Source: Candidatus Binataceae bacterium (GTDB lineage Bacteria; Desulfobacterota; Binatia; Binatales; Binataceae). From it: a DNA stretch of 64,000 nt. The notes below the pieces were generated by a model. The model did not search any database and was not told the origin of the DNA. It was given only the letters and a program-made list of their open reading frames with translations. Positions 1 through 64,000 of this stretch are shown in pieces; the first letter of the stretch is position 1, and each line of letters begins with the position of its first letter. The position numbers and the translations under genes are program-made. The stretch covers positions 190-64,189 of the forward strand of contig DATDGX010000147.1 in the NCBI GenBank assembly GCA_036521875.1. The letters run 5' to 3'.

Positions 1-669
1 GCGGCGATTCTCCGCGCGTCCTTCCGGAGTCGCGTTGCTCGCGACGAAGTTCGTCTTGCCAAAGCCCTGGGTTATCAACCGGCTCGACGGAATCCCTTGC
101 ATCCCCAGGTAATTGGCGACCGCGCCGGCGCGCCGCTCGGAAAGCCTGAGATTGTAGGCCTCGCTCCCGATCGCATCGCAGTAGCCGTTCACATGCACCG
201 TCACGTCGGGATTCGCCTTCAGAGTCGCGGCGGCTTCATCCAGCACTGCAGCATCGCCCGGCCGGATGTTGTACTTGTTGAAATCGAAATGTACGCCGCG
301 TAGCACCAGCTTCTCCTTGGCAAGAGGCGGCGGAGGCGGAGGTGGCGGAGGAGGAGGCGGCGGTGGCGGCGGGGGAGGAGGAGGCGGCTGAATTATCGGA
401 TCGCAAACATAATGTCCGACCAGCAGACCGACTATCGCGCCGACACCGGCGCCGATCACTGCGCCGGTGACTTTTCGCGAAGACGGCGGGTTGTGCTCAC
501 TGGTGTCCCCGATTGCGTAGCCGGCGCCGGCGCCCGCTGCCGTTCCCAAGAGGGCGCCCACCGCGGCGCATCCGTCCCATCTCCTCGGCTGCTGCAGGTT
601 GGCGCAACCGGCGCATAGCAGGACGAAACTCGACGCGACCGCGGTCAGAAACGAAGCTCGGGTTCTCAT
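1..669 (-). CDS. OmpA-family outer-membrane lipoprotein (partial; C-terminus runs off the window start)
   Basis: Minus-strand ATG at 667-669 preceded by GGAGGAG RBS. N-terminus has signal peptide with lipobox LLCAGC, Gly-zipper GAxGAxG segment and about 22-residue polyproline linker; C-terminal part is an OmpA_C-like peptidoglycan-binding domain (NGYCD..GS..YN..LS..RA..V, NRRVE). Not in ORF track because it is truncated at the window edge. Confidence 0.8.
   Translation of the reverse strand, partial: MRTRASFLTAVASSFVLLCAGCANLQQPRRWDGCAAVGALLGTAAGAGAGYAIGDTSEHNPPSSRKVTGAVIGAGVGAIVGLLVGHYVCDPIIQPPPPPPPPPPPPPPPPPPPPPLAKEKLVLRGVHFDFNKYNIRPGDAAVLDEAAATLKANPDVTVHVNGYCDAIGSEAYNLRLSERRAGAVANYLGMQGIPSSRLITQGFGKTNFVASNATPEGRAENRR
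310..395 (-). repeat. Simple GGN/CCN repeat encoding a polyproline linker inside the OmpA-family gene
   Basis: Plus strand reads (GGC/GGA/GGT)n for about 85 nt; on the minus strand this is CCN x about 22, an uninterrupted Pro run. Confidence 0.9.
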
Positions 670-895
670 CTCTCCTCCCAGAAAGATCGGCGATGTGCCG
701 CGACAACGATTTAGCGCGCGAGAGGATTGATATGGAACGGAGTCACAAGAATTTAACTTCGTTTCGAAATTGTTACGTCCTCGAGTATTCGCGGCGCGTC
801 TGGTGCAGCTTCTAGTGTTTCTGGCAAGCTGATACACCTGCCGTCGGCCCAATAAGGCGGGCCGCTACAATCAGGCCCAGGTAGCCTGACAAACG

Positions 896-1171
896 ATGCC
901 TGACAACAGCTCAGTTAATTTGCGCAGTGGGGAACAACCCTCACTTCCGCGCCGAATCTGGAACGGATGGAAACGCGTCGCGCGCAAGATCGGCGACTTT
1001 CAGGCGCGAGTGATTCTCAGCGTGTTTTACTTCGTGTTGCTTGCGCCGTTCGCCCTCGTCTCCCGCCTGAGCAGCGATTCGGCGGCGGCCCGGCAAGCCG
1101 CGCCTCACGGATGGACTCTCAAATCGGCTCGCACCGGAACTCCGATGGAAGAGGCGAGCAAACAATTCTGA
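896..1171 (+). CDS. SxtJ-like small membrane protein (carbamoyltransferase-associated)
   Basis: 91-aa ORF directly upstream (29 nt) of the carbamoyltransferase. Single hydrophobic helix ILSVFYFVLLAPFALVSRL following a basic W-rich stretch, pattern typical of SxtJ-family proteins that co-occur with NodU/CmcH carbamoyltransferases and DUF5989. Start codon uncertain. Confidence 0.45.
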   Translation: MPDNSSVNLRSGEQPSLPRRIWNGWKRVARKIGDFQARVILSVFYFVLLAPFALVSRLSSDSAAARQAAPHGWTLKSARTGTPMEEASKQF

Positions 1172-1200
1172 CCGCGCCGCGCCATCTCTCGAAATTCTAA

Positions 1201-2985
1201 ATGTTCGTACTCGGCATCTCCTGCTACTTCCACGACGCGGCCGCGGCGCTCTTGAGCGACGGGCAGTTGGTTGCCGCCGCGGAAGAGGAACGGTTCACGC
1301 GGAAGAAGCATGACTATGAATTTCCCGAGCATGCGATCGAGTTTTGCCTGCGCACCGCTAAGATTCGCGCCGAAGACCTCGACTACGTGGTCTTTTTCGA
1401 GAAACCCTTTCTCAAGTTCGAGCGCTTATTCCTGACCAGCCTGCAAACCTTCCCGAAATCGTGGCGGGTGTTTCAGGACGCGATGGTCACCTGGCTCGGC
1501 GACAAACTCTGGATACGGCATCTGATCCAGAAGAAGCTCGGCTTACGCCCCGAGCGGATCCTGTTCAGCGAACATCATCTGTCGCACGCGGCGAGCGCTT
1601 TTTTGTGCTCGCCGTTCGAAGAAGCGGCGCTGCTCACGGTCGACGGCGTCGGCGAATGGACGACCGCGAGCATCGGGCTCGGCAAAGGCAATCAGATCCG
1701 CCTGCTCAAGGAAATTCGCTTTCCGCACTCGATTGGACTGCTCTATAGCGCCTTCACCGCGTTCCTGGGCTTTGAGGTCAACGAGGGCGAGTACAAGGTG
1801 ATGGGAATGGCGCCGTTCGGAGAACCGCGCCACGTCGACAAGGTCCGCAAGCTGATTCATTTGAATGGCGACGGCAGCTTCGAGCTGGATCTCGACTACT
1901 TCAGCTTTCATTACTCGGCGACCCGCACCTTTAATCATAAGTTCGAAACACTATTCGGCGATCCGCGGCGCTCCGACGAGTATTTCTTCACATCCAAGAC
2001 TGACTATCCGTCTTACTATGGAGCAAAGCCCGGTAACTACTCAGAGTTGTGCCGGGCGAATGAGTATTACGCCGATATCGCCGCGAGCATCCAGGTAGTG
2101 GTGGAAGAAGCGGTCCTCGGGATGGCGCGCGAGGCTCATCGCGAGACCGGCCTGACGCGCTTGTGCATGGCCGGCGGGGTCGCTCTGAACAGCGTCGCCA
2201 ACACCAGGATCCTGAAAGAGACGCCCTTCAAGGAGCTGTACGTGCAGCCCGCGGCCGGCGACGGCGGTGGCGCCTTGGGCGCGGCGCTTTACGGATGGCA
2301 CGTCGTGCTCGGCAAGCCGCGCGGCTTCGTGATGGACCACGCCTACTGGGGCGAACAACACGAAATGGCGGAGGTCAAGTCATTCGTGGATGACAACCGC
2401 ATCGCGCACCAGTGCTTCGGCAGCGAAGACGCGCTGATGGACCGCGTGGTGGCGATGCTTGCGGACGGCAAGGTCACCGGCTGGTCGCAGGGGCGCTTCG
2501 AATGGGGCCCGCGGGCGCTCGGAAATCGCAGCATCCTGGCCGATCCGCGCCGCGCCGACATGAAGGACATCGTGAACCTGAAAATAAAATTCCGCGAGCC
2601 GTTTCGCCCGTTCGCACCCTCGGTGATCGCGGAACGCGCGGAGGAATATTTCGACTTGCCCAATCCGATGCGGCAATTTCCCGCACGCTTCATGCTCTAT
2701 GTCACCCCCGTCCGCGACCAGCATCGCCATCAGCTTCCCGCGATCACGCATGTCGATGGCACCGCGCGGCTGCAGACCGTATGGCGCGACTCGAATCCGC
2801 GCTACTATCGCCTGATTGAACAGTTCGGAGCCGCGACCGGAGTGCCGGTTCTGTTGAATACTTCTTTCAACCTGCGCGGCGAGCCGATAGTCAATTCGCC
2901 CACCGAGGCGTATAGCACATTCATGAACAGCGGAATGGACGCGCTGGTAATCGAGAACGTATTAATCGAGAAGTCTAAAAGTTAG
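1201..2985 (+). CDS. Carbamoyltransferase (NodU/CmcH/NovN family, Kae1/HypF-like fold)
   Basis: 594 aa. N-terminus MFVLGISCYFHDAAAAL..HHLSHAASAF and C-terminal carbamoyltransferase domain (ITHVDGTARLQTV, LLNTSFN) are hallmarks of the family. Confidence 0.9.
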   Translation: MFVLGISCYFHDAAAALLSDGQLVAAAEEERFTRKKHDYEFPEHAIEFCLRTAKIRAEDLDYVVFFEKPFLKFERLFLTSLQTFPKSWRVFQDAMVTWLGDKLWIRHLIQKKLGLRPERILFSEHHLSHAASAFLCSPFEEAALLTVDGVGEWTTASIGLGKGNQIRLLKEIRFPHSIGLLYSAFTAFLGFEVNEGEYKVMGMAPFGEPRHVDKVRKLIHLNGDGSFELDLDYFSFHYSATRTFNHKFETLFGDPRRSDEYFFTSKTDYPSYYGAKPGNYSELCRANEYYADIAASIQVVVEEAVLGMAREAHRETGLTRLCMAGGVALNSVANTRILKETPFKELYVQPAAGDGGGALGAALYGWHVVLGKPRGFVMDHAYWGEQHEMAEVKSFVDDNRIAHQCFGSEDALMDRVVAMLADGKVTGWSQGRFEWGPRALGNRSILADPRRADMKDIVNLKIKFREPFRPFAPSVIAERAEEYFDLPNPMRQFPARFMLYVTPVRDQHRHQLPAITHVDGTARLQTVWRDSNPRYYRLIEQFGAATGVPVLLNTSFNLRGEPIVNSPTEAYSTFMNSGMDALVIENVLIEKSKS

Positions 2986-3004
2986 CTGAATATAGAGACT
3001 GACT

Positions 3005-3184
3005 ATGAAGTTCTGGACCGGAATCAAATCGCGGTTCTCGATAATTTCGGAGTTGCTGCAGTTCTTCGCGAACAACAAGGTGTGGTGGCTGACCCCAATC
3101 ATCGCGCTGCTTCTGGTGTTCGGCCTGCTGGTGATTTTCGCGCAGAGTTCGGCTATCGCGCCGTTCATCTACACGCTGTTCTGA
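3005..3184 (+). CDS. DUF5989-like small membrane protein (59 aa, SxtK-like)
   Basis: ATG 3005, stop TGA 3182-3184. Protein MKFWTGIKSRFSIISELLQFFANNKVWWLTPIIALLLVFGLLVIFAQSSAIAPFIYTLF has one TM helix. This small-protein family is characteristically encoded immediately after carbamoyltransferases. Below the 60-aa threshold of the ORF track. Confidence 0.6.
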   Translation: MKFWTGIKSRFSIISELLQFFANNKVWWLTPIIALLLVFGLLVIFAQSSAIAPFIYTLF

Positions 3185-3204
3185 GCGGGGAAAACGCAAC
3201 GACG

Positions 3205-4599
3205 ATGTTGAGTCCCTACATTGAAGCGTGGAACCTGCGCGACCTGGTGATTCGCAAGGAGATCCGTCCGCGCGAAGTCGCCGAGTTTTTTCTCGCCCGA
3301 ATCGAGAAGCTCAACGCAAAGCTCGGCGCATTCATGACCGTCACCCCCGAGCGCGCGAACGAAGACGCGGAGCGCCTCGAGCTGATGACCGCGGAGGAAG
3401 CCGCCGCAATGCCGCTGTTCGGGGTCGCGTACTCGCTCAAGGATCTCACCTGGACCAAAGACATTCGCACCACCTTCGGATCGAAGAACTACGAGAACTG
3501 GTTCGCACCCGCCGATGCCGAGATCGCGGTGCGGCTTCGCAACGCTGGCGGGATCCTGCTCGGCAAAACCACGACTTCGGAATTCGGATGCCGCCCCACG
3601 GTCGAGGGCGGACTATGCCCGCCTGCCATCAATCCGTGGAATGTCGAACACACCGCGGGCGGCTCGAGCGGCGGAGCCGCAGCCGCGGTCGCATCCGGGA
3701 TGCATCCGATCGCGCAGGGCAGCGACGGCGGCGGCTCGGTCCGGATTCCCGCCGCGTGCTGCGGGTTGGTCGGGATCAAACCGTCGCGCGGCCGCATCAC
3801 GTATGCGCCGCAGCAGGCGGAGTCGTGGGGCGGCTTCTCGACCATCGGACCACTCGCGCGCACGGTGCGCGACGCCGCGCTGATGCTCGATACGATGGCG
3901 GGCTCTGTGATCGGCGATCCGTACACGGCGTCGCCGCCCGCCAAGCCGTTCGTGAAAGCGCTCCGCGCGCGGCCAAAGAACTTGCGGCTAGGCGCGATTT
4001 CAGAGTCGTCGCTTGGCAGGTGCGACGCCGAGACGCTGGCCGCATTCGAGTCGGCGTGCGAGATGATGCGCGCGATGGGGCATACGATCGAGCCGCTCAA
4101 GCTCGATCCCGGCGCGCGGCTGATGGAATTCGCGCGGACGATCGTATGCGCCGGCGTAAGCGCCCTGCAGATCGAGAATCCCGCTCTCATGGACGAGGTC
4201 GCGCGCGGAACGTACGAGTATGGCCGCCGGATCAGCGCGGCCGAGTACATCCGCACGGTAACCCAGATGCACAACGCCTCGCGCGAGATCGTGCGCGAGC
4301 TGGCGCCCTACGATGCACTGCTGACGCCGACGCTCACTCGCCCCGCGGTGCGGCTCGGCACGTTGCCGTCGTCGCGTGAGAGCGCAAGCGCCGACATCTA
4401 TGGATGGAACTGTTTCGCATTCCCGTTCAACGTCACCGGCCAGCCCGCGGTAGCACTGCCCAATGGATTCGCCAGCTCAGGACTGCCTTTGAGCGTGCAA
4501 ATTGTCGGCCGGCCGTATGATGAGGCGGGGATAATCGCCCTGGCCGCGCAATTCGAAACCGCGCGTCCGTGGCGCAGCAAGCATCCACGCGTCGATTAG
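3205..4599 (+). CDS. Amidase (amidase-signature family)
   Basis: GGSSGGAAAAVASGM motif plus catalytic Ser-cisSer-Lys context (KDL..K, GGSSGG). Start assigned to ATG 3205 (MLSPYIEAWN...) 20 nt after the DUF5989 ORF; the track ORF 3082.. is an upstream in-frame extension. Confidence 0.85.
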   Translation: MLSPYIEAWNLRDLVIRKEIRPREVAEFFLARIEKLNAKLGAFMTVTPERANEDAERLELMTAEEAAAMPLFGVAYSLKDLTWTKDIRTTFGSKNYENWFAPADAEIAVRLRNAGGILLGKTTTSEFGCRPTVEGGLCPPAINPWNVEHTAGGSSGGAAAAVASGMHPIAQGSDGGGSVRIPAACCGLVGIKPSRGRITYAPQQAESWGGFSTIGPLARTVRDAALMLDTMAGSVIGDPYTASPPAKPFVKALRARPKNLRLGAISESSLGRCDAETLAAFESACEMMRAMGHTIEPLKLDPGARLMEFARTIVCAGVSALQIENPALMDEVARGTYEYGRRISAAEYIRTVTQMHNASREIVRELAPYDALLTPTLTRPAVRLGTLPSSRESASADIYGWNCFAFPFNVTGQPAVALPNGFASSGLPLSVQIVGRPYDEAGIIALAAQFETARPWRSKHPRVD

Positions 4600-4689
4600 T
4601 TTTAGATCAGCGATCTGTTAAGCCGATTTTCCGCTGCTGCTCAGGGCGCGAGCTTGCGGAACCACTGGGAGCGATGCTTTAAGCGAATG

Positions 4690-5562
4690 GAGATGAACAT
4701 CTCACTATTCCGTCATGCGTCGCGCGTTCTGGGGCGCGCCAGCGTTCCGAGTGCGGTATCGGCCTTATGCGCGGCGGGCCTCGTCTTCGTCTACCTGGTA
4801 TCGTTCATGGCCACGCCGGCTCGTTGCGACGATGCGGATATGTGGTGCGGCGCCGCGTGGTCCTGCGAGCAGCCGGTGCCCCCGCAAGCCGCCCAGGCCC
4901 CTTCCGTTCCACAAATATGGACCGCTATAGCGATTTCCAAGTCGACGCTGGGAAACGCCACGTCGTGGCAGGCGTCCTCAGAGTCCACCGCGGAAAGTGT
5001 CGCCCTCGACAGGTGCAACCGGAAACACCACGATTGCAGCATTGCGATATCTCGCCCCAACCTCTGCATCGCGCTCGCGGTCAGCACGAACTGGGCCTGG
5101 GCGGTTGGCCAGGCCGACACCTACATAGGCGCGGACCACGTGGCTTTCGCCAATTGCGTCGCCAACGGCGGAACTAAATGCGTCGTGACCGCCGATCCGT
5201 GTTCGGACGATGGACCGCTCGCGACGGGAAACTCATCCGCGTCCGCACAGACCCTGGGGCAGTCGACGAGTGCGCAAGCGGTCGATCAGCAACTGATCGG
5301 AGTGTGGGAAGTCGCGATACCTTCGCCACAGGGCGAGTTTGACATGCGTTCTCAGATCAACGCGAACGGCACTTTCTCAACGACATTTCCCGGATCGCCA
5401 ACGTCTCCGATTACCGGTTCATTTTCCGCGAGCAACGGAGTCTGGGTGTACACGACCGCGACGGGATCCGACGGCGGTTCCTACACTTTCACTAACCCGA
5501 ATCAGGTCACCATGGCGGGCAGGCTCGGGCCGCCCGCCACCTGGCATCGCGCAAGCAATTGA
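4690..5562 (+). CDS. Secreted protein with duplicated DUF4189-like Cys-containing domains
   Basis: Signal-peptide-like N-terminus (MEMNISLF...ALCAAGLVFVYLVSF). Two repeats of W.AIA.S...G...W...S...AE..AL..C......C pattern characteristic of DUF4189. Start uncertain (4654 or 4690). Confidence 0.5.
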   Translation, partial: EMNISLFRHASRVLGRASVPSAVSALCAAGLVFVYLVSFMATPARCDDADMWCGAAWSCEQPVPPQAAQAPSVPQIWTAIAISKSTLGNATSWQASSESTAESVALDRCNRKHHDCSIAISRPNLCIALAVSTNWAWAVGQADTYIGADHVAFANCVANGGTKCVVTADPCSDDGPLATGNSSASAQTLGQSTSAQAVDQQLIGVWEVAIPSPQGEFDMRSQINANGTFSTTFPGSPTSPITGSFSASNGVWVYTTATGSDGGSYTFTNPNQVTMAGRLGPPATWHRASN

Positions 5563-5614
5563 TCGACTTTCGTCAGCATTAAAGGATTTTCACCTCATCG
5601 CTGACAGCTAGTTC

Positions 5615-6670
5615 TCAGGGCCGCGCTTCCAGCACCAGGTTGAACGGGGTAGCGGTCGCGCGGCGCACGCGCGAGAATCCTCCGCTCAATATCACTTCTC
5701 GTAGTTTGGTTTCACCGGCCTGAGTGCCGAGCGCGAGACCCACTTCCTGCGACAATGATGCGGGCACGCAAATCTGCGTCGATGCCGAATAGAATATGCG
5801 GCCGATCGGATTGAGATTGTCCGCCATTTGATCGCTGGAGAAGGGCTCGACAATCATCCATGTGCCGCCGGGCTTCAAGGTCGACTTGACGTGCGCAGCC
5901 ACGCCGACCGGGTCGCCCATGTCATGCAGGCAGTCAAAGAATGCAACTAAATCGTAGGTGCCGGTAAATTCCTTCGCCGACGCGCGCTGGAAGGTGACCC
6001 GGTCAGTGACGCCGCTCTCACGCGCCACCTCGCGCGCGCGCAGCAGCGATGGTTCGTGATAGTCGAAGCCCGCGAATTGCGATTTTGCAAATGCCTTGGC
6101 CAGCAAAATGGTCGATGCGCCATGGCCGCAGCCGACATCCGCGACCTGCGCGCCGCGTTCGAGCTTTTCCTTGACGCCCTCCAACGCCGGAATCCATTCC
6201 GACACCAGATGCATCGCGTAGCTCGGGCGGAAAAATCTCTCCGTGCCGCTGAACAGGCAGGGATCGTGCTCATGCCACCCGACCCCTCCGCCGGTGCGGA
6301 ACGCCGCCTCGACCTTGGGAAGATCGCGCGCGGCAGCGGCGGCGATTTCGAACATCGCGGGGAAAAATGCGGGTCCGTTTTCGTCGGCGAGGATCAGCGC
6401 CTGCTCGGGTGAAATCGAAAATCGCTCCGTCGCAGGGTCGAAATTGATATAGCCGCCCGCCGCCTGCGCGGCCGCCCACTCGCGCACGTAGCGCACCGCA
6501 GTGCCGGTGCGCGATGCGAGTTCTGCGGAGGTCAATGGTCCCGCGGCTGCCAGCGCCTTGTACAATCCTAACTTGTCGCCCAGGAGGACCAGCCCGATGC
6601 CCAACGCGGCACCCACCTCGCCGAGCATCTTGCCGAGAAGTTGCTGAAGCTTTCCTTCGTCGATTGCCAT
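5615..6670 (-). CDS. Class I SAM-dependent methyltransferase (O-methyltransferase-like, with N-terminal winged-helix dimerisation region)
   Basis: VADVGCGHGASTILLAKAF (motif I GxGxG), acidic FD motif II, DCLHDMGDP motif; 351 aa. Confidence 0.8.
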   Translation of the reverse strand: MAIDEGKLQQLLGKMLGEVGAALGIGLVLLGDKLGLYKALAAAGPLTSAELASRTGTAVRYVREWAAAQAAGGYINFDPATERFSISPEQALILADENGPAFFPAMFEIAAAAARDLPKVEAAFRTGGGVGWHEHDPCLFSGTERFFRPSYAMHLVSEWIPALEGVKEKLERGAQVADVGCGHGASTILLAKAFAKSQFAGFDYHEPSLLRAREVARESGVTDRVTFQRASAKEFTGTYDLVAFFDCLHDMGDPVGVAAHVKSTLKPGGTWMIVEPFSSDQMADNLNPIGRIFYSASTQICVPASLSQEVGLALGTQAGETKLREVILSGGFSRVRRATATPFNLVLEARP

Positions 6671-6690
6671 CGCATGCCTCCTTGATTAAA

Positions 6691-7047
6691 TCAGCGATCC
6701 AGCCATTTGGGATTGTTGATTGCAAGCGCGTCGGCCAGCGACTGGCGGATGTGCGCGCGCAAAGCAGGATCGTCGAGCGCGATAGCGCCGCCGCGGATAC
6801 GCTCCGCGAGCTCCATGCTCAGCTTCTCGACGTCGGCGTCGTGGCCAAGCATGGCGGCGAGCCGCGCGCGTTCCGCGGCCGCCTGCGCGTCGCGAAGCTC
6901 CAGCTCACGGCGGACCGTGTTGAGAACGTTGACCGTGACCCGAGTCTGGAAGCGATGATAGCTCTCTAGCGTCGGCATCAATTCGCCTTCCAGATACTTG
7001 ACCGCGGCCTTCAGAAGAAGGGCGGCATCGGGCATGCTTCGTGGCAT
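6691..7047 (-). CDS. DUF6285-like small protein (companion of phosphotransferase/acyl-CoA dehydrogenase pairs)
   Basis: 118-aa ORF immediately downstream of the phosphotransferase gene; position and size match the family. Confidence 0.55.
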   Translation of the reverse strand: MPRSMPDAALLLKAAVKYLEGELMPTLESYHRFQTRVTVNVLNTVRRELELRDAQAAAERARLAAMLGHDADVEKLSMELAERIRGGAIALDDPALRAHIRQSLADALAINNPKWLDR

Positions 7048-7083
7048 AGTCAGTCCATATTTCCGATCTAGTCAGTTAAATAG

Positions 7084-8115
7084 TCAGTCCCGCCCTTCGA
7101 TTAGGTTCAGGAAGTCCCAAAGAGGCTCCTCGATTCGCCGGCCGATAGCGGATCGTTCGATTCCGACTTCTTCGATTCCGCGAGTACCCAGTTGCAGGCA
7201 TCCGATTGCCCACTTCACGCTGCCGAATGCCTCCCAAAATCGCACGTGCGCGGGATCAACGCGATGACCGCTGGCCTTTTCGTATGCCGCGAACAGATCT
7301 TCACGCGTACCGAAACCGCCAACCGGACGCGGCCCGCCGAAGCGCCAGGTCTTCACGCACAGCCAGCCAAGGTCCTGCATCGGATCGCCGCTCAGCGCAA
7401 TCTCCCAATCTAGCACCAGGCGCACACCCTCCTCGCCGACGATCAGATTGCCGAGACGAAAATCACCATGAAGTACGGTATGGCGCGGGTTAGCCGGCGC
7501 CTGCTCCGCGGCCCAGCGCAAGCCCAGTTCGACCGCCGGAGATCGGAAGCGGTAGTAATCGACAATTCTCTGTTGCGCTGCGACCAGCGCGGCCGCATCC
7601 ATCCGCTTGAGGAACGGCGCCTCGGCGAGATCGATACTATGGATTGCGGCCAGGATGGTGCCGCACTGACGCGCCATTACGGCGCGGGCGTGGGCGAAAC
7701 GCTCCTCGCGCAGAATGCGCGGCGCCACCGTCTCGCCCGCCACGCGCTCGGTCACGTAGCCGGAGCCGAGGCCGTCGGCAGGCTCGAGGACGGCGCGGAT
7801 TCGCGGCGCCGGCACGCCATGTTTCACCGCGGCGATCATCAGGCGCGCGTCTTCCGCCGCCGTCACGCGGATGAAGATGTCGGCGAGCGGATTCGGCGCA
7901 TCGTCGGCGGCGGCGCTGGAGATCTGCAGAATGAATTGCTGGCGCGCGCCCCCGACGTCGGCGTCGAACGACCAGGTGGTGCGGTTGGCGCCGCCGGTCA
8001 GCCGCTGCAGATCGTGCACGGTGCCCGGCGCCCCGATGTGCCGCGCGACCGCAGTCTGCAATTGCGCGGCGATGTCGTCGTTGGCCATTACCCAGTTCGG
8101 CGCTCGGACGCGCAT
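7084..8115 (-). CDS. Phosphotransferase-family protein (APH/choline-kinase-like kinase fold)
   Basis: Brenner motif HGDFRLGNLIV and DWE catalytic motif (LVLDWEIALSGDP). Start assigned to ATG 8113-8115 (MRVRAPNW...), which overlaps the upstream stop as TGATG. Confidence 0.8.
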   Translation of the reverse strand: MRVRAPNWVMANDDIAAQLQTAVARHIGAPGTVHDLQRLTGGANRTTWSFDADVGGARQQFILQISSAAADDAPNPLADIFIRVTAAEDARLMIAAVKHGVPAPRIRAVLEPADGLGSGYVTERVAGETVAPRILREERFAHARAVMARQCGTILAAIHSIDLAEAPFLKRMDAAALVAAQQRIVDYYRFRSPAVELGLRWAAEQAPANPRHTVLHGDFRLGNLIVGEEGVRLVLDWEIALSGDPMQDLGWLCVKTWRFGGPRPVGGFGTREDLFAAYEKASGHRVDPAHVRFWEAFGSVKWAIGCLQLGTRGIEEVGIERSAIGRRIEEPLWDFLNLIEGRD

Positions 8116-9389
8116 CACTCGGCAGCCTGTTTGCGGTCGCGGAAAAACCCGAATAGGTATTGCGCAACTCTGCGCATCTGGATTTCTTCCGAGCCCTCGG
8201 TGATGCGGTAGCGGCGATGATGCCGATAGATGTGCTCGAACGGCTTGTGGCGTGAATAGCCAATCGCGCCGTGCACCTGGATGGCGCGATCGGCCGCGTC
8301 GCAGACCAGCCGATTCGCGCGATAATTGCACATCGCAACCTTGTCCGAGAGTTTCAGCGCGACGTCGGGCTTGGACATCTGATCCATCTCCCACGCGGTC
8401 TTGTGGATCAGCGTCCGCAGCATCGCGGCTTCGGTGTGCAGCTCGACCAGCGGCCATTGAATCGCCTGGTTGGCGGAAAGTGGTTTGCCGAATGGCTTGC
8501 GCTGCTTGGCGTACTTCACGCTCTCGTCGATGCAGTACTGCGCCGCACCGAGCGACGACGCGGCCTGGCGGATGCGATTCTCATGCACGAAATGCTGCGC
8601 CACCGCGAGCCCATTCTCAGGATCGCCGAGGATCGCGTCGGCAGGCACGAACACCTCCGTCAGAGAGATGCGCGGATGGTCGGTCGGCATGTTGAAGGTC
8701 CACAGGTACTCCTCGATCTTGAAGCCGGCGCTGTCGGTCGGGACGATGAAACAGCTGATGCCGGTGGCGCCGCCGTCCCTGCCACTTGAGCGCGCGAAGA
8801 TGAAGTCGTGGGTAGCGACGTTGACGCCGGTGTTCCACATCTTCGCGCCGTTGATGCGCCATCCGTCGCCCTCGCGCACCGCGCGCGTCTCCATCCAGGT
8901 CGCGTCGGAGCCGTGGTTGGGCTCTGTCAAGCCGAACGCGATGCGCATCGAGCCGTCGAGAAGTTTCGGAATGAGTTCTTTCTTCTGTTGCGGCGTGCCG
9001 AAATCGCGGAACATCAGGACGGTCGGAAGGTTGCCCACGATCGAGCTTTCGTTCTGCAGATCGTTATGCAGCCCGAGGCCCTTCGCCGCCAGGTACTCGC
9101 GGATGATCGCCATCGCGAGGTTGGTGCCGTCCTTGCCGCCGTACTCCTTGGGCAGCGCGTAGCGGTAGTGTCCGGCCTTGTCGGCGCGGCGGCGCATTTC
9201 TCGCAACAGTTCCTCCCACTCATGGCGCGGCAGACCGCCGTTCTCGTAATCGGTGCGCGCCCATTCACGTCGATGATCGAAGAAGCGGATGTTGTCGTTC
9301 TCGCGCTCCAGCGGTTTGATTTCTTTTTCGATGAAGGCATCCAACTCGGCGAGATAGGCCTTGATGTCGGCCGGAATGTTGAAGTCCAC
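8115..9389 (-). CDS. Acyl-CoA dehydrogenase family protein
   Basis: 424 aa. ACAD N-terminal, middle (GLTEPNHGSDA) and C-terminal domains recognisable; catalytic region YRITEGSEEIQ. Confidence 0.9.
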   Translation of the reverse strand: MDFNIPADIKAYLAELDAFIEKEIKPLERENDNIRFFDHRREWARTDYENGGLPRHEWEELLREMRRRADKAGHYRYALPKEYGGKDGTNLAMAIIREYLAAKGLGLHNDLQNESSIVGNLPTVLMFRDFGTPQQKKELIPKLLDGSMRIAFGLTEPNHGSDATWMETRAVREGDGWRINGAKMWNTGVNVATHDFIFARSSGRDGGATGISCFIVPTDSAGFKIEEYLWTFNMPTDHPRISLTEVFVPADAILGDPENGLAVAQHFVHENRIRQAASSLGAAQYCIDESVKYAKQRKPFGKPLSANQAIQWPLVELHTEAAMLRTLIHKTAWEMDQMSKPDVALKLSDKVAMCNYRANRLVCDAADRAIQVHGAIGYSRHKPFEHIYRHHRRYRITEGSEEIQMRRVAQYLFGFFRDRKQAAE

Positions 9390-9469
9390 GGCGGTTCTCC
9401 TCTGGCGGTCCTTATCTGCGAGGCGTACCAGAGTGCGAATACGAACGGAAGCAAAAAGAGGCGAGCAAG

Positions 9470-9700
9470 ATGAAGGCGATCCAGTTCGATCGGCTCGGCG
9501 GGCCCGAGGTGATGCAGTTGCGCGAGGTCCCCGCGCCGGAACTCATTCCGGGAACCGTCCTCGTGCGCAATCACGTGATCGCGCTTAACTTCGGCGACAC
9601 GTTTTTCATTCGCGGCCGCTAGCTGGTGAAGCCCATGTTCCCGGACATTCGCGGGATGGAAGCCGCGGGCGCGATCGAGGCGCGGCTGCGGACGGGAAAA
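9470..9700 (+). pseudogene. Truncated quinone oxidoreductase / zinc-binding MDR-family gene remnant with in-frame amber stop
   Basis: MKAIQFDRLGGPEVMQLREVPAPELIPGTVLVRNHVIALNFGDTFFIRGR then TAG (9620-9622) where MDR proteins have a conserved Tyr. Same frame continues LVKPMFPDIRGMEAAGAIEA (the PxxxGxExAG motif) and then loses all similarity. No intact C-terminal Rossmann domain follows. Confidence 0.6.
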
Positions 9701-9832
9701 TCCTGCTGCTACCGAAGAGCGACCAGGTTGACAACGCGATCATATGAGCCCACTGACTATCCGGTCAGCGCACATCGTCGAGAGGCGAAGAATATGCGAA
9801 TAGCAACTTCGCGCGCTTTTATTCGCGCGAAC

Positions 9833-9895
9833 GCCTCGACGCGACTGCTGACCGGGCCTCGACGCGACTACTCAGTAGACCTCGACGAAACCAGG
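9833..9895. repeat. Imperfect tandem repeat (about 23 nt x 2.7) GCCTCGACGCGACTnnTnAnnnG
   Basis: gcctcgacgcgactgctgaccgg / gcctcgacgcgactactcagtag / acctcgacgaaaccagg, read directly. Lies in the degraded region after the qor remnant. Confidence 0.7.
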
Positions 9896-10021
9896 TAAAA
9901 TATTCCTCCCGAAAAACCACTGCTTCGTTAAATTTACCTTCCGAATCCTTTGCCGACGGCCCATGTTTGTTGGTTAATTTCCGGCATGTCCATTGCTCCC
10001 CTTCCCATTGAGGGCCTTATT

Positions 10022-10651
10022 ATGCAGAACGAACACCGGAATTTCAGGGGTCGTTTCCCTTCTCCGAAAGCTCTGATACTGGGCGGCGCGGCAATTCTTC
10101 TCTTGCCTCTCTCGCTCGTCGCGTGCAGTGGGGGGACGATCATGAACCCGCTTTCGTCGGCGCAGCCCGCGAGCCCGGGTCAGGTCGCGAGCGCGACTGT
10201 AGTACCCCAGAACGCGACCGGCGAAAAAATCCTGTTACACGGATTGCAGTTCAATCCGGATGGTTCGGTAATCCGACGCTCTTCCGATCCGATTCTTGAT
10301 TCGGCGGCTGACACCTTGAAGAGGCGGCCTGATACCAAGGTCTATGTCGATTCGTACTGCGATCCGACTGGCGGCAAGAAGGTGAACTCTCGACTATCGG
10401 GAGATCGCGCCATCGCCGTCGCGACTTATCTCCAACATAAAGGAATCGCTTCCGACCGCCTGGTTCCGCGCGGATTCGGCGCCACGGATTTTGTCGCGAG
10501 CAATGCCACCGCCGACGGGCGTGAGCAGAATCGCCGCGTCGAGCTGAAGCTGGTGCCGATCAGCCAACAGGCGAGTGCATCGAGTCCGAACGATTCGCTG
10601 TCGCATCGATTGTACTCACGCCTGTTCGGCAGTTCGTCTCAGGGTTCGTAA
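10022..10651 (+). CDS. OmpA-family lipoprotein
   Basis: Start ATG 10022 (MQNEHRNF...); signal peptide with lipobox LVACSG; C-terminal OmpA_C-like domain (YVDSYCDPTGGKKVNSRLSGDRA..V, NRRVEL). Confidence 0.8.
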   Translation: MQNEHRNFRGRFPSPKALILGGAAILLLPLSLVACSGGTIMNPLSSAQPASPGQVASATVVPQNATGEKILLHGLQFNPDGSVIRRSSDPILDSAADTLKRRPDTKVYVDSYCDPTGGKKVNSRLSGDRAIAVATYLQHKGIASDRLVPRGFGATDFVASNATADGREQNRRVELKLVPISQQASASSPNDSLSHRLYSRLFGSSSQGS

Positions 10652-10853
10652 GGCACGTCGCATCGGTTTATAGTAACCGATTCAAATACTCAGTACTGAA
10701 CACCGGGAGCCGGCACGCCGCCGGCTCCCGGTGCATTTGGATATTGCTATTGGTGCCGGAGCCGCTTCCCTGACGCGTCGTCTTGCCGCAGACTCAACGT
10801 CGGAGTCGCGCAAGTTAGGAGTCGCGACAGTTTGCAGGAAGGCGAAGGCAACT

Positions 10854-11897
10854 TTGAAACTCTCGATAGTCGATCAATCGCCGGTACCGGCCGGGTCCAC
10901 GCCGGCGGATGCGCTGCACAACACGATCGATCTCGCGCGCGTGGCCGAGCGGCTCGGCTACGAGCGCTACTGGATCGCCGAGCATCACTCGACCGCCGCT
11001 TTCGCGAGCCCGGCGCCCGAGATTCTTCTCGCCAGAGTGGGTGCCGAGACTTCGACTATTCGCATCGGCTCGGGCGGCGTGCTGTTGCCGCACTACAGTC
11101 CGATGAAGGTGGCGGAGACATTCCGGATGCTTCACGCGCTGTACCCGGGCCGCATCGACCTCGGCATCGGGCGCGCGCCCGGCGGCACTCCGCTCGACAC
11201 CTATGCCTTGCGGCGCGACCGCGGCGAGGAATCGCCCGCCGACGACTTCCCGAAACAGTTGATGGAGCTGCTCGCATTTCTGCATGGCGGCTTCCGGTCC
11301 GATCACCCGTTCAGCCGGATCGAGCTCTCGCCCGCGATGCCCGGAGCACCGGTAGTGTGGATGCTCGGCTCGAGCATGTGGAGCGCGGCAGCCGCGGCGC
11401 AAGTGGGCCTGCCGTATGCGTTCGCGCACTTCATCGATCCGCAGCCAACCCGCAACGCGATCGAGTATTATCGCTCGCACTTCCTCCGCTCGGACGAGCT
11501 CGCCGAGCCCAACGCGATCGTGTCGGTCGGCGCAATCTGCGCCGATACCGAGGCCGAGGCGCAGCGCCTGTTCGCGAGCGTGCGGCTGTTCGGCCGCCGC
11601 ATCCGGACGGGCAGGGCGCGCGGCCCGATCCCGACGCCGGAAGAAGCGCTCGAGGAACTGGGCTCGGAGACCGGACCGACGCGGCCCGAAACCGGCGAAT
11701 GGCCGCGCATCTTCGTCGGCACTTGCGAGCAGATTCGCGATCAGCTCATCGACATGGCCAGCGTGCTTCACGTCGAAGAGGTGATGGTGGTGACGGTGGT
11801 GCACGACCACCAGGCGCGCATCCGCTCCTACCAGCTACTCGCGGAGGCTTTCGATCTGAAGCCGCGCGCCGAGCCCGCGCCGATCGCGCCGAAATAG
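10854..11897 (+). CDS. LLM-class flavin-dependent oxidoreductase (luciferase-like monooxygenase)
   Basis: LKLSIVDQSP...YERYWIAEHH...IRIGSGGVLLPHYSPMKVAE is the typical N-terminal signature. Start set at TTG 10854 with GAAGG RBS; the track ORF 10731.. is an upstream extension with no ATG near the conserved N-terminus. Confidence 0.75.
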   Translation: MKLSIVDQSPVPAGSTPADALHNTIDLARVAERLGYERYWIAEHHSTAAFASPAPEILLARVGAETSTIRIGSGGVLLPHYSPMKVAETFRMLHALYPGRIDLGIGRAPGGTPLDTYALRRDRGEESPADDFPKQLMELLAFLHGGFRSDHPFSRIELSPAMPGAPVVWMLGSSMWSAAAAAQVGLPYAFAHFIDPQPTRNAIEYYRSHFLRSDELAEPNAIVSVGAICADTEAEAQRLFASVRLFGRRIRTGRARGPIPTPEEALEELGSETGPTRPETGEWPRIFVGTCEQIRDQLIDMASVLHVEEVMVVTVVHDHQARIRSYQLLAEAFDLKPRAEPAPIAPK

Positions 11898-11988
11898 CCG
11901 GCGACCTCGTGGATGCGCGCCTTGTGCGGCCGCGGAAATTCCTCTCGCAGTCCGGACGGCGATCGCGACACCGATCGCGTGCGAAGAC

Positions 11989-12414
11989 TTACAGCAGGCG
12001 AGTATCCTCCGCCGGTTGATCGAACCGATCATGGCGGCCATCGGCATATCTGATCGGTCCCGCCGCGAGCTCGTTGGGATCGGCGTCATCGAGCGACGCA
12101 ACCGAGACGAAGTAAAACCTGCCCCCCATCGATTCGTGCTCCCCCCACCCGAAGGCGCGGACGCCGCACGTTCTGCAGAAGTGGTAGTGCAGGAACGCGC
12201 CGGGCCGGCCCGGAGGCACCCACTGATATTCCGCCTGCGCGTCAGCTCCCGCGAGCAGGCGAAAGCGATCCGCAGGCTTCACGAACACAAACCACGCGCG
12301 CGACTTGGTGCACATCGAGCAGTTGCACTTATTGGTGCCCGCGCTGAGATCGATGTCGGCCTGGAAGCGTACGGCGCCGCAATGACAGCTTCCCGAGTAG
12401 GTTTTCAAAGCCAC
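11989..12414 (-). CDS. GFA-family protein (glutathione-dependent formaldehyde-activating / CENP-V-like Zn-ribbon)
   Basis: YSGSCHCGAVRF...CNCSMC...C.TCG zinc-binding Cys pattern. Proposed start GTG 12412-12414 (MALKTYSGSCHCG) with GGAGGA RBS 6 nt upstream (12421-12426); the ATG at 12427-12429 would place the RBS inside the coding sequence. Confidence 0.75.
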   Translation of the reverse strand: MALKTYSGSCHCGAVRFQADIDLSAGTNKCNCSMCTKSRAWFVFVKPADRFRLLAGADAQAEYQWVPPGRPGAFLHYHFCRTCGVRAFGWGEHESMGGRFYFVSVASLDDADPNELAAGPIRYADGRHDRFDQPAEDTRLL

Positions 12415-12555
12415 GGTTGGTCCTCCCATGCGCACCGCGCGGTCCGAGGTGAGCCAGCGCGGCGCGCCGCTTCTGGTCGAAGAGCAGCACGCGAATTGCC
12501 CTGCACCAGCCATCCATTACCCCGCGGAGCCGACGCGGGCAATCTCGAATGAAGA
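12400..12555 (-). repeat. Copy A of about 150-bp direct repeat (GFA 5' end plus upstream leader)
   Basis: Near-identical to 17327-17500 apart from a 20-nt divergent patch (12452-12471) and a roughly 30-nt indel. Confidence 0.85.
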
Positions 12556-12986
12556 TTCCCGCGACTTCCTTGTAGGAGCTGTGTGTAGATTAGATTCGAT
12601 CCAGCCATCGACAACGGTCTTGCTGGATCAGCTTGGGAGCCAACAACGGAAATCACCGCGAACCAACGGCGATTCTTTTCTCTACGGATCCGACGATCTC
12701 TCGAATGTTGCGCCAGTAACGGGCATCTTCTCGCCAAGGTAATTTCCCGTGACACCGATGTTTCTAATCCCCCTTGCTCCGCCACCGAGTCGCAGCGTTC
12801 TGGCTTCTCTTCGACCGACCCTCCAGAGAGCGCCCTTTTTCGGGCTTGCGTGTGAATTCACGGTTGGCGTGGCACTCGCAGAGAGTAAGATGTTTGCGCT
12901 CTCCGCGAAAATGAGCCACTTTTCTCTTCAGCAACACGGAATCAGAGGCATTACCCGTTGTCGATCTGGGGTTGAGATAGAGGCTC

Positions 12987-13376
12987 ATGATCGTCGAAAA
13001 CGATTTGGCTTCCAGCAGCACACGGATGGTTATTTTTTGGGGACCAGGCGTGCTCGCGCTGGTCTTCGCCGCGCAGCTCGGCTGGTGGGGACACACGATC
13101 GGCTGGACGGCGGGACTGCTCTGGCTTGCGGCTATCTGCCTGTGGAACAGCGCTCGCTGCCGAAGAGTTCACTGCATCTTCACCGGCCCGTTTTTCCTCG
13201 CCATGGCGGTTGTCACTCTGCTCGTGGGCTTCAGGGTTTTCTCGCTGGGAGACAGTGCGTGGAAACTGCTGGGCGATACGATTCTGATTGGCGGTATTGT
13301 TCTCTGCTTCGGTTCGGAACTGATTTGGGGCCGCTACTGGCGGAGCGTGCAAAGGGAGCCCAACGCCAGCACCTAA
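12987..13376 (+). CDS. Hypothetical 4-TM membrane protein
   Basis: 129-aa ORF with four hydrophobic helices and a CRRVHC..TGPFF motif. Sits in a lower-GC patch and is divergently oriented from GFA. No family recognised. Confidence 0.35.
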   Translation: MIVENDLASSSTRMVIFWGPGVLALVFAAQLGWWGHTIGWTAGLLWLAAICLWNSARCRRVHCIFTGPFFLAMAVVTLLVGFRVFSLGDSAWKLLGDTILIGGIVLCFGSELIWGRYWRSVQREPNAST

Positions 13377-13603
13377 TTGCTTGGATCGGTAAACAGCATG
13401 CGCAGCGCGCGGAGTCTCATCGCTCTACTCCGGCGTCCGGCTTTTTCCGTCGCGCTTTTGCATCGGCGCGGTCAGAGAGTCCTTAGAGGGCTCTTTTGGT
13501 TACATGCGACACATGAGCGCGACGTACCGAATGACCAACAGTGAATCGGAGCATTACCCAATCGATGGCGGAAGAGCGCGCAATCAAGTTGAACGTCACT
13601 CGG

Positions 13604-13657
13604 CGGCGGCGAAGTTCGACCTCGAGTTGGTGTTCACGCACCAGGATATGCGGATGA
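13604..13657. repeat. Inverted repeat, left arm (about 54 bp)
   Basis: Its reverse complement matches 15041-15096 at about 49/55 positions (core ATCCGCATnTCCTGnTGCGTGAACACCAACTCGAGGTCGAACT). Confidence 0.85.
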
Positions 13658-13723
13658 CGAAACGGGATAATAGCGCTGCGGTGTCGCGGCGCGCGGCGGA
13701 CCTGACGCTTCAACTCTCGCGGA

Positions 13724-14866
13724 CTAGGCTATTGCGCGGATCGATTCGACCACCGATCGGCGTACGGAACCAATCGCGGGGACCAATCCAGCCACTGCCC
13801 CGATGGCAATCGACATAACAAAGGCCTGCGCAACCACCAATGGCGAAACAATCGCGAGCAGATCTACCGGTCCCAGCGGCAGAAATGCGAACGGCAGAAC
13901 CTTCGCGACAAGAAAAGTTGCCGCGCACCCAAGCGCGCCTCCCACGACGCCCAAGAACGCTGATTCGGCGACCGTCAGGCACAGGACCAGCGCGGGACTG
14001 AAACCGATCGCACGCATGACGGCGATTTCAGTATGCCTCTCGCGCACGGCTATCACCACGGTGTTGAGCGCGACCAATGCGACCGCGGCCACGACGAGGA
14101 TAGCCATCGCTCGGAGCATCGCGAAAAGCGTGTCGAAGTTGACGAAGTTGGCAAACCACGAGGCCTCGGATTGGCTATGAGTCTCCGCCGCCGAGTTTGA
14201 GAATATCTCATCGATCGCAGCGATCGCCGAGGGCACCGAATCGGCGCGATCGAGCATCACGTGATATGCATTCACGGACGGGCGCCCAGCCAGCGACCGT
14301 TCCAGGTAGTCGCGGCGAAAGAGCAAAGCGTCAGGCGGCGCGCTGGCACCCAAGGTGTCGGCGATTCGCAGTGTCACATCCACTGGCACAATGGTGCCCT
14401 TGAGGATGATCTGCTCGCCGACGTGCCAGCCGTACTTTCGCAGCATCGCCGCCGGTACGAGACATGCCATCGTGCTGGCGCGGAACTCGCTCGCCCGCTT
14501 CGGAGTGACGCCCCAATCCGGCCACATCAATTCCGCCTGGTCCGCGTCGACCGCGATTCCGAGTTGGTCACTGGGACTACGGTAGACTCCGCCGAAGTAC
14601 ACTAGTCCCGAAGCTGCAACGACGTGCGGCGCCGCGAGAATTTTTCGCTTGTACGAATCGGGCAGAGGATTGAAAAATCCCGAGGCGCTCATCACCGCGA
14701 TTCGCCGTGCGGAATCGGGCGTGCTCAGCATTCGGCGGGTGACGTTTGGCAGGCTTGACAGCGACGAGTAAGTGAACGCCGCCAAGGCAATCGCCAAGGT
14801 GGTGAGAACCGTCCGTCGCGGACTGCGGCGCAGGTTCCTCCACACCAGCATCGCAAACTTCATCAC
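13724..14866 (-). CDS. ABC transporter permease, FtsX/MacB-like (orphan; no ATPase gene adjacent)
   Basis: 380 aa; N-terminal TM, large periplasmic domain, C-terminal FtsX 3-4 TM bundle (AVMRAIGFSPALV...). Confidence 0.8.
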   Translation of the reverse strand: MMKFAMLVWRNLRRSPRRTVLTTLAIALAAFTYSSLSSLPNVTRRMLSTPDSARRIAVMSASGFFNPLPDSYKRKILAAPHVVAASGLVYFGGVYRSPSDQLGIAVDADQAELMWPDWGVTPKRASEFRASTMACLVPAAMLRKYGWHVGEQIILKGTIVPVDVTLRIADTLGASAPPDALLFRRDYLERSLAGRPSVNAYHVMLDRADSVPSAIAAIDEIFSNSAAETHSQSEASWFANFVNFDTLFAMLRAMAILVVAAVALVALNTVVIAVRERHTEIAVMRAIGFSPALVLCLTVAESAFLGVVGGALGCAATFLVAKVLPFAFLPLGPVDLLAIVSPLVVAQAFVMSIAIGAVAGLVPAIGSVRRSVVESIRAIA

Positions 14867-14869
14867 TGG

Positions 14870-15577
14870 CTAACCAGCCGCGTCACTCGGCGGCAGCGCG
14901 GAGCTTGATCGAATCGAGCCCCGAGCGCGCTTCGTCCATCGCTTGTTGGCGGAGGCCGAAATACAAAGCGATCGCGCGATCCGCCTTGAACAGATGATAG
15001 GACGAGATAACGTCAGGATGGTTGCGCTGCTGGCTCGCGAGCATCCGCATGTCCTGATGCGTGAACACCAACTCGAGGTCGAACTCCGCAGCCAGCCACG
15101 CAACGGTTCCGCCGCCCAGCCATCCCGCAGGAATGAAACGGGATAGTCACGCTGCACGGTGCTGGTTCGCGGGCCTGGATCCGCCGCTTCGGGAAATCTC
15201 GGGATTTCCGTGGCGGAATCACCGTACCAATAACAGACGAGACCGTGCGCCTCGCGGACCTGGCGCGTCGGCAAATCGAAACCGCCCGGCACCGGCTGGC
15301 CATCGCGTTGGCGGGAATCAGCACGCAGCGGCCGGCGGAATCGAAGCGCAGTCCATGAAACGGACATACCTAGGCAGTCGTCGCGGACCCAGCCCAGGCT
15401 TAGTTGCGGCGCGCGATGCGGGCAGCGGTCGGTCATGCACACGGCGGCGCCGCTCCGGTCGCGCCACAACACCAGTCGCTCGCTCAGGCGCGTGATACCG
15501 ACCGGTTTGCGCCGTTTCAATTTCGTGCTGTCGAAGATCGGATACCACTGATTAAGAGTCAAATCGTTGGGAGTCAT
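14870..15577 (-). pseudogene. Rieske [2Fe-2S] non-heme-iron oxygenase alpha-subunit remnant (VanA-like), frameshifted and C-terminally truncated
   Basis: First Rieske box CPHRAPQLSLG is intact. Second box CPFHGLRFDSAGRCV is only readable in the +1 frame (about 15330-15390), and the frame then returns (GQPVPGGFDLPTRQV..GLVCYWYGD). No catalytic domain with the Fe-binding His/Asp motif follows before the FtsX gene. Confidence 0.6.
15041..15096. repeat. Inverted repeat, right arm (about 56 bp)
   Basis: Partner of 13604-13657. Lies inside the 3' part of the Rieske remnant, 175 nt upstream of the FtsX start. Confidence 0.85.
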
Positions 15578-16236
15578 GGGTCCTCCTTTGATAGTGCGCT
15601 GGCGCGAGGAAACAATCCACGCAGGACGATCGTGGTGCCGCGGTAGATTTCGTTGCGCACCATCTCGGCGCTGATCGCGTCGTTCATCAGATAGGCGGTC
15701 AACCAGGTGAAGCAGACGCTGTAGAGGACCGTCGCCACGGGCATCGGTTCTGTGTCAGATGCGAGAACGCCGTTGCTCCGGTATCGCTCGAGCAGCGTTT
15801 CGAGCTGAGAAACCAGGTGCGCGTCAGCTTCGAACAGGCGCTGCCCTACCGTGGATGGCTCCGCGATCGCGGCGCCGAAAAGTTCGCGCCATAGCCGCCG
15901 ATCCTCACGCGTGAAGTCGTCAAGAAAAATTCCGGTCAACGCGGACACCGCCGCGACCGGGTCGCGCGTAGGGTCGTCGAGGATCTTCCGCCCGCGAGCA
16001 AGCACCGATTCGGTTTCACCCCGGATGATCGCGAACAGCAGCGCGGACTTGGAGGGGAAGTAGTTGTAGATGGTGCCGACCGCGAGGCCCGCGCGCTCGG
16101 CGACGTCTTCCATCGCGGTCTCGGCGTAGCTTTTTCTGGCGAACAATTTCCGCGCTGCCGCGACAATACGGCACTCGCGATCCTGCTTCTGGCGGTCGCG
16201 GAATCCAGGTGGCCGCTCAGCTAAAGATGAATCCAT
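15574..16236 (-). CDS. TetR/AcrR-family transcriptional regulator
   Basis: N-terminal HTH (AARKLFARKSYAETAMEDVAERAGLAVGTIYNYFPSKSALL). Stop overlaps the start of the Rieske remnant. Confidence 0.85.
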   Translation of the reverse strand: MDSSLAERPPGFRDRQKQDRECRIVAAARKLFARKSYAETAMEDVAERAGLAVGTIYNYFPSKSALLFAIIRGETESVLARGRKILDDPTRDPVAAVSALTGIFLDDFTREDRRLWRELFGAAIAEPSTVGQRLFEADAHLVSQLETLLERYRSNGVLASDTEPMPVATVLYSVCFTWLTAYLMNDAISAEMVRNEIYRGTTIVLRGLFPRASALSKEDP

Positions 16237-17326
16237 TCATTGTGTTTTTAGCGCCGATCGGCGCCCATGTCAAGAAACCTGAATCGATTCATCTTTGGTC
16301 GTAAGACCACTTCGGGTGGCGCTCACGGTGAGCGAGGTGGGAAGCGCGGCGTCATCTTCGACGAAGAACATGACTGTATCTGATTAAACGGTGTGCGCGC
16401 GATTCGTCCCCATCTTTAGCGCCGGCGCCGTAGCGGTTGTTCATGCAAATCGCGCGACTCCGATCGCCGAATCGCTGGCCAGCTTCTCGACCAGCTCGTC
16501 GCCGCCATGCGCTTCGACTCCGCACCGCACTTGGAGGCGATGGCGCTGCAATTGAGCGCAGTAATGTAACCCGGTGAAGAACCATCACCGCAGAGCTTAG
16601 AGGTTGGTCGGTTGCCACTCAACTCGCTAGAAGAGGTACCGTTCCTGTTTTCGAGGGCTCAGCGGCTCGCACGCTGAATTCCTGGCGGAGGGAGGTGAAT
16701 TCGAACTCGCGGTACCGATTCTGAAACTTCCAGACGACAGCTCTTAGTGATGATTTTCGAAACTGCTCGACGAGCGACCGGGACGCCCTTTCCTCAAGTC
16801 TACCAACAACGGCTCATCAGAATGTCGTCGAACTAAACAACCAGCTGTCTTGGGTTGAGATTGGGCGGGCGGTTGGATTCACGATTTTCTGTGCTCCTCT
16901 TCGGCTTCGCGCGAAATCAGTCTCCACTTTCTCCTACGAGTCGGAACCTGCCTACTGAGCGATAGGAATTGAGCTGAGTCAGTGTCGAATTGTTCGCCCG
17001 ACTCGTCTTCTTGCGCTTCGTCCATGCGTCGCAATCGATCCATCAGTTCAGCTTTTGACTGGGGAGACGGGTCCGGCTCGCGGGTCATTCGCTTTCGCCA
17101 GTCGGGTAGAAAGCGGTCTCATAGCCGCGACGTGAGAAAGTCATCGTCGAGCGGAGGGTGCGGAGCGAAACTATAGATGCCTCTGTCGAGCACCTCCGGC
17201 GGCAGGGCCGAGTAATACTCATTGAGCTTCGCGAGGTCCGCCTTCAACTCGTCACCTGGAATGAACGCCTGTCGGTCGGTCAGGAACAGGGGAACGGTGC
17301 GCATGTGAAGTCCATCGTCGGAGGGA

Positions 17327-17500
17327 GGTTTTCAAAGCCACGGTTGGTCCTCCAATGCGCACCGCGCGGTCCGAGGCGAACCGCCGCCGCGCGCTGCTTC
17401 TGGTCGAAGAGCAGCACGCGAATTGCCCTGCACCAGCCATCCATTACCCCGCGGAGTTGACGCGGGCAATCGCGGACTTCAGTAACTGATTGCGTTGCGC
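17327..17500 (-). repeat. Copy B of about 150-bp direct repeat (truncated duplicate of GFA 5' end)
   Basis: Retains GGAGGA-N6-GTG and the first codons VALKT of GFA, then diverges. Sits in a gene-poor region. Confidence 0.85.
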
Positions 17501-17839
17501 GCTGAATGAAGATCTCGCGCAGGCGGACATTGTCGGCCTTGATGGTGGGCGATCCGCCGCCCCAGTCGTCGCCGGGGGTGGGCTGGCGGTAGCGCTGCTT
17601 GCCCAGTCGCAGCTCCCACAGGTGCTGATTGTGCCTACCCATGGCGGCCTGGACGACGTCATGCACCTGAAGTTGACTTTGAGGGCTGGGCGCAGGAACG
17701 ATGGCTTCAAGGGGCGAAGGGTGCCGGCGGCGGAAGGGGGCGCAGTCTCGCGTCGCTTGTCCGCGTGGAGCGGTCGTGATGGAAGCTCCGCGATGCTAGT
17801 CAGAACCACGGATGGGCGCGCCTGAACTCGCCCCACTGT

Positions 17840-18232
17840 ATGCGAGTGCAAGGAGACGAGATGGACGAGGACCACCAGTCGATCGATGAACAAACGGTGA
17901 GGAAGCTCGATCAGTCATGGAATCAGGTCTACCTACGTAACGATCGCTCCGCGTTTGCCGAAATTCTGGCCGACGACTTCTGTGTGACTCTCGCCGACGG
18001 TCGAACGGGAGGCAAGGTCGATATGATGAAACCTACCCCAGAGGGAGCGAAGGTGAGCTTCAGCGAACCTGGCGTCCAGATTTTCTCTCCTACCGCGGTG
18101 ACCCGAGGGCGGGTTCGAATCGAGCATCCCGACCGGGTGGTGGATCAGCGGTACGTGCGCGTGTACTCGAAGCGGGCCAAAGGTTGGCAGGCAGTGTGCG
18201 TATTCGTCTTCCCGGTCGGTGAGGAAGTGTAG
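17840..18232 (+). CDS. Nuclear transport factor 2 (SnoaL/DUF4440-like) family protein
   Basis: VRKLDQSWNQVYLRNDRSAFAEILADDFCVTLADG is the usual N-terminal signature of DUF4440/SnoaL-like proteins; 130 aa. Confidence 0.6.
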   Translation: MRVQGDEMDEDHQSIDEQTVRKLDQSWNQVYLRNDRSAFAEILADDFCVTLADGRTGGKVDMMKPTPEGAKVSFSEPGVQIFSPTAVTRGRVRIEHPDRVVDQRYVRVYSKRAKGWQAVCVFVFPVGEEV

Positions 18233-18721
18233 CGGCTCTTTGATTTCGTGAGAGCTTCCGATGATGAGAACGTAGCCAGACTCAACCGGCAAGAACGCTA
18301 TCAAGAAGCTGCTGGAGCTGAAGGTATCAGTAAGAGCTGTGGTTCATAAGAAAGAGCCCAGCGTTGGAATGAGTCATCGGGTTCATGGGACCTGGCATCC
18401 CGCTTCCGGTAACGCTCACGGCTCCGTTCAGAGTAGCCTTCGCCGGTAAAGTCTTTTGCCGCGCAACAGGGGCACTCTTGGGGCGGGCTGTTAGAGCGCG
18501 CTCAGCCGCGCCGCTGAGTGCAGCAGTCTGTTCAGATAGAGAACTTTGACGAATCGTTTCCAGGGAGTCGCGGCGCCGGCGACTACGCTTGTCCTGATCG
18601 AACCCAACAGAAATTCGCTGGCGCTCAGCGCGTTGCGATGCTTTGCTAAATCCGGCGTGTGCGGCTAACTAGTTCCGAGAGCTACACCGATCGCGTCGCG
18701 ATCAAATCAGGCGGAGAAATT

Positions 18722-19729
18722 ATGGCAGACATACGTCCGTTGCGATCCGGCTGTCCAATACGATTCGGCATTTTGGGCGCGGCGCTTATCGCGCCCAACG
18801 CTCTGATCAAGCCCGCGCAGGAGGTGGCCGATGCCGAGGTGGTCGCGGTCGCGGCGCGCGATCGGGCGCGCGCGGATGAATTCGCGAAGACCAATGGCAT
18901 CCCGCGCGTGCACGCGACTTATGCCGACCTGCTGAGCGACCCCGAGCTTGACGTGATCTACAATCCGCTCCCCAACTCGCTCCATTGCGAATGGACCATC
19001 CGCGCGTTGCGTGCGGGCAAGCATGTGCTTTGCGAGAAACCGATGGCCTCGAACGCGGCTGAGGCGGAGCGCATGTTTCATGCCGCGCAGGAAACCGGTT
19101 TGTTCCTGGGCGAGGCATTCCACTACCGTTATCATCCTCTGGCAGAACGCGTGCGCTCGCTTATCCGCGATGGGGCGCTCGGCCGTCTTACCCATCTCGA
19201 GGGAAATTTTGCGGTTCCGATTCCGCCGACCAATATCCGCTTCGACTGGAGCCTTGCCGGCGGCGCCACGATGGACCTGGGATGCTATCCACTTCATATG
19301 GTGCACGATTTCTCCGGGATGACGCCGCGAGTGGTGGGTGCCACGGCGAAAACGGGGCCGCCCAACATCGACGTCACGATGGAGGTCGAGCTGGAGCTTC
19401 CGGGCGGCATCCACGCGCGCATGAGCTGCTCGATGGCGGCGGACGCGCGGCTCAACGCCACCTTCACCGCGCGCGGCGATCGCGGCGAGCTCAACGTGAT
19501 TAATCCGGTCGCGCCGCAGATGGGCAATCAGCTCACCGTGAAGACCAGTGCCGGAGAGAAGCAGGAAACGGTTCCCGGCGACGCGAGCTACACCTGTCAG
19601 TTGCGTGCGTTCGTCGCGGCGCTCCGCGGCGAAGGCAAGTTTCCCACCGACGGCGTGGAGGCAATCGTCAACATGCGCATCATCGACGACGTCTATCGCG
19701 CGGCCGGGCTGCCGCCGCGCGGGACCTGA
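18722..19729 (+). CDS. Gfo/Idh/MocA-family NAD(P)-dependent oxidoreductase
   Basis: IRFGILGAALIA Rossmann N-terminus, EKP motif (HVLCEKPMA), C-terminal alpha/beta domain; start ATG 18722 (MADIRPL). Confidence 0.85.
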   Translation: MADIRPLRSGCPIRFGILGAALIAPNALIKPAQEVADAEVVAVAARDRARADEFAKTNGIPRVHATYADLLSDPELDVIYNPLPNSLHCEWTIRALRAGKHVLCEKPMASNAAEAERMFHAAQETGLFLGEAFHYRYHPLAERVRSLIRDGALGRLTHLEGNFAVPIPPTNIRFDWSLAGGATMDLGCYPLHMVHDFSGMTPRVVGATAKTGPPNIDVTMEVELELPGGIHARMSCSMAADARLNATFTARGDRGELNVINPVAPQMGNQLTVKTSAGEKQETVPGDASYTCQLRAFVAALRGEGKFPTDGVEAIVNMRIIDDVYRAAGLPPRGT

Positions 19730-19773
19730 GCTTTCGCGCTCACCGATTCAAGTTCACGCCAAGGAGTAGGCGA

Positions 19774-20658
19774 ATGGCCAGCGAGCAATTCAAGAAGGTA
19801 CTCGAGATTATCAAGTCGCAGCCGGCGAAACCGGATGCCACCGTCGAGCAGCGGCGCGCCGGCATGGAGCGTATCAGCGAGCGTGTCGCCAAAGACGTTG
19901 ACTGTACGCCGGTCGACGCGGGCGGAGTCAGCGCCGAATGGATCGTGCCGCCCGGGGTGATCGGCGATCGCGTCATTTTGTATCTGCACGGGGGCGGCTA
20001 CGTGATGGGCTCGATCAATTCGCATCGCGCAATGATCGCGAGAATCGCGCGCGCCTCGAATGCGCGCGCACTCGCGCTCGACTATCGGCTGGGGCCCGAG
20101 CATCCGTTCCCCGCCGCGGTCGAAGACGTTGTCACTGCGTATCGCTGGCTGCTCGCGCACGCCTACCTACCCGGCAGGATCATTATCGCGGGTGATTCCG
20201 CGGGCGGCGGACTGACGCTCGCAGCGCTGCTGGCGCTTCGCGACATGGGTGAGCGGCTCCCCGCTGCCGCGGTTCCGATTTCACCGTGGACTGACCTGGA
20301 AGGCACGGGAGCGTCGGCGACTACGAAGGCCGCGCGCGATCCGATGGTGCAGATGGAGTCGCTGAACTCGTCGGCGAAAGCGTACCTTGGCGAGCAGGAT
20401 GCGAAAAATCCGCTGGCGTCGCCGCTGCACGGCGATTTCCGCGGACTCCCGCCGATGCTCATCCAGGTTGGCGAGGCCGAGATTCTGCTCGACGACGCGA
20501 CGCGGGTGGCGGAGCGCGCCAAGGCGGCCGGCGTCGAGGTCGAGCTGGAAGTGTGGGACGAGATGGTTCACGTGTGGCACGTATTCGCGAAGCTGCTACC
20601 CGAGGGACAACAGGCGATCGACAAGATCGGAAAATTCGTGATCGCGCACACCTCGTGA
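19774..20658 (+). CDS. Alpha/beta hydrolase, HSL-type esterase/lipase
   Basis: HGGGY oxyanion-hole motif and GDSAGG nucleophile elbow; 294 aa. Confidence 0.85.
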   Translation: MASEQFKKVLEIIKSQPAKPDATVEQRRAGMERISERVAKDVDCTPVDAGGVSAEWIVPPGVIGDRVILYLHGGGYVMGSINSHRAMIARIARASNARALALDYRLGPEHPFPAAVEDVVTAYRWLLAHAYLPGRIIIAGDSAGGGLTLAALLALRDMGERLPAAAVPISPWTDLEGTGASATTKAARDPMVQMESLNSSAKAYLGEQDAKNPLASPLHGDFRGLPPMLIQVGEAEILLDDATRVAERAKAAGVEVELEVWDEMVHVWHVFAKLLPEGQQAIDKIGKFVIAHTS

Positions 20659-20718
20659 AGCGAGGCCGGCGCTGATAGCGCTATCGCGCGAGGCGCCAGG
20701 ATTGAGGCAGGCCAGGGT

Positions 20719-22188
20719 CTACTTGACCTGGGCGTCGAACACGGCGGTGTCGATTTTGCCGGCGCGCTTGAACTGCAGGAAAATCCGGTAGAGTCCCGGC
20801 TGCGGAAAGCCATAGGGCATCGAGATCTCCGGCGACACGCTCGCCGGCGCGCCGGGCGGATTCGTTTCCGACGACATATTCATTTCCGCCATCGGCGCCG
20901 CGGCTGATGCGCTGTTATCGGCGCTCGCCATCATCAGCGCCGCCATCGGCACCGAACCCGACGGATGGATATGCGCGAACACGCTGCGGTCGCTGCGGAT
21001 TATTTCCGCATGCGCCGCCATCCCCATGTACGGCTCGAGATCGGTCGCCGGTCTGCCGTTCTGATCCTGGACCATGAAGCGCAGAATCATCGGCGTATTG
21101 GCTTGAAGCGGCGCCGCATCGCGAGCCCATCGCACGCGAGTCCCGTCCGCCAGCACCTGCGAGGCGCCGGTTGCCTCGCCGACCGGCTTTGCCGATCCTT
21201 CCGAGTCGTCTCCGCTGAGCGGCGCTCCGGAAATTTGCGGCAAGTCGATGCTGCCGACCAGCGTCCACGGAAAGCCCGACTTGTCGACGACATCAGCGAA
21301 GACGTCGTAATGCCCGGGTTCGAGCGACGGCAGATTGGTGGCGAACGCGCCGCCCTTGCCGGTCTCATCCGGATGCAGATGCAATAGGCGGTCGAGTGCG
21401 GGCGTCCGCACCAGGAAGAGATGCATCAGGTGACCGTGATCGGGGACCAGTTGATCCATCACCTTGTACTCGAGCCACGCTTTGTCCGACGGGGAGGGGC
21501 GGAGCGTGAGATGATTTGCGCCCTCAAGTGAGAGGGAGAGCCGGGGCGGTCTGAAGAGCATCGTGGTCGCGAGGTAGTCGCGCGCGTCGGCGTCCCACCA
21601 CGCGAAGCCAAGGTAGAACAGCGCCGCGACCAGCACCGTCATGACCGCCATCGCCCGCCGGCCGCTCCGCCGCGATTGCGGCGTCGCGAGCGCTCCAGGA
21701 GCCAGGCCCGCGTCGCGCGCCGCCGCGCCCACGATCGCGATCGCGCCGAGTCCCAGGCCGATGGCGAGCACCAGCAGGATGGCGCCGAGCCATCGCGGCA
21801 TCGGTAGCATCCGGCGCGCGACGCTCGGCACCGGCACCGACATATCGGCGCTGCCGCGCGTTCCGCGCACCTTGATCAGCACCCGCAGCGAACCATATTC
21901 CATCAGCCACAGCGACGCGGTGAAGAAATTTGGGTCGGTCTTCGAGCGCGTCGCGAGATCGGGAACCGGAGCGTACTTCGATCCGGGACCGGTGAGCCGC
22001 GCGACCGCGGTGCTGATCTCGCGCGCGTCGTCGGAGCTGGCGCGAATCTCGATATCGGCAACGCCCGGAATCACCTGCGGCACTCGCACGGTCACGAACA
22101 GGTGGTACGGACCCGCATCGCCTTCATAGAAAACGTCGGGACTGCCGACGTGCGCAGAGGCGGGGCTCGCGAGAAAGAACCTGACCAT
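20719..22188 (-). CDS. Secreted, membrane-anchored protein with YcnI/DUF1775-like N-terminal domain and C-terminal domain carrying two HxHP motifs (putative copper-binding)
   Basis: Predicted signal cleavage ASA|HV gives a mature N-terminal His (HVGSPDVFYEGDAGPYHLFVTVRVP, compare YcnI HVSVKP...Y..KVP). Two TM helices follow, then a domain with GHLMHLFLV...LHLHP and AHAEII...AHIHPSG. Start uncertain (M at 22188 or an upstream non-ATG codon); the track ORF extends to 22371 and would overlap the upstream gene by 95 nt. Confidence 0.4.
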   Translation of the reverse strand: MVRFFLASPASAHVGSPDVFYEGDAGPYHLFVTVRVPQVIPGVADIEIRASSDDAREISTAVARLTGPGSKYAPVPDLATRSKTDPNFFTASLWLMEYGSLRVLIKVRGTRGSADMSVPVPSVARRMLPMPRWLGAILLVLAIGLGLGAIAIVGAAARDAGLAPGALATPQSRRSGRRAMAVMTVLVAALFYLGFAWWDADARDYLATTMLFRPPRLSLSLEGANHLTLRPSPSDKAWLEYKVMDQLVPDHGHLMHLFLVRTPALDRLLHLHPDETGKGGAFATNLPSLEPGHYDVFADVVDKSGFPWTLVGSIDLPQISGAPLSGDDSEGSAKPVGEATGASQVLADGTRVRWARDAAPLQANTPMILRFMVQDQNGRPATDLEPYMGMAAHAEIIRSDRSVFAHIHPSGSVPMAALMMASADNSASAAAPMAEMNMSSETNPPGAPASVSPEISMPYGFPQPGLYRIFLQFKRAGKIDTAVFDAQVK

Positions 22189-22276
22189 CGCGACCGCGGC
22201 CAGCGTGAGCACAACGGCGGATCGCGCGGAAATGTTTTTCGGAATCGACGGAATAGACGACACGCGAAGCTTTCGT

Positions 22277-23482
22277 CTAGCGCTGAACCTTACGCATCCA
22301 GTGTCCCAGCCCCATTCCGATCGTGCAGAAAATGATCGACGCGAGCACTGCCAGCGCCATCCCCTCGACAAATGCGGCGTGAGTCTTGGCGGGGTCGGCG
22401 AACCGGTAAGGATTGTAGAGCAGGTTCGCCGGGTCGTTGTACGAGAAGTACATCGTTCCGAAAACCCAGTTGCGTGATGCGGGCGAGATCAGAAAATCGG
22501 CGAACGGCCATTGCACCGCGAACAGCGCGGCGACGAAGACGCATCCCGCGAGCAGCGCGGATTTAATGCCGCCCCAGCGCTCGCCCATCTTGACCCTCAG
22601 CAGATCGAGCACGAACGCGGGCACGATTATCAGCACCGGAAACCACAGCGGAACCATGTGCGTGATGTGCTGGTAGACGGGCCCGAGTTTCGGCTGCGCC
22701 GGGAACAACGGGAAGATCCAGAGCGCGGCCAAAAACGCCGCAGTGTAAATTGCCGCCATCGTGGTCGCGGGCCATCGAGAGGTGGAGACGCAGGAGACCG
22801 CGATCAGCACGAGCGGAAAACCCTCCGCGACCGATCGGTAGAACATCGGGTTGTGCATGAATTCCATCGGCGTCGATTCGAGGTTGAACAACGCCGCCTG
22901 CACGATCTCGATCGCGCCGACGTAGAGCAGCATCCGATCGAGTTTCGCGCGGCGCGCTCCGGTGGCGCGATTCACCTGCGCGCAGACCAGCAGCAGCGCG
23001 CCGAGACTGATCATTCCGATCCCTGCCGATAGCATCGAATGCGGCAGGCTCACGATCTTGACATCGAGTCCGTAGGCGCTGTGCCACCAGTTGTCGAAGG
23101 GCGCGGAGGTGAGCATCGCGATTCCGCCCCACGCCGCGAGGAAGCATCCCAGCGGCCCGCGAAATCCCCAAATCGAAACCGAAGTTTCCCTGGACTCAGC
23201 CGAGGAACCAAACGTGCTTGTCAAAATCATGTATCCACTCGCGACTCCGGCGAGCACGCCGCCCAGATAAATCGCCATGTGCGCGGGAGTCCAGAACGAG
23301 TCGCGGCCGATCGAGATGTGCCACGAGATATCCCAGTAGCCGCCGAAGGCGGAAGAGGTCACCGCCGCGGCCAGGCACCATACGTACCATGGGATGGCGG
23401 CAGCGCGGGTGGCCTCGATTGCGCGGCCGGCGACGCGCGGCCGACGCTCGAGCGTGGCAGCCTGCAGGACTGCGTTCCCCAT
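22277..23482 (-). CDS. Polytopic integral membrane protein of unknown function (at least 10 TM; possible CopD/CtaG-like)
   Basis: 401 aa, almost entirely hydrophobic helices, W/H-rich segment GYWDISWHISIGRDSFWTPAHMAIYLGG. Second gene of a three-gene minus-strand operon. Confidence 0.5.
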   Translation of the reverse strand: MGNAVLQAATLERRPRVAGRAIEATRAAAIPWYVWCLAAAVTSSAFGGYWDISWHISIGRDSFWTPAHMAIYLGGVLAGVASGYMILTSTFGSSAESRETSVSIWGFRGPLGCFLAAWGGIAMLTSAPFDNWWHSAYGLDVKIVSLPHSMLSAGIGMISLGALLLVCAQVNRATGARRAKLDRMLLYVGAIEIVQAALFNLESTPMEFMHNPMFYRSVAEGFPLVLIAVSCVSTSRWPATTMAAIYTAAFLAALWIFPLFPAQPKLGPVYQHITHMVPLWFPVLIIVPAFVLDLLRVKMGERWGGIKSALLAGCVFVAALFAVQWPFADFLISPASRNWVFGTMYFSYNDPANLLYNPYRFADPAKTHAAFVEGMALAVLASIIFCTIGMGLGHWMRKVQR

Positions 23483-23586
23483 GGTGAAGACTCCTTCGGC
23501 CTTTGCGACTATCCAGTCGTATAGCCTACTGAATAGCTACTCGCGAGTGTACCTCATTTGAAGTGCGGCGCGTATCGAAAGAGTAC

Positions 23587-24015
23587 CTAACTGAGGCGCT
23601 CGTCATGATAGGCAAGATACAGCGCAGTGCCGACCGATCCGGTGAGAGAAATCGCGAGATAGATCAGGATGAAGTTCACCGGCGGCCGCGGTCCGCCATG
23701 CAGGAACCAGAACAGCACCAGGTTCACCGGGACATAAAACGCGTAGACCATCGCGAGCGGCAGCACCCATCGTCGCATCGTCCACAGTCCGTACGCATAC
23801 GTGGCGAGTATCAGTCCGAACAAGGGGCCCAGAATGGCGTTGGCTCCGACGGTTTGCGTCTGGACTCCGAAAATAACCAACCCCTTGGTCGGGTCATGCA
23901 TGTTCTGGAAAAATTTGGTGAAGTCCGAGAGCGCAAGGATGGCAAGCAGCACCGCCATCACCGAAAGAAAAATTCCGCGGTCCGTCGTGGCGTGGCGGTT
24001 CTCTGACGCGTCCAT
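23587..24015 (-). CDS. Small 4-TM membrane protein of unknown function
   Basis: Start at MDASENRH...; four hydrophobic helices. First gene of the 24.0-20.7 kb operon. Confidence 0.4.
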   Translation of the reverse strand: MDASENRHATTDRGIFLSVMAVLLAILALSDFTKFFQNMHDPTKGLVIFGVQTQTVGANAILGPLFGLILATYAYGLWTMRRWVLPLAMVYAFYVPVNLVLFWFLHGGPRPPVNFILIYLAISLTGSVGTALYLAYHDERLS

Positions 24016-24103
24016 ATGATGCCTCCCGTCGTGTGCTTCGCGTTTCAGCCGGACTGATTCCGCGAGCCGACGATGCACTATACTAGCTAGTCGTACTCGT
24101 GCG

Positions 24104-25315
24104 CTATTTGAAAAGGAGACGGCTGGTGTGGCGGGCGATCATGAGATCCTCGTTGGTGGGAATCACGCGCACGATGCATCGGCTGCCTTGCGAGCTTATC
24201 GTGTCGGCGTGAGCGTCGTTGCGGCGCTGGTCCAGGCGTATCCCCAGATGATCGAGACCGGCTGCGACCGTCCATCGGACCGACGCGGCGCGCTCGCCGA
24301 TTCCACCGGTGAAGACCAGCAGGTCGAGACCGCCGAGTGCCGCGGCGAGTGCGCCGATACTTTTGCGGAGCTGATAACAGAACATCGCGACCGCCTGGCG
24401 CGCGTCGGGATTCGCGTTGCGTAGTTCGAGCAGTTTCTTCATGTCGGAAGTGACGCCGGAAACGCCGAGCAGGCCGGATTCGCGGTTGACGAGCCGATCG
24501 AGGCCCGCCGCGTCGAAACCTCTTTCTTTCATCAGGTACACCGGCACGCCGGGATCGAGGTCGCCGCTCCGGGTGCCCATCATGAAGCCGCCCGCCGGCG
24601 TGAATCCCATCGTGGTGTCGACTGGTCGTCCGTCACGCACCGCGGCCATGCTCGCGCCATTGCCGAGATGCGCGATGATGACGCGCGGCGGTGGGGTCTC
24701 GCGCAGGGCCTGCATGATGTATTCGTAGGAGATTCCATGAAATCCGTAGCGGCGAATGCCGTCATCCCAAAGCGCGCGCGGCAGCGCAAAACGCTGTGCG
24801 AGCTCGGGCATCCTGCGATGGAATGCGGTATCGAAGCACACGGCCTGCGGCAGTCCGGGAAAGTGATCGGACACGTCGTCGATGGCCTGGAGTTCACCGG
24901 GCAGATGCAGCGGTGCAAACGGAATCAACCCGCGGAGCGCGCTCATCAGTTGCGGCGTGACGCGCTCGGGCGCCGCGTGATCGGGTCCGCCGTGGACAAG
25001 CCGATGGCCGGCGGCTCGCGGCGTCGGCAGGTTCAGGCGCGCGGTGGCATCGAGGATCACATGGATCGCGCCGTCCGCCGAAGAAAAGTTGCGGTTTTCC
25101 TCGCAGAGGACGCGCCCGTGCCCATCGCGGATTACGAGGCCGCCGCCATCCATGCCGATGCGATCGGCGGTGCCCGCCGCAATAAGTGTTTCCTTCCCGG
25201 CGCCGATCGAATAGAGCGCGAACTTGCACGAGGAGGAGCCGCTGTTGACGCACAGGATGGCGTTCGAGGTGCGGTTTACTTGCGTGTGACTACCGTCATT
25301 CATGATGAGCGTCAT
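24104..25315 (-). CDS. ackA: Acetate (or propionate) kinase
   Basis: ILCVNSGSSSCKFAL (compare acetate kinase LVLNCGSSSIKY), HLGNGAS, and the C-terminal ATP-binding region. Confidence 0.85.
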   Translation of the reverse strand: MTLIMNDGSHTQVNRTSNAILCVNSGSSSCKFALYSIGAGKETLIAAGTADRIGMDGGGLVIRDGHGRVLCEENRNFSSADGAIHVILDATARLNLPTPRAAGHRLVHGGPDHAAPERVTPQLMSALRGLIPFAPLHLPGELQAIDDVSDHFPGLPQAVCFDTAFHRRMPELAQRFALPRALWDDGIRRYGFHGISYEYIMQALRETPPPRVIIAHLGNGASMAAVRDGRPVDTTMGFTPAGGFMMGTRSGDLDPGVPVYLMKERGFDAAGLDRLVNRESGLLGVSGVTSDMKKLLELRNANPDARQAVAMFCYQLRKSIGALAAALGGLDLLVFTGGIGERAASVRWTVAAGLDHLGIRLDQRRNDAHADTISSQGSRCIVRVIPTNEDLMIARHTSRLLFK

Positions 25316-25459
25316 TCATGATGGGCATTGCGCGAATCGATTCTAGCAGAGCAGATTGAACTAGGTAGACGGATTGGCCTCGCGCGCGCTGTGAGCCATA
25401 GCGACGGCATTTCGATAGACTGATGGAGTTACGATTGGTCCATCAAGGAGCCCAATAAA

Positions 25460-26479
25460 ATGCAAATGGGAATGGTCGGTCTCGGAAGAATGGGCGCGAA
25501 CATGGTGCGGCGTCTGCTGCGCGATGGTCACGAGTGCGTGGTGTTCGACGTCACTCCCGCCGCAGTTGCGGAGCTGGCGAAGGAGAAGGCGGTGGGCGCG
25601 TCGTCGCTCGATGACTTCGCCGCGAAGTTGAAAAAGCCGCGCGTCGCGTGGATGATGGTGCCGGCGGCGGTGGTCGAGCAGACCGTCGCGGACCTGTCGT
25701 CACGATTCGAGCGCGGCGACATCATCGTCGACGGCGGCAACTCGTATTACATCGACGACATCCGCCGAGCCGAGGCGCTCAAGGCCAAGGAGATTCACTA
25801 CGTCGATTCGGGCACCAGCGGGGGAGTGTGGGGACTCGAGCGCGGCTTCTGCCAGATGATCGGCGGCGAGCCGGAAGTAGTGAAGCATCTCGGTCCGATT
25901 TTTGCGACGCTCGCACCGCCGCTTGATTCCGCGCCGCGCACCGCGGGCCGCGAAAAAGTCAAAGGCAGCACCGCGGAGCATGGCTATCTTCATTGCGGCC
26001 CCAACGGCGCCGGCCACTTCGTCAAAATGGTCCACAATGGAATCGAGTACGGGATCATGGCGGCGTACGCGGAAGGGCTGAACATCCTTCGCCACGCCAA
26101 CGTCGGCAAGCAGACCAATGCCGCCGTCGATGCGGAGACTACGCCGCTCAGAAATCCGAAGCTGTACCAGTACGATTTCAACCTGACCGACATCGCCGAG
26201 GTGTGGCGCCGTGGCAGCGTGATCGCGTCGTGGCTGCTCGACCTGACGGCCGACGCGCTGCTCGGCGATCCGGAGCTGAAGAAGTTTGCCGGCCGGGTGT
26301 CGGATTCGGGCGAGGGCCGCTGGACGATCGATGCGGCGATCGACGAGGGTGTGCCAGCGCACGTGCTGACTGCGGCGCTCTACGAGCGGTTCGGATCGCG
26401 CGGCGCCGCCGACTTCGCCGACAAGCTGCTGTCCGCGATGCGCTACGAGTTCGGCGGCCATCTCGAGAAGAAGGCCTGA
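25460..26479 (+). CDS. gnd: 6-phosphogluconate dehydrogenase, decarboxylating (short Gnd-like form)
   Basis: [16 protein letters not shown]ossmann N-terminus; [23 protein letters not shown] 6PGD signature. 339 aa, the short-form length. Confidence 0.85.
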
Positions 26480-26492
26480 GCGGGTTTCGGCG

Positions 26493-28028
26493 ATGTCGAG
26501 TCAAGACACCTTCCAGCCTCCAGCGAACGTGGAGGGAAAGCCTGGCGATCCTTGCGTGTTCGTGGTTTTTGGCGCGACCGGCGACCTGACCAAGCGCCTG
26601 CTGATGCCGTCGCTATACAACCTGCTCGCCGCCAGGCTGATGCCGAAGGAGTTCGCGATCATCGGCGTCAGCAACGCGCAGATGAGCTTCGAGGATTTTC
26701 GCAAACAGCTGGGCAAGGAGATCCAGGAATTCGCAACTACCAAGGTCGACCCCGAGTTGTGGAAGTGGTTCGACCAGCGGATCACTTACATGGAGGGCGA
26801 CTTCAAGGACCCCGCGACCTATCAGAAGCTGAAGACGCAGCTCGCGGCGATCGACAAGCAGCAGGGCACGCCGGGCAACTACCTGTTCTACACCGCGGTG
26901 TCGCCGAGCTTTTTCGGCGAGATCGTAAAGCAGCTAGCCGCCGCCAAGCTCACCGACGAACCTAAAGGCTGCTGGCGGCGCGTGATTATCGAGAAGCCGT
27001 TCGGCCACGATCTCGACTCGGCGCTCGCGCTCAACCGCGAGATCGGCGAGTGCCTGCGCGAGGACCAGACTTTCCGCATCGATCATTACCTGGGCAAGGA
27101 AACCGTTCAGAACATCATGGCGTTCCGTTTCGGCAACGGCATTTTCGAACCGGTATGGGACCGCCGCTATATTAATCACGTTCAGATAACGGTGGCGGAG
27201 ACGGTCGGCGTGGAACATCGCGGCGGCTACTACGAGACTTCGGGTGCGCTCCGCGACATGGTTCCTAATCACATACTGCAGTTGGTGGCACTGACCGCGA
27301 TGGAGCCGCCGATCTCGTTCGACTCCGAGCCGGTGCGCGACGAGAAGACCAAGCTGCTGCGCGCGATTCGTCCGCTCCAACCGGAAGAGGTGCCGTCGTG
27401 GGCGGTGCGCGGACAATACGGGCTGGGCACGATGGGCAAGGAGCAAGTGCCGGGTTACCGGTCCGAGCCGCAGGTCAATCCGCAGTCGCCGGTCGAGACC
27501 TACGTCGCGCTGAAACTTGCGATCGACAACTGGCGATGGGAAGGCGTGCCGTTCTATCTGCGCACCGGGAAGCGGATGGCGAAGCGGGTCACCGAGATCG
27601 CGATCCGGTTCAAGGCGCCGCCATTGCTGCTCTTCCGCCAGACTGCCGTCAAACAAATCGAGCAGAACGAGCTGGTGCTGCATATCCAGCCCGACGAGGG
27701 AATTTCGTTGGGCTTCAGCGCCAAGATACCGGGACCGGTGGTCAAGCTCGAGACTGTCGACATGAATTTCAAGTACGCCGATTATTTCGGCGCCCCACCG
27801 AGCATCGGATACGAGACGCTGCTGCTCGATTGCATGATCGGCGACCCGACGTTGTTCCAGCGCGCGGATACCGTCGACGCGGGATGGCGCGTGGTCGACC
27901 CGATCCTCGATGCGTGGAAGGCTAACCCGCCCAAAGATTTTCCGAACTATCCGGCCGGCTCATGGGGACCGCGCGCCGCCGACGAATTGCTGGAGCGCGA
28001 TCGCCGCAAGTGGCGCGATCTCAGATAA
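26493..28028 (+). CDS. zwf: Glucose-6-phosphate 1-dehydrogenase
   Basis: [21 protein letters not shown] and RIDHYLGKE active-site motif; 511 aa; 14 nt after gnd. Confidence 0.9.
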
Positions 28029-28117
28029 TCAGGTAGGCACGGCATCGAGGCCGAACTGCGCGGTCAGTTTCGCGCGCGCGGTATAGGTACAAAAGCGGTC
28101 GGATATAGTATGAAAGG

Positions 28118-28753
28118 ATGAACTTGCGAATCACCTTTTTGCTCGGAGTGGTTCTGGTCGGAGGCGTATTGATGCGAAGTTCAGTGAGCGCCGCGGAGAA
28201 CGGGTCCGCCAATGGCGCATTGGCGAAAGCGACTTTTGCCGGCGGCTGCTTCTGGTGCATGCAGCCCGCTTTCGACGGAATTCCCGGCGTGGTGTCGACC
28301 CGAGTCGGGTATACCGGCGGACAGAAAGTGAATCCGACTTACGACGAGGTCTGCAGCGGCACTACTGGACATGCCGAGGCACTCGAGCTGACCTACGATC
28401 CGAAAAAGATAAGCTATCGCAAATTGCTCGACATCTTCTGGCACAATATCGATCCGACCGTCCGCGACCAGCAATTTTGCGACGAAGGAACTCAGTATCG
28501 CACCGCGATTTTTTTCCACGACGCGGAGCAACAGCGCGAAGCGCTCGCATCAGAGAAGGAACTGGAGAAGACCAAACCGTTCAAGGATCCGATCGTCACC
28601 GAGATCGTTCCGGCCTCGACCTTCTACACCGCCGAGGACTATCACCAGCAGTATTGCCGCACGCACAAGATCGCCTACGGCATGTATCGATACGGATGCG
28701 GCCGCGATCAGCGGCTGCGCCAACTGTGGGGCGCGTCGGCCGGCACCCACTGA
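28118..28753 (+). CDS. msrA: Peptide-methionine (S)-S-oxide reductase MsrA, with signal peptide
   Basis: GGCFWCMQPAFDGIPGV..GYTGG active-site motif; N-terminal hydrophobic leader suggests a periplasmic or secreted enzyme. Confidence 0.9.
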   Translation: MNLRITFLLGVVLVGGVLMRSSVSAAENGSANGALAKATFAGGCFWCMQPAFDGIPGVVSTRVGYTGGQKVNPTYDEVCSGTTGHAEALELTYDPKKISYRKLLDIFWHNIDPTVRDQQFCDEGTQYRTAIFFHDAEQQREALASEKELEKTKPFKDPIVTEIVPASTFYTAEDYHQQYCRTHKIAYGMYRYGCGRDQRLRQLWGASAGTH

Positions 28754-28770
28754 AGCTGGTTGAGGCAGAA

Positions 28771-30186
28771 TCACTTCGCGGGCGCATTGGTGCCGCGATA
28801 AGCGATGCGCCAGACGGTGCCGTGCGCGTCCTCGGTGACGATCAGAGATCCGTCACGAGCGACTGCCACACCAACCGGCCGCGCCCATACATTTCCGTCG
28901 GGCGTTACGAAACCGGTCATGAAGTCCTCGTACTCGCCGGTAGGTTTGCCGTCGCGAATGATCACGCGAATAATTTTATAGCCAGTGCGTCGCGAGCGGT
29001 TCCACGATCCGTGCTCGGCGGCGAAAGCGTCGCCGCGATACTCCAGTGGAAATTGGCCAGCCTCATAGAAGGTCATCTCGAGCGAGGCGGAGTGCGCCTG
29101 GATGAGTACATCGGGAACGACGACCTTGCTCTTGAGGTCGGGCCGCTCATCGCGATGATGCGGATCCTCGTTGCCGCCGATGTAGTACCAGGGCCATCCG
29201 TAGAAGCCACCTTCCTTGACGCTCGTTAGGTAGTCGGGCGGTAGATTGTCGCCCAGATCGTCGCGCTCGTTGGTCGAACACCAGAGCTCGCCGTTCGCGG
29301 GAGCGATAGTCATCCCGACGCAGTTGCGCAAACCGGTCGCAAAGATGTGAAGACCAGTGCCATCGGCATTGCACTGCAGGACGTTGGCGCGCTTCTCCTC
29401 AGCTCCCCACGCTGCGCCGAAGCCGTGGAGCTGATCATATTGGATCGCATCGGGAAGCTGGCGCCGGGCAAGTCTTTCCGCGTCGTTGGACCCCGAGCCG
29501 ACCGAGACAAACATCTTCGAGCCGTCGCGCGAGAAGATGACGTCGCGAGTCCAATGTCCGCCGCCGCGCAGAAAACCGCCGCCGGGAATGTTGACGACAG
29601 TTTGCGCTGGGCCGCGAGCCCGCAGATCGCCGTTGCGGTACGGAAAACGCACCACCGAGTCGGTGTTCGCCACGTAAATAAATTGAGGATCCGGTCCCGG
29701 CGGCCAGAATGCGATCCCGAACGGCAAATTCAGGCGCGTCGCGAAGACCTCGACTCGCTCGGCCTTCGCCGCGCCGTCTGCCGCACGCAGAACGCGGATC
29801 TGCCCAGCCGTACTCTCGGCGATGAAGAGGTCGCCGTTGGGAGCGGCGCGGACCAGGCGTGGACGGTCGAGGCTGCTCGCGAATTCGTCAACGGCGAAAC
29901 CGGGCGGAACTTTCGGCATCGCGCCGTCGGGACGAGCAACGATTTCCGGAAAGTTAACGGCGGACTCGGTTGCAAACGGCGGCGGGAGGTCGTCGACGGT
30001 TATCTTCCGTCGAACACCGGGTGAATCCGTCTGCCAGTCGCCGAACGCTGCTTCCCCGGTGAGAACCGCGGATTGCTCGGCGGCCGAAGAGCTCGCGAGG
30101 AGCGTAAAAATCGCTATGGCGCCAAGGCCGGCGAGCGCAAGATATGATCGCCAACGACGCCGCGAGCGATCACCTGCCCAGCGCAT
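28771..30186 (-). CDS. PQQ-dependent sugar dehydrogenase (soluble aldose/sorbosone dehydrogenase-like beta-propeller)
   Basis: Signal peptide; repeated propeller blades (NLPFGIAFWP, IYVANTDSVVRF, GGGHWTRDV, NCVGMTIAP...). Start may lie downstream of 30186 because the ORF overlaps the upstream SDR gene by 17 nt. Confidence 0.75.
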   Translation of the reverse strand: MRWAGDRSRRRWRSYLALAGLGAIAIFTLLASSSAAEQSAVLTGEAAFGDWQTDSPGVRRKITVDDLPPPFATESAVNFPEIVARPDGAMPKVPPGFAVDEFASSLDRPRLVRAAPNGDLFIAESTAGQIRVLRAADGAAKAERVEVFATRLNLPFGIAFWPPGPDPQFIYVANTDSVVRFPYRNGDLRARGPAQTVVNIPGGGFLRGGGHWTRDVIFSRDGSKMFVSVGSGSNDAERLARRQLPDAIQYDQLHGFGAAWGAEEKRANVLQCNADGTGLHIFATGLRNCVGMTIAPANGELWCSTNERDDLGDNLPPDYLTSVKEGGFYGWPWYYIGGNEDPHHRDERPDLKSKVVVPDVLIQAHSASLEMTFYEAGQFPLEYRGDAFAAEHGSWNRSRRTGYKIIRVIIRDGKPTGEYEDFMTGFVTPDGNVWARPVGVAVARDGSLIVTEDAHGTVWRIAYRGTNAPAK

Positions 30187-31111
30187 TGTAATGCACGTCA
30201 GTCAGTTGCTCCGAAATCGACCATAGTCGTTTCGCGACTTCCGCATCGCGAGCGCGCGCGCTGCGGTTGACTTTCCTCGGATAGCCCCAGAATTCGCCGA
30301 GACCGTCGGGACCGATGTAGTCTCCTCCGTGCACATCGGCTGCGGCCGCCGCGTAGAGCGTCGGCAGCGCGCCCATCGCTCCGCTTTGCGCCGACAAGCT
30401 ATTCATCATTCCCCAGAACCACTCCATCATCGACGAGCCCTGCATCCGCGCTCCCGCCGCCTGCAGATTCGTCGCCGCGTAGCCCGGATGGCACGCGACC
30501 GCGAGCAGCTTGGCACCCACGGTTTCGATTCGCCGCTGCAATTCGAGCGTGAACAACAGATTCGCCAGCTTGCTCTGCCCGTACGCCATCCACTTTCGGT
30601 AGCCATGCTCCCATTGGAGATCGTCGAAATGTATGGAGCCCGCGCGATGCGCTCCGCTGCTGACCGTGACCACGCGTGCCCCTTCGGCTGCGAGCAGCCG
30701 GTCGAGTAGCAGACCCGTCAATGCGAAATGGCCGAGATGGTTGGTTCCGAACTGCATCTCGAAGCCGTCTTTGGTGCGGCCATACGGCAGCGCCATTACG
30801 CCGGCGTTGTTGCATAGCACGTGGAGTTGGTTGTGCTGGCTGCGAAATCGATCGGCGAACGCGCGCACCGAAGCCAGGCTGGAAAGGTCGAGCTCCATCA
30901 CGTCAACGCTCGCCTTCGGATACACAGACGTGATCTGAGCCGCCGCGCCGCGCGCCTTCTCCATGCTACGGCAGGCGAGCACGGTGTAGGCTCCCTTGCG
31001 CGCGAACTGCAATGCAGCTTCGTAACCGATCCCGCTGTTACCCCCCGTGACGACGATCTTTTTGCTGGAGAGATCCGGCAGATCATCCGCGGTCCATCTG
31101 CTTCCGGGCAT
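30170..31111 (-). CDS. SDR-family oxidoreductase
   Basis: TGGNSGIGYEAA (TGxxxGxG), NNAG, YxxxK context; start ATG at 31109-31111 (MPGSRW) or 31135. Confidence 0.85.
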   Translation of the reverse strand: MPGSRWTADDLPDLSSKKIVVTGGNSGIGYEAALQFARKGAYTVLACRSMEKARGAAAQITSVYPKASVDVMELDLSSLASVRAFADRFRSQHNQLHVLCNNAGVMALPYGRTKDGFEMQFGTNHLGHFALTGLLLDRLLAAEGARVVTVSSGAHRAGSIHFDDLQWEHGYRKWMAYGQSKLANLLFTLELQRRIETVGAKLLAVACHPGYAATNLQAAGARMQGSSMMEWFWGMMNSLSAQSGAMGALPTLYAAAAADVHGGDYIGPDGLGEFWGYPRKVNRSARARDAEVAKRLWSISEQLTDVHYNALGR

Positions 31112-31336
31112 AGGTGTACTCCTCGGCGCAAACATTACAGGATCGTGGTGGCGCGTCCCATCACGACGGAGCCGGTGCGATCGTGGGGAAAATTTGACGT
31201 AAAATTTGACGCTCGATTCCGGAACAATGACGGGGATTCGCAGGTTTACAGATACGGACGTGTAGGCTTACAGATATAGAGAGCGATCGAGGCCGGCGAG
31301 GCTTGCCGACTTGCGTTTTTTGACGGAGGACATGTC

Positions 31337-31810
31337 ATGCGACTCTACCCGCGTTTAGCCGTATCTGCGGCATTCGTAGCGACGTTGGTGATTGCGAGTC
31401 CGAGCCTCGGCGCAGCCGCCGGAATGGGGGGAATGGGCGGGGGGATGGGCGGCACTGGCGGAATGTCCGGTGGCAGTTCGATCTCGGTGTCCGGCACCTC
31501 GGTCATCGTAACCGGATCGATGAGCCGCAACATTGGCACCATGGGTAGCATCGGCTCGTCCGCAGGCTACGGCTCGGGCGGCTGCGGCACTCCGCATGGG
31601 GCAACGTCGGGTCCCGTCGATCCTCGGACCGTCGGAAATCTCTCGCTGACGGGACTCCGCAATTGCGTGACTCTGTCGCCTGCGCGCCAGAGTCTGCCCA
31701 AGGCTGATCCCGACATCGTCGGCGTCTCCGTCCCGATGATGCCGCCGGATGCGACACCCGCCGACGGCGCGACCAGCGCGCAGCGTGGAAGCGCGGCTCC
31801 CAACTACTAA
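31337..31810 (+). CDS. Secreted Gly/Met-rich low-complexity protein
   Basis: Clear signal peptide (MRLYPRLAVSAAFVATLVIASPSLGAAAG) followed by GMGGMGGGMGGTGGMSGG and Ser/Gly/Thr-rich sequence; 157 aa. Confidence 0.5.
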   Translation: MRLYPRLAVSAAFVATLVIASPSLGAAAGMGGMGGGMGGTGGMSGGSSISVSGTSVIVTGSMSRNIGTMGSIGSSAGYGSGGCGTPHGATSGPVDPRTVGNLSLTGLRNCVTLSPARQSLPKADPDIVGVSVPMMPPDATPADGATSAQRGSAAPNY

Positions 31811-31865
31811 AGTCCGTCGCGGCTGCGGCGCGATCGCGCCGCGGCTAGGGGTGCCGCATTCGTTA

Positions 31866-33005
31866 TCAGTAGTGGTTGAGTCGCGCGAGGCGATCGGCGT
31901 GGAAGTTCGCGTCGCCGAACAGTTCCTGTCCGACGCGGACGCGCTTCATGAACAGGCCCACGTCGAATTCGTCGGTCATCCCGATGCCGCCGTGCATTTG
32001 GACCGCCTCCTGCACTGCGAGCGTGGCGCTGCCGCCGGCGCGCGCTTTTGCCAACGAGACGACCGCGCCTGCCGTGTCGAACGACTCGTCGAGAGTCTGC
32101 AGCGCCTTCAACACCGCGGAGCGGGTGACTTCCAGCTCGCAGTAGAGGTGAGCCGCGCGATGCTGTAGTGCCTGGAATTCGCCGATCGCTTTTCCGAATT
32201 GCTTGCGCTCCCGCAGATAGCCCACCGTTCTGCCGAACGCCTCTTCGCTGGCTCCCACCAGCTCCGCCGCGACCGCGGCACGGCCCACGTTCAGCGTGCC
32301 CTCCAGGATGCTCCAGCCCGCGTCGACCTTGCCGAGCACCGCGTCGGCGCCGGCGCTGACATTTTCGAACTTGATGCGCGCCGCGTTGTGAGTATCGACC
32401 ATCGGCGTGCGCTCTGCGCTGATCCCTTTCGTTTTCGAATCTAGAACGAACAGAGTGATGCCTTTGTTGTCGCCGGACGCACCCGCGGTTCGCGCCGCGA
32501 CGATCAGGATATCGGCGACGTGACCGTCGACGACGAAGGTCTTGGCCCCGTTCAGCGTGAATCCGTTTCCGGTGCGGGTCGCGGTCAGCGCGGTTTTTTC
32601 GGGGCGATGCTTCGCGGTTTCGTCGATCGCGAGCGCTGCGATCAGTTCGCCGCTAACGATTCGCGGCAGATACTTTTTCTTTTGCGCGTCGCTGCCGCCG
32701 CGCGAGATCGCACTGGCGGCAAGAAGAGCCGTCGACAGGAACGGCGAGGGCGCAAGCGTGCGCCCGAGCTCTTCCATCACCACGCCGGCTTCGACGTGGC
32801 CGAGTCCGAGTCCGCCGTACTCCTGCGGGACCAAGATGCCCGCCCAGCCCATCTCGACAAAGTCCTTCCACAGTTGGCGCGAGAAGCCATCCGGGTCGCG
32901 AGTGTCGCGGAGCTGGCGCAGGTGCGCGATCGGTGCGTTCTTGCCGAGAAAGCCACGCGCGTTGTCGCGCAGCATCGCTTGTTCGTCGGTGAGGACCAGT
33001 GCCAT
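31866..33005 (-). CDS. Acyl-CoA dehydrogenase family protein
   Basis: 379 aa with ACAD N, middle and C domains (IGMTDEFDVGLFMKR...). Confidence 0.85.
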   Translation of the reverse strand: MALVLTDEQAMLRDNARGFLGKNAPIAHLRQLRDTRDPDGFSRQLWKDFVEMGWAGILVPQEYGGLGLGHVEAGVVMEELGRTLAPSPFLSTALLAASAISRGGSDAQKKKYLPRIVSGELIAALAIDETAKHRPEKTALTATRTGNGFTLNGAKTFVVDGHVADILIVAARTAGASGDNKGITLFVLDSKTKGISAERTPMVDTHNAARIKFENVSAGADAVLGKVDAGWSILEGTLNVGRAAVAAELVGASEEAFGRTVGYLRERKQFGKAIGEFQALQHRAAHLYCELEVTRSAVLKALQTLDESFDTAGAVVSLAKARAGGSATLAVQEAVQMHGGIGMTDEFDVGLFMKRVRVGQELFGDANFHADRLARLNHY

Positions 33006-33075
33006 GTCAGCGATTCCGATTACTCACTTGGTATAGATTTTCTTTGCGAGCGACCCTTTTCCGATGGCGTCCTTC

Positions 33076-34257
33076 TCAGGCGCCCGGCAGATTGAGTATC
33101 CGCTTGGCCACGATGTTGAGCTGGACCTCACTGGTCCCGCCTTCGATCGAATTCGCCTTCGAGCGCAGCCACGCGCGCGCCTGATAGCCATTGCGCGAGC
33201 GTTTGCCTTCCCACTCCAGCGCGTCCGAGCCGCCCGCCGCCATCACCAGCTCGAGCCGCCGCTTGTTGAGCTCGGTGCCGTAGTATTTCAGCAGCGACGA
33301 CACCGCTGGATGCGCCTGCCCAACCTTGGCCATGTCGCCAACGCGCTCCATCGTCAGCCGGAATGCCTGCGCGTCGATCTCCAGTGCCGCAATCTGGCCG
33401 CGCAACACCGTGTCGGCGAGCATCCCATTCTCGGTTCCCATCGTCTCCGCTGCGATCTTTCCGAGCGAGCGATTGTCCGCCGTGCTACCCATGCCGCCGA
33501 TCATGTCGCGCTCATGTGTGAGCAGGTACTTCGCGATTTCCCATCCCTTGTTTAGCGTGCCGATCAGGTTGGCCTTCGGCACCAGCACGTCGTCGAAGAA
33601 GGTCTGGCAGAAAGGCGACGCGCCCGAGATGAGCGTGATCGGCTTGGTCGAGACGCCGGCGCTCTCCATGTCGAAAAGCACGAAGCTGATGCCTTCATGT
33701 TTCGGCGCGTTGGGGTCGGTGCGCACCAGGCAGAAAATCCAGTCCGCCTTGTCCGCGTACGAGGTCCAGATCTTCGATCCGTTGACGAGGAAGTTGTCGC
33801 CCTTGTCTTCCGCGCGCGTTTGCAGCGAGGCGAGGTCGGAGCCCGCACCCGGTTCCGAGTAGCCCTGGCACCAGCGGATTTCGCCGCGCGCGATTTTGGG
33901 CAGATGCTCGCGCTTTTGCGCCTCCGAACCGTACTTGAGCAGCGCAGGCCCCAGCATCCAGATGCCGAAGCTGTCGAGCGGCGAGCGGCAGCCCAGCGCG
34001 CGCATCTCCTGGCGCAGAATTTTCGTTTCGTCACGCGACAGTCCACCGCCACCAAACTCACGCGGCCACTCCGGCACCGTCCATCCCTTCTCCGCCATGC
34101 GCTCGAGCCACAATCGCTGGGCATCGGACTTGAACTTCCAATTGCGTCCGCCCCAGCAGGTGTCGTCCTCGCTCTGCGTGGGCCTGCGCATCTCTGGCGG
34201 GCAATTCGCTTCGAGCCAGGCTCGTGTTTCTTTGCGGAAGGTTTCCAGGTCGCTCAT
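33076..34257 (-). CDS. Acyl-CoA dehydrogenase family protein
   Basis: Start ATG at 34255-34257 (MSDLETFRKETRAWL); CQGYSEPGAGSD motif; pairs with the downstream ACAD. Confidence 0.85.
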   Translation of the reverse strand: MSDLETFRKETRAWLEANCPPEMRRPTQSEDDTCWGGRNWKFKSDAQRLWLERMAEKGWTVPEWPREFGGGGLSRDETKILRQEMRALGCRSPLDSFGIWMLGPALLKYGSEAQKREHLPKIARGEIRWCQGYSEPGAGSDLASLQTRAEDKGDNFLVNGSKIWTSYADKADWIFCLVRTDPNAPKHEGISFVLFDMESAGVSTKPITLISGASPFCQTFFDDVLVPKANLIGTLNKGWEIAKYLLTHERDMIGGMGSTADNRSLGKIAAETMGTENGMLADTVLRGQIAALEIDAQAFRLTMERVGDMAKVGQAHPAVSSLLKYYGTELNKRRLELVMAAGGSDALEWEGKRSRNGYQARAWLRSKANSIEGGTSEVQLNIVAKRILNLPGA

Positions 34258-34325
34258 CGCCTTGTCGCTCCTGATTCTACTGATGGCGTGATTATGGCCG
34301 CGAGCTATCAAAAATGCGAACTTTC

Positions 34326-35021
34326 CTAAACGCCGGCGTACCAGTCGTAACCGAGGTTTTCCCAGTAGCCGCCCGTGCGCTGCGACAGGAAATTTACCTC
34401 GGTGAGGTACTTGACGGTCTTGTATCCGAGTTTGACCGGCGAGTAGAGACGCAGCGGTGCGCCGTGATCCGGGTATAACGCCCGCCCGTTCATGCCGTAC
34501 GCGAGGATAGTCTGCGGATGCATCGCGCTTTCGATGTCCCACGATGAGAAGTAGCCGGCGTCGAACGATCGGAACTCTGCGTAGCGCGCCTGCGCGCTGA
34601 CGCCCGCTATTTTCGCCACTTCGCTCAGCCGCACGCCGTGCCATGCCGCGACCGCCGACCATCCTTCCACGCAGTGATGCCGGATGCGCATATCAGTCCG
34701 CGGCATCCGCTTCAGTTGCTCGAGCGTGAGCGTGGCCGGCCGCGCGACCATGCCGCCAATCTTGAGTTCCCAGTCCGGGGGCGCGAACGGCATCGTATCG
34801 GAAATAAAATAGCTCGGGAAATCACTTTCCGGCGTTAGCTCCGACTTGGGCGGCTCGGGAGCGAGCCGGGTCGGCGAGAACAGAAAGCGGTCGAAGCGCT
34901 CGTTCCAGCGGCTCATCGCGCCAAGAAAAAGTGAAGTTGGATGGTCGCATCCAGCCACCAGCGTGGCCGCCGCGAGTCCCAGCAGAAGCTTCCGCCTGCT
35001 TATAGTTACGAGCTTAGCCAT
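34326..35021 (-). CDS. Molybdopterin-dependent oxidoreductase, sulfite-oxidase family (YedY/MsrP-like catalytic subunit) with Tat-type signal
   Basis: SRRKLLLGLAAATLVAG twin-Arg leader; WELKIGGMVARPATLTLEQL and RIRHHCVEGWSAVAAWHGVRL match the Mo-domain core of YedY-like enzymes. Confidence 0.75.
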   Translation of the reverse strand: MAKLVTISRRKLLLGLAAATLVAGCDHPTSLFLGAMSRWNERFDRFLFSPTRLAPEPPKSELTPESDFPSYFISDTMPFAPPDWELKIGGMVARPATLTLEQLKRMPRTDMRIRHHCVEGWSAVAAWHGVRLSEVAKIAGVSAQARYAEFRSFDAGYFSSWDIESAMHPQTILAYGMNGRALYPDHGAPLRLYSPVKLGYKTVKYLTEVNFLSQRTGGYWENLGYDWYAGV

Positions 35022-35970
35022 ACCGTCCTTTCAAGTCTTTGTGGGCGCCGGGATTCGGCGCGAATAGATCGACGTGCTGCGCGACAAAGTCGCGCACTGT
35101 CATCGCGGGCCCTCCTGTGAGCTCCTCAACATCGTGTGTAATGCGATCGTAGCGGTTGGCGGCGTGGAGGCGCGCCATCGTCAACAGATGCTCGCGGACA
35201 TGCTCCGGCAGCTTGCGCTTGCGAAGCTCCTGGTCACGCCACTGCTCCAACGGCACGTCGACGTAGCTGATGGTTCTGCCGAGTGCGCGTGAATATTCCG
35301 CAGCGACCTCGATCATGTCCTGAGATTTTGGTCCCGTCAGTTCATTGACCTTGCCGATATGAGCGGCCGGGCTGGCCAAAATGACCGCGATCACTTCCGC
35401 CACATCCTGAACGGCAACTGGAGACGTTCGGCCGGCGCCGAATGGCAGCCGGATCGTGGCGTCTCTGGCAATCGATTCGGCAGCCCAAGCCAGAAAAAAA
35501 GGGTTTTCGAGGAACACCGTCGGACGGACATGCACCACCGGGAGTCCTGACCAGTTCAGGATTTGCTCGGCTAGCAGATGCTGCCGCTGCTGCGGAGAGT
35601 CCGTCATCTTGGCCATGGTCATTTGCGACACGGTCATCTGTGAGATGTTGACGAAAACTTCCAAGTCACCGCGCTCACGCGCAACCGCCGCCGCGATGAC
35701 GGTCGCCTCCAAATAGGGCGCCGACACGCTCATGCCGAAATAGATGCGCCGACAGCCGGCCAAAGCACGCGCGACATCCGGAACACGGGTCAGATCGCCG
35801 ACTACAACCTCCGCACCGGTCGCGCGCAGCGCCTCGGCGCGTTCATCTTCGCGAAGGACCAGCGCACGGACGGCGAGACCGCGATGACGAAGCAACTCCA
35901 CGACATTGCGACCTACGCCGCCTACGCGACCGGCGGCACCGGTGACCAGGATAGGGCTCTCAATTGGCAT
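35014..35970 (-). CDS. NmrA-like / NAD(P)H-binding atypical SDR
   Basis: ILVTGAAGRVGG Rossmann motif; 318 aa; overlaps the downstream gene by 8 nt. Confidence 0.75.
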   Translation of the reverse strand: MPIESPILVTGAAGRVGGVGRNVVELLRHRGLAVRALVLREDERAEALRATGAEVVVGDLTRVPDVARALAGCRRIYFGMSVSAPYLEATVIAAAVARERGDLEVFVNISQMTVSQMTMAKMTDSPQQRQHLLAEQILNWSGLPVVHVRPTVFLENPFFLAWAAESIARDATIRLPFGAGRTSPVAVQDVAEVIAVILASPAAHIGKVNELTGPKSQDMIEVAAEYSRALGRTISYVDVPLEQWRDQELRKRKLPEHVREHLLTMARLHAANRYDRITHDVEELTGGPAMTVRDFVAQHVDLFAPNPGAHKDLKGRYG

Positions 35971-35979
35971 GCGATGATC

Positions 35980-36693
35980 TCAGCCGCGTTTTCCGCCGCC
36001 GATCATGTCGAGGATGGTCCGCGGATGAAGCGCGACCAGCACCAGATGGGTCGCAGTGAAGAGTCCGAGCGCTACCAGCGCCGACAGATGCACGACGCGC
36101 GCGAAGTCATAGCCGCCGAGCAGAGCCGTGAGCCAATACAATTGCACTGGCTTGTAAATTGCGAGGCCCGACGCGACCACCACGATTCCGAACACGATCG
36201 CTGAAGTGTAAGCGAGCCGCTGCAGGCCGTTGTAAAAGTCCTCGGGCGGCGGGGTCTTCCGCATCCGCAGATAGTAAGCGAACATCGCGATTGCTCCCGC
36301 AGTGTCGCGGTGCGGAAGGAACGCGCGCCGGTGCCATTGTCCGCTGACAAGCTGGTAAGCGAGATACGCGGCGCCATTGAGGATCAGGAACCACGCGATC
36401 GCAAAATGCCAGTGACGCGCGCCCGCGAGCCATCCGCCGAAGCGCAACGATGTCGGCGGTGGCACTCCTTGAAACGGATACCATTTGTACAATCCGCCGC
36501 GCGGTCCCATCGAGGGATACGCGACCAGGATCTGCAGACCGCTTCCCGCCATGATCAGAAGCAGCGGTATGTTGATCCAATGAGCGAGCCGAATTGGAAG
36601 CGGATGGGTGAGCGGAAACTTGAGCGGACGGGTCAGCACACGGGTCGGCCGTCCCCGCCGCGGAGGCCGTTCAATGCTCGATGCTGATGCCAT
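35980..36693 (-). CDS. Cytochrome b561-type (Ni_hydr_CYTB-like) di-heme membrane protein
   Basis: IRLAHWINIPLLLIM with conserved His, four TM helices, second His region HLSALVALGL..THLVLV; 10 nt upstream of the NmrA-like gene. Confidence 0.65.
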   Translation of the reverse strand: MASASSIERPPRRGRPTRVLTRPLKFPLTHPLPIRLAHWINIPLLLIMAGSGLQILVAYPSMGPRGGLYKWYPFQGVPPPTSLRFGGWLAGARHWHFAIAWFLILNGAAYLAYQLVSGQWHRRAFLPHRDTAGAIAMFAYYLRMRKTPPPEDFYNGLQRLAYTSAIVFGIVVVASGLAIYKPVQLYWLTALLGGYDFARVVHLSALVALGLFTATHLVLVALHPRTILDMIGGGKRG

Positions 36694-36776
36694 CGCTAAT
36701 ACTCTGTTGATTACTCAGTGCGCGCTCGCTGATTTGATGACGTCGATGGACGGACTCACTATTGTCGTGGAACTTA

Positions 36777-37103
36777 CTATTGACTCATGCCCTGAGCTTT
36801 GCCGCCGTTCATGATGTGCCCGTCCATCATGATCATTTGCCCGTCGTGCAGATGCGTATCGGGGCCGTACTTGAATTTGACGGTTCCGTCAAGCAGCACG
36901 CGGGTTCCGTCTGACATGGTCATTTCATGATCCATCGGGCCGGCTGGCTTACCCATTTTCATCATCATCATTTTGCCGCCGCTCATCATTACTCCGTCCA
37001 TGTCCGCGGCTATCGCCACAGATGGCACCGCGATGATCGCGATCGCTATCCCGAGCGAAAGCAGGGCGGCTATCGGGAACGTGGCAAATTCGCGCCCCTT
37101 CAT
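36777..37103 (-). CDS. Secreted Met-rich (and His-containing) small protein
   Basis: Signal peptide MKGREFATFPIAALLSLGIAIAIIAVPSVAIA; mature 75 aa contains 17 Met (MMSGGKMMMMKMGKPAGPMDHEMTM..MIMMDGHIM). Confidence 0.55.
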   Translation of the reverse strand: MKGREFATFPIAALLSLGIAIAIIAVPSVAIAADMDGVMMSGGKMMMMKMGKPAGPMDHEMTMSDGTRVLLDGTVKFKYGPDTHLHDGQMIMMDGHIMNGGKAQGMSQ

Positions 37104-37115
37104 TTGCGCATCCCC

Positions 37116-38723
37116 TTAGCGGCCGCTGGGGACCGGAGATGCGCGGACGGCCCGCTCGAAGGCCCAGCTACGAATGTGATTGATCTGTTCCTTCATGGTG
37201 CGCGCCAGCGGCACAACCTCACCGGCGGCGAGGAAGAGATCCTGTTCGGTCACCTCATGATCCTTCAGCCGCGCCTTGGTCAAAGCCGATACGACAGCCT
37301 GCTCGATCTCGGCGCCGGTCCAGCCGTTGGTGTAAGCCGCCAATCGTTCCAGGTTGAACTTGGCAGCATCCATTCCGCGGCGGCTGAGGTGGATCTTCAG
37401 GATCTCGATCCGCTCAGCAACCAGCGGCAGATCAACGAAAAAGACTTCGTCGAAACGTCCTTTGCGAATCATCTCGGCGGGGAGAAGGTCGATCCGGTTT
37501 GCGGTGGCGGCGACAAAGAGCCCGCGCGCCTTCTCCTGCATCCAGGTCAGAAAGAAGGCAAAGATCCTGCCCTGCTCGCCGCCCGATTCCGCCGACGTAA
37601 CTCCCATCTCAATCTCGTCGAACCAGACCACCGCGGGCGCCATGTCCTCGAGCGTCTTGCACGCCTGGACGAACGCTCCCTCGGGCTGCCCGTGCCTGCC
37701 GGAGAAGACTTCGATCATGTCGATTCGATAGAGAGGAAGCTCGAAGTGCGAGGCGATGGCTTTGACGCAGAGGCTTTTGCCGCAGCCCGGGATGCCCATG
37801 ACGAGGACGCCTTTGGGGACTATGTCGGTGCTCAGGCTCTCGCGGAGCTGAAATAGTTTACGACGCTCCAGCAGCCACTGCTTGAGCCGCTCGAGGCCGC
37901 CGACCTCCCCGATGTTGGTGCTGTCGGCAACGTATTCGATGACGCCGCCGCGGTTGACGAGGAGCCGCTTTTCCTCGAGCAGAAATGGCAGTGACTCGGC
38001 ACTGAGACTCCGACCCGCCGCCAGCGCACGGCGCACCGCGTGGCGCGCCTCCTGGAGTGTGACTCCCTGCAGAGCGCGCGCGAGCTGGTACAGGGTTGCC
38101 TCGCTCACGTCGCTGCGTAAGCCGGGCGTCGCGAGTTGTTGAGCCTCATCGCGCAGGAACTCGAACAACTCGATGAGATCAGGCGGCCGCAGCTCGAGAT
38201 ACAAGACGTCCCGCTCGATCTCCTCAGGAACGAATCGCACCGGAGAACTGATGACCACGAACTTCCGTTGATCGAGACAGGTTTCGTACAGATCTCGAAA
38301 ACGGCGCCTGACTTCCGGAGACTCACGCAGCGGCTCGTGAAAGTCTTTGAGATGGAAGATGGCGGCGTCCTTGTGGTCGGCTATGAAGTCCAAAGCCTCG
38401 CGAGGATCGAGAGTGCCGGTCTCGGCTTCTCCGTCCTCGCGTAGCAATCCCTTCGTGAGGCTCCAGGTCCAAACGGGCACCGGTGCGGACGCGTTCAGCG
38501 CGCGGCCGACCTCGCGCAGTACCCTTCCGATTCGATGCTCTTCCGCGGAGCGTACGTAGGTGAGCGGCCGGCCCGACTGGAAGACCTCGCGCAGCATCTT
38601 TGCCGCGCGGCTCTCAACCGGCTCGGGTTTGGTAGAATCGTCCATAGAAGAATCGCGCGAGCTGTGAGCCTGCGCTCGACTCGCCGGCCTCGGCGTCGGC
38701 ATCGGGCAGACCTCCTTCGGCAA
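37116..38723 (-). CDS. AAA+ ATPase (classic clade) with uncharacterised N-terminal domain of about 280 aa
   Basis: Walker A GIPGCGKS, Walker B VVWFDEIE, sensor-2/Arg finger region IRKGRFDEVFFVDLP. N-terminal half has no recognisable family. Start uncertain (38723 or MDDSTKPE about 38645). Confidence 0.8.
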   Translation of the reverse strand: MPKEVCPMPTPRPASRAQAHSSRDSSMDDSTKPEPVESRAAKMLREVFQSGRPLTYVRSAEEHRIGRVLREVGRALNASAPVPVWTWSLTKGLLREDGEAETGTLDPREALDFIADHKDAAIFHLKDFHEPLRESPEVRRRFRDLYETCLDQRKFVVISSPVRFVPEEIERDVLYLELRPPDLIELFEFLRDEAQQLATPGLRSDVSEATLYQLARALQGVTLQEARHAVRRALAAGRSLSAESLPFLLEEKRLLVNRGGVIEYVADSTNIGEVGGLERLKQWLLERRKLFQLRESLSTDIVPKGVLVMGIPGCGKSLCVKAIASHFELPLYRIDMIEVFSGRHGQPEGAFVQACKTLEDMAPAVVWFDEIEMGVTSAESGGEQGRIFAFFLTWMQEKARGLFVAATANRIDLLPAEMIRKGRFDEVFFVDLPLVAERIEILKIHLSRRGMDAAKFNLERLAAYTNGWTGAEIEQAVVSALTKARLKDHEVTEQDLFLAAGEVVPLARTMKEQINHIRSWAFERAVRASPVPSGR

Positions 38724-38762
38724 ACCTCAGATGTCTCGGTTCAGATGATAGCGGTCGCGAGT

Positions 38763-39443
38763 CTACCGGTCACGCGCCGGGACCGGGAGCCACGCGCCAG
38801 ACTCGTCCGTGCAGCGAATGAATCCAAAGACATTCGGCTCCCGGGCGCGCGTCCAATCGACCTCCTGCATTTGGCCGCGATTGACCAACACGCGCCAGAC
38901 GCTCGCCGGGTCGGCGCTGAAGATAACCTCGGATTTGGCCGGCGCGACGTACCACGAGCCCTCCTGGATCTCGGCCTGGAGCTGATCCGGAGTCCATTGC
39001 GCGCGGCCGAGGATGACGCGCAGGTCTTTGTCGGGCGCGGAATTTTTCAGCAGCTCGCCGATCGAATTGGTGTCGGCGCTGGCGTAAACGTCGTCGAACA
39101 GGTGGGTCGTCTTGTCCGACGATTGCGAGGCGCGGATGAGCAGCGCGGGTTGATCAGGATCCACAGGACCGCCGAGGTACGCCGTGGCAGCCGGGCTTTT
39201 GAATGCGGGCGCATTGGAGAACAACCGCTGCACCGGCACGGCGGTCGGTTTGTTGATGATGACGCCGACGACGATCGGAAGCCGCCCGGCCGGCAGTATC
39301 AGGATAACCGACTGCGCGAAGATGGAGTCGGTCAGGTCGCGCGTCGCGACCAGAAAGTAGGGCTCGGCGCTCGCACTGCGCGCCTCGCGCGGGGTCATCA
39401 GAGTGGCCGCGATCGCAGCGCACGCCACGACGATACACATCAT
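38763..39443 (-). CDS. YqgE/AlgH (DUF179, UPF0301) family protein with an unusual hydrophobic N-terminal leader
   Basis: YFLVATRDLTDSIFAQSVILI...GVIINKP...GGPVDPD core; start placed at MMCIVVACAAIAATLMTP, which looks like a signal peptide. Confidence 0.65.
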   Translation of the reverse strand: MMCIVVACAAIAATLMTPREARSASAEPYFLVATRDLTDSIFAQSVILILPAGRLPIVVGVIINKPTAVPVQRLFSNAPAFKSPAATAYLGGPVDPDQPALLIRASQSSDKTTHLFDDVYASADTNSIGELLKNSAPDKDLRVILGRAQWTPDQLQAEIQEGSWYVAPAKSEVIFSADPASVWRVLVNRGQMQEVDWTRAREPNVFGFIRCTDESGAWLPVPARDR

Positions 39444-39638
39444 CAGGGCGCCGGTGGCGCGCCGGATTCTGCGCGCGCCCGCCGCGCGACCAATTCTGCA
39501 TCTTATACCGAACACATCCACGGCCGCAGCGCTTCTAGAGATCGACGAAGCTTCGTCAAGCCTGCACCCATCCGGCGAGCGTCGCAAGAATCCTGCGATT
39601 GGCGCACCGGGCAATCGCGCGCTGGTGCAATCAGTCAA

Positions 39639-40523
39639 TCAGATGCGGCCATACGCGCGCAGGGAGATCAGTGCTTCCAGCGTTACGATTCCGCGCCACT
39701 CGAATGCCGCTCCCGGGCCCGGCGCCGCCCAGGTGATCGGCCAGCCGCCGTCGCTCTCCTGGCACGCCGCGAGATGGTCGAGATGCGCCTCCAGCAATTC
39801 GTCGGCAAAGGCGGAGCGCGCGATCGAATCGGGACGCGGGCACAACTGAATCGGCGTCACTCCGTAGTTCGAGGAACCGGCGTCCTTTAGATACCATTTC
39901 GCGCGATCGCAGTGGCTTGCGATCCGCATTGCGACTGTATGCGCGCGTGATCGATCGGGCGCGTGCTCGAGAAACCGGAGCGCGGTCGCGATTTCATGCG
40001 CCTCGTCGAGCGGACGCTCGAGCCGCCGCCAACACCAATCCGCGGCGCGCGAAAGCCATGGATGTTCGACGGCCTGATACCAGAGCAGGCCCACCAGCCC
40101 CGCTGTGGGATTGGGCGAGTCACCGCCGAACGACGGGTTTTCCCAATGAGCCGCGCGCGGATAGCCACTAATGTCGCCCGACGCTATTTCCACGCGCCCG
40201 TCGGGCTCCGCAACCGAAGCCAGGAACTCGCACACCCCGGACGCAAGAGTCTTATCGCGGATCCCCGCCTCGTGGAGCGCGCGCAATCCGCTCTCGCAAT
40301 GGAGGGGCAGGCTGATGGGAGCCCGGATATCGGCTTCGAGCGCGTTGCCCAATCCGCCGTCGGAATTTCGATACGCGAGCAGCGCCACAGTCACCGATTC
40401 GGCCGAGCCGCCCAAAAATATGTGGGCGAAGATGGCGCGCTCCAGCAGGCGCGCGTTGCGCCAGATGAAATCGGCGGCGCGTTCCAATGAGAGTGAATTT
40501 GAACGATTTACATTGATGCTCAT
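39639..40523 (-). CDS. Alpha/alpha-toroid (prenyltransferase / squalene-cyclase-repeat-like) protein, hypothetical
   Basis: Repeated DGG(L/W) motifs (NSDGGLGNAL, ESDGGWPITW) spaced as in terpenoid cyclase/prenyltransferase repeats. Start placed at MSINVNRS (40521-40523) to avoid a long overlap with the AraC gene. Confidence 0.4.
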   Translation of the reverse strand: MSINVNRSNSLSLERAADFIWRNARLLERAIFAHIFLGGSAESVTVALLAYRNSDGGLGNALEADIRAPISLPLHCESGLRALHEAGIRDKTLASGVCEFLASVAEPDGRVEIASGDISGYPRAAHWENPSFGGDSPNPTAGLVGLLWYQAVEHPWLSRAADWCWRRLERPLDEAHEIATALRFLEHAPDRSRAHTVAMRIASHCDRAKWYLKDAGSSNYGVTPIQLCPRPDSIARSAFADELLEAHLDHLAACQESDGGWPITWAAPGPGAAFEWRGIVTLEALISLRAYGRI

Positions 40524-41341
40524 GGCGCGATTGTCGCCGTGTGGAAATCGAGCGTCTTGAACAAATCGGACATCGGTTGCAACTCGCGCACTATCTGACC
40601 CGGCGTACGCCCCGCGAACCTCATGCACTCGCGATTCAGATGAGACTGGTCCGCATAACCGGCCGCAGCGGCGATCCTCGCAAGCGAGCGCGCTGATCCA
40701 CCCTCATTCGGCGCCGCATTCGCGAGGCGCAAAAAATGCCGGAAGCGCGCCACGCGCTCGAAAGTCTTAGGACCGTATCCTACCGATGCCCGAAAACGGC
40801 GGCGAAGTTGGCGCTCGCTTATCGCGGGGAACGAGCAGGACTCCGTGCCGATTGCGACGATGCGTGTGATCGCGGCGATCATCACCCTCGCCATCGGGTC
40901 CGGGTCGGGCGCGGCGCAGAGCCGCTCTGCAATCGCGTCTTCCAACGCGCAGACACTTTCCGCGGGGGAGCGCGCCTCATCCAGACATCCCTGCAGCCGA
41001 TTCACGGGATTTCGCGGCCATACGTCGGAGAGCGGAATCTCCAGGTCAGTGAGGCTTGAAATCGGCGCGCCGAGAATGGGCGCCGCGACCCCCGGCATAA
41101 AGCGAACACCGATCAACGTGGTTCCCGCGGGGACCGCAGCGGGCCGCGATGCGGTGTCGGGTCCGGCGACCCGGAGCCCCCGTCCCGGTGACCACACGAT
41201 ATCAATGCATCCATCGGGAAGCACGCCGCGGACGTCGCCGGAAGCTCGCCCGGTCCATACGCATGCGATTCGATCGCGCAGTAGCTCTCGCGGGAGTCGT
41301 TCTGTGTATAGCTCCGGCATCGCGCAACCAGTCCTCGCCAT
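40520..41341 (-). CDS. AraC-family transcriptional regulator
   Basis: C-terminal double HTH (SERQLRRRFRASVGYGPKTF..., YADQSHLNRECMRFAGRTPGQIV). Confidence 0.8.
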   Translation of the reverse strand: MARTGCAMPELYTERLPRELLRDRIACVWTGRASGDVRGVLPDGCIDIVWSPGRGLRVAGPDTASRPAAVPAGTTLIGVRFMPGVAAPILGAPISSLTDLEIPLSDVWPRNPVNRLQGCLDEARSPAESVCALEDAIAERLCAAPDPDPMARVMIAAITRIVAIGTESCSFPAISERQLRRRFRASVGYGPKTFERVARFRHFLRLANAAPNEGGSARSLARIAAAAGYADQSHLNRECMRFAGRTPGQIVRELQPMSDLFKTLDFHTATIAP

Positions 41342-41503
41342 GATCGGCCGGCCAGAAGTGACTATCTATTCTAGCTATTGGAAAATGCTCGTCCCGACTT
41401 CTGAACGGTATAGTACTTTCCCACAATAGTACTTCCGGCAAGTAGCCATAAGCGCAGAAATATACTCGCGCCTTTAGTCAGTTCATGAGCCGCGCTGGCG
41501 ACG

Positions 41504-43045
41504 CTAGACGCTTCCCTCCATCGCCTGGCGTCCGTCGCCGAACGGATCATTTACGACGTGGCACTTGTCCTCGAACATCATGGTCGGCCGTTGGGCGATC
41601 GAGTAGGCGGGCCACTGCGGCAATCCGTTGTGGTTCGGATTCCCGCTGCGCGCGAATGCGATCCACGCGCGGCTCATCTTGTCGCCCAGTAAAAGGCGGC
41701 CTGGGTTGTCGCCGGCCAGTGGCGCGATCGCGAGGTTGTCGAACACGAATGGAATCTCGAGCGCGTGCGGAGACTTCAACTTGCCGCCCAGCACCGGCGT
41801 CTCGTACGTGAACAGATACACGTATGCTGGGGCGGCATGCTGCGCGATTTTGCGATCGGCGGTAGTGAGCGAAGGGCCGCGCATCATGCGGTCCGTGGTT
41901 ATCGCAATGAAGAGATCCTTCGGTGTCATGTTGGGCTGGCCGCGGCGATAGATCTCAATGATGCGATCCGCAGAGTCTCCCATGATCAAGGCCACGCGCT
42001 TGCGCAGATCCGCCTCGTCGAGCTTGTCGAACCACGGGAAGAAGGCGAAGAACAGAGTCGTCTCATGCAGGTTGGTGCCGATCATCAGAGGGACGTCGGC
42101 GGAAATATCCGGCGCGACCGGATCGAATGGATGAGTAGGAAGCGCGATGCCGTCAACCACCGGATTGAAACCGAGACGCCGGCGATTCGCCATCGACATC
42201 ACCCCGATTTGCGCTGAGACCGTCAATTGCGCCTTCAGTAGCCGGTCCGCGGGCAGCGTGCGCAGCTCATCGATTTGATCCGCCTTCAACCCGAGAGCGC
42301 CGAGCAGGGCCCTGGTCGTCTCGGCGCCATCCTCGGGACTCGCCATCCGTGCGCCCGGCCCGCTCTGAACAATCGCCCGATGAAACAAACCGCGCGCGGA
42401 CGGCATCGCCATTAGCACGCTAACCTTTGCGCCGCCTCCGGATTCACCGAAGATCGTGACGTTATTGGGATCGCCGCCGAACGCCGCGATATTGTCGCGC
42501 ACCCAGCGCAGCGCCGCGACCAGGTCGAGCATCCCCGCGTTGCCCGAGGAACGGGAAGCCTCGCCACCCGCTTCTCCCAGATGCAAATAACCGAACGCGC
42601 CCAGGCGATGATTGACCGTCACGATCACGACGTCGCCCTTGCGGCTGAGATTGGTCCCGTCGTACCAGGGCGACGAGCCGGAGCCGGCGAAGAATCCGCC
42701 GCCGTGGCACCAGAACATGACGGGTCGTTTTTTCGCGTCGCCGGTCGCGGGCGTCCACACGTTCAGGAACAGGCAGTTCTCGCTCATCGGCTGCTCTTCG
42801 CGGCCGGAGAAAAGTTTGATCAGCTCGGGCACGCCCGCGAACATTTCATCGGCCTGCATCGCGCGAGCGCCGAAAGCCAGCGCGTCGCGAACTCCCGTCC
42901 AAGGCGCCGGCTTCGTCGGCGGCATAAATCGTCCCGCTCCGTCTGCCGGACCGCCGTAGGGGATGCCCTTGAAGATGCTGATGCCGTTTTCGACGATGCC
43001 GCGCAGCTTGCCGGAATCGGCCTCTACCACAACATGGTCTGCCAT
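41504..43045 (-). CDS. Carboxylesterase/lipase, type B (para-nitrobenzyl-esterase-like)
   Basis: GESGGG nucleophile motif (GESGGGAKVSVLMAM), oxyanion-hole HGGGF, 513 aa. Confidence 0.9.
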   Translation of the reverse strand: MADHVVVEADSGKLRGIVENGISIFKGIPYGGPADGAGRFMPPTKPAPWTGVRDALAFGARAMQADEMFAGVPELIKLFSGREEQPMSENCLFLNVWTPATGDAKKRPVMFWCHGGGFFAGSGSSPWYDGTNLSRKGDVVIVTVNHRLGAFGYLHLGEAGGEASRSSGNAGMLDLVAALRWVRDNIAAFGGDPNNVTIFGESGGGAKVSVLMAMPSARGLFHRAIVQSGPGARMASPEDGAETTRALLGALGLKADQIDELRTLPADRLLKAQLTVSAQIGVMSMANRRRLGFNPVVDGIALPTHPFDPVAPDISADVPLMIGTNLHETTLFFAFFPWFDKLDEADLRKRVALIMGDSADRIIEIYRRGQPNMTPKDLFIAITTDRMMRGPSLTTADRKIAQHAAPAYVYLFTYETPVLGGKLKSPHALEIPFVFDNLAIAPLAGDNPGRLLLGDKMSRAWIAFARSGNPNHNGLPQWPAYSIAQRPTMMFEDKCHVVNDPFGDGRQAMEGSV

Positions 43046-43276
43046 GACGATTCTCCCTTCCAGTCGCCGGGCGCTGGCCTGTGATTTTTCGGCGCTGCTG
43101 AAAACTTACCGCCGATGCGAGCGCGCCGTCCACCCCATCGCGGCTATCGTCCTTCACGCCGATTCAGGAATGCTGCAAAATGTACTCGTAAAGGTGGCTC
43201 GGGGCGACGCATCGCGGCGGAGCGCTCGAGACGTTCGACAGGTTCCACCGCGCGAGCGGCGACTTGGGAGGCACAT

Positions 43277-44170
43277 ATGCCCTACGCACAATCAGCGGGC
43301 GTGAAGCTCTACTTCGAGGATACCGGTACCGGTCATCCGATTATTTTCGTCCACGAGTTCGGCGCGGACTATCGAGCCTGGGAAACTCAGGTCCGCTGGT
43401 TCTCGCGCGAGTATCGATGCATCACGTTCAACGCGCGCGGATATCCGCCCTCCGACGTGCCGGATGACGATGCGGCGTATGGCCAGGATCACGCCGCGGA
43501 TGATATCGCCGCGATCGCGACCCACCTCGAGCTCGCCAGGGCGCACGTCGTGGGTCTCAGCATGGGCGCGTTCGCGGCGTTGCATTTTGGGCTCCGGTAT
43601 CCCGAGATGGCGAGTGCGCTGGTGGTCGCCGGATGCGGCTCGGGCGCGCCCAAGTCCGATCGCGAGATGTTCAAGAAGCAGTGCGACGCGACCGCCGATC
43701 GCTTTCTGCGGGAGGGCGCGGAGATCGTCGCGCGAGCGCTCGGGCTGGGGCCCACGCGCGTGCAGTTGCAGAACAAGGATCCGCGCGGATGGGAGGAATT
43801 CGTGCGGCATCTGGGTGAGCATTCTCCAAAAGGCTCGGCGCTCACGTTGCGCAATTACCAGGGGCTGCGCCCTTCGCTGTACGATCTTCGCGATCAATTG
43901 AAGGGACTTACTATTCCGGTTCTGCTCGCCGTCGGCGACGAGGACGAACCGTGTCTCGACGCCAACATTTTCCTCAAACGTACCATTCCAAGTGCAGCGC
44001 TGTGGATGGTGCCGAGGACCGGGCACGCCATCAATCTTGAGGAGCCCGACGCGTTCAATCGCGTGGTCCAGGAATTTTTCGGTACCGTCGAGCGAGGCCG
44101 CTGGACGCTGCGCGATCCACGCACCACGGCGGGCGGGATGTTGATCGGCGCAGTCATCTCGCGAGATTGA
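43277..44170 (+). CDS. Alpha/beta hydrolase fold protein
   Basis: Start ATG 43277 with GGGAGG RBS; HEFGAD oxyanion region and GLSMGA nucleophile elbow. Confidence 0.8.
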   Translation: MPYAQSAGVKLYFEDTGTGHPIIFVHEFGADYRAWETQVRWFSREYRCITFNARGYPPSDVPDDDAAYGQDHAADDIAAIATHLELARAHVVGLSMGAFAALHFGLRYPEMASALVVAGCGSGAPKSDREMFKKQCDATADRFLREGAEIVARALGLGPTRVQLQNKDPRGWEEFVRHLGEHSPKGSALTLRNYQGLRPSLYDLRDQLKGLTIPVLLAVGDEDEPCLDANIFLKRTIPSAALWMVPRTGHAINLEEPDAFNRVVQEFFGTVERGRWTLRDPRTTAGGMLIGAVISRD

Positions 44171-44207
44171 TCGGCGTCACCATTGCGATTATCCCGATGA
44201 GGACGTT

Positions 44208-44843
44208 TTGATGACTGACTATTCGTTCCTGATCGACGGACCCGCGAAGGCATCGATTACGTTGGTACTAGCGCACAGCGCGGGCGCGCCGATGGACGCG
44301 CCTTTCATGAACACGATCGCGCTGGGAGTTGCGGACGCGGACGTGCGTGTGGTGCGATTCGAATTTCCCTACATGGCGATGGGACGAACCAGTGGCCAGC
44401 GCCGCGCTCCGGATCGCGAACCGGTCCTGCTGCAGTCATGGCGCGAGGTGATTACAAAGCTGGGCCCGGCCGCGGGCCAGGTGATAGGCGGCAAATCGAT
44501 GGGCGGCAGGATAGCCAGCATGGTTGCCGATGAGACCGGAGCGGTCGGCCTGGTGTGTCTCGGCTACCCTTTCCATCCGCCGAGCAATCCCGCGCGCGCG
44601 CGAGTCAAACACCTCGAGAAACTGCGCACGCCCGCGTTGATTCTACAGGGAACGCGAGACTCGTTCGGCCAGCCCGACGAAATCGCGCAGTACAATCTGT
44701 CGCGCAAGATCCGGATCGCGTGGATCGAAGGCGGCGATCACTCGTTTAAGCCGCGAGCGCGCTCCGGCCGCACCGAGGCGCAGAATCTTGCCGACGCCGT
44801 TACTCAGATATGCCGTTTTATCGCGGCGCTGAGGACCGGATAA
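44208..44843 (+). CDS. Alpha/beta-family hydrolase (dienelactone-hydrolase-like, KANL-type)
   Basis: GGKSMGGRIAS nucleophile motif; 211 aa. Confidence 0.7.
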   Translation: MMTDYSFLIDGPAKASITLVLAHSAGAPMDAPFMNTIALGVADADVRVVRFEFPYMAMGRTSGQRRAPDREPVLLQSWREVITKLGPAAGQVIGGKSMGGRIASMVADETGAVGLVCLGYPFHPPSNPARARVKHLEKLRTPALILQGTRDSFGQPDEIAQYNLSRKIRIAWIEGGDHSFKPRARSGRTEAQNLADAVTQICRFIAALRTG

Positions 44844-44906
44844 GTGAACCGCGGTTGCCTCAGTACTTCGCAAGTGGCTATTGCTAAACCGACAAGGAGA
44901 ATCTGA

Positions 44907-45530
44907 ATGATCGATCTATATACCTGGACAACTCCGAATGGCCGCAAGGCTTCCGTGATGCTCGAGGAATGCCGCATCGACTACCATGTGCATCCTGTGA
45001 ATATCGGTAAGGGAGAACAATTCACGCCCGAGTTTGTGAAGATCTGTCCCAACAGCAAGATTCCCGCAATCGTCGATAACGACGACAAGATCTCGATCTT
45101 CGAATCAGGCGCGATTCTGATTCACCTGGCGGAAAAAGCGGGAAAGCTGCTGCCAGCAAAAGGTCCCGGCCGCGCAAAGACGTTCGAGTGGCTAATGTGG
45201 CAGATGGCCAATATCGGACCGATGATCGGGCAGGCCAATCATTTCGCCAATGCCGCGCCGGAGAAGATTCCCTACGCAATCAATCGCTACATCACCGAGT
45301 CCGCACGCTTGATAAAGGTGATGGACGGCCAACTCGCGCGCAGCGAATTTCTAGCCGGTGAGTATTCGATTGCCGACATCGCCACCTATCCGTGGGTCGC
45401 CATAGCGTTCGCGTTCATCAAAGGCGCCAAGCCCGAAGTGGTCGGCGAAGGAGCGAACGTCGAGCGATGGATCAAGGCGATTGGTGAGCGGCCTGCGGTT
45501 CAGGCCGGGATGGCGGTGCCAAAAGTATGA
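44907..45530 (+). CDS. Glutathione S-transferase (Nu-class/YfcG-like)
   Basis: MIDLYTWTTPNGRKASVMLEE N-terminal thioredoxin-like domain, SKIPAIVDND, C-terminal helical domain. Confidence 0.85.
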   Translation: MIDLYTWTTPNGRKASVMLEECRIDYHVHPVNIGKGEQFTPEFVKICPNSKIPAIVDNDDKISIFESGAILIHLAEKAGKLLPAKGPGRAKTFEWLMWQMANIGPMIGQANHFANAAPEKIPYAINRYITESARLIKVMDGQLARSEFLAGEYSIADIATYPWVAIAFAFIKGAKPEVVGEGANVERWIKAIGERPAVQAGMAVPKV

Positions 45531-45584
45531 TCGATAATATGATAAATTCCTGAGGTCGAAGCGGATGCGGGAGGGTGGCGGAGG

Positions 45585-46349
45585 ATGGAACGCTCAGCCA
45601 GGAATTTGCCTGCGAATAGCTCTGGGAATTTTGCCGGCAAAGGGCTCATCGAGAAGTGGCCACGCTCGGAAGTTGAGTTGGGGCGCGTCATCGTCGCGTG
45701 GCTACGCGATCAGAAGTGGGAGGTTTACCAGGAAGTTCAGAACCGGTCGCGAGTCGCAGACATCGTTGCGGTGCGCGATAAAATCGTCTGGGTGGTTGAG
45801 CTCAAGGTCGCGTTGGGGCTCGCGATCATGGAGCAGGCGGAGGGTTGGCTCGGATGCGCGAACTACGTTTCCTGCGCAGTGCCGCGACGCCGCGTCAGCA
45901 GGTTCGTGAAGCGCGCTCTCGAGGCATGCGGAATCGGCCTGCTGGTCGCGCGTCCGTGGGGTCAACGCTACGAAGTGCAAGAGTACCTGCGTCCCTGCCT
46001 GGCACGCCGCTATGAAACTCCGTGGCGGCTCGACGTGCGTCACAAGACATTCGCTGAGGCAGGCAACGCGTTGAGCTTGCGTCTGTCTCCCTTCAAGGTC
46101 ACCTGTGAAAATGTTCTGCGCGCGGCCAAGGGAACTCCCGGCCTGACCATGACCGAGGTCATCAGGAGCATCGAGCATCACTATAGCTCGAGCGCGTCGG
46201 CGCGATGCTCACTACTGAAGTGGATACAAGCCGGAGAAGTGCCGGGCGTCGAAGCGCGGCTTCAAGATGGCCGCTACCGGATTTATGCGAAGGCTCGGAT
46301 AGTCAATTCCAAAGGTCGCTATTGCGGGCGCGCCCTCGCCGCACCCTGA
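45585..46349 (+). CDS. Hypothetical protein with PD-(D/E)xK nuclease-like core (restriction-endonuclease/Hjc-like) and C-terminal extension
   Basis: VADIVAVRDKIVWVVELK supplies D...(E)xK in the spacing of PD-(D/E)xK nucleases, preceded by an acidic helix; composition is lower in GC than its neighbours. Confidence 0.4.
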   Translation: MERSARNLPANSSGNFAGKGLIEKWPRSEVELGRVIVAWLRDQKWEVYQEVQNRSRVADIVAVRDKIVWVVELKVALGLAIMEQAEGWLGCANYVSCAVPRRRVSRFVKRALEACGIGLLVARPWGQRYEVQEYLRPCLARRYETPWRLDVRHKTFAEAGNALSLRLSPFKVTCENVLRAAKGTPGLTMTEVIRSIEHHYSSSASARCSLLKWIQAGEVPGVEARLQDGRYRIYAKARIVNSKGRYCGRALAAP

Positions 46350-46363
46350 ATAGCCAGCACGGT

Positions 46364-46395
46364 CATTAGCCACTTCGCGCATTAGCCACTTTGCG
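46364..46395. repeat. Tandem duplication of a 16-nt unit CATTAGCCACTT(C/T)GCG
   Basis: Two adjacent copies; the second overlaps the stop and last 4 codons of the minus-strand NTF2-like gene. Confidence 0.8.
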
Positions 46396-46852
46396 CGGGA
46401 TCCTTGCTCGCCCAGCCGGTTTCATACGGTGCCGACATCCGCCCAATCGCGCGCAAGTGCTTGAACGTCCATTCTCCGTAGACTTTGACGTAGTCCTCTT
46501 CGTAACGCGCGGCGAGCCACATCGCGCGATTTCCTTTACGAAATGTGAACGGCCCGAGAAAATACCAGGTTCCCTTCGCGCGGTCGCCGTAGACGTCGAT
46601 AATTGGATTCATCACGTTATGCTGCGAGAAACTGATTCTTTGCTGGAACCTTTCGAATAGAGCGCGAATCGCGGCGTGTCCCTGATGCACGCCGATTCCT
46701 TCGCCTTCCCAGATGCCGTCGGCTGCGAACAATTTCGTGATCTCATCGGGATTGTGATTGTCATCGCAGATGAGGCAGTAGCGCGCCTTCAGTTTCTTGA
46801 TCGCCTCGATATCCAGGAGTGTTGTGATGCGCATTTCGAGTTCCGTCGTCAT
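46382..46852 (-). CDS. Nuclear transport factor 2 (SnoaL-like) family protein
   Basis: 156 aa; LDIEAIKKLKARYCLICDDNH...WYFLGPFTF pattern of SnoaL/NTF2-like fold. Confidence 0.7.
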   Translation of the reverse strand: MTTELEMRITTLLDIEAIKKLKARYCLICDDNHNPDEITKLFAADGIWEGEGIGVHQGHAAIRALFERFQQRISFSQHNVMNPIIDVYGDRAKGTWYFLGPFTFRKGNRAMWLAARYEEDYVKVYGEWTFKHLRAIGRMSAPYETGWASKDPAQSG

Positions 46853-46938
46853 CGTCGGTACCTCAAATCCTGAATTCGCAGAAAGCCATCATAGTTGCAA
46901 GACTACAGGCTGGCTTGCCGCGACAGCCGAGCGCTTTT

Positions 46939-47634
46939 TCAGTTAAGCCGGTTGTCGCGGTAATTCAGCGCGGACTCCCCGGGGCGCGCGAGCAGCAGAC
47001 AACAGGCGGTCTCCATGTTTTGGTACAGATCCTGAACCGGTGTTCTGCCGCTTACCCACATGAGCAGATTGGCGTACCAGACCTGGCCGAGTATGTCGCG
47101 TATTCCCGCCCGGTCTCTCGGCTCCAGGATTTGCAACTCTTCGTCGACGACCCGGCCCATCACCGCGCCGACTTTCTTGCGAGGCTCCTCAGCGTTGCGA
47201 TCCGGCGACAGCAGTGACTTGATGAGTGCGCTGGCGAGCTTCGGCTCCCGTTCCAGGGCGCGAGTCGCGCGCCGAACGAAATCCATGATTCGTTCCCCGC
47301 TGCTCGAGCCGCGCAGCGGATGACGGTAGAGATTCGCTTCGAGCTCCTGCGACCAATCGGCCCAGGTAAACGCGAGCAGTTGATCCTTGGACGAGAAGTA
47401 GCGGTACAGCGTCCCCAACGCGACCTTTGCGCGCGCCGCCACCGCGCGCATCTGCACGGCCTCGTATCCGCCGCTGGCGGCGAGATCCAACGCCGCCGCA
47501 ACGATTCGTTTGCGCCGCGCGAACTGCCGCGCGGTCAGCGCATTCTCATCGGGAATTAATGCGGCCGGCTTTTCGCCTGGGAGGCTCTTCAGCGCTTCAG
47601 CAGTTCTCTTCATTTTGTCGAGACTCGGATGCAT
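46939..47634 (-). CDS. TetR/AcrR-family transcriptional regulator
   Basis: HTH RKRIVAAALDLAASGGYEAVQMRAVAARAKVALGTLYRYFSSKDQLL. Confidence 0.85.
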   Translation of the reverse strand: MHPSLDKMKRTAEALKSLPGEKPAALIPDENALTARQFARRKRIVAAALDLAASGGYEAVQMRAVAARAKVALGTLYRYFSSKDQLLAFTWADWSQELEANLYRHPLRGSSSGERIMDFVRRATRALEREPKLASALIKSLLSPDRNAEEPRKKVGAVMGRVVDEELQILEPRDRAGIRDILGQVWYANLLMWVSGRTPVQDLYQNMETACCLLLARPGESALNYRDNRLN

Positions 47635-47659
47635 ATTCGAGTGCCTATATAGATGATAC

Positions 47660-50047
47660 TCACTTGGGCTCCTCGAGAACGCCGTCGGCCATCAGTTTCG
47701 ACACCTCGTCATTACTCATTCCGAGCAGGGTCCGGCAGATCTCCCGGGTATGCTCGCCCAGCTTCGGCGCCGGGCGAACGATCGGATCGCCCATCGATGC
47801 CGCGTGAAACGCCGGACCCTCGAACGTCATCGCGCCGACTCCGGACTGATTCACCGGCTGCAAATAGCCGCGCGCAACCAGGTGCGGGTCGCCGGGCATA
47901 TCGCTCGCGTACATCATGAAGCCCGCGGGGACCGCTGACCGCTGCAGTATCTCGGTGACCTCGCGATCGGTGCGCGTCGCCGTCCACTCACTGGTGCGGC
48001 GGTCGAGCTCGTCGCGCGCGGCAATCCGGCCCTTGGCCGTTTGGTATTCGGGTTTGCGCGCCCACTCCGGATTACCCAGAGCCGCGCGCATGCGCCGCCA
48101 GTCATCATCGTCGCGAATAGTAATTACGCACCAACGTTCCTTGCCGGCGCACGGATACACGCCCCAAGGCGCGCCGCGATCGTTTCGATTGCCTTGCGGC
48201 GAGACTGAGCCGGGCTCGAGAGCCGACTTGAGTAGTAAGTCGGCGAGCAGGCCGATTACTACTTCGACCTGCGCCACTTCGAGATGTCCGCCAGTGCCGC
48301 GACGCTCGCGTGCGAAGACGGTCGCGAGCGCGCCGACGGCGAGCATCCGACCTGCCAGATGATCGGGATGGATGGCGCCCGAGCCGGGCGGCATCCCGCC
48401 CTCGGGAAAATTCCACAGGTAGGTCATCCCGCCGGCGGGGCGGGTGTTCGGTCCGAAACCAATCCAATCCTTCCATGGCCCGGTCGAGCCCATGAGCTGA
48501 CTCGAGGCGAGCACGATTCGCGGGTTCAACCGGCGCATCACCTCGAAACCGAGGCCTATTCGATCCATCGTCCCGGTCGAGCTGTTCTCGATCACGACGT
48601 CGGAGGCCGCAATCAGCCTCTTCAATATGTCGAGTCCCTGCGCGGTTCGCGCGTTCACTCCGAAGCTCCGCTTGCATCGGCTCGACGACGCGAACGAGGG
48701 GCTCATCTCGGAACCGAACACCACGCGGATGAAGTCGGGATAAGTTCGCGTCTCGATCTTAATGACGTCGCCGCCGTACTCGGCGAACAGCCGTGCCGCT
48801 TCGACGCCGACGCCGCCGATACCGAAGTCGAGGACGCGCAGCCCACTGAACGGAAGCCGCGGCTCGGCAAGACTCGGCGCGCGGCCGGGCGCGATGCGCG
48901 GCTCCTGACGCGCAATTTCAGCGCTATGCTCGCCGGCCTCGGGCGCGGGCCCGGTGAATCCGAGCCGATGGCCATCGAGCTCGAAGAATCCGTCGGCGAC
49001 CGGTGCGGTGACGCCGCGCATCACCTCGACCGCGCGAAAAGTTTTGCGTTCGAGCAAATGGTCGGCGCCGAGAACTTCTTCGGGGCTCAGCACCGGCGTC
49101 ATCGCAAGGCCACGACGCTGCGCTTCGCAAGCCAACTCGATCTTGGTCTCGTCTTTGAACAGCGCCGCGAACATCGGATCCAGGATGTCATGCTGAATCG
49201 ACATGCGGCCGAGTAGATGGTCGAAGTGGGCGTCCTGTACCACTTCAGGCTCGCCCAGCCACGCACGCATCGCATGCCACTGCCGCGGGCTCAAAATGAT
49301 CAATCGCACATAGCCATCAGCGCATGGATAAAGTGGATAGACGGGAGCGGAGCCGGAGCGCATCTCGCCATAGTTGCCGCCGAGGGCTTTGATCGCGCTG
49401 TAGCTCGGCAGCGCCCAGTCGGAGGTTTGCGCCGCCGCCTCCAGCACGGACACGTCGAGGTGCTGCCCGCGCCCGGTCGCGAGCCGTTGCCACAGCGCGG
49501 CGATGGTTGCGAACGCGGCGGCGGTCCCCGCGATGTCGTGAGCCATTGATCCCGGCGGCAGCAGCGGCGGCTTGTCCGGTACGCCGGAGCGGAACAGCAT
49601 CCCCGACATCGCGACGGCTACCGCGTCGGTCGCCACGTAATCGCGATAAGGGCCAGTCTGCCCGAAATCGGTGATCGAGGTGACGACCAGCCGCGGATGC
49701 CGCTCGAGCACTCCGCGATGATCGAGACCGCGCGCCGCGAGGAGGCCCGGCGGATACGACTCGACCCACACGTCGGCATCATCAAGCAGGCGCTCGAGCC
49801 GCTCGCGATCTTCCGCGCGTTCGAGATCGATCGTCGCGCTTTTCTTGCCGAGGTTGCGGACCGCGAAATGGAGACTCGTGTCTCCGTGAAATGGGGGGAG
49901 GCGCCGCGACGCCGCTCCGCCCGGCGGCTCGACGCGAATCACTTCAGCGCCAAGGTCGGCGAGCAGGCGCCCGCAGAGCTCGCCCTTCTCGACGGCTAGA
50001 TCGATGACGTGGACGCCCGCGAGCGGCCGCTCGGCATTCGCTGTCAT
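47660..50047 (-). CDS. Tandem-fused family III CoA-transferase (two CaiB/BaiF domains in one polypeptide)
   Basis: Two full domains: LAGVHVIDLAVEKGELCGRLLADLGAEVIRVEPPGG and LSGLRVLDFGIGGVGVEAARLFAEYGGDVIKIETR. About 795 aa from ATG 50045-50047. Confidence 0.85.
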   Translation of the reverse strand: MTANAERPLAGVHVIDLAVEKGELCGRLLADLGAEVIRVEPPGGAASRRLPPFHGDTSLHFAVRNLGKKSATIDLERAEDRERLERLLDDADVWVESYPPGLLAARGLDHRGVLERHPRLVVTSITDFGQTGPYRDYVATDAVAVAMSGMLFRSGVPDKPPLLPPGSMAHDIAGTAAAFATIAALWQRLATGRGQHLDVSVLEAAAQTSDWALPSYSAIKALGGNYGEMRSGSAPVYPLYPCADGYVRLIILSPRQWHAMRAWLGEPEVVQDAHFDHLLGRMSIQHDILDPMFAALFKDETKIELACEAQRRGLAMTPVLSPEEVLGADHLLERKTFRAVEVMRGVTAPVADGFFELDGHRLGFTGPAPEAGEHSAEIARQEPRIAPGRAPSLAEPRLPFSGLRVLDFGIGGVGVEAARLFAEYGGDVIKIETRTYPDFIRVVFGSEMSPSFASSSRCKRSFGVNARTAQGLDILKRLIAASDVVIENSSTGTMDRIGLGFEVMRRLNPRIVLASSQLMGSTGPWKDWIGFGPNTRPAGGMTYLWNFPEGGMPPGSGAIHPDHLAGRMLAVGALATVFARERRGTGGHLEVAQVEVVIGLLADLLLKSALEPGSVSPQGNRNDRGAPWGVYPCAGKERWCVITIRDDDDWRRMRAALGNPEWARKPEYQTAKGRIAARDELDRRTSEWTATRTDREVTEILQRSAVPAGFMMYASDMPGDPHLVARGYLQPVNQSGVGAMTFEGPAFHAASMGDPIVRPAPKLGEHTREICRTLLGMSNDEVSKLMADGVLEEPK

Positions 50048-50084
50048 GTCAGGTCCCGCGATGGGCTCACTGCTCTGCGCGTCG

Positions 50085-51314
50085 TTACTCCGCGCTGGCG
50101 GGCGCGAGATGGACCGGCAGATGTTTGATCCCATTGATGAAGTTCGAACGCAGCCGCTTAACTTCGCCGGCCATCTTGGGTGCCGGCGCCCGCTTCACCA
50201 GTTCCTCGAGCAGAATGTTGATCTCCATCCGCGCGAGACTTGCACCCAAACAGAAATGTGCGCCGCCGCCGCCGAAAGCGATGTGCTCGTTAGGGGAGCG
50301 CGTGATGTCGAAGCGGAACGGGTCGTCGAAAATTTCCTCGTCGCGATTGGCAGAGATGTACCAGATGCTCAGCTTGTCGCCCGCCTTCAGTAGATGCCCG
50401 CGCACCTCGGCGTCGCGAGTCACGTTGCGGCGAAAATACATGACCGGCGAAGCCCAGCGCAGGATCTCCTCGGTCGCCGAGGGCACCAGCGACGGGTCAT
50501 CGACCAGCATTCGATACTGCTCGGGATGCTGGATGAGCGTGTGCACGCCGTGGGAGAGCGCGTTGCGCGTAGTTTCGTTGCCCGCCACTGCGAGCAGCAG
50601 GAAGAACAGGTTGAAGTCCATCTCGGAGAGGCGGTCGCCATTGATCTCGGCGTTGAACAGGGTAGTGACGAGATCGTCGCGCGGCTCCTCGCGACGCTTG
50701 GCCGCGAGCGAATTCGCATACATGAACATCTCGATCTGTGCCTGGCGGACCAGGTCGTCGCTGATTGCGTATTCCGGATCCTCGCTGCCGATCATTCGGT
50801 TGCTCCACTGGAATACCTTGTGACGATCCTCCAGCGGCACGCCCAGCAGCTCGGCTATTACCTGCAGCGTCAGCTCCGCCGCCACATCGACGACGAAGTC
50901 GCACTGGTCGCCTTTGGTGATGGCGCGCTCGACAATCCCGCCGGTGATCTCGCGGATGTGCGCCGAGAGCGCGTTGATCATGCGCGGCGTGAATCCCTTG
51001 TTGACCAGCGAGCGGTAGCGGGTGTGGTCGGGCGGGTCCATGGTCAGCATCATGCGGCCGCCGCGGTTGAAGTCGTCCATCTCCATGTCGCGGAGCTGTA
51101 CTACGCCGCCGCGCTCCTGCTCGGAGGAGAAAGACTGCGAATCGCGACCCACCTGGACGACGTCGTCGTAGCGGGTGATTACCCAGAAACCCGGGCCGTT
51201 CGGCTCCGGATGCTTGTAGACGGGGGCGTTGCGCCGCAGGTAGGTGAACCATTCGTGGGGCACGCCCTGCACGAAGCTGTCGGGACTCAGCAGATCGATC
51301 TGATTAGGGTCCAT
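50085..51314 (-). CDS. Cytochrome P450
   Basis: Heme-binding loop FGGGAHFCLGASLAR, ExxR (ETLRW region), I-helix AGNETT. Confidence 0.9.
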   Translation of the reverse strand: MDPNQIDLLSPDSFVQGVPHEWFTYLRRNAPVYKHPEPNGPGFWVITRYDDVVQVGRDSQSFSSEQERGGVVQLRDMEMDDFNRGGRMMLTMDPPDHTRYRSLVNKGFTPRMINALSAHIREITGGIVERAITKGDQCDFVVDVAAELTLQVIAELLGVPLEDRHKVFQWSNRMIGSEDPEYAISDDLVRQAQIEMFMYANSLAAKRREEPRDDLVTTLFNAEINGDRLSEMDFNLFFLLLAVAGNETTRNALSHGVHTLIQHPEQYRMLVDDPSLVPSATEEILRWASPVMYFRRNVTRDAEVRGHLLKAGDKLSIWYISANRDEEIFDDPFRFDITRSPNEHIAFGGGGAHFCLGASLARMEINILLEELVKRAPAPKMAGEVKRLRSNFINGIKHLPVHLAPASAE

Positions 51315-51544
51315 GGTGGTCTCTCATCTCATTTAGATCGAAAATTAGAATGCGTTCTACTCTATAAGAGTAAGCGGGCGCGCGGGTCAATCGCGCCGAT
51401 GCCGCCACGCGCCTGATTGCTCCGCTGCCGTGCCGTCCTCGCTGGACAAACCAGATGACTCGACTTTAGAGTTCGCACCTGGAACGCGTTCTTGCGCGTG
51501 ACAATCTAATCCGTCCGCATCTCAGCTCCAGTTCAGGAGAACCG

Positions 51545-52348
51545 ATGAACGATCTGCCGCATGCGATAGTCGAGCGCCACGGCCATATCATGACAGTGAC
51601 GATGAACCGGCCCGAGGCGCGCAACGCCTTGTCCCGCGAGATGATGGACCTCATGTCGAAGGCGTGGGACGAGGTGAATTCGAATCCGGAAATCCGAGTG
51701 TGCATCCTGACCGGCGCCGGCGGCGCCTTCTCCTCGGGCGCGGACTTGAAGGCGATGACGCGCCAGCATCCCGGCGACTCATTCCGCGAGAGCGAGCGGA
51801 GCGGCGGGGCGAACCTGGCCGTGATCAAGCCGCTGCTTAAGGGCTTCCGGCTGACCAAGCCGCTGATCGCCGCAGTCGAGGGCGCGGCGATCGCGGGAGG
51901 CACCGAAATTCTGCAAGGCACCGACATCCGCGTCGCCGGCGAGAGCGCGAAGTTCGGCGTGTCAGAGGTGCGATGGAGCCTGTTTCCGCTCGGCGGTTCG
52001 ACGGTGCGCCTGCGCCGGCAGATTCCCTACACGGTCGCGGCGGACATCCTCCTGACTGGCCGGCATCTGACGGCTGCGGAGGCCAAAGCGGTCGGCCTCA
52101 TCGGCCACATCGTGCCGGACGGACAGGCGCTGGCGAAGGCGCACGAGATCGCCGAGATGATCGCGAGCAACGGGCCGATCGCGGTCCAGGCCATCCTGCG
52201 CTCACTGCGCGAGACCGAGTGTCTGCCGGAGGACGAAGCGATGAGCGTCGAGGCCAAAATCGGGATGCAGGTTTTTTTGAGCGAGGACGCAAAAGAGGGA
52301 CCGCGCGCGTTCATGGAAAAACGCAAACCCCAATTCAAAGGACGCTGA
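51545..52348 (+). CDS. Enoyl-CoA hydratase/isomerase (crotonase) family
   Basis: [31 protein letters not shown] oxyanion motifs, 267 aa. Confidence 0.9.
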
Positions 52349-52381
52349 GTCCACCGCGTCCCCCAGCTCGCGACTCGAGTC

Positions 52382-53266
52382 TCAAAGCTTCGCTGCTGGC
52401 TCCAGCCAGGTGCGCGCCACTTCGCCGAGCCGCTTGCCGATGTCTTCGACGGTTCCCGGAAAGCCGGTGTTAACGATCACGATCTCGTCCACGCCCGCAT
52501 CGCGATAGCGGCTGAGGTCGCCGGGCGTCACCGGTTTGAAGCTCGGCGAAATTACTATTTCGATGTCCGAGCGCTTGCGGCCGTTGGCCCGCAGCAACTC
52601 CTCGAGCTTGCGAATTTTGGCCGCTGCTTCGTCAGGCGTGAGATTGAATCCGAACCATCCGTTGCCGTAAGCGGCCACGCGGCGCAGCGCGGGCCCGCTC
52701 TCGCCGCCGAAAAATACCGGCAGGTCCGCGCCGCGCAGCGGCTTGGGATAGCAGCGAACACCGTCGAACTTCACGAACTCGCCTTGATACGAGCTGACCG
52801 GATCGCCCCACAGGCGCCGCATCGCCTCGATACATTCGCGCGTGCGCTCCCCGCGCCGTTCCCACGGAATGCCGAGCGCCGTGAATTCCTCTTCCAGCCA
52901 TCCGATCCCGACGCCCAGGGTGAAGCGGCCGTTGCTGAGGAAGTCCAGCGTCGCTACGACCTTCGCCAGCACAACAGGGTGATGCTCCGGCACCAGGCAG
53001 ATTCCGGTCGCGAGGCGAATCTTCTCGGTCGCCGACGCCATCGTGCACAAGCTGAGGAACGGATCGGGAATCGGAGCGTCGGCGGGCGCCGGCAGCACGC
53101 CGTCTTCGGTGTAGGGATACCGCGACGCGTATTTGTCGACCAGCACGACGTGTTCTGGCACCCACAGAGTCGAGAACCCGAGCCGCTCGGCGATGGCCGC
53201 GAACGACTTCATCAGCGTCATGACATTCTCTCGTCCCGAGACCATCGCGAAAAGTCCAATTTTCAC
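52382..53266 (-). CDS. LLM-class (luciferase-like) oxidoreductase, probably F420- or FMN-dependent
   Basis: MKIGLFAM..LGFSTLWVPEH..RFTLGVGIGW signature, 294 aa. Confidence 0.8.
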   Translation of the reverse strand: MKIGLFAMVSGRENVMTLMKSFAAIAERLGFSTLWVPEHVVLVDKYASRYPYTEDGVLPAPADAPIPDPFLSLCTMASATEKIRLATGICLVPEHHPVVLAKVVATLDFLSNGRFTLGVGIGWLEEEFTALGIPWERRGERTRECIEAMRRLWGDPVSSYQGEFVKFDGVRCYPKPLRGADLPVFFGGESGPALRRVAAYGNGWFGFNLTPDEAAAKIRKLEELLRANGRKRSDIEIVISPSFKPVTPGDLSRYRDAGVDEIVIVNTGFPGTVEDIGKRLGEVARTWLEPAAKL

Positions 53267-53404
53267 GTTTCGACGCTCCTTGTGCGGGCTGGCAAGTTCC
53301 GGGTTTGGTGCGGTCGACGATTACTACGTTCGCGCGCCGCGCACCAACCGCTCGATTCGCGCGCGAGGAGCAAAGCCGCGCCGGCGCTCGCGCTCGCGTC
53401 GCGC

Positions 53405-53746
53405 TTACGGTCGCGAGTTCCCCAATCCGAGCGCCGCGCGCAGCTTCGGCTTGAGCAGATGCACCAGCTTCGCCTCCCAGCAGACGTAGTTGTCCGGGAT
53501 GTCGAGGACCAGCACTTTCTCGGCGTGCGACGCGCCGAAGCTATCGCGAATGAAGCGCCGATGCGCCTCTTCCATGACGCAAATCACGTCAGCCTCTTCG
53601 ACCAGCTCCAGACTGACGCGGTTCTTCGCCCACGGCTCCGTGCCCGCCGAGGTGACCCACCAGGGCGCGCACATTTCCGCGAGCACCATCGCGGCGGTCG
53701 GGCTGCGATCGAGGTTTCCGGTGCAGACCATCAGTACCTTCTTCAT
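53405..53746 (-). CDS. Low-molecular-weight phosphatase-family protein (LMW-PTP / ArsC-like)
   Basis: MKKVLMVCTGNLDRSP contains the CX5R(S) P-loop; 113 aa (short). Confidence 0.65.
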   Translation of the reverse strand: MKKVLMVCTGNLDRSPTAAMVLAEMCAPWWVTSAGTEPWAKNRVSLELVEEADVICVMEEAHRRFIRDSFGASHAEKVLVLDIPDNYVCWEAKLVHLLKPKLRAALGLGNSRP

Positions 53747-53869
53747 GGCGATTGGAATCCTAGCAGATGAAACGCCGGTTGACGCCGACGCCCGGGGCCG
53801 CTACGAAGACCGCATCGATCCGCTGCCCTGTGCTCTCTCCGCGAGCACCACCCTGGAGGCGCGCCGCTT

Positions 53870-54301
53870 ATGGCAACCGACGACGACTTTGTGATCATCA
53901 GTCCCGCTATCGGCATCACCGCCCGCATTCTATTCACGCTGATTTTTTTTCTCTCCGGAGTCGGCCACTTTGCCCAGATGCAGAACTTCATCGACCTGAT
54001 GCCGGCCGCGATTCCGTTCCGCGCCTTCTGGGTGATCAGCTCCGGCCTCGTCGAGCTGGCCGGCGCGGTGATGATCCTCTTCAACTATCGCCCGCGCCTC
54101 GGCGGATGGCTGATCGTGCTATTCCTGGTGCCGGTCACGATCGTCGTTCATGGCACCGGGATGTTCGCCCTCAGCCCGCTGATGCGCGCGGTCAATACCT
54201 CGATGTTTTTGAAAGGGCTCGCGATGATCGCGTGCGCGCTCTTCATCACCCAATTCGGCGTTTCGGTGCCGCGCCTGAAAGTCAGCGCCGCCGCGCGGTA
54301 A
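53870..54301 (+). CDS. DoxX-family membrane protein
   Basis: Four TM helices with LFTLIFFLSGVGHF and GLVELAGAVMILF typical of DoxX. Confidence 0.75.
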   Translation: MATDDDFVIISPAIGITARILFTLIFFLSGVGHFAQMQNFIDLMPAAIPFRAFWVISSGLVELAGAVMILFNYRPRLGGWLIVLFLVPVTIVVHGTGMFALSPLMRAVNTSMFLKGLAMIACALFITQFGVSVPRLKVSAAAR

Positions 54302-54365
54302 CGATGTGGCAGGCCTCGACGCTCCAGATCGAGCGCGGTGAAGTAGTGGCGTTCGCGGCGGCGAG

Positions 54366-55001
54366 CTAGGCAGTGGGGAAACACGGCAGCGCGTGTGTCA
54401 CGGCGTAATTGTACTGTCGCCCGGCCCAGTTGAAGGTTCCGACCGTTTTGCCGAAATTGAGGTCCATAGAAGTGTTGCGATCTTTCTCGGCCTCGGATTC
54501 GGACTGCGCGGGCGCGTACGCGATGTAGTTGAAGTATTCGTCGGAGAGCGCGCTGCTCAGCGGAGGCGTGAAATTCATCTGCAGGAAATTAACCGCTGGA
54601 CGCCAGCCGCCGGCAGCGGTTTCCGTGTCGGTGAACGCGATCCATTGCGCTTCATCGGTGGTCCCGCCCAGGCGCATCTCGCGATACTCGAAGGAGCCGG
54701 CGTTGCTCATGCGCACTTCGATCACGCCGGGAACTTCCTGCTGAAGCTGGTCGCAGACGCCCTGTTCACCTACGTCCATGCTTTGCTGATCGTCGGGCGC
54801 ATGCTTCCCTTTCATCATCCCGGTCACGCCCGACGCCGCGTACACCGCGCCGGAGCCGACATCCTCCGCGGCCCCAAGTGCGATCGGCGCGAGTTGCGCC
54901 GCCATCATCCAGCATCCGCACGTGCCGGCGGCGATCACCGCGATCAGCACGATGCACATGCGGGAAATATTTCGCGTCAGGCGACTGATACGAATCCCCA
55001 T
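54366..55001 (-). CDS. Hypothetical secreted protein or lipoprotein
   Basis: Hydrophobic leader MCIVLIAVIAAGTCGC with candidate lipobox, then a soluble domain with no recognised family. Start uncertain (55001 or about 54959). Confidence 0.4.
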   Translation of the reverse strand: MGIRISRLTRNISRMCIVLIAVIAAGTCGCWMMAAQLAPIALGAAEDVGSGAVYAASGVTGMMKGKHAPDDQQSMDVGEQGVCDQLQQEVPGVIEVRMSNAGSFEYREMRLGGTTDEAQWIAFTDTETAAGGWRPAVNFLQMNFTPPLSSALSDEYFNYIAYAPAQSESEAEKDRNTSMDLNFGKTVGTFNWAGRQYNYAVTHALPCFPTA

Positions 55002-55261
55002 TTCGGGCGCATTTAGTATGCTCCGCGGCGGAACACCGTGCCAGCGGCGCTTGCGAGCCGTCCGGGTCCTGAAAAAGGAAGCGGACCGATGACTCAGCGC
55101 GCGACGACGAGCCTGCTGCGAAACACGTAACCGCGCCGAAACAATTCGCCTTAGCCCCCTCTCGTGCTAGAGCCACTCAAGTTTGCTATTGCTGATGGAC
55201 CCTACTGTCGCGCGCGATGAAGTCGCTGCGCGCAGGAATCGAGTCGAGGACAAGGACATAG

Positions 55262-55825
55262 ATGGGCCCGATCGGAAAAGGCATTTTTCTAACCAAGGGT
55301 GTCGGCAGGCATCGCGAGAAGCTCACCTCCTTCGAGCTCGCGCTCCGCGACGCGCGGATCGCCGAGTTCAACCTGGTGCGAGTCAGCTCGATATTTCCCC
55401 CGGGCTGCAAAGTCGTTTCCATTCAGGACGGCCTCAAGACTCTGAGTCCCGGCCAGATCGTTTACGCCGTGATGTACGACAACTCTACCAATGAACCGCA
55501 TCGGCTGGTGGCCGCCTCAGTTGGCCTCGCGATTCCGGCTGAGAAAGATCAGTACGGCTATCTCTCGGAGCACAAGAGCTTCGGGCAGACCGACGAGCGC
55601 GCCGGCGACTATGCCGAGGATCTCGCCGCAACCATGCTCGCCACCTCGCTGGGCGTCGACTTCGATCCCAACACCAGTTACGACGAACGCAAGGACATCT
55701 GGAAGCTGTCCGACAAGATCGTGCAGACCCGCAACATTACGCAGTCGGCAATCGGCGATCGCGACGGCCTGTGGACTACGGTGGTGACCGCGGCGGTATT
55801 TGTGGATCTGTCCGGTGAAAAGTGA
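55262..55825 (+). CDS. pdaD: Pyruvoyl-dependent arginine decarboxylase
   Basis: [34 protein letters not shown] includes the Ser-Ser self-cleavage site (VSS|I) that generates the pyruvoyl group; 187 aa. Confidence 0.8.
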
Positions 55826-56014
55826 AAAATGACAAGTAGCTATAGCTCTCGACCATCATGAGCGGCGCTCGATAAGTTCTTCCCCAGCCCATAGTCGATA
55901 CGCCACGCCCGCGGGCATCGCTGGCACACCACGCAAATTGAATCCCCCGCATGCTCCTACCGCGAGTATGGAGTTTTGCTGCGCAACGAGTATGTTCTGA
56001 GCGGGAGGGAAAAC

Positions 56015-56392
56015 ATGAAGGTTGCAACAACTATCGTTCGCCTGCTGCTCGGCTTGGTCTTCCTGGTCATGGGACTGAACGGCTTCCTCCACTTCATTCC
56101 GAATATGGCGATGCCGGCGCCGGCAGTCTCGTTCTTCGGCGGGCTCGCCGCCACTGGCTACATGATTCCGTTGATCTTCGCCACCCAGACCATCGGCGCC
56201 GTACTTCTGCTGCTCGGCGTTTTCGTGCCGCTGGCGCTGGCGTTACTGGCGCCCGTGATCGTGAACATTTTCGTCTTCCACCTGTACCTTGCGCCCGGCG
56301 GACTCCCGATCGCGAGTGTCGTGGCGCTCTTTGAGCTTTTTCTCGTATGGGCGCATCGCGCCGCATTCGCCCCGATGCTGCGTGCGAGATAG
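56015..56392 (+). CDS. DoxX-like membrane protein
   Basis: Start MKVATTIVRLLLGLVFLVMGLNGF; four TM helices; 125 aa. Confidence 0.6.
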   Translation: MKVATTIVRLLLGLVFLVMGLNGFLHFIPNMAMPAPAVSFFGGLAATGYMIPLIFATQTIGAVLLLLGVFVPLALALLAPVIVNIFVFHLYLAPGGLPIASVVALFELFLVWAHRAAFAPMLRAR

Positions 56393-56404
56393 TCATCGCG
56401 TTCC

Positions 56405-57280
56405 GTGAGTGACTTGATCGCAGCACGTCGGCGTTACGCAGACTTAGTCGGCAAGAGAGCCGCGTTGCGCTCCACGCGATTGATTCAGGCCCTCGCCGAA
56501 GTTCCGCGCGAAAACTATCTCGGTCCCGGGCCTTGGAAAATTCATCGGCCTCCGAACATCTGGGAGTACGAGGCTACGCCCGACGACGACCCTGCCCATA
56601 TATGTGACGACGTGTTGGTGGCGTTGGACGCGACTCAGCACATCAACAACGGCATGCCGAGCGGTCTCGCCGGCTGGATAGATGCGCTCGATTTGCAAGA
56701 GGGCGAACATGTCGCGCACGCGGGCTGTGGAACTGGCTATTACACGGCCATCATGGCGTACCTCGTCGGCGCGAGCGGCCGCGTCATCGCCATCGAGCTC
56801 GACCGGGAGTTGGCGGCGCGTGCGCGCGCCAACTTGCGGCATCTTCCGTATGTGGAAGTGGTAGCCGGTGATGCCAGTATCTACGACGCCGGCAAGGCCG
56901 ATTGCATTCTGATCAACGCCGGCGCGACGCACCCATTGCCGTTATGGCTCGATAGTCTCGAGCCGCAGGGCAGGCTCGTGTTTCCTCTGATTCGTTGGCC
57001 GGAGGGAAGCAAGTTCGGCTCGGGAGTTGCCGGGATGGGAGTGATGATGCGCGTTCAACGACTGGACGCGGGCTACCGGGCTGGATTGGTGTCGCCGGTC
57101 GGCATTTTTCCCTGCACGGGCGCACTTGATACCGAAGCCGATCGACTGCTCGCTGACACTTTCGCGCGCGGCGGACTGGCAGACGTGCGTTCGCTTCGCC
57201 GCGACGCTCACGATGCCGACCCGTTGTGCCTGCTACATGGTCGCGGCTACTGCTTCTCGAAACGCTCGCCGCGCGCCTAG
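56405..57280 (+). CDS. Protein-L-isoaspartate O-methyltransferase-like (PCMT-fold) SAM-dependent methyltransferase
   Basis: VAHAGCGTGYYTAIMAYLVGASGRVIAIELD motif I and post-I; PCMT-like N-terminal region (ALAEVPRENYLGPG). Confidence 0.7.
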   Translation: MSDLIAARRRYADLVGKRAALRSTRLIQALAEVPRENYLGPGPWKIHRPPNIWEYEATPDDDPAHICDDVLVALDATQHINNGMPSGLAGWIDALDLQEGEHVAHAGCGTGYYTAIMAYLVGASGRVIAIELDRELAARARANLRHLPYVEVVAGDASIYDAGKADCILINAGATHPLPLWLDSLEPQGRLVFPLIRWPEGSKFGSGVAGMGVMMRVQRLDAGYRAGLVSPVGIFPCTGALDTEADRLLADTFARGGLADVRSLRRDAHDADPLCLLHGRGYCFSKRSPRA

Positions 57281-58164
57281 CGATGCGAGGGTTTTAGCGG
57301 CTTGCTCAGAGTTTCGTAGATTTTATCTTCAAAGTAATTGCGGCCCTCAGCCGGCGTCGGATGATGGCGCTTCACCGCATCGGCAATCGCCGGCTCGACG
57401 GCCGCCGCGTCCACGACGACCACATCAGATTGCCTGGCGAGGAACGGCGAGCCGAGGTTCGCATCGAAGCGGATCGCGTATCTGCGCGCGCCCTCGCTTC
57501 CCGGCTCGACGTCAAAATTTTCGTTGTCGTCGGCCAGCCCGTTGAACCACGCGAGAAACGTGTTGTCCTCGAGGCCATACAGGCAATTGTACGCGAGCCC
57601 GATGAACTGCACCTTAAGTTGGTAGCGACTGCCGCCATCACTGCAGTTCTGGTCGGCCCTCGCCGCCACCGGTTGGCTGAGCAGCCGGACGATCACCTTG
57701 CGCCAAATCACTTTCCCCGTCGCGTCGCGCTTGACGATCATCGGGGCGGCTATCCGGCAAGTCCACTGGTTGTCCTCGTGATGGAACAACTCTTCGACGC
57801 TGATTACCGAACCATCGGAGAAGCCGATACGCCCCTTGCCCGCGAACGTCCCAAGGTTGCGCGAGGAGCTTGCGTCCGCGTTGTAAATCGACTGGAACTC
57901 GCTATGAGTGGACTGGCGGCGCGTGCCGCTGAAAAATCCTTCCAGCCAGAACTCCTCGCCCTCGCTCCTCTGGGTGGGCTGCAGAACGGAATACACGATC
58001 ATAACGTCGTCCGCGGGGGCCGCGAAGAACCGGACGATTCCCGGCACTTCCCGCCCCCACACGTCGGGATACGGCGGATGGAGTCCCTCCGCGGCCAGCG
58101 CCGGAATCGCCGCGAGCGCGAGCACGAGCACCATCGCAACGATAATTCGAGATTTTCGCCGCAT
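57277..58164 (-). CDS. Hypothetical secreted protein
   Basis: Start MRRKSRIIVAMVLVLALAAIPALAAEG (signal peptide); 295 aa, no recognisable family. Confidence 0.45.
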   Translation of the reverse strand: MRRKSRIIVAMVLVLALAAIPALAAEGLHPPYPDVWGREVPGIVRFFAAPADDVMIVYSVLQPTQRSEGEEFWLEGFFSGTRRQSTHSEFQSIYNADASSSRNLGTFAGKGRIGFSDGSVISVEELFHHEDNQWTCRIAAPMIVKRDATGKVIWRKVIVRLLSQPVAARADQNCSDGGSRYQLKVQFIGLAYNCLYGLEDNTFLAWFNGLADDNENFDVEPGSEGARRYAIRFDANLGSPFLARQSDVVVVDAAAVEPAIADAVKRHHPTPAEGRNYFEDKIYETLSKPLKPSHR

Positions 58165-58222
58165 GCCGTGAAAGCTCCCTTTCACTGACTATTCCGTCGC
58201 GACAAACATTTCTGTTTTCTAA

Positions 58223-59224
58223 GTGAATTACCAATTTGATAAAGTGCGGGAAAAGCTGATCGATGCGGGTTTGGATGGGAGTGCGATAGTGCGGAGCGGA
58301 GCGCGGCGACCAATAGACCTAATGGAGAACCAGACCATGGAAACTCCCCAGGAATACTACCAAGGCCACGGGCTGATGTCCGCGACGGGCGCGAACGCGG
58401 CGGAGTTGCAGGCGCTGCCTGATGATATCGCGAAGCTCTGCGAGATCGTGCAGGGTCTGATTATTCATCGCGACATCGCGCCATTCGCGTATGGCGTTAC
58501 TCTTTCCGAGGAGCGCCGCGACGACGCGCACCTCCGTCCGATGGCGGAAATGCTGGCGCGAATTTACTTGCACGATCCGCGGCCTCTGACCGCCGACCGC
58601 GCGCCGGAAAAGAAATTTGCCGGCGTATGCCGTCACTTCTCGCTGATGCTCGCCTCGATCCTGCGCCAACACGGCGTTCCGGCGCGCGCGCGATGCGGCT
58701 TCGGTGCCTACTTCACTCCCGGCAAGTTCGAAGACCATTGGGTGTGCGAGTATTGGAACGCCGAACGGTCACGATGGATGATGGTCGACGCGCAACTCGA
58801 CGCCACGCAGCGGAGACTTTTCAAACCCGACTTCGATTCCCTGGATGTACCTCGCAACCGGTTCATCATCGCCGGCGATGCGTGGCAGATGTGCCGCTCC
58901 GGCCGCGCCGACCCCGGCAAGTTTGGGCTCACGCACGTCGGGTTTAGCGGATTGTGGTTCATCGCTGGCAACGTGCTGCGCGATCTGGCCGCGCTCAATC
59001 GAGCGGAGATGCTGCCGTGGGACGTGTGGGGATTGATGGCAGGCAGCGACGCCGAGTTGAAGGACGACGTAAAGGCCATACTCGACAAGGTCGCGGCGCT
59101 GACGCTCGAAGACGACGCCGCGTTCCCGAAAGTCCGAACCACCTACCAGAACGACGATCGCCTTCGCGTCCCAGCCTTGGTTTTCAACGCACTCCGCAAC
59201 GCGCCAGAGAAGGTCTCGGCATGA
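58223..59224 (+). CDS. Transglutaminase-like (Cys-His-Asp) superfamily protein
   Basis: Core triad context GVCRHFSLMLASIL (Cys), HWVCEYW (His), RWMMVDAQ (Asp). Start uncertain. Confidence 0.65.
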   Translation: MNYQFDKVREKLIDAGLDGSAIVRSGARRPIDLMENQTMETPQEYYQGHGLMSATGANAAELQALPDDIAKLCEIVQGLIIHRDIAPFAYGVTLSEERRDDAHLRPMAEMLARIYLHDPRPLTADRAPEKKFAGVCRHFSLMLASILRQHGVPARARCGFGAYFTPGKFEDHWVCEYWNAERSRWMMVDAQLDATQRRLFKPDFDSLDVPRNRFIIAGDAWQMCRSGRADPGKFGLTHVGFSGLWFIAGNVLRDLAALNRAEMLPWDVWGLMAGSDAELKDDVKAILDKVAALTLEDDAAFPKVRTTYQNDDRLRVPALVFNALRNAPEKVSA

Positions 59225-59353
59225 ACGAATGAAATCAAATCTCGGCGGGCAATGCGGCTCGGCAACCAACAGCGCGAGGCGCGCGTCTTAGCCAACAGGA
59301 AGCGGACGAAAAAAACCAGTGTGGGTTTCGCCTCTGGATCTTCTCTTCTCAGG

Positions 59354-59920
59354 ATGATGTTACTATCGCGATGGTCAGCGGTTCGGCACGTATCGTCTTT
59401 GCGATCGTCGATACCAACATCAACTGACTATTCGAGTACTCGGGAGACCGCCACGTTCATTCTCATTCGTGCGATCACCTACGCCACCCTCTTTGTCGGC
59501 TTCCTGCTGGTGTTCTTGCCGGCCCGCGTTCTCTCGTGGTACGGGATCGTTCGGCCCGGCAGCATCGGCGCCGCGCAAGTCGCCGGCGTGGTGGTTGGCG
59601 CGAGCGGGGCCGTTCTGGCGCTGTGGTGCATCGGCACCCTCATTGTGATCGGCCGCGGAACGCCGGCGCCCTTCGACCCGCCGCGGCGCCTGGTCGAGGT
59701 CGGCCCGTATCGGATGGTCCGCAACCCGATGTACCTCGGTGCGGGCCTCGCCTTGGCCGGGGCGGCCCTGTTCTACGAGTCCTGGGGACTCCTTGGATAC
59801 TGCGCCGCCTTCGTGCTCGTTACCCACCTGTTCGTGGTGATGTACGAGGAACCTACCCTGCGCGCGACCTTTGGCGCCCCCTACGAGCGTTATTGCGAGC
59901 GCGTCCGGCGCTGGCGGTAA
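59354..59920 (+). CDS. Isoprenylcysteine carboxyl methyltransferase (ICMT/PEMT) family membrane protein
   Basis: C-terminal LVEVGPYRMVRNPMYLGAGLAL...EEPTLRATFGAPYERYCERVRRW signature; N-terminal TM helices. Start chosen at MML; the track ORF begins at 59252. Confidence 0.7.
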   Translation: MMLLSRWSAVRHVSSLRSSIPTSTDYSSTRETATFILIRAITYATLFVGFLLVFLPARVLSWYGIVRPGSIGAAQVAGVVVGASGAVLALWCIGTLIVIGRGTPAPFDPPRRLVEVGPYRMVRNPMYLGAGLALAGAALFYESWGLLGYCAAFVLVTHLFVVMYEEPTLRATFGAPYERYCERVRRWR

Positions 59921-60031
59921 AGTTCTGCAAGTGGATTCGCTCGCCGCGCGCGGCTATAACGCCTCTTGGCAGCGTCACTCGTCACGGCGAACGCCAGCTC
60001 GCAACGCCTAATCGGCTTCATCGAGGACAGC

Positions 60032-61204
60032 ATGAGTGAATCCGTCAATCGCTTCGCAGAGTGTATCGAGCGCGCGCGCAAGCTTGGCCCACTAATCGCC
60101 GAACACGCGGCGGAGTCGGAACGCCTTAGCCAACTTTCGACCAAGGTGGTCGACGCGTTTCACGAGGCCGGCCTGTTCCGCGCGCTGTTGCCGGTTCCGA
60201 TGGCCGGCTTCAATCTGACCATCGCGCAGCAATGCGAGGTCGCCGAGCAGATCGCGCGCTTCGACGGCGCGACCGGATGGAACTTCGCGATCGGTTCGGG
60301 CGGTCCGGTGATCGCAAACTTTGTCGCGCGCGAGGCGTTCGAAAATATCTTTGCCGATCCGCGCGCGCTCGTCGCCGGTTCATTCAGTCCGATGGGAAAC
60401 AGCGCCGTCGCCTGCGATGGCGGTTTCCGCTTCACGGGCAAAGCGACTTACGCCAGTGGCTCCGCGCAAGCCACCTGGCTGACGGCCAGCGGAGTCGAGA
60501 TGCACAATGGCGTGCCCCAGATCGTCGATGGCATTCCAAAGTTCAGGGCAGGAATGTTTCCGATCAGATCCGCAAAGGTTCTGAACACCTGGTCGGTGTC
60601 GGGATTGCGCGGCACCGGCAGCAACGATGTCATGTTTGAAAACGTGTTCGTCCCCGAGAGTTACACGTTCGAATTTCCCAATCCCAGGAGCGCCTGGCAG
60701 ATCGGGCCGGGGGCGCGGATTCCGCTGATGGTCCAGCTTGGCGGTACTCTTGCCGCCGTCGCACTCGGCATCGCGCGTCACGCGATCGACGCGCTCAAAG
60801 AGCTCGCGGTGAGCAAGATTCCGCTTGGCACGATGGCGTCGCTGCGCGAACGCCCCGTCGCGCAACTCCAACTGGGCGAGGCGGAAGGAACGCTGCGTGC
60901 GGGCCGCTCCTACCTGTACGGAAGCATCGCCGAAATCTGGCAAAGAAGCGAAGCGCACGAACCCTTCGATCTCGAAGCGCTAGCCTCGGCGCGGCTGGCG
61001 TCGGTGACCACCGGCAAGCTGGCGGCGCGCACCGTTGACCTCGTTTACGACGCGGCGGGAATCAGCGCGATGCACACCGCGCTGCCGATCGAGCGATGCT
61101 GGCGCGATGTGCACGCCGTCACGCAGCACGTCACGATGAACACCGCGCGCTACGAAGTGGCGGGCCGTATCCTGTTCGGCCTGCCTCCCGGCCTGTTTGT
61201 CTGA
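60032..61204 (+). CDS. Acyl-CoA-dehydrogenase-fold protein (ACAD type 2 / flavin-dependent oxygenase-like)
   Basis: Start ATG 60032 (MSESVNRF); ACAD N/middle/C domains but with a divergent catalytic region; 390 aa. Confidence 0.75.
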   Translation: MSESVNRFAECIERARKLGPLIAEHAAESERLSQLSTKVVDAFHEAGLFRALLPVPMAGFNLTIAQQCEVAEQIARFDGATGWNFAIGSGGPVIANFVAREAFENIFADPRALVAGSFSPMGNSAVACDGGFRFTGKATYASGSAQATWLTASGVEMHNGVPQIVDGIPKFRAGMFPIRSAKVLNTWSVSGLRGTGSNDVMFENVFVPESYTFEFPNPRSAWQIGPGARIPLMVQLGGTLAAVALGIARHAIDALKELAVSKIPLGTMASLRERPVAQLQLGEAEGTLRAGRSYLYGSIAEIWQRSEAHEPFDLEALASARLASVTTGKLAARTVDLVYDAAGISAMHTALPIERCWRDVHAVTQHVTMNTARYEVAGRILFGLPPGLFV

Positions 61205-61265
61205 GCCAGGCGCGAGCACCGGACCGGCACACTTGCCGTGCGCAATCGTGCGGATTGCGCGGCCC

Positions 61266-61949
61266 TCAGACCGCTTCGCTAAGTTGCTGCTCGCGTAGCC
61301 GTCGTTCCCGGAGCGCGAGCATATATCGCCGCGTCCATGCGATGAGCACGATCATCACGCCGAATGCCATCACCGGTGAGATCGCCACCACCTGCGCCGG
61401 CGACAGGACCAGCGCAAAGCCAACCCTGACCAGCGCTTCGACCAGGTAGGCGATTCCCCACACCGTGGTCACCAGGCGTTGCGCGGCGCGAAAGGCGGGA
61501 ACCTCCCAAAGCCCGTTCCACCATGCGAGCCGCACTGGATCCTCGCCGGCGACGAACTGCCGGTTGATGTAAAACATCAGCGGGCGCTCGGCGAACAGCG
61601 ACCCGAGGCAGATCAGGCCGAAGGTCGCGGTCAGAAACGATTCCTTGATCAGCGCGAAGAACACGCTGCCCGAGATCAGCGAGGCCGCCGTTCCAACCGC
61701 CAGAAAGGTCATCACGATGATTCCCAGCGGCTCGAGCCTACGCGACTTGGCCCACACGCGGAGATTGTTGAGCGCCGGAAAGAGCCCGCCCGCGACCAGC
61801 GCCCACAGCGTCGACACGCCCTCCCTGGTCAGCACGTTGAACGCGACGATTGGCATCGCCACGTCGCAGACGAGGGTGGGAATCATCTGCGTGAAGCTGA
61901 AGCCTCCGGCAGGCTCCGGCCCGGGACTAATTGTCGGCCCATCGGCCAT
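61266..61949 (-). CDS. Hypothetical 6-TM membrane protein
   Basis: Start MADGPTISPGPE; hydrophobic helices throughout; no family recognised. Confidence 0.45.
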   Translation of the reverse strand: MADGPTISPGPEPAGGFSFTQMIPTLVCDVAMPIVAFNVLTREGVSTLWALVAGGLFPALNNLRVWAKSRRLEPLGIIVMTFLAVGTAASLISGSVFFALIKESFLTATFGLICLGSLFAERPLMFYINRQFVAGEDPVRLAWWNGLWEVPAFRAAQRLVTTVWGIAYLVEALVRVGFALVLSPAQVVAISPVMAFGVMIVLIAWTRRYMLALRERRLREQQLSEAV

Positions 61950-62226
61950 TCGTGACTCCTCGCCCACCGGACTCGAGAGTTCGTCTCGCTCTTGTTTGCT
62001 GGCTGCGCTTCCAACGTAGCGGCGGTATGCAGTGAACAAATCCTCGCACACGCCGCGCGTTTGTGAAACCGGCGTCTGTGCACACCTCCAGTGCAAACTC
62101 TCACCGAGAGCGTTCCCCTCGCAAATTTAACGACGGCTAATTCTCCCGGTTACATCGAAGCCCCGCTACCTTGCTATGATGGAAATGCCACTTGCGGCGT
62201 CCGCCGCGCTCAGGAGGAACAATTTA

Positions 62227-63312
62227 ATGAAAGCGACTCAACTGCTGCATGATGCCGGGCAGAGCATCTGGCTGGACAACATAACGCGCGCGCTCCTGAC
62301 CGGCGGCGGCCTCAAACGCTACATCGACGAACTCTCCGTCACCGGCCTGACCTCCAATCCGACCATCTTCGACCACGCGATCAAGAACAGCACCGACTAC
62401 GACGCCGGCATTCGGGAAAAGACCGCCGCCGGAAAACAGGGCGAGCCGCTGTTCTTCGATCTCGCGATCGAGGACCTGACCCGCGCCGCCGATCTGTTCC
62501 GCCCGATCCATGAGCGCACCAACGGCGTCGACGGATGGGTCTCGCTCGAGGTTTCGCCCAAGCTCGCGTATGACACCGCGAGCACCGTCAAAGCGGCGAA
62601 AGAATTGTCCGCGCGCGCGGCGCGTCCCAACCTGTTCATAAAGATTCCCGGCACCCGGGAGGGCATTCCCGCTATCGAAGAGGCGATCTTCGCCGGCGTA
62701 CCAATCAACGTGACGCTGCTGTTTTCTCGCGAGCAATATATTGCAGCGGCCGAGGCCTACCTCCGCGGCATCGAACGCCGCGTAAAGGCGGGCCTCAATC
62801 CCAAAGTCGGCTCGGTGGCGTCGTTGTTCATCAGCCGCTGGGACGTGGCGGTCGCGGGCAAGGTGCCGCCCGCGTTGGTAAACCGGCTCGGTATTGCGAT
62901 CGCGCGCCGCGCCTACAAGGCCTATCGCGAACTGCTGGCCACCGACCGCTTTCTGCGTCTCCTGAACTTCGGCGCGCGATCGCAGCGGATGCTCTGGGCC
63001 AGCACCGGGACCAAAGATCCCAAGGCCCCGGACGTCCTCTACGTGAAGTCGTTGGCGGCGCCGCATACGGTTAACACGATGCCGGAAAACACCTTGAAGG
63101 GGCTGGCCGATCATGGCGAGCTTGGCGCGATGCTGCCGCACGACGGCGGCGACGCGGAGCAGGTGCTCGGCGAGTTCAACAAAGCCGGAGTCGATATCGA
63201 CGCGCTGGCCGAACAGCTCCAGCGCGAGGGCGCGGACGCATTCGTCAAGTCGTGGGACGACCTTCTGGCCCAAATCGTCGATAAGAGCGCCGCGCTCAAG
63301 AAAGCGAGCTGA
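62227..63312 (+). CDS. tal: Transaldolase (long form)
   Basis: AGGAGG RBS then ATG 62227; LLHDAGQSIWLDNI, TSNPTIF, FIKIPGT (Schiff-base Lys) motifs. Confidence 0.9.
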   Translation: MKATQLLHDAGQSIWLDNITRALLTGGGLKRYIDELSVTGLTSNPTIFDHAIKNSTDYDAGIREKTAAGKQGEPLFFDLAIEDLTRAADLFRPIHERTNGVDGWVSLEVSPKLAYDTASTVKAAKELSARAARPNLFIKIPGTREGIPAIEEAIFAGVPINVTLLFSREQYIAAAEAYLRGIERRVKAGLNPKVGSVASLFISRWDVAVAGKVPPALVNRLGIAIARRAYKAYRELLATDRFLRLLNFGARSQRMLWASTGTKDPKAPDVLYVKSLAAPHTVNTMPENTLKGLADHGELGAMLPHDGGDAEQVLGEFNKAGVDIDALAEQLQREGADAFVKSWDDLLAQIVDKSAALKKAS

Positions 63313-63337
63313 ACGGCGAGCACCCGAACCGCAGCCG

Positions 63338-64000
63338 ATGAAAACCCTGCGAGAAGTTTTGCAGGATGCCGAACTGCGCAAGGTCGCGGTTGGGCATTTC
63401 AACTTTTCCGATCTCGTCGCCTTCAACGCGATCGTCGCGGCGGCGCGCGAACTGACTCTGCCCGTGATGGTTGGCGTCTCGGAAGGTGAGCGCGAGTTTG
63501 TCGGCGTCAGGCAGGCGGCTGCGTTGGTCAAGGCCGTTCGCGAAGAGTACGGCCATCCGATCTTCCTCAACGCCGACCACACCCACTCGCTGACCAAGGC
63601 GGAGCAGGCCGCCAGAGCCGGCTTCGACGAAATCATTTTCGACGGCTCCGGGCTGAAATTCGAAGACAACATCGCGCAAACCAGGAAGGCCGTCGAGGCG
63701 ATAAAATCGATTGACCCGGCGATCATGGTCGAAGGCGAGATCGGATGGATCGGCGCGTCGTCGGAGATCCTCGACAAGACCCCGGAGGGCGTCGGCGTCC
63801 TCAGCACGCCGGAGGAGGCGAAACAATTCGTCGACGCCACCAGGGTCGACGTGCTGGCGCCTGCGGTCGGCAACATGCATGGGATGCTGCAGAGCATGGT
63901 GCATGGCGACGCGCAGAAGCGCCTCAATATCGAGCGCATCGCGGAGATCAAAACGGCGGTCGGCATCCCGATGACGCTGCATGGCGGCTCGGGCACCAAC
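63338..64000 (+). CDS. fba: Class II fructose-bisphosphate aldolase family (partial; continues beyond window)
   Basis: VAVGHFNFSDL, LNADHTHS, and HGGSGT metal-binding motifs. Confidence 0.85.
   Translation, partial: MKTLREVLQDAELRKVAVGHFNFSDLVAFNAIVAAARELTLPVMVGVSEGEREFVGVRQAAALVKAVREEYGHPIFLNADHTHSLTKAEQAARAGFDEIIFDGSGLKFEDNIAQTRKAVEAIKSIDPAIMVEGEIGWIGASSEILDKTPEGVGVLSTPEEAKQFVDATRVDVLAPAVGNMHGMLQSMVHGDAQKRLNIERIAEIKTAVGIPMTLHGGSGTN

What the first reader, a model, noticed from the sequence alone, without database searches (positions are those of the whole stretch)
20719..24015. Three-gene membrane operon with a YcnI-like N-terminal-His domain and repeated HxHP motifs: candidate copper-handling system
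The operon encodes a small 4-TM protein, a 401-aa polytopic protein rich in Trp/His in its first loops, and a protein whose predicted mature N-terminus is a histidine (ASA|HVGSPDVFYEG...YHLFVTVRVP). That resembles the Cu-binding histidine brace of YcnI/DUF1775 proteins, which are normally encoded beside CopC-CopD. This third protein then has two TM helices and a C-terminal domain with two copies of a (G/A)H.(M/E).....F.H(L/I)HP motif. No annotated copper ATPase, CopC or regulator is adjacent, so if it is copper-related it is a non-canonical arrangement. The fusion of a YcnI-like domain to a membrane-anchored HxHP domain may be undescribed.
Basis: partly seen in the sequence, partly recalled or inferred. 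Interest (0 to 1): 0.55.

Follow-up and report, generated by a model that had tools for sequence, protein, structure and literature searches.

The report
Hidden relative of methane/ammonia monooxygenase
Two of the three genes form a conserved, unannotated membrane gene pair whose first protein keeps both copper-binding sites of methane/ammonia monooxygenase subunit C, so it looks like an unrecognised distant branch of that enzyme family.

Summary
The three minus-strand ORFs and the motifs exist as described, but the unit is two genes, not three.

- **Conserved module.** g2 (401 aa) and g3 (514 aa) are adjacent in 78 of 80 genome loci. These come from Binatia and Acidobacteriota. The pair also occurs in one planctomycete-like contig and one Marinimicrobia contig.
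- **g1 is a bystander.** The 4-TM gene is Binatia-specific and sits in unrelated contexts elsewhere.
No DUF1775/YcnI, CopD or CtaG match was found.
- **g2 N-terminus resembles PmoC/AmoC.** The first four helices match by hhalign (E about 1e-5; reversed and shuffled controls P at least 0.05) and by reciprocal HMMER (20-23 bits). D51/H55/D61/H68 align to the CuC ligands. D130/H134/H148 align to the CuD ligands.
- **Rest of g2 resembles PmoA/AmoA.** The six best Foldseek matches in the PDB are all PmoA/AmoA.
- **g3 resembles PmoB in layout only.** Like PmoB it has a signal peptide cut before an invariant His, a beta-sandwich and two TM helices. Two duplicated beta-sandwich domains follow, where PmoB has one; each carries an invariant HxHP, and there is a Met-rich loop. 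It shows no sequence similarity to PmoB.
- **Gene order** mimics pmoC-A-B with C and A fused.

Best reading: a copper-dependent membrane complex distantly related to copper membrane monooxygenases. Substrate and activity are unknown and untested.

The parts
22277..23482 (-). g2: 401-aa polytopic membrane protein. It looks like a PmoC-like core fused to a PmoA-like domain.
   Evidence: The ORF has a Shine-Dalgarno site. The AF2 model has pTM 0.85 and 10 TM helices. A homologue sits directly upstream of the g3 homologue in 78 of 80 loci, and also in L084 and L085.
22988..23410 (-). g2 residues 25-165 (TM1-TM4): region homologous to the last four TM helices of PmoC/AmoC.
   Evidence: hhalign against PmoC/AmoC gives Prob 80-84% and E 8e-6 to 1.5e-5. 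The relaxed alignment spans g2 14-163 against PmoC 86-233. Controls give P at least 0.07. Local HMMER scores 20.4 bits, and 22.5-23.3 bits in the reciprocal direction. Pfam AmoC gives sub-threshold hits in 1 of 47 and 3 of 53 members. tblastn of AmoC against the window hits only this region, E 0.001.
23279..23332 (-). CuC-like motif D51-ISW-H55-ISIGR-D61-SFWTPA-H68.
   Evidence: It aligns residue for residue to PmoC D127/H131/D137/H144 of chain 7ev9_C, which equal AmoC D136/H140/D146/H153, the CuC ligands. All four residues are invariant in the family.
23039..23095 (-). CuD-like motif D130-NWW-H134-...-D140-...-H148.
   Evidence: It aligns to PmoC N198/H202/H216, which equal AmoC N207/H211/H225, the CuD ligands, with identical x3 and x13 spacing. 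The residues are invariant in the family.
22280..22975 (-). g2 residues 170-401 (TM5-TM10): PmoA/AmoA-like region.
20719..22263 (-). g3: 514-aa bitopic protein with a PmoB-like layout.
   Evidence: The ORF starts at a GTG 13 nt after the g2 stop. The AF2 model shows three beta-sandwich domains and two TM helices. The family has 3233 representatives at 50% identity with E at most 1e-3, and the full-length architecture is kept down to about 33% identity.
22153..22263 (-). g3 signal peptide (residues 1-37), with predicted cleavage at ASA|H.
   Evidence: Across 83 homologues, -1 is A, G or S in 83 of 83, -3 is A in 51 of 83, +1 is His in 83 of 83, and conservation starts at the His.
21814..22152 (-). 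g3 N-terminal beta-sandwich (residues 38-150), beginning with invariant His38. The fold is CopC/CrdA-like.
21559..21795 (-). g3 TM hairpin (helices 157-184 and 195-235) with a short Arg-rich cytoplasmic loop.
   Evidence: Taken from the AF2 secondary structure and from the sequence.
21229..21543 (-). g3 domain 2 (residues 241-345), carrying D275-H276-x4-H281...H295-L-H297-P298.
   Evidence: The His residues are invariant or nearly so. The domain is a beta-sandwich in the model.
20722..21216 (-). g3 domain 3 (residues 350-514), carrying Y412-M-G-M415-x2-H418...H431-I-H433-P434. It is a duplicate of domain 2.
   Evidence: These residues are invariant. The D2-D3 comparison by hhalign gives Prob 90%, E 1.3e-6.
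20842..20961 (-). Met-rich, low-confidence loop (residues 435-474, 6 Met) directly after HIHP.
   Evidence: pLDDT is below 50 here. Met-rich composition recurs in the homologues.
23587..24015 (-). g1: 142-aa 4-TM protein. It is an adjacent, lineage-specific neighbour and not part of the conserved module.
   Evidence: It is found next to g2-g3 only in the closest relative, L001. Its family is Binatia-only with 449 hits. Homologues lie beside an AMP-ligase or P450 genes elsewhere.

Best explanation
g2 and g3 probably encode a two-subunit, copper-binding inner-membrane complex that is a very distant relative of the copper membrane monooxygenases (pMMO/AMO).

**g2.**
- Its first four TM helices correspond to the metal-binding four-helix core of subunit C. 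They carry two Asp/His/His sites at the periplasmic membrane surface, the counterparts of CuC and CuD.
- The following six helices correspond to subunit A, so subunits C and A would be fused in one chain.

**g3.**
- It plays the part of subunit B.
- After signal-peptide cleavage its first residue is an invariant His. That His could chelate copper through its amine and imidazole, possibly completed by one of the two invariant HxH motifs. N-terminal His plus HxH is the ligand inventory of the CuB site.
- A hairpin of two TM helices anchors it beside g2.
- A Met-rich loop would handle Cu(I).

**Status of each step.**
- Shown: the conserved pairing of the two genes, the PmoC similarity including ligand-for-ligand alignment, the PmoA-like fold ranking, and the domain layout of g3.
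- Inferred: copper as the metal, physical assembly of the two proteins, and O2-dependent oxidation of an unknown, probably hydrophobic, substrate at the intramembrane sites.
For: **Gene pairing**
- g2 and g3 are adjacent, 0-15 nt apart or overlapping in most loci, in 78 of 80 genomes.
- The pair also occurs in a planctomycete-like contig and a Marinimicrobia contig with every motif kept.

**g2 against PmoC/AmoC**
- hhalign gives Prob 80-84% and E 8e-6 to 1.5e-5.
- The reversed control gives P 0.67, and 40 column shuffles give a minimum P of 0.072.
- Single alignments cover PmoC 99-234 against g2 18-156. The reciprocal search scores 22.5-23.3 bits.
- Pfam AmoC hits 1 of 47 and 3 of 53 members, best E 4.5e-4.
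- tblastn of AmoC against the whole window hits only g2, E 0.001.

**Ligand alignment**
- D51/H55/D61/H68 align to the CuC ligands and D130/H134/H148 to the CuD ligands.
- Ligand identities come from PMC12804982 and PMC13058606.

**g2 against PmoA/AmoA**
- The six best Foldseek matches in the PDB are all PmoA/AmoA, prob 0.94-0.99, and the next match has prob at most 0.2.
- A collinear weak hhalign match has P 0.017, below all 40 shuffles.

**g3**
- The layout comes from the model.
- His at +1 is invariant and the His clusters are invariant.
- The N-domain has a CopC/CrdA-like fold.

**Topology.** By the positive-inside rule (inference from sequence), both g2 sites and all g3 domains face the periplasm. 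The C-terminus of the PmoC-like part and the N-terminus of the PmoA-like part both lie in the cytoplasm, so a C-A fusion is feasible.
Against: - No Pfam or NCBIfam model reaches its curated threshold for either protein.
- g3 shows no detectable sequence similarity to PmoB (P at least 0.05).
- The HxH motifs of g3 lie in the C-terminal domains, not in the N-domain as in PmoB.
- The Foldseek E-values (0.16-0.44) are not significant on their own.
- The PmoA sequence signal is weak.
- The PmoC/AmoC and PmoA/AmoA profiles used for the comparisons were built from only three sequences each.
- CuD has Asn where g2 has Asp.
- No conserved neighbour suggests a substrate, an electron donor or a downstream pathway.
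- The host lineages are not known methane or ammonia oxidisers (established knowledge, not tested here).
- The metal identity, the complex and any activity are all untested.
Confidence: 0.5

Rival explanations
1. The pair is a copper acquisition or delivery system, functionally like CopC-CopD or YcnI-YcnJ. On this reading g3 captures periplasmic Cu through its N-terminal His, His clusters and Met-rich loop. It then hands the metal to g2, whose Asp/His/His sites act as transport or relay sites towards the cytoplasm or towards membrane cuproenzymes. The PmoC-like bundle would be a reused metal-binding module, not a catalytic one.
For: - The N-domain fold matches CrdA, CopC and the YcnJ CopC domain, and the profile hits CrdA.
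- A Met-rich loop and several His sites are typical of trafficking proteins (general knowledge).
- Weak YtkA and CopC Pfam hits occur in some members.
- No dedicated partner enzyme or electron-donor gene is conserved nearby.
Against: - g2 has no CopD, Ftr1 or other transporter HMM match.
- Most of g2's invariant residues cluster at the periplasmic membrane surface (with the topology inferred here). Invariant residues also lie deeper in later helices (P288, D293), and no systematic search for a translocation path was made.
- Retention of both PmoC sites, including the second-shell R60/D61 and T65/P66, together with a PmoA-like domain is more than a simple relay would need.
- No copper regulator, ATPase or cuproenzyme is linked to the pair in any of the loci examined.
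Confidence: 0.25
2. The complex binds another metal (Zn, Fe, Mn or Ni), or it is a non-catalytic sensor or structural membrane complex. The resemblance to CuMMO would then be limited to a shared ancient helical metal-binding hairpin.
For: - The CuC site of pMMO crystals has been found occupied by Zn (PMC12804982), so Asp/His/His sites are not copper-specific.
- No experiment bears on the metal.
Against: - An N-terminal His brace together with a Met-rich loop is characteristic of copper proteins (general knowledge; CopC/CrdA literature).
- The match to PmoC extends over four helices, not one hairpin.
Confidence: 0.15
3. One reading: a three-gene operon in which g3 carries a YcnI/DUF1775 domain and g2 is a CopD- or CtaG-type protein.
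For: - The N-terminal motif AHVxxP...G...VxVP resembles the start of YcnI-type proteins (recalled from memory, not tested).
- The N-terminal His is invariant.
Against: - DUF1775 and CopD are not among the families listed at E up to 1-10 for the window proteins or for 83 + 100 homologues (two of the three family lists show only the top 25). CtaG was checked only for the window proteins.
- g1 is not conserved with the pair.
Confidence: 0.05

Closest known systems
Copper membrane monooxygenases (pMMO/AMO; PmoC/AmoC PF04896, PmoA/AmoA PF02461, PmoB/AmoB PF04744; e.g. PDB 7S4H, 9CL6, 9LEG)
   Same: - g2 residues 25-165 align to the last four TM helices of PmoC/AmoC.
- The CuC ligands (Asp, His, Asp, His) and the CuD His pair are conserved at identical spacing.
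- The rest of g2 ranks PmoA/AmoA first by Foldseek.
- The gene order is C-A-B.
- The partner protein has the PmoB layout: signal peptide, N-terminal His, beta-sandwich, two TM helices, then beta-sandwich.
   Different: - C and A are fused in one 401-aa chain, and the N-terminal roughly 100 residues of PmoC are missing.
- CuD has Asp in place of Asn.
- g3 has no sequence similarity to PmoB. It has two C-terminal domains instead of one, and its HxH motifs lie outside the N-domain.
- No Pfam model reaches threshold.
- The hosts are Binatia, Acidobacteriota, a planctomycete-like genome and Marinimicrobia, with no linked C1 or nitrogen-oxidation genes.
CopC family, including H. pylori CrdA (PDB 9LL2) and the CopC-like domain of YcnJ
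   Same: - There is a marginal profile hit to CrdA (E 0.005).
- The mature N-terminal His matches that of Cu(II)-binding CopCs.
- A Met-rich segment is present.
   Different: - No second conserved His or Asp ligand lies inside the N-domain.
- The domain is fused to two TM helices and two further His-rich domains.
- The partner is not CopD.
- The CopC Pfam model is hit only weakly, by 4 of 83 members.
YcnI / DUF1775 (PF07987)
   Same: - The N-terminal His follows directly after the signal peptide.
- The protein is membrane-anchored and periplasmic or extracytoplasmic.
   Different: - DUF1775 is not among the families listed for the window protein or for the 83 homologues.
- No copC/copD-type neighbour is present.
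- The downstream architecture differs.
ECF transporter S-components (YkoE, RibU, FolT, BioY, CbiM)
   Different: - No sequence or HMM similarity was found.
- No EcfT/EcfA genes lie nearby.
- S-components do not appear among the top 50 Foldseek matches.
- g2 has 10 TM helices and periplasm-facing metal motifs.

Membership tests
YcnI / DUF1775 (PF07987) | Match to the DUF1775 profile. | tested here: not met
   DUF1775 is not among the families listed at E up to 1 for g3, nor among the 25 most frequently matched families for 83 diverse homologues.
YcnI / DUF1775 (PF07987) | Mature N-terminal His directly after signal-peptide cleavage. | tested here: met
   His is at +1 in 83 of 83 homologues, with A, G or S at -1. 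No formal signal-peptide predictor was available.
YcnI / DUF1775 (PF07987) | Genomic linkage to copC/copD (ycnJ)-type genes. | tested here: not met
   The neighbours are metabolic genes. No such gene recurs in the 80 loci.
CopD (PF05425) / Caa3_CtaG (PF09678) | Profile match of the polytopic protein. | tested here: not met
   Neither appears among the matches of the window g2 at E up to 1. CopD is also absent from the families listed for 100 homologues at E up to 10 (one list shows only the top 25).
CopC (PF04234) | CopC beta-sandwich fold and profile match. | tested here: inconclusive
   [not shown]
CopC (PF04234) | Cu(II) site made of the N-terminal His plus a second His and an Asp or Glu inside the same domain. 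| tested here: not met
   H38 is the only invariant His of the N-domain, and no acidic residue there is invariant or nearly so. H54 and E47 are conserved only within Binatia.
CuMMO subunit C (PmoC/AmoC, PF04896) | Profile match above the Pfam gathering score. | tested here: not met
   Only sub-threshold hits were found, in 1 of 47 and 3 of 53 members, best E 4.5e-4. The window protein itself has none.
CuMMO subunit C (PmoC/AmoC, PF04896) | Remote homology by profile-profile comparison and reciprocal HMM search. | tested here: met
   hhalign gives E 8e-6 to 1.5e-5 and Prob 80-84%, with controls at P at least 0.07. HMMER scores 20-23 bits in both directions. The PmoC/AmoC profile was built from three sequences only.
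CuMMO subunit C (PmoC/AmoC, PF04896) | CuC ligands: Asp, His and His, plus a second Asp in AMO. | tested here: met
   D51/H55/D61/H68 are invariant and align to AmoC D136/H140/D146/H153.
CuMMO subunit C (PmoC/AmoC, PF04896) | CuD ligands: Asn, His and His. | tested here: inconclusive
   H134 and H148 align to the two His residues at the same spacing. The first ligand is Asp130 instead of Asn.
CuMMO subunit A (PmoA/AmoA, PF02461) | PmoA fold and sequence similarity. | tested here: inconclusive
   [not shown]
CuMMO subunit B (PmoB/AmoB, PF04744) | Sequence homology to PmoB. | tested here: not met
   hhalign P is at least 0.05 for the whole protein and for each domain. HMMER finds nothing.
CuMMO subunit B (PmoB/AmoB, PF04744) | Architecture: cleaved signal peptide, N-terminal His, periplasmic beta-sandwich, two TM helices, C-terminal beta-sandwich. 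| tested here: met
   The model and the alignments show this layout. g3 has one extra C-terminal domain.
CuMMO subunit B (PmoB/AmoB, PF04744) | CuB site: the N-terminal His plus an HxH in the same N-terminal domain. | tested here: not met
   The N-terminal His and two invariant HxH motifs exist, but the HxH motifs lie in domains 2 and 3. Their proximity to His38 could not be tested because the N-terminus has pLDDT below 50.
CuMMO holoenzyme | xmoCAB operon order. | tested here: met
   The order is [C-like + A-like fused]-[B-like], conserved in 78 of 80 loci and in two further contigs.
CuMMO holoenzyme | (alpha-beta-gamma)3 assembly, copper content and O2-dependent substrate hydroxylation. | not testable with these tools
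   This needs multimer modelling or cryo-EM, metal analysis and activity assays.

The most novel reading that the evidence does not exclude
g2-g3 defines a deep, previously unrecognised branch of the copper membrane monooxygenase superfamily. Its C and A subunits are fused and its B-type subunit has diverged beyond sequence recognition. It occurs in Acidobacteriota, Binatia, Marinimicrobia and a planctomycete-like genome, and it oxidises an as yet unknown substrate. As an outgroup to all known CuMMOs it would show which metal sites are ancestral: both subunit-C sites and the N-terminal His are invariant here.
Probability: 0.4. Interest if true: 0.9.

Novelty: new variant of a known kind. Interest (0 to 1): 0.75.

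Why it matters
- **Scope of the enzyme family.** Copper membrane monooxygenases carry out the first step of aerobic methane and ammonia oxidation. They are known from a limited set of lineages, always as three separate subunits.
- **Abundance.** A distant fused relative in abundant soil and ocean heterotrophs would widen that family a great deal. The g3 family alone has at least 3233 representatives at 50% identity and hits in at least 575 species genomes.
- **The active-site debate.** Which copper site of pMMO/AMO is catalytic (CuB, CuC or CuD) is still argued (PMC13058606, PMC12804982). This family keeps the CuC and CuD ligands and an N-terminal His invariant across several phyla. It therefore offers an independent comparative and experimental handle, possibly in hosts easier to work with.
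- **If it is only a copper-trafficking system.** It would still be an undescribed and widespread architecture.

Tried and rejected
- **Standard annotation.** Pfam and NCBIfam scans of the three proteins found nothing significant and no DUF1775, CopD or CtaG.
- **PDB profile search with the g2 family.** Only chance hits to a photosynthetic cytochrome subunit appeared. PmoC was not listed, which I attribute to HMMER's speed filters; that explanation was not tested.
- **g3 against PmoB.** There was no signal for the whole protein or for any single domain.
- **Conserved neighbours.** ORF clustering over 80 loci found none beyond g2-g3. The SDR and FtsX-like clusters that recur are common families at varying positions.
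- **g1 as a third subunit.** Rejected.
- **Promoter and terminator scan.** Counts were at or only modestly above the shuffle expectation (promoters 1 found vs mean 1.0; terminators 5 vs 2.6, sd 1.7), so the scan was uninformative.
- **Locating the AmoC-hitting members.** Two extra scans of 20 g2 homologues did not find which members gave the Pfam AmoC hits. The question was settled with local HMMER instead.
- **Literature.** Three full-text searches for remote, fused or '-like' CuMMO homologues found no description of this family. The library holds open-access papers only.
- **Other copies.** The window holds no second copy of the pair and no canonical pmoCAB.

Full report
**1. What is in the sequence**

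Three ORFs lie on the minus strand.
- g1 is 24015..23587: 142 aa, ATG preceded by GGGAGG, about four hydrophobic helices.
- g2 is 23482..22277: 401 aa, ATG preceded by GAAGGAG.
- g3 is 22263..20719: 514 aa from a GTG 13 nt after the g2 stop. The ORF that extends to the TTG at 22371 overlaps g2 and is unlikely.

An acetate kinase gene lies upstream on the same strand. The other neighbours are a 6-phosphogluconate-dehydrogenase-like gene, glucose-6-phosphate dehydrogenase, an alpha/beta hydrolase, a Gfo/Idh/MocA oxidoreductase and a DUF4440 protein. No copper gene is nearby. The window has about 62% G+C. The named homologues come from Candidatus Binatus and Binataceae.

**2.

The leader ...FFLASPASA|HVGSPDVFYEG is real. 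In an alignment of 83 homologues sharing 31-66% identity:
- the residue after the leader is His in 83 of 83;
- position -1 is Ala (75), Gly (7) or Ser (1);
- position -3 is mostly Ala;
- leaders have a median length of 22 aa and a hydrophobic core;
- conservation starts exactly at the His.

I had no signal-peptide predictor, so the cleavage site rests on this pattern.

The AF2 model of g3 (mean pLDDT 75) shows this order of elements:
- a beta-sandwich (residues 44-145);
- two TM helices (157-184 and 195-235);
- two further beta-sandwiches (241-345 and 350-513);
- a disordered Met-rich loop (435-474).

The two H...HxHP motifs are invariant across the family. The two domains that carry them are duplicates (hhalign Prob 90%, E 1.3e-6).

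**3. The unit is two genes, not three**

A genome scan returned at least 575 confirmed relatives of g3, and the best 80 loci were kept.
- A g2 homologue lies directly upstream of the g3 homologue in 78 of those 80. In most loci the gap is 0-15 nt or the genes overlap.
- g1 is present only in the closest relative, L001.
- The g1 family is Binatia-specific with 449 hits. Elsewhere its members sit beside an AMP-dependent ligase or P450 genes.
- Nothing else recurs around the pair.

The pair also occurs in two more distant records, with every motif intact:
- a 10.5-Mb contig with planctomycete-type neighbours (PSCyt1, PSD1, DUF1501);
- a Marinimicrobia contig.

The g3 family has 3233 representatives at 50% identity with E at most 1e-3. 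The full-length architecture holds down to about 33% identity.

**4.

- Pfam and NCBIfam give no significant hit for any of the three proteins.
- Scanning 83 g3 homologues one by one gives only weak E-set hits: YtkA in 10 members (best E 4.6e-4) and CopC in 4 (best E 0.06). DUF1775 is not among the listed families.
- CopD is not listed for the 100 g2 homologues, and CtaG is absent for the window protein.
- A family profile hits CrdA in the PDB at E 0.005, within the N-domain.

The N-domain is therefore CopC/CrdA-like in fold and starts with His. It lacks a second conserved ligand of its own.

**5. What g2 is**

The g2 family is large: 7994 of 8000 scored candidates were significant. The AF2 model (pTM 0.85) has ten TM helices.

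Its invariant residues cluster in two similar hairpins:
- G-x-x-W-D51-I-S-W-H55-x-S-I-G-R60-D61-x-F-W-T65-P-A-H68, at the TM1/TM2 turn;
- S-A-P-F-D130-N-W-W-H134-x-A-Y-G-L-D140-V-...-P-H148, at the TM3/TM4 turn.

The spacings D-x3-H-x12-H and D-x3-H-x13-H recalled the two copper sites of subunit C of particulate methane monooxygenase. I wrote the M. capsulatus PmoC, PmoA and PmoB sequences from memory. They matched PDB chains 7ev9_C, 1yew_B and 3rgb_A exactly. I took further AmoC, AmoA and PmoB sequences from printed PDB alignments.

*Sequence evidence for PmoC/AmoC*
- hhalign of the g2 family against PmoC/AmoC gives Prob 80-84% and E 8e-6 to 1.5e-5.
- With relaxed settings the alignment spans g2 14-163 against PmoC 86-233. 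It places both triads on the CuC and CuD ligands.
- Controls: the reversed profile gives P 0.67. Forty column shuffles give a minimum P of 0.072.
  - 79 of 94 g2 proteins have E below 1e-3.
  - Single alignments cover PmoC 99-234 against g2 18-156.
  - The reciprocal search scores 22.5-23.3 bits on AmoC.
- The Pfam AmoC model gives sub-threshold hits in 1 of 47 and 3 of 53 members, best E 4.5e-4.
- Plain tblastn of AmoC against the whole 64-kb window hits only g2, at 23347-23237, E 0.001.

*Ligand correspondence*
- In the 2.36 A AMO structure, CuC is bound by D136, H140, D146 and H153 of AmoC. CuD is bound by N207, H211, E218 and H225 (PMC12804982).
- g2 D51, H55, D61 and H68 match all four CuC ligands.
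- g2 D130, H134 and H148 match N207, H211 and H225. The invariant D140 lies one residue from the E218 position.
- A 2026 review notes that the CuC loop is well conserved among CuMMOs and the CuD loop poorly so (PMC13058606). The g2-PmoC comparison shows the same pattern.

*Fold evidence for PmoA/AmoA*
- Foldseek of the g2 model against 350,542 PDB chains puts six PmoA/AmoA chains on top: 7s4h_B, 9cl6_B, 6cxh_B, 9pxf_D, 9leg_A and 9cl2_Ca. Their probabilities are 0.94-0.99 and their E-values 0.16-0.44. The next match has probability at most 0.2.
- At sequence level the best hhalign alignment pairs g2 177-336 with PmoA 17-172, and 164-400 with 4-242 when relaxed. Its P of 0.017 is below all 40 shuffles, whose minimum was 0.051.
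- HMMER repeatedly maps PmoA 115-173 onto g2 265-341 in different members.

I read g2 as a PmoC-like four-helix core followed by a PmoA-like domain. The first half of that statement is well supported. The second is supported at fold level only. The tools do not report which part of g2 they aligned.

**6. Topology and layout (inference from sequence)**

- The positive-inside rule puts the g2 N-terminus, the 171-181 loop and the C-terminus in the cytoplasm.
- Both Asp/His/His sites, H210, H275 and the long conserved loops then lie on the periplasmic side, as in pMMO/AMO.
- The end of the PmoC-like part and the start of the PmoA-like part are both cytoplasmic, so a C-A fusion is topologically simple.
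- In AMO, AmoC TM3-6 and AmoA TM1 together form the channel that holds CuC and CuD. In g2 these would be the contiguous helices TM1-TM5.
- The gene order [C-A fused]-[B-like] mirrors xmoCAB.

g3 shares with PmoB/AmoB:
- a cleaved leader;
- an N-terminal His (AmoB H38 plus H142 and H144 form CuB);
- a periplasmic beta-sandwich, a two-helix hairpin and C-terminal beta-sandwich material.

g3 differs from PmoB/AmoB:
- it shows no sequence similarity to PmoB;
- it has one extra domain;
- it carries its HxH motifs in domains 2 and 3.

Whether His38 meets an HxH could not be tested. The N-terminus has low confidence in the model, and coordinates are not exposed by the tools.

**7. Most likely mechanism and its rivals**

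*Best reading (confidence about 0.5).* This is a copper-dependent membrane complex distantly related to CuMMOs.
- g3 would capture and hold copper through the His brace, the His clusters and the Met-rich loop.
- g2 would bind one or two coppers at intramembrane Asp/His/His sites that face a hydrophobic pocket.
- O2-dependent oxidation of an unknown substrate would take place there.

My sub-estimates are:

| Sub-claim | Estimate |
|---|---|
| PmoC homology | about 0.85 |
| PmoA-like domain | about 0.6 |
| Copper as the metal | about 0.75 |
| Monooxygenase activity | about 0.35 |

*Main rival (0.25).* A CopCD/YcnIJ-like copper uptake or delivery system that reuses a PmoC-like metal module.

*Minor rival (0.15).* Another metal, or a non-catalytic role.

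*Points against the favoured reading*
- All curated models are sub-threshold.
- PmoC is absent from the fold-search lists.
- There is no PmoB homology.
- There are no linked pathway genes.
- The host lineages are not known to oxidise methane or ammonia.

**8. Novelty**

Every named homologue is 'hypothetical protein'. No Pfam or NCBIfam family covers either protein. Three full-text searches found no description of a fused or remote CuMMO relative of this kind. The paper library is open-access only, so an existing description cannot be excluded.

I rate the finding a new variant of a known kind: the CuMMO superfamily with a fused, highly divergent architecture. Interest is 0.75. If confirmed, it widens a biogeochemically central enzyme family and gives an outgroup for the unresolved question of which copper site is essential.

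Noticed in passing
window 23587-24015 (-); L081-L083: g1 belongs to a Binatia-restricted family of about 140-aa 4-TM proteins with 449 hits. JGI labels a few members DUF2068, but Pfam gives no significant hit here. It occurs in varied contexts (after an alpha/beta hydrolase and before an AMP-ligase; after P450 genes). Its function is unknown.
   Followed up: partly
P0249 / P0167 (same Binataceae MAG, locus tags ACLQDV_25180 and ACLQDV_21720): At least one Binataceae genome carries a second, divergent g3 paralogue (42% identity to the window protein) apart from its main pair. Some genomes may therefore hold more than one copy of the system. L003 and L004 are also two loci from a single MAG.
   Followed up: no
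PmoA residues 46-65 vs PmoC residues 127-144 vs g2 residues 47-68: PmoA/AmoA has a TM1-TM2 turn, G-D-W-D-F-W-x-D-W-K-D-R-x-x-W-...-T-P. It loosely resembles the PmoC CuC hairpin and the g2 motif (WDxxW...RD..W.TP). This hints that subunits A and C may be ancient paralogues. hhalign of PmoC against PmoA was not significant (P 0.2).
   Followed up: partly
L084 7648-8916 (+): In the planctomycete-like contig, a 422-aa gene with no Pfam hit directly follows the g3 homologue on the same strand, and an acyl-ACP thioesterase-like gene comes next. I did not check whether this is a lineage-specific third component.
   Followed up: no
window 22001-24000: The AT skew is markedly positive (+0.18) over g1-g2, compared with at most about 0.11 in the other 2-kb bins (0.08 or less within 14 kb on either side). 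Minus-strand genes for membrane proteins rich in T-containing codons could explain this; that explanation was not tested.
   Followed up: no
window 24104-28028: Acetate kinase is divergently arranged with a 6-phosphogluconate-dehydrogenase-like gene and glucose-6-phosphate dehydrogenase. The acetate kinase and the esterase flank the pair in the closest relative L001 as well, but in no other locus.
   Followed up: partly

What the first reader, a model, noticed from the sequence alone, without database searches (positions are those of the whole stretch)
45585..46395. Stand-alone PD-(D/E)xK-like nuclease-fold protein in a lower-GC patch, with a 16-nt tandem duplication at its 3' flank
The ORF has the acidic-helix / D / ExK arrangement of restriction-endonuclease-like nucleases (ADIVAVRDKIVWVVELK) plus a C-terminal extension of about 130 aa. 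It is visibly less GC-rich than the flanking GST and NTF2 genes. Immediately downstream, CATTAGCCACTT(C/T)GCG is duplicated in tandem, with the second copy providing the last codons and stop of the convergent NTF2 gene, which is a signature of a recent small duplication or an insertion junction. No partner methyltransferase, helicase or ATPase is present, so I cannot call it a defence system. It could be a solitary endonuclease, a DNA-repair factor or a relic of a mobile element.
Basis: partly seen in the sequence, partly recalled or inferred. Interest (0 to 1): 0.5.

Follow-up and report, generated by a model that had tools for sequence, protein, structure and literature searches.

The report
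Phage-type nuclease gene kept in chromosome
This 254-residue gene of a soil bacterium (probably Binataceae) encodes a restriction-enzyme-like DNA-cutting domain fused to a winged-helix DNA-binding domain; its family is large, unstudied and otherwise found in phages (SPO1 gp1.5), so it is an ordinary but uncharacterised nuclease, not a new system.

Summary
The ORF (45585-46349, +) is real. It has the predicted fold: an N-terminal PD-(D/E)xK nuclease core and a C-terminal winged helix-turn-helix. The model is confident (pLDDT 88.6). The best structural neighbours are SPO1766 (3dnx), XisH, NucS and Hjc.

D59, E72, K74 and Q84 are invariant across 79 diverse homologues. E29 is nearly invariant.

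The protein matches PHROG 12193 over its full length, and also Bacillus phage SPO1 gp1.5. The family has at least 1,700 clusters at 50% identity. Every other context I examined is phage-like.

Here the gene stands alone among metabolic genes, with no phage, methylase, helicase or defence neighbours. It is not compositionally foreign: its GC is 60.9%, against 62.3% for the window.

The gene is syntenic in the only diverged relative found (87% aa). It is under purifying selection there (dN/dS 0.12). One 99% relative carries a nonsense codon.

The 16-nt tandem duplication is real and does supply the NTF2 stop. The relative has three diverged units, so the array is old and is not a fresh insertion junction.

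Verdict: a domesticated phage-family endonuclease; its biological role is unknown.

The parts
45585..46349 (+). Complete ORF, 254 aa: gp1.5-family (PHROG 12193) nuclease-wHTH protein. The ATG follows GGGAGGG/GGAGG Shine-Dalgarno-like purine runs.
   Evidence: phrog_12193 E 3.3e-25, residues 29-237 on profile positions 3-220 of 229; BFVD 'Gp1.5', TM 0.88 normalised to the target. The start codon and SD are conserved in L003.
45585..45668 (+). Lineage-specific N-terminal extension (residues 1-28). The model confidence is low for residues 1-16 (pLDDT <50 for 1-3 and 6-16). It contains an imperfect 25-nt tandem duplication at 45601-45647.
   Evidence: pLDDT about 46-48 for residues 1-20; TRF period 25, 1.9 copies; most homologues start 5-8 residues before E29; L003 lacks 4 codons here.
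45669..45989 (+). PD-(D/E)xK nuclease core, residues 29-135. Helix 1 carries E29, strand 1 E50, strand 2 D59, strand 3 E72-x-K74 and helix 2 Q84.
45990..46088 (+). Conserved linker, residues 136-168, with the family motif HKTFAEAGN..G.R.TPF (K154, A159 and G160 conserved). Its role is unknown.
   Evidence: (G160 invariant; K154, A159 and P169 >=90%)
46089..46289 (+). Winged helix-turn-helix domain, residues 169-235: three helices plus a beta-hairpin wing. H199, Y200 and the SAR..S...WI helix (the putative recognition helix) are conserved.
46290..46349 (+). Unconserved, disordered C-terminal tail and the TGA stop. It differs from the L003 tail.
   Evidence: (pLDDT <50 for 244-254).
46348..46395 (.). 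16-nt tandem array in the 32-nt convergent spacer. It has a degenerate unit (46348-46363, 9 of 16 matches, covering the nuclease stop) and two near-identical units (46364-46379 and 46380-46395). The last unit encodes the final codons and stop of the SnoaL/NTF2 gene.
   Evidence: (three diverged units in L003, the first holding the nuclease stop). (no stable hairpin: z +0.6 on both strands).
44872..44883 (+). Inverted copy of the 12-nt repeat core (AAGTGGCTATTG), in the spacer upstream of GST. Whether it belongs to the feature is unresolved.
   Evidence: 4 hits at <=1 mismatch in the window, all within 1.5 kb; 0.07 expected.
45186..45197 (+). Second inverted copy of the 12-nt core (GAGTGGCTAATG), inside the GST coding sequence (codons E-W-L-M). 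It may be a coding coincidence.
45516..45543 (+). Weak sigma-70-like promoter match (GTGCCA-16-TATGAT) over the end of GST, 42 nt upstream of the nuclease ATG.
   Evidence: 9 of 12 matches; 2 sites found against 1.0 expected, so not significant.

Best explanation
The gene encodes a metal-dependent DNA endonuclease of the phage 'gp1.5' family (PHROG 12193). A small Hjc/MmcB-like PD-(D/E)xK catalytic core (E29, D59, E72-x-K74, Q84) is joined by a conserved linker to a C-terminal winged helix-turn-helix, which places the catalytic core on DNA.

The family is otherwise carried by tailed phages, in their early/DNA-metabolism gene blocks and without a fixed partner gene. An ancestor of this Binataceae-like lineage acquired one copy. 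All other phage genes, if any came with it, are gone. The copy has since been inherited vertically, has taken on host composition and has been kept by purifying selection, so it is a domesticated solitary nuclease.

The role I think most likely is cutting branched or damaged DNA in recombination or repair, as Hjc and MmcB do, rather than restriction.

What is shown and what is inferred:
- Shown: the fold, the conserved catalytic residues, family membership, the phage distribution, synteny and selection.
- Inferred: metal-dependent DNA cleavage, and that the wHTH binds DNA.
- Guessed: the substrate and the cellular role.
For: Fold and structural neighbours:
- pLDDT 88.6, pTM 0.81, with alpha-beta-beta-beta-alpha-beta topology followed by a wHTH.
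- Hjc-type resolvases are the top Foldseek PDB hits (all weak, none at E <= 0.001) and the top sequence-profile hits.

Conserved residues: D59, E72, K74, Q84 and E50 are invariant and E29 is >=90% conserved in 79 members at 27-45% identity.

Family membership:
- phrog_12193, E 3.3e-25, full length.
- BFVD 'Gp1.5', TM 0.88.
- tblastn hits to SPO1 gp1.5, about 25 SPO1-like phages and phage D6E ORF42.
- 26 IMG/VR contigs.
- All 9 metagenomic or NCBI contexts look phage-like: terminase, SNF2, ParB-methylase, Mom, runs of small co-oriented ORFs.
- The family has 1,718 clusters at E<=1e-30, nearly all 210-260 aa.

Domestication:
- The neighbours are esterases, GST, SnoaL, TetR, CoA-transferase and P450, and there is no tRNA gene in the window.
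- Same flanks in L003-L007.
- dN/dS is 0.12 at dS 0.67, against 0.07-0.22 for the neighbours.
- GC and codon use are within 1 SD of the window's genes.
- The next closest homologue is only 46% identical.
Against: - There is no biochemical evidence for any member of the family.
- The protein passes no curated Pfam or NCBIfam threshold (Hjc 14.2 bits against a cut-off of 21.1), so the repair/resolvase analogy rests on fold only.
- Phage D6E carries this family and also a separately annotated Holliday-junction resolvase, which argues against a simple resolvase role.
- One 99%-identical metagenomic contig (L004) has TGG->TGA at codon 39 (window position 45701), so the gene may be dispensable, or this may be an assembly error.
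- Selection was measured on a single pair of sequences.
- No genome lacking the gene at this locus could be found, so the acquisition is inferred from family distribution and not from an empty site.
Confidence: 0.55

Rival explanations
1. It is a solitary defence nuclease, either a Type IV-like (modification-dependent) or an exclusion-type restriction enzyme. The wHTH would recognise incoming phage DNA, perhaps modified DNA, and the PD-(D/E)xK core would cut it. No methyltransferase is needed because the host genome lacks the target.
For: - It is stand-alone and selected.
- A nuclease plus wHTH is the domain logic of Mrr-type and Type IIS enzymes.
- Several phages carrying the family also carry DNA-modification genes (Mom, ParB-methylase, GTP cyclohydrolase I/Vut_1, TAGT; SPO1 has hydroxymethyluracil DNA, from my own knowledge). 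The family may therefore deal with modified versus unmodified DNA.
Against: - No PADLOC model matches.
- The neighbours are metabolic genes, not a defence island.
- The family is overwhelmingly phage-borne.
- The domain order is reversed relative to Mrr and FokI (from my own knowledge of those enzymes).
Confidence: 0.2
2. It is a selfish free-standing homing-type endonuclease gene. It inserted between GST/Abhydrolase_11 and SnoaL, and the 16-nt repeats and the inverted 12-nt motif copies are its target or insertion footprints.
For: - It is free-standing, with no conserved neighbour in 31 phage loci.
- It sits in a convergent intergenic position.
- There is a tandem repeat at its 3' end, and the 12-nt core occurs four times within 1.5 kb against 0.07 expected in 64 kb.
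Against: - The position is conserved in all SPO1-like phages rather than sporadic.
- The gene is syntenic and under purifying selection across dS 0.67.
- The repeat array is old and diverged in L003.
- There are no flanking inverted or direct repeats beyond chance around 38 family loci.
- No empty site was found.
- One of the extra motif copies lies in a conserved GST coding motif.
Confidence: 0.1
3. It is a decaying relic: the last surviving gene of a lost prophage, no longer functional and on its way to becoming a pseudogene.
For: - It is of phage origin with no other phage genes left.
- L004 has a premature stop at codon 39.
- The N-terminal extension and C-terminal tail are sloppy and contain small tandem duplications.
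Against: - The 254-codon frame is intact in the window, L003, L006 and L007.
- All family-invariant residues are retained.
- dN/dS is 0.12, like the neighbouring genes.
Confidence: 0.1
4. It is a DNA-binding regulator with a degenerate, non-catalytic nuclease fold. The nuclease-like domain would serve only for dimerisation or ligand sensing, and the wHTH would repress nearby genes through the repeated motif.
For: - The wHTH resembles MarR/ArsR repressors.
- A copy of the local motif lies 24 nt upstream of the GST start codon.
Against: - The full catalytic set is invariant family-wide, which is not expected for an inactivated fold.
- Phage members have no common neighbour to regulate.
- The motif is not conserved in L003.
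Confidence: 0.05

Closest known systems
Bacillus phage SPO1 gp1.5 / PHROG 12193 (function unknown)
   Same: Same two-domain architecture and length. Full-length HMM match (E 3.3e-25), tblastn 30% identity over 82% of the query and a full-length structural match to phage 'Gp1.5' proteins (TM 0.88 normalised to the target).
   Different: This copy is chromosomal, among metabolic genes, with no phage context. It has a 22-28 aa N-terminal extension and a 17-aa tail that other members lack. Its nearest relative outside its own lineage is 46% identical.
MmcB-like / DUF1052 (Pfam PF06319). Caulobacter MmcB is an SOS-induced PD-(D/E)xK endonuclease needed for mitomycin C and cisplatin tolerance (PMC9578287). 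I recall 3dnx (SPO1766) as the family's structure, but did not check this here.
   Different: The window protein itself gives no PF06319 hit at E<=10. 3dnx is a single domain of 146 aa with no wHTH. No SOS-box-like palindrome is evident in the 54-nt upstream spacer (my reading).
Archaeal Holliday-junction resolvase Hjc (PF01870)
   Same: It is the only Pfam hit (E 0.042, residues 34-77). It is also the top PDB profile and Foldseek hit (ST1444, Hjc). The core is of the same minimal size, with the same E...D...ExK order.
   Different: The score is below the curated cut-off (14.2 against 21.1 bits). Hjc has no wHTH. Junction specificity has not been tested.
Type IIS / Type IV restriction endonucleases built from wHTH plus a PD-(D/E)xK domain (FokI, PaqCI, Mrr-like)
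   Different: The domain order is reversed and the protein is much smaller (own knowledge for FokI and Mrr). There is no methyltransferase partner and no PADLOC hit.
Tn7 TnsA (N-terminal restriction-enzyme-like catalytic domain plus C-terminal winged-helix-like domain; recalled from memory, Hickman et al. 2000)
   Same: The order of domains and the overall size (about 270 aa) are the same.

Membership tests
PD-(D/E)xK nuclease superfamily | alpha-beta-beta-beta-alpha-beta core fold | tested here: met
PD-(D/E)xK nuclease superfamily | Catalytic acidic residue on strand 2 and (D/E)xK on strand 3, conserved across the family | tested here: met
   D59, E72 and K74 are invariant in 79 homologues, Q84 is also invariant, and E29 is >=90% conserved.
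PD-(D/E)xK nuclease superfamily | Metal-dependent phosphodiester cleavage | not testable with these tools
   Needs biochemistry.
PHROG 12193 / SPO1 gp1.5 family | Full-length profile match | tested here: met
   E 3.3e-25; residues 29-237 on profile positions 3-220 of 229. tblastn to SPO1 gp1.5, E 5e-14. BFVD Gp1.5, E 1.8e-17.
PHROG 12193 / SPO1 gp1.5 family | Located in a phage or prophage genome | tested here: not met
   There are no phage genes within -8.4 kb / +10 kb and no tRNA gene in the window. The other family members examined are all in phage-like contexts.
MmcB-like (PF06319) | Score above the Pfam gathering threshold | tested here: not met
   No hit for the window protein at E<=10. 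Only weak hits in 8 of 25 relatives.
MmcB-like (PF06319) | DNA-damage (SOS) regulation and a role in cross-link tolerance | not testable with these tools
   These properties of MmcB come from the literature (PMC9578287). No expression data are available here.
Hjc Holliday-junction resolvase (PF01870) | Score above the Pfam gathering threshold | tested here: not met
   14.2 bits against a cut-off of 21.1, covering only residues 34-77.
Restriction-modification system | Adjacent cognate methyltransferase | tested here: not met
   The neighbours are Abhydrolase_11, GST, SnoaL_4, TetR, CoA_transf_3 and p450.
Known anti-phage defence systems (PADLOC-DB 2.0) | Match to any system component model | tested here: not met
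   0 families at E<=1.
Free-standing homing endonuclease gene | Sporadic presence/absence at a fixed site among close relatives, with a cleavable empty site | tested here: inconclusive
   The gene is present in all 5 contigs that share the locus. No syntenic locus without it was found among 63 genome and 80 metagenome loci retrieved with the SnoaL anchor. The position is conserved in SPO1-like phages.
Winged helix-turn-helix DNA-binding domain | Three-helix bundle plus beta-hairpin wing | tested here: met

The most novel reading that the evidence does not exclude
The gp1.5 family may be a new class of site-directed phage endonuclease, and its chromosomal copy here may act on the locally repeated 12-16-nt motif. 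That motif has two tandem units at the gene's 3' end and two inverted copies that bracket the GST-nuclease block. Under this reading the nuclease created, or still maintains, this small variable region, as a mobile or recombination-promoting 'nuclease plus sites' module. Alternatively, given how often carrier phages encode DNA-modification genes, the family may discriminate modified from unmodified DNA.
Probability: 0.1. Interest if true: 0.55.

Novelty: new member of a known kind. Interest (0 to 1): 0.25.

Why it matters
It matters modestly. The work gives a fold-level and active-site-level annotation (PD-(D/E)xK nuclease plus wHTH) to a sizeable protein family. That family has at least 1,700 clusters at 50% identity, includes SPO1 gp1.5, and has no Pfam or NCBIfam model and no known function.

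It also documents a case in which a member has been captured and kept under selection in a bacterial chromosome, in a poorly studied soil lineage (Binataceae-like). Such a domesticated copy could be a convenient handle for working out what the phage family does.

It does not reveal a new kind of system, and nothing here would surprise a specialist in nuclease families.

Tried and rejected
1. Lower-GC or foreign composition: rejected. The ORF's GC, GC3 and codon adaptation are within 1 SD of the window's genes, and the flanks are the lower-GC ones.

2. Presence/absence in relatives:
- I spent the single genome-contig scan and the single metagenome-contig scan on the adjacent SnoaL protein as an anchor.
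- The 143 loci returned (SnoaL <=85% identical, mostly Binataceae / 'delta proteobacterium' MAGs) share no other gene with this locus.
- So no empty site was found, and the test stayed inconclusive.

3. Conserved partner gene in phages: clustering the ORFs within +/-5 kb in 31 loci gave no neighbour family shared by more than 4 loci.

4. Cassette with terminal repeats: no inverted or direct repeats beyond shuffled controls between the flanks of 38 family loci.

5. Terminator or hairpin in the 16-nt repeat spacer: no; z +0.6 on both strands, and no terminator-like site there.

6. Genome-wide repeat element: the 12-mer is absent from the other 181 loci fetched, and from the rest of the window.

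7. Sequence search of the PDB, with the single sequence and with the profile: nothing significant, only sub-threshold Hjc hits.

8. The afdb50 fold library was unavailable.

9. Literature: no paper on SPO1 gp1.5. DUF1052 appears only in PD-(D/E)xK superfamily surveys and one Wolbachia cifA/cifB preprint.

10. Prophage remnant: no tRNA gene in the window, and no integrase or phage genes within the roughly 19 kb annotated by Pfam.

Full report
**Observation**

The window has a 254-codon ORF at 45585-46349 on the + strand. It is preceded by purine-rich Shine-Dalgarno-like runs and followed, after 32 nt, by the stop of a convergent 156-aa SnoaL/NTF2 gene (46382-46852, -).

The 16-nt tandem duplication is also there, at 46364-46379 (CATTAGCCACTTCGCG) and 46380-46395 (CATTAGCCACTTTGCG). 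TRF scores it 59 with 94% matches. The second unit contains the last codons (A-Q-S-G) and the TAA stop of the SnoaL gene.

The compositional statement is wrong in direction.
- The ORF is 60.9% GC, GST is 55.6%, SnoaL is 54.6% and the window is 62.3%.
- The ORF lies at the 27th percentile of same-length windows.
- Its codon adaptation to the window's 55 long ORFs is 0.615, against 0.657 +/- 0.069.

**What the protein is**

Curated libraries say almost nothing:
- Pfam gives one sub-threshold hit, to Hjc (E 0.042, 14.2 bits against a cut-off of 21.1).
- NCBIfam, PADLOC and a PDB sequence search give nothing.
- PHROGs gives a full-length match to phrog_12193, function unknown (E 3.3e-25).

An AlphaFold2 model built on 25 homologues is confident (pLDDT 88.6, pTM 0.81) and has two domains.

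Residues 29-135 form the canonical alpha-beta-beta-beta-alpha-beta restriction-endonuclease-like core.
- Foldseek against the PDB finds nothing at E <= 0.001; Hjc-type resolvases head its weak hits.

A conserved linker (HKTFAEAGN..G.R.TPF) joins the two domains.

In an alignment of 79 members at 27-45% identity to the query, E50, D59, E72, K74, Q84, G118, G160, T173, H199 and Y200 are invariant. E29 on the first helix is >=90% conserved (for the first 25).

**Family and distribution**

The word-indexed search found only 34 relatives. The exhaustive HMMER search with the profile found 4,367 clusters (at 50% identity) at E<=1e-3 and 1,718 at E<=1e-30. Nearly all of the top 150 are 210-260 aa and match over the full length. 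The family is therefore sizeable and its architecture is fixed.

Everything I could place is phage:
- SPO1 gp1.5, about 25 SPO1-like Bacillus phages with the gene at a conserved map position, and phage D6E ORF42.
- 26 IMG/VR contigs.
- BFVD models named Gp1.5, with TM 0.88.
- Nine metagenomic or NCBI contigs whose neighbours are SNF2 helicases, PDDEXK_1, ParB-methyltransferase, Mom, ThyX, terminases and runs of small co-oriented ORFs.

No neighbour family is shared by more than 4 of 31 loci, so the gene works without a fixed partner in phages too. An Enterococcus phage of the same virus family has a gene annotated 'MmcB-like' (PMC10054541). MmcB itself is a Caulobacter SOS-induced PD-(D/E)xK endonuclease implicated in cross-link tolerance (PMC9578287).

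**The copy in this window**

The organism is probably a member of Binataceae. The adjacent SnoaL gene has its best hits, at 76-82%, mostly in Binataceae / 'delta proteobacterium' soil MAGs.

Around the nuclease gene are a carboxylesterase, two alpha/beta hydrolases, GST, SnoaL, TetR, a double CoA-transferase, a P450, an enoyl-CoA hydratase and a luciferase-like oxidoreductase. There are no phage, integrase, transposase, methylase, helicase or defence genes among them, and no tRNA gene in the window.

The same locus occurs on four further contigs:
- L006 and L007 are identical to the window.
- L004 is about 99% identical.
- L003 has 87% amino-acid identity in the nuclease and 84-91% in its neighbours.

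Between the window and L003 the nuclease has dN 0.080, dS 0.670 and dN/dS 0.12. SnoaL has 0.07, Abhydrolase_11 0.15 and TetR 0.22. The gene was therefore present before these lineages split, has diverged in step with its neighbours and is under purifying selection.

The next closest homologue anywhere is 46% identical. This fits a single old acquisition from a phage, followed by vertical descent.

Two things cut the other way. L004 has TGG->TGA at codon 39, which is window position 45701; this is either a real loss-of-function variant or an assembly error. And I could not find any genome with the flanking genes but without the nuclease. The 143 loci retrieved with the SnoaL anchor share nothing else with this locus.

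**The 16-nt repeat**

It is a real duplication, but not a fresh one and not obviously an insertion junction.
- L003 has three units at the same position: CATTAGTTAATTGGCG, TATTAGTCAATTCGCG and CATTAGCCATTGCGCG. The first holds the nuclease stop codon.
- Aligned to L003, the window has a degenerate third unit at 46348-46363 covering its own stop codon.
- The array therefore predates the split. The near-identity of the two window units suggests later slippage or conversion.
- The spacer has no hairpin (z +0.6 on both strands) and no terminator-like site.

One thing remains unexplained. The 12-nt core, AAGTGGCTAATG, occurs four times in the window at <=1 mismatch, all within 1.5 kb, against 0.07 expected.
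- Two occurrences are the tandem units.
- The other two are inverted copies, at 44872 (in the spacer upstream of GST) and at 45186 (inside GST, in the E-W-L-M codons).
- The motif is absent from all other loci fetched and is poorly conserved in L003.
- No comparable flank repeats surround 38 other family members.

I therefore rate it a weak lead, not evidence of mobility.

**Mechanism**

Best-supported: a metal-dependent DNA endonuclease in which the wHTH docks an Hjc/MmcB-like catalytic core on DNA. It is of phage origin, domesticated and selected. I put the molecular part at about 0.8.

The role is a guess. I favour processing of branched or damaged DNA (recombination or repair), because the closest folds and the only sequence hints are Hjc and MmcB-like proteins. 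The phage copies also sit in DNA-metabolism or pre-terminase regions.

Rivals:
- a solitary defence or Type IV-like nuclease (0.2);
- a selfish homing-type gene (0.1);
- a decaying relic (0.1);
- a non-catalytic regulator (0.05).

**Comparison and novelty**

It is a member of PHROG 12193 / the gp1.5 family (tested and met). It belongs to the PD-(D/E)xK superfamily by fold and motif (met). It does not pass the Pfam thresholds for MmcB-like or Hjc (tested and not met). It is not part of an R-M or PADLOC system (not met).

It differs from MmcB and Hjc by the added wHTH. It differs from FokI and Mrr-type enzymes by domain order and size. It differs from its own family by being chromosomal and partnerless in a non-phage context.

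It is a new member of a known kind. Interest is low to moderate.

Noticed in passing
L003:620-690, compared with window 44844-45530: In the 87% relative the GST gene is missing between Abhydrolase_11 and the nuclease gene. About 50 nt of its 3' end (encoding ..ERPAVQAGMAVPKA*) remain, so GST was deleted there rather than inserted in the window lineage. The locus is structurally unstable on this side.
   Followed up: partly
L004:829-831 (window position 45701): A 99%-identical metagenomic contig has TGG->TGA at codon 39 of the nuclease (the W of VAWLRD). The gene caller then reported only a 192-aa fragment (P0002) that lacks E29 and D59. This is either a real pseudogene allele or an assembly error.
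   Followed up: partly
window 44872-44883, 45186-45197, 46364-46391: The 12-nt core of the tandem unit (AAGTGGCTAATG) occurs four times at <=1 mismatch, all within 1.5 kb, against 0.07 expected in 64 kb. Two copies are inverted relative to the tandem pair and bracket the GST-nuclease block. One of them lies in a conserved GST coding motif.
   Followed up: partly
window 45601-45647: There is an imperfect 25-nt tandem duplication (1.9 copies, 78% match) inside the non-conserved, low-confidence N-terminal extension of the nuclease ORF. L003 is 12 nt shorter here.
   Followed up: no
L010, L011, L001, L183, L008 (phage loci carrying family members): Many phages that carry the family also carry DNA-modification or unusual-nucleotide genes: ParB-N6/N4 methylase and Mom (L010); GTP cyclohydrolase I, Vut_1, Nuc_deoxyri_tr2 and ThyX (L011); Nuc_deoxyri_tr2 (L001); TAGT (L183). 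SPO1 has hydroxymethyluracil DNA (my own knowledge). This may link the family to modified DNA, but I did not test it statistically.
   Followed up: no
window 47660-50134 (-) and 50085-51314 (-): The longest ORF for the double-domain CoA_transf_3 protein (824 aa) overlaps the upstream P450 gene by 50 nt. The public gene call for the identical contig starts later (795 aa), so the true start is probably downstream of the longest-ORF start.
   Followed up: no
L183:386-1063 and 4122-4799: This phage contig has two ORFs of exactly 225 aa, 3.7 kb apart, and the first is the family member. I did not check whether the second is a paralogue.
   Followed up: no
window 324-388: A GAGGCGGCG-type short tandem array (periods 3, 6, 9, 15 and 21; TRF score up to 79) has the strongest tandem-repeat score in the window. 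It is unrelated to this finding.
   Followed up: no
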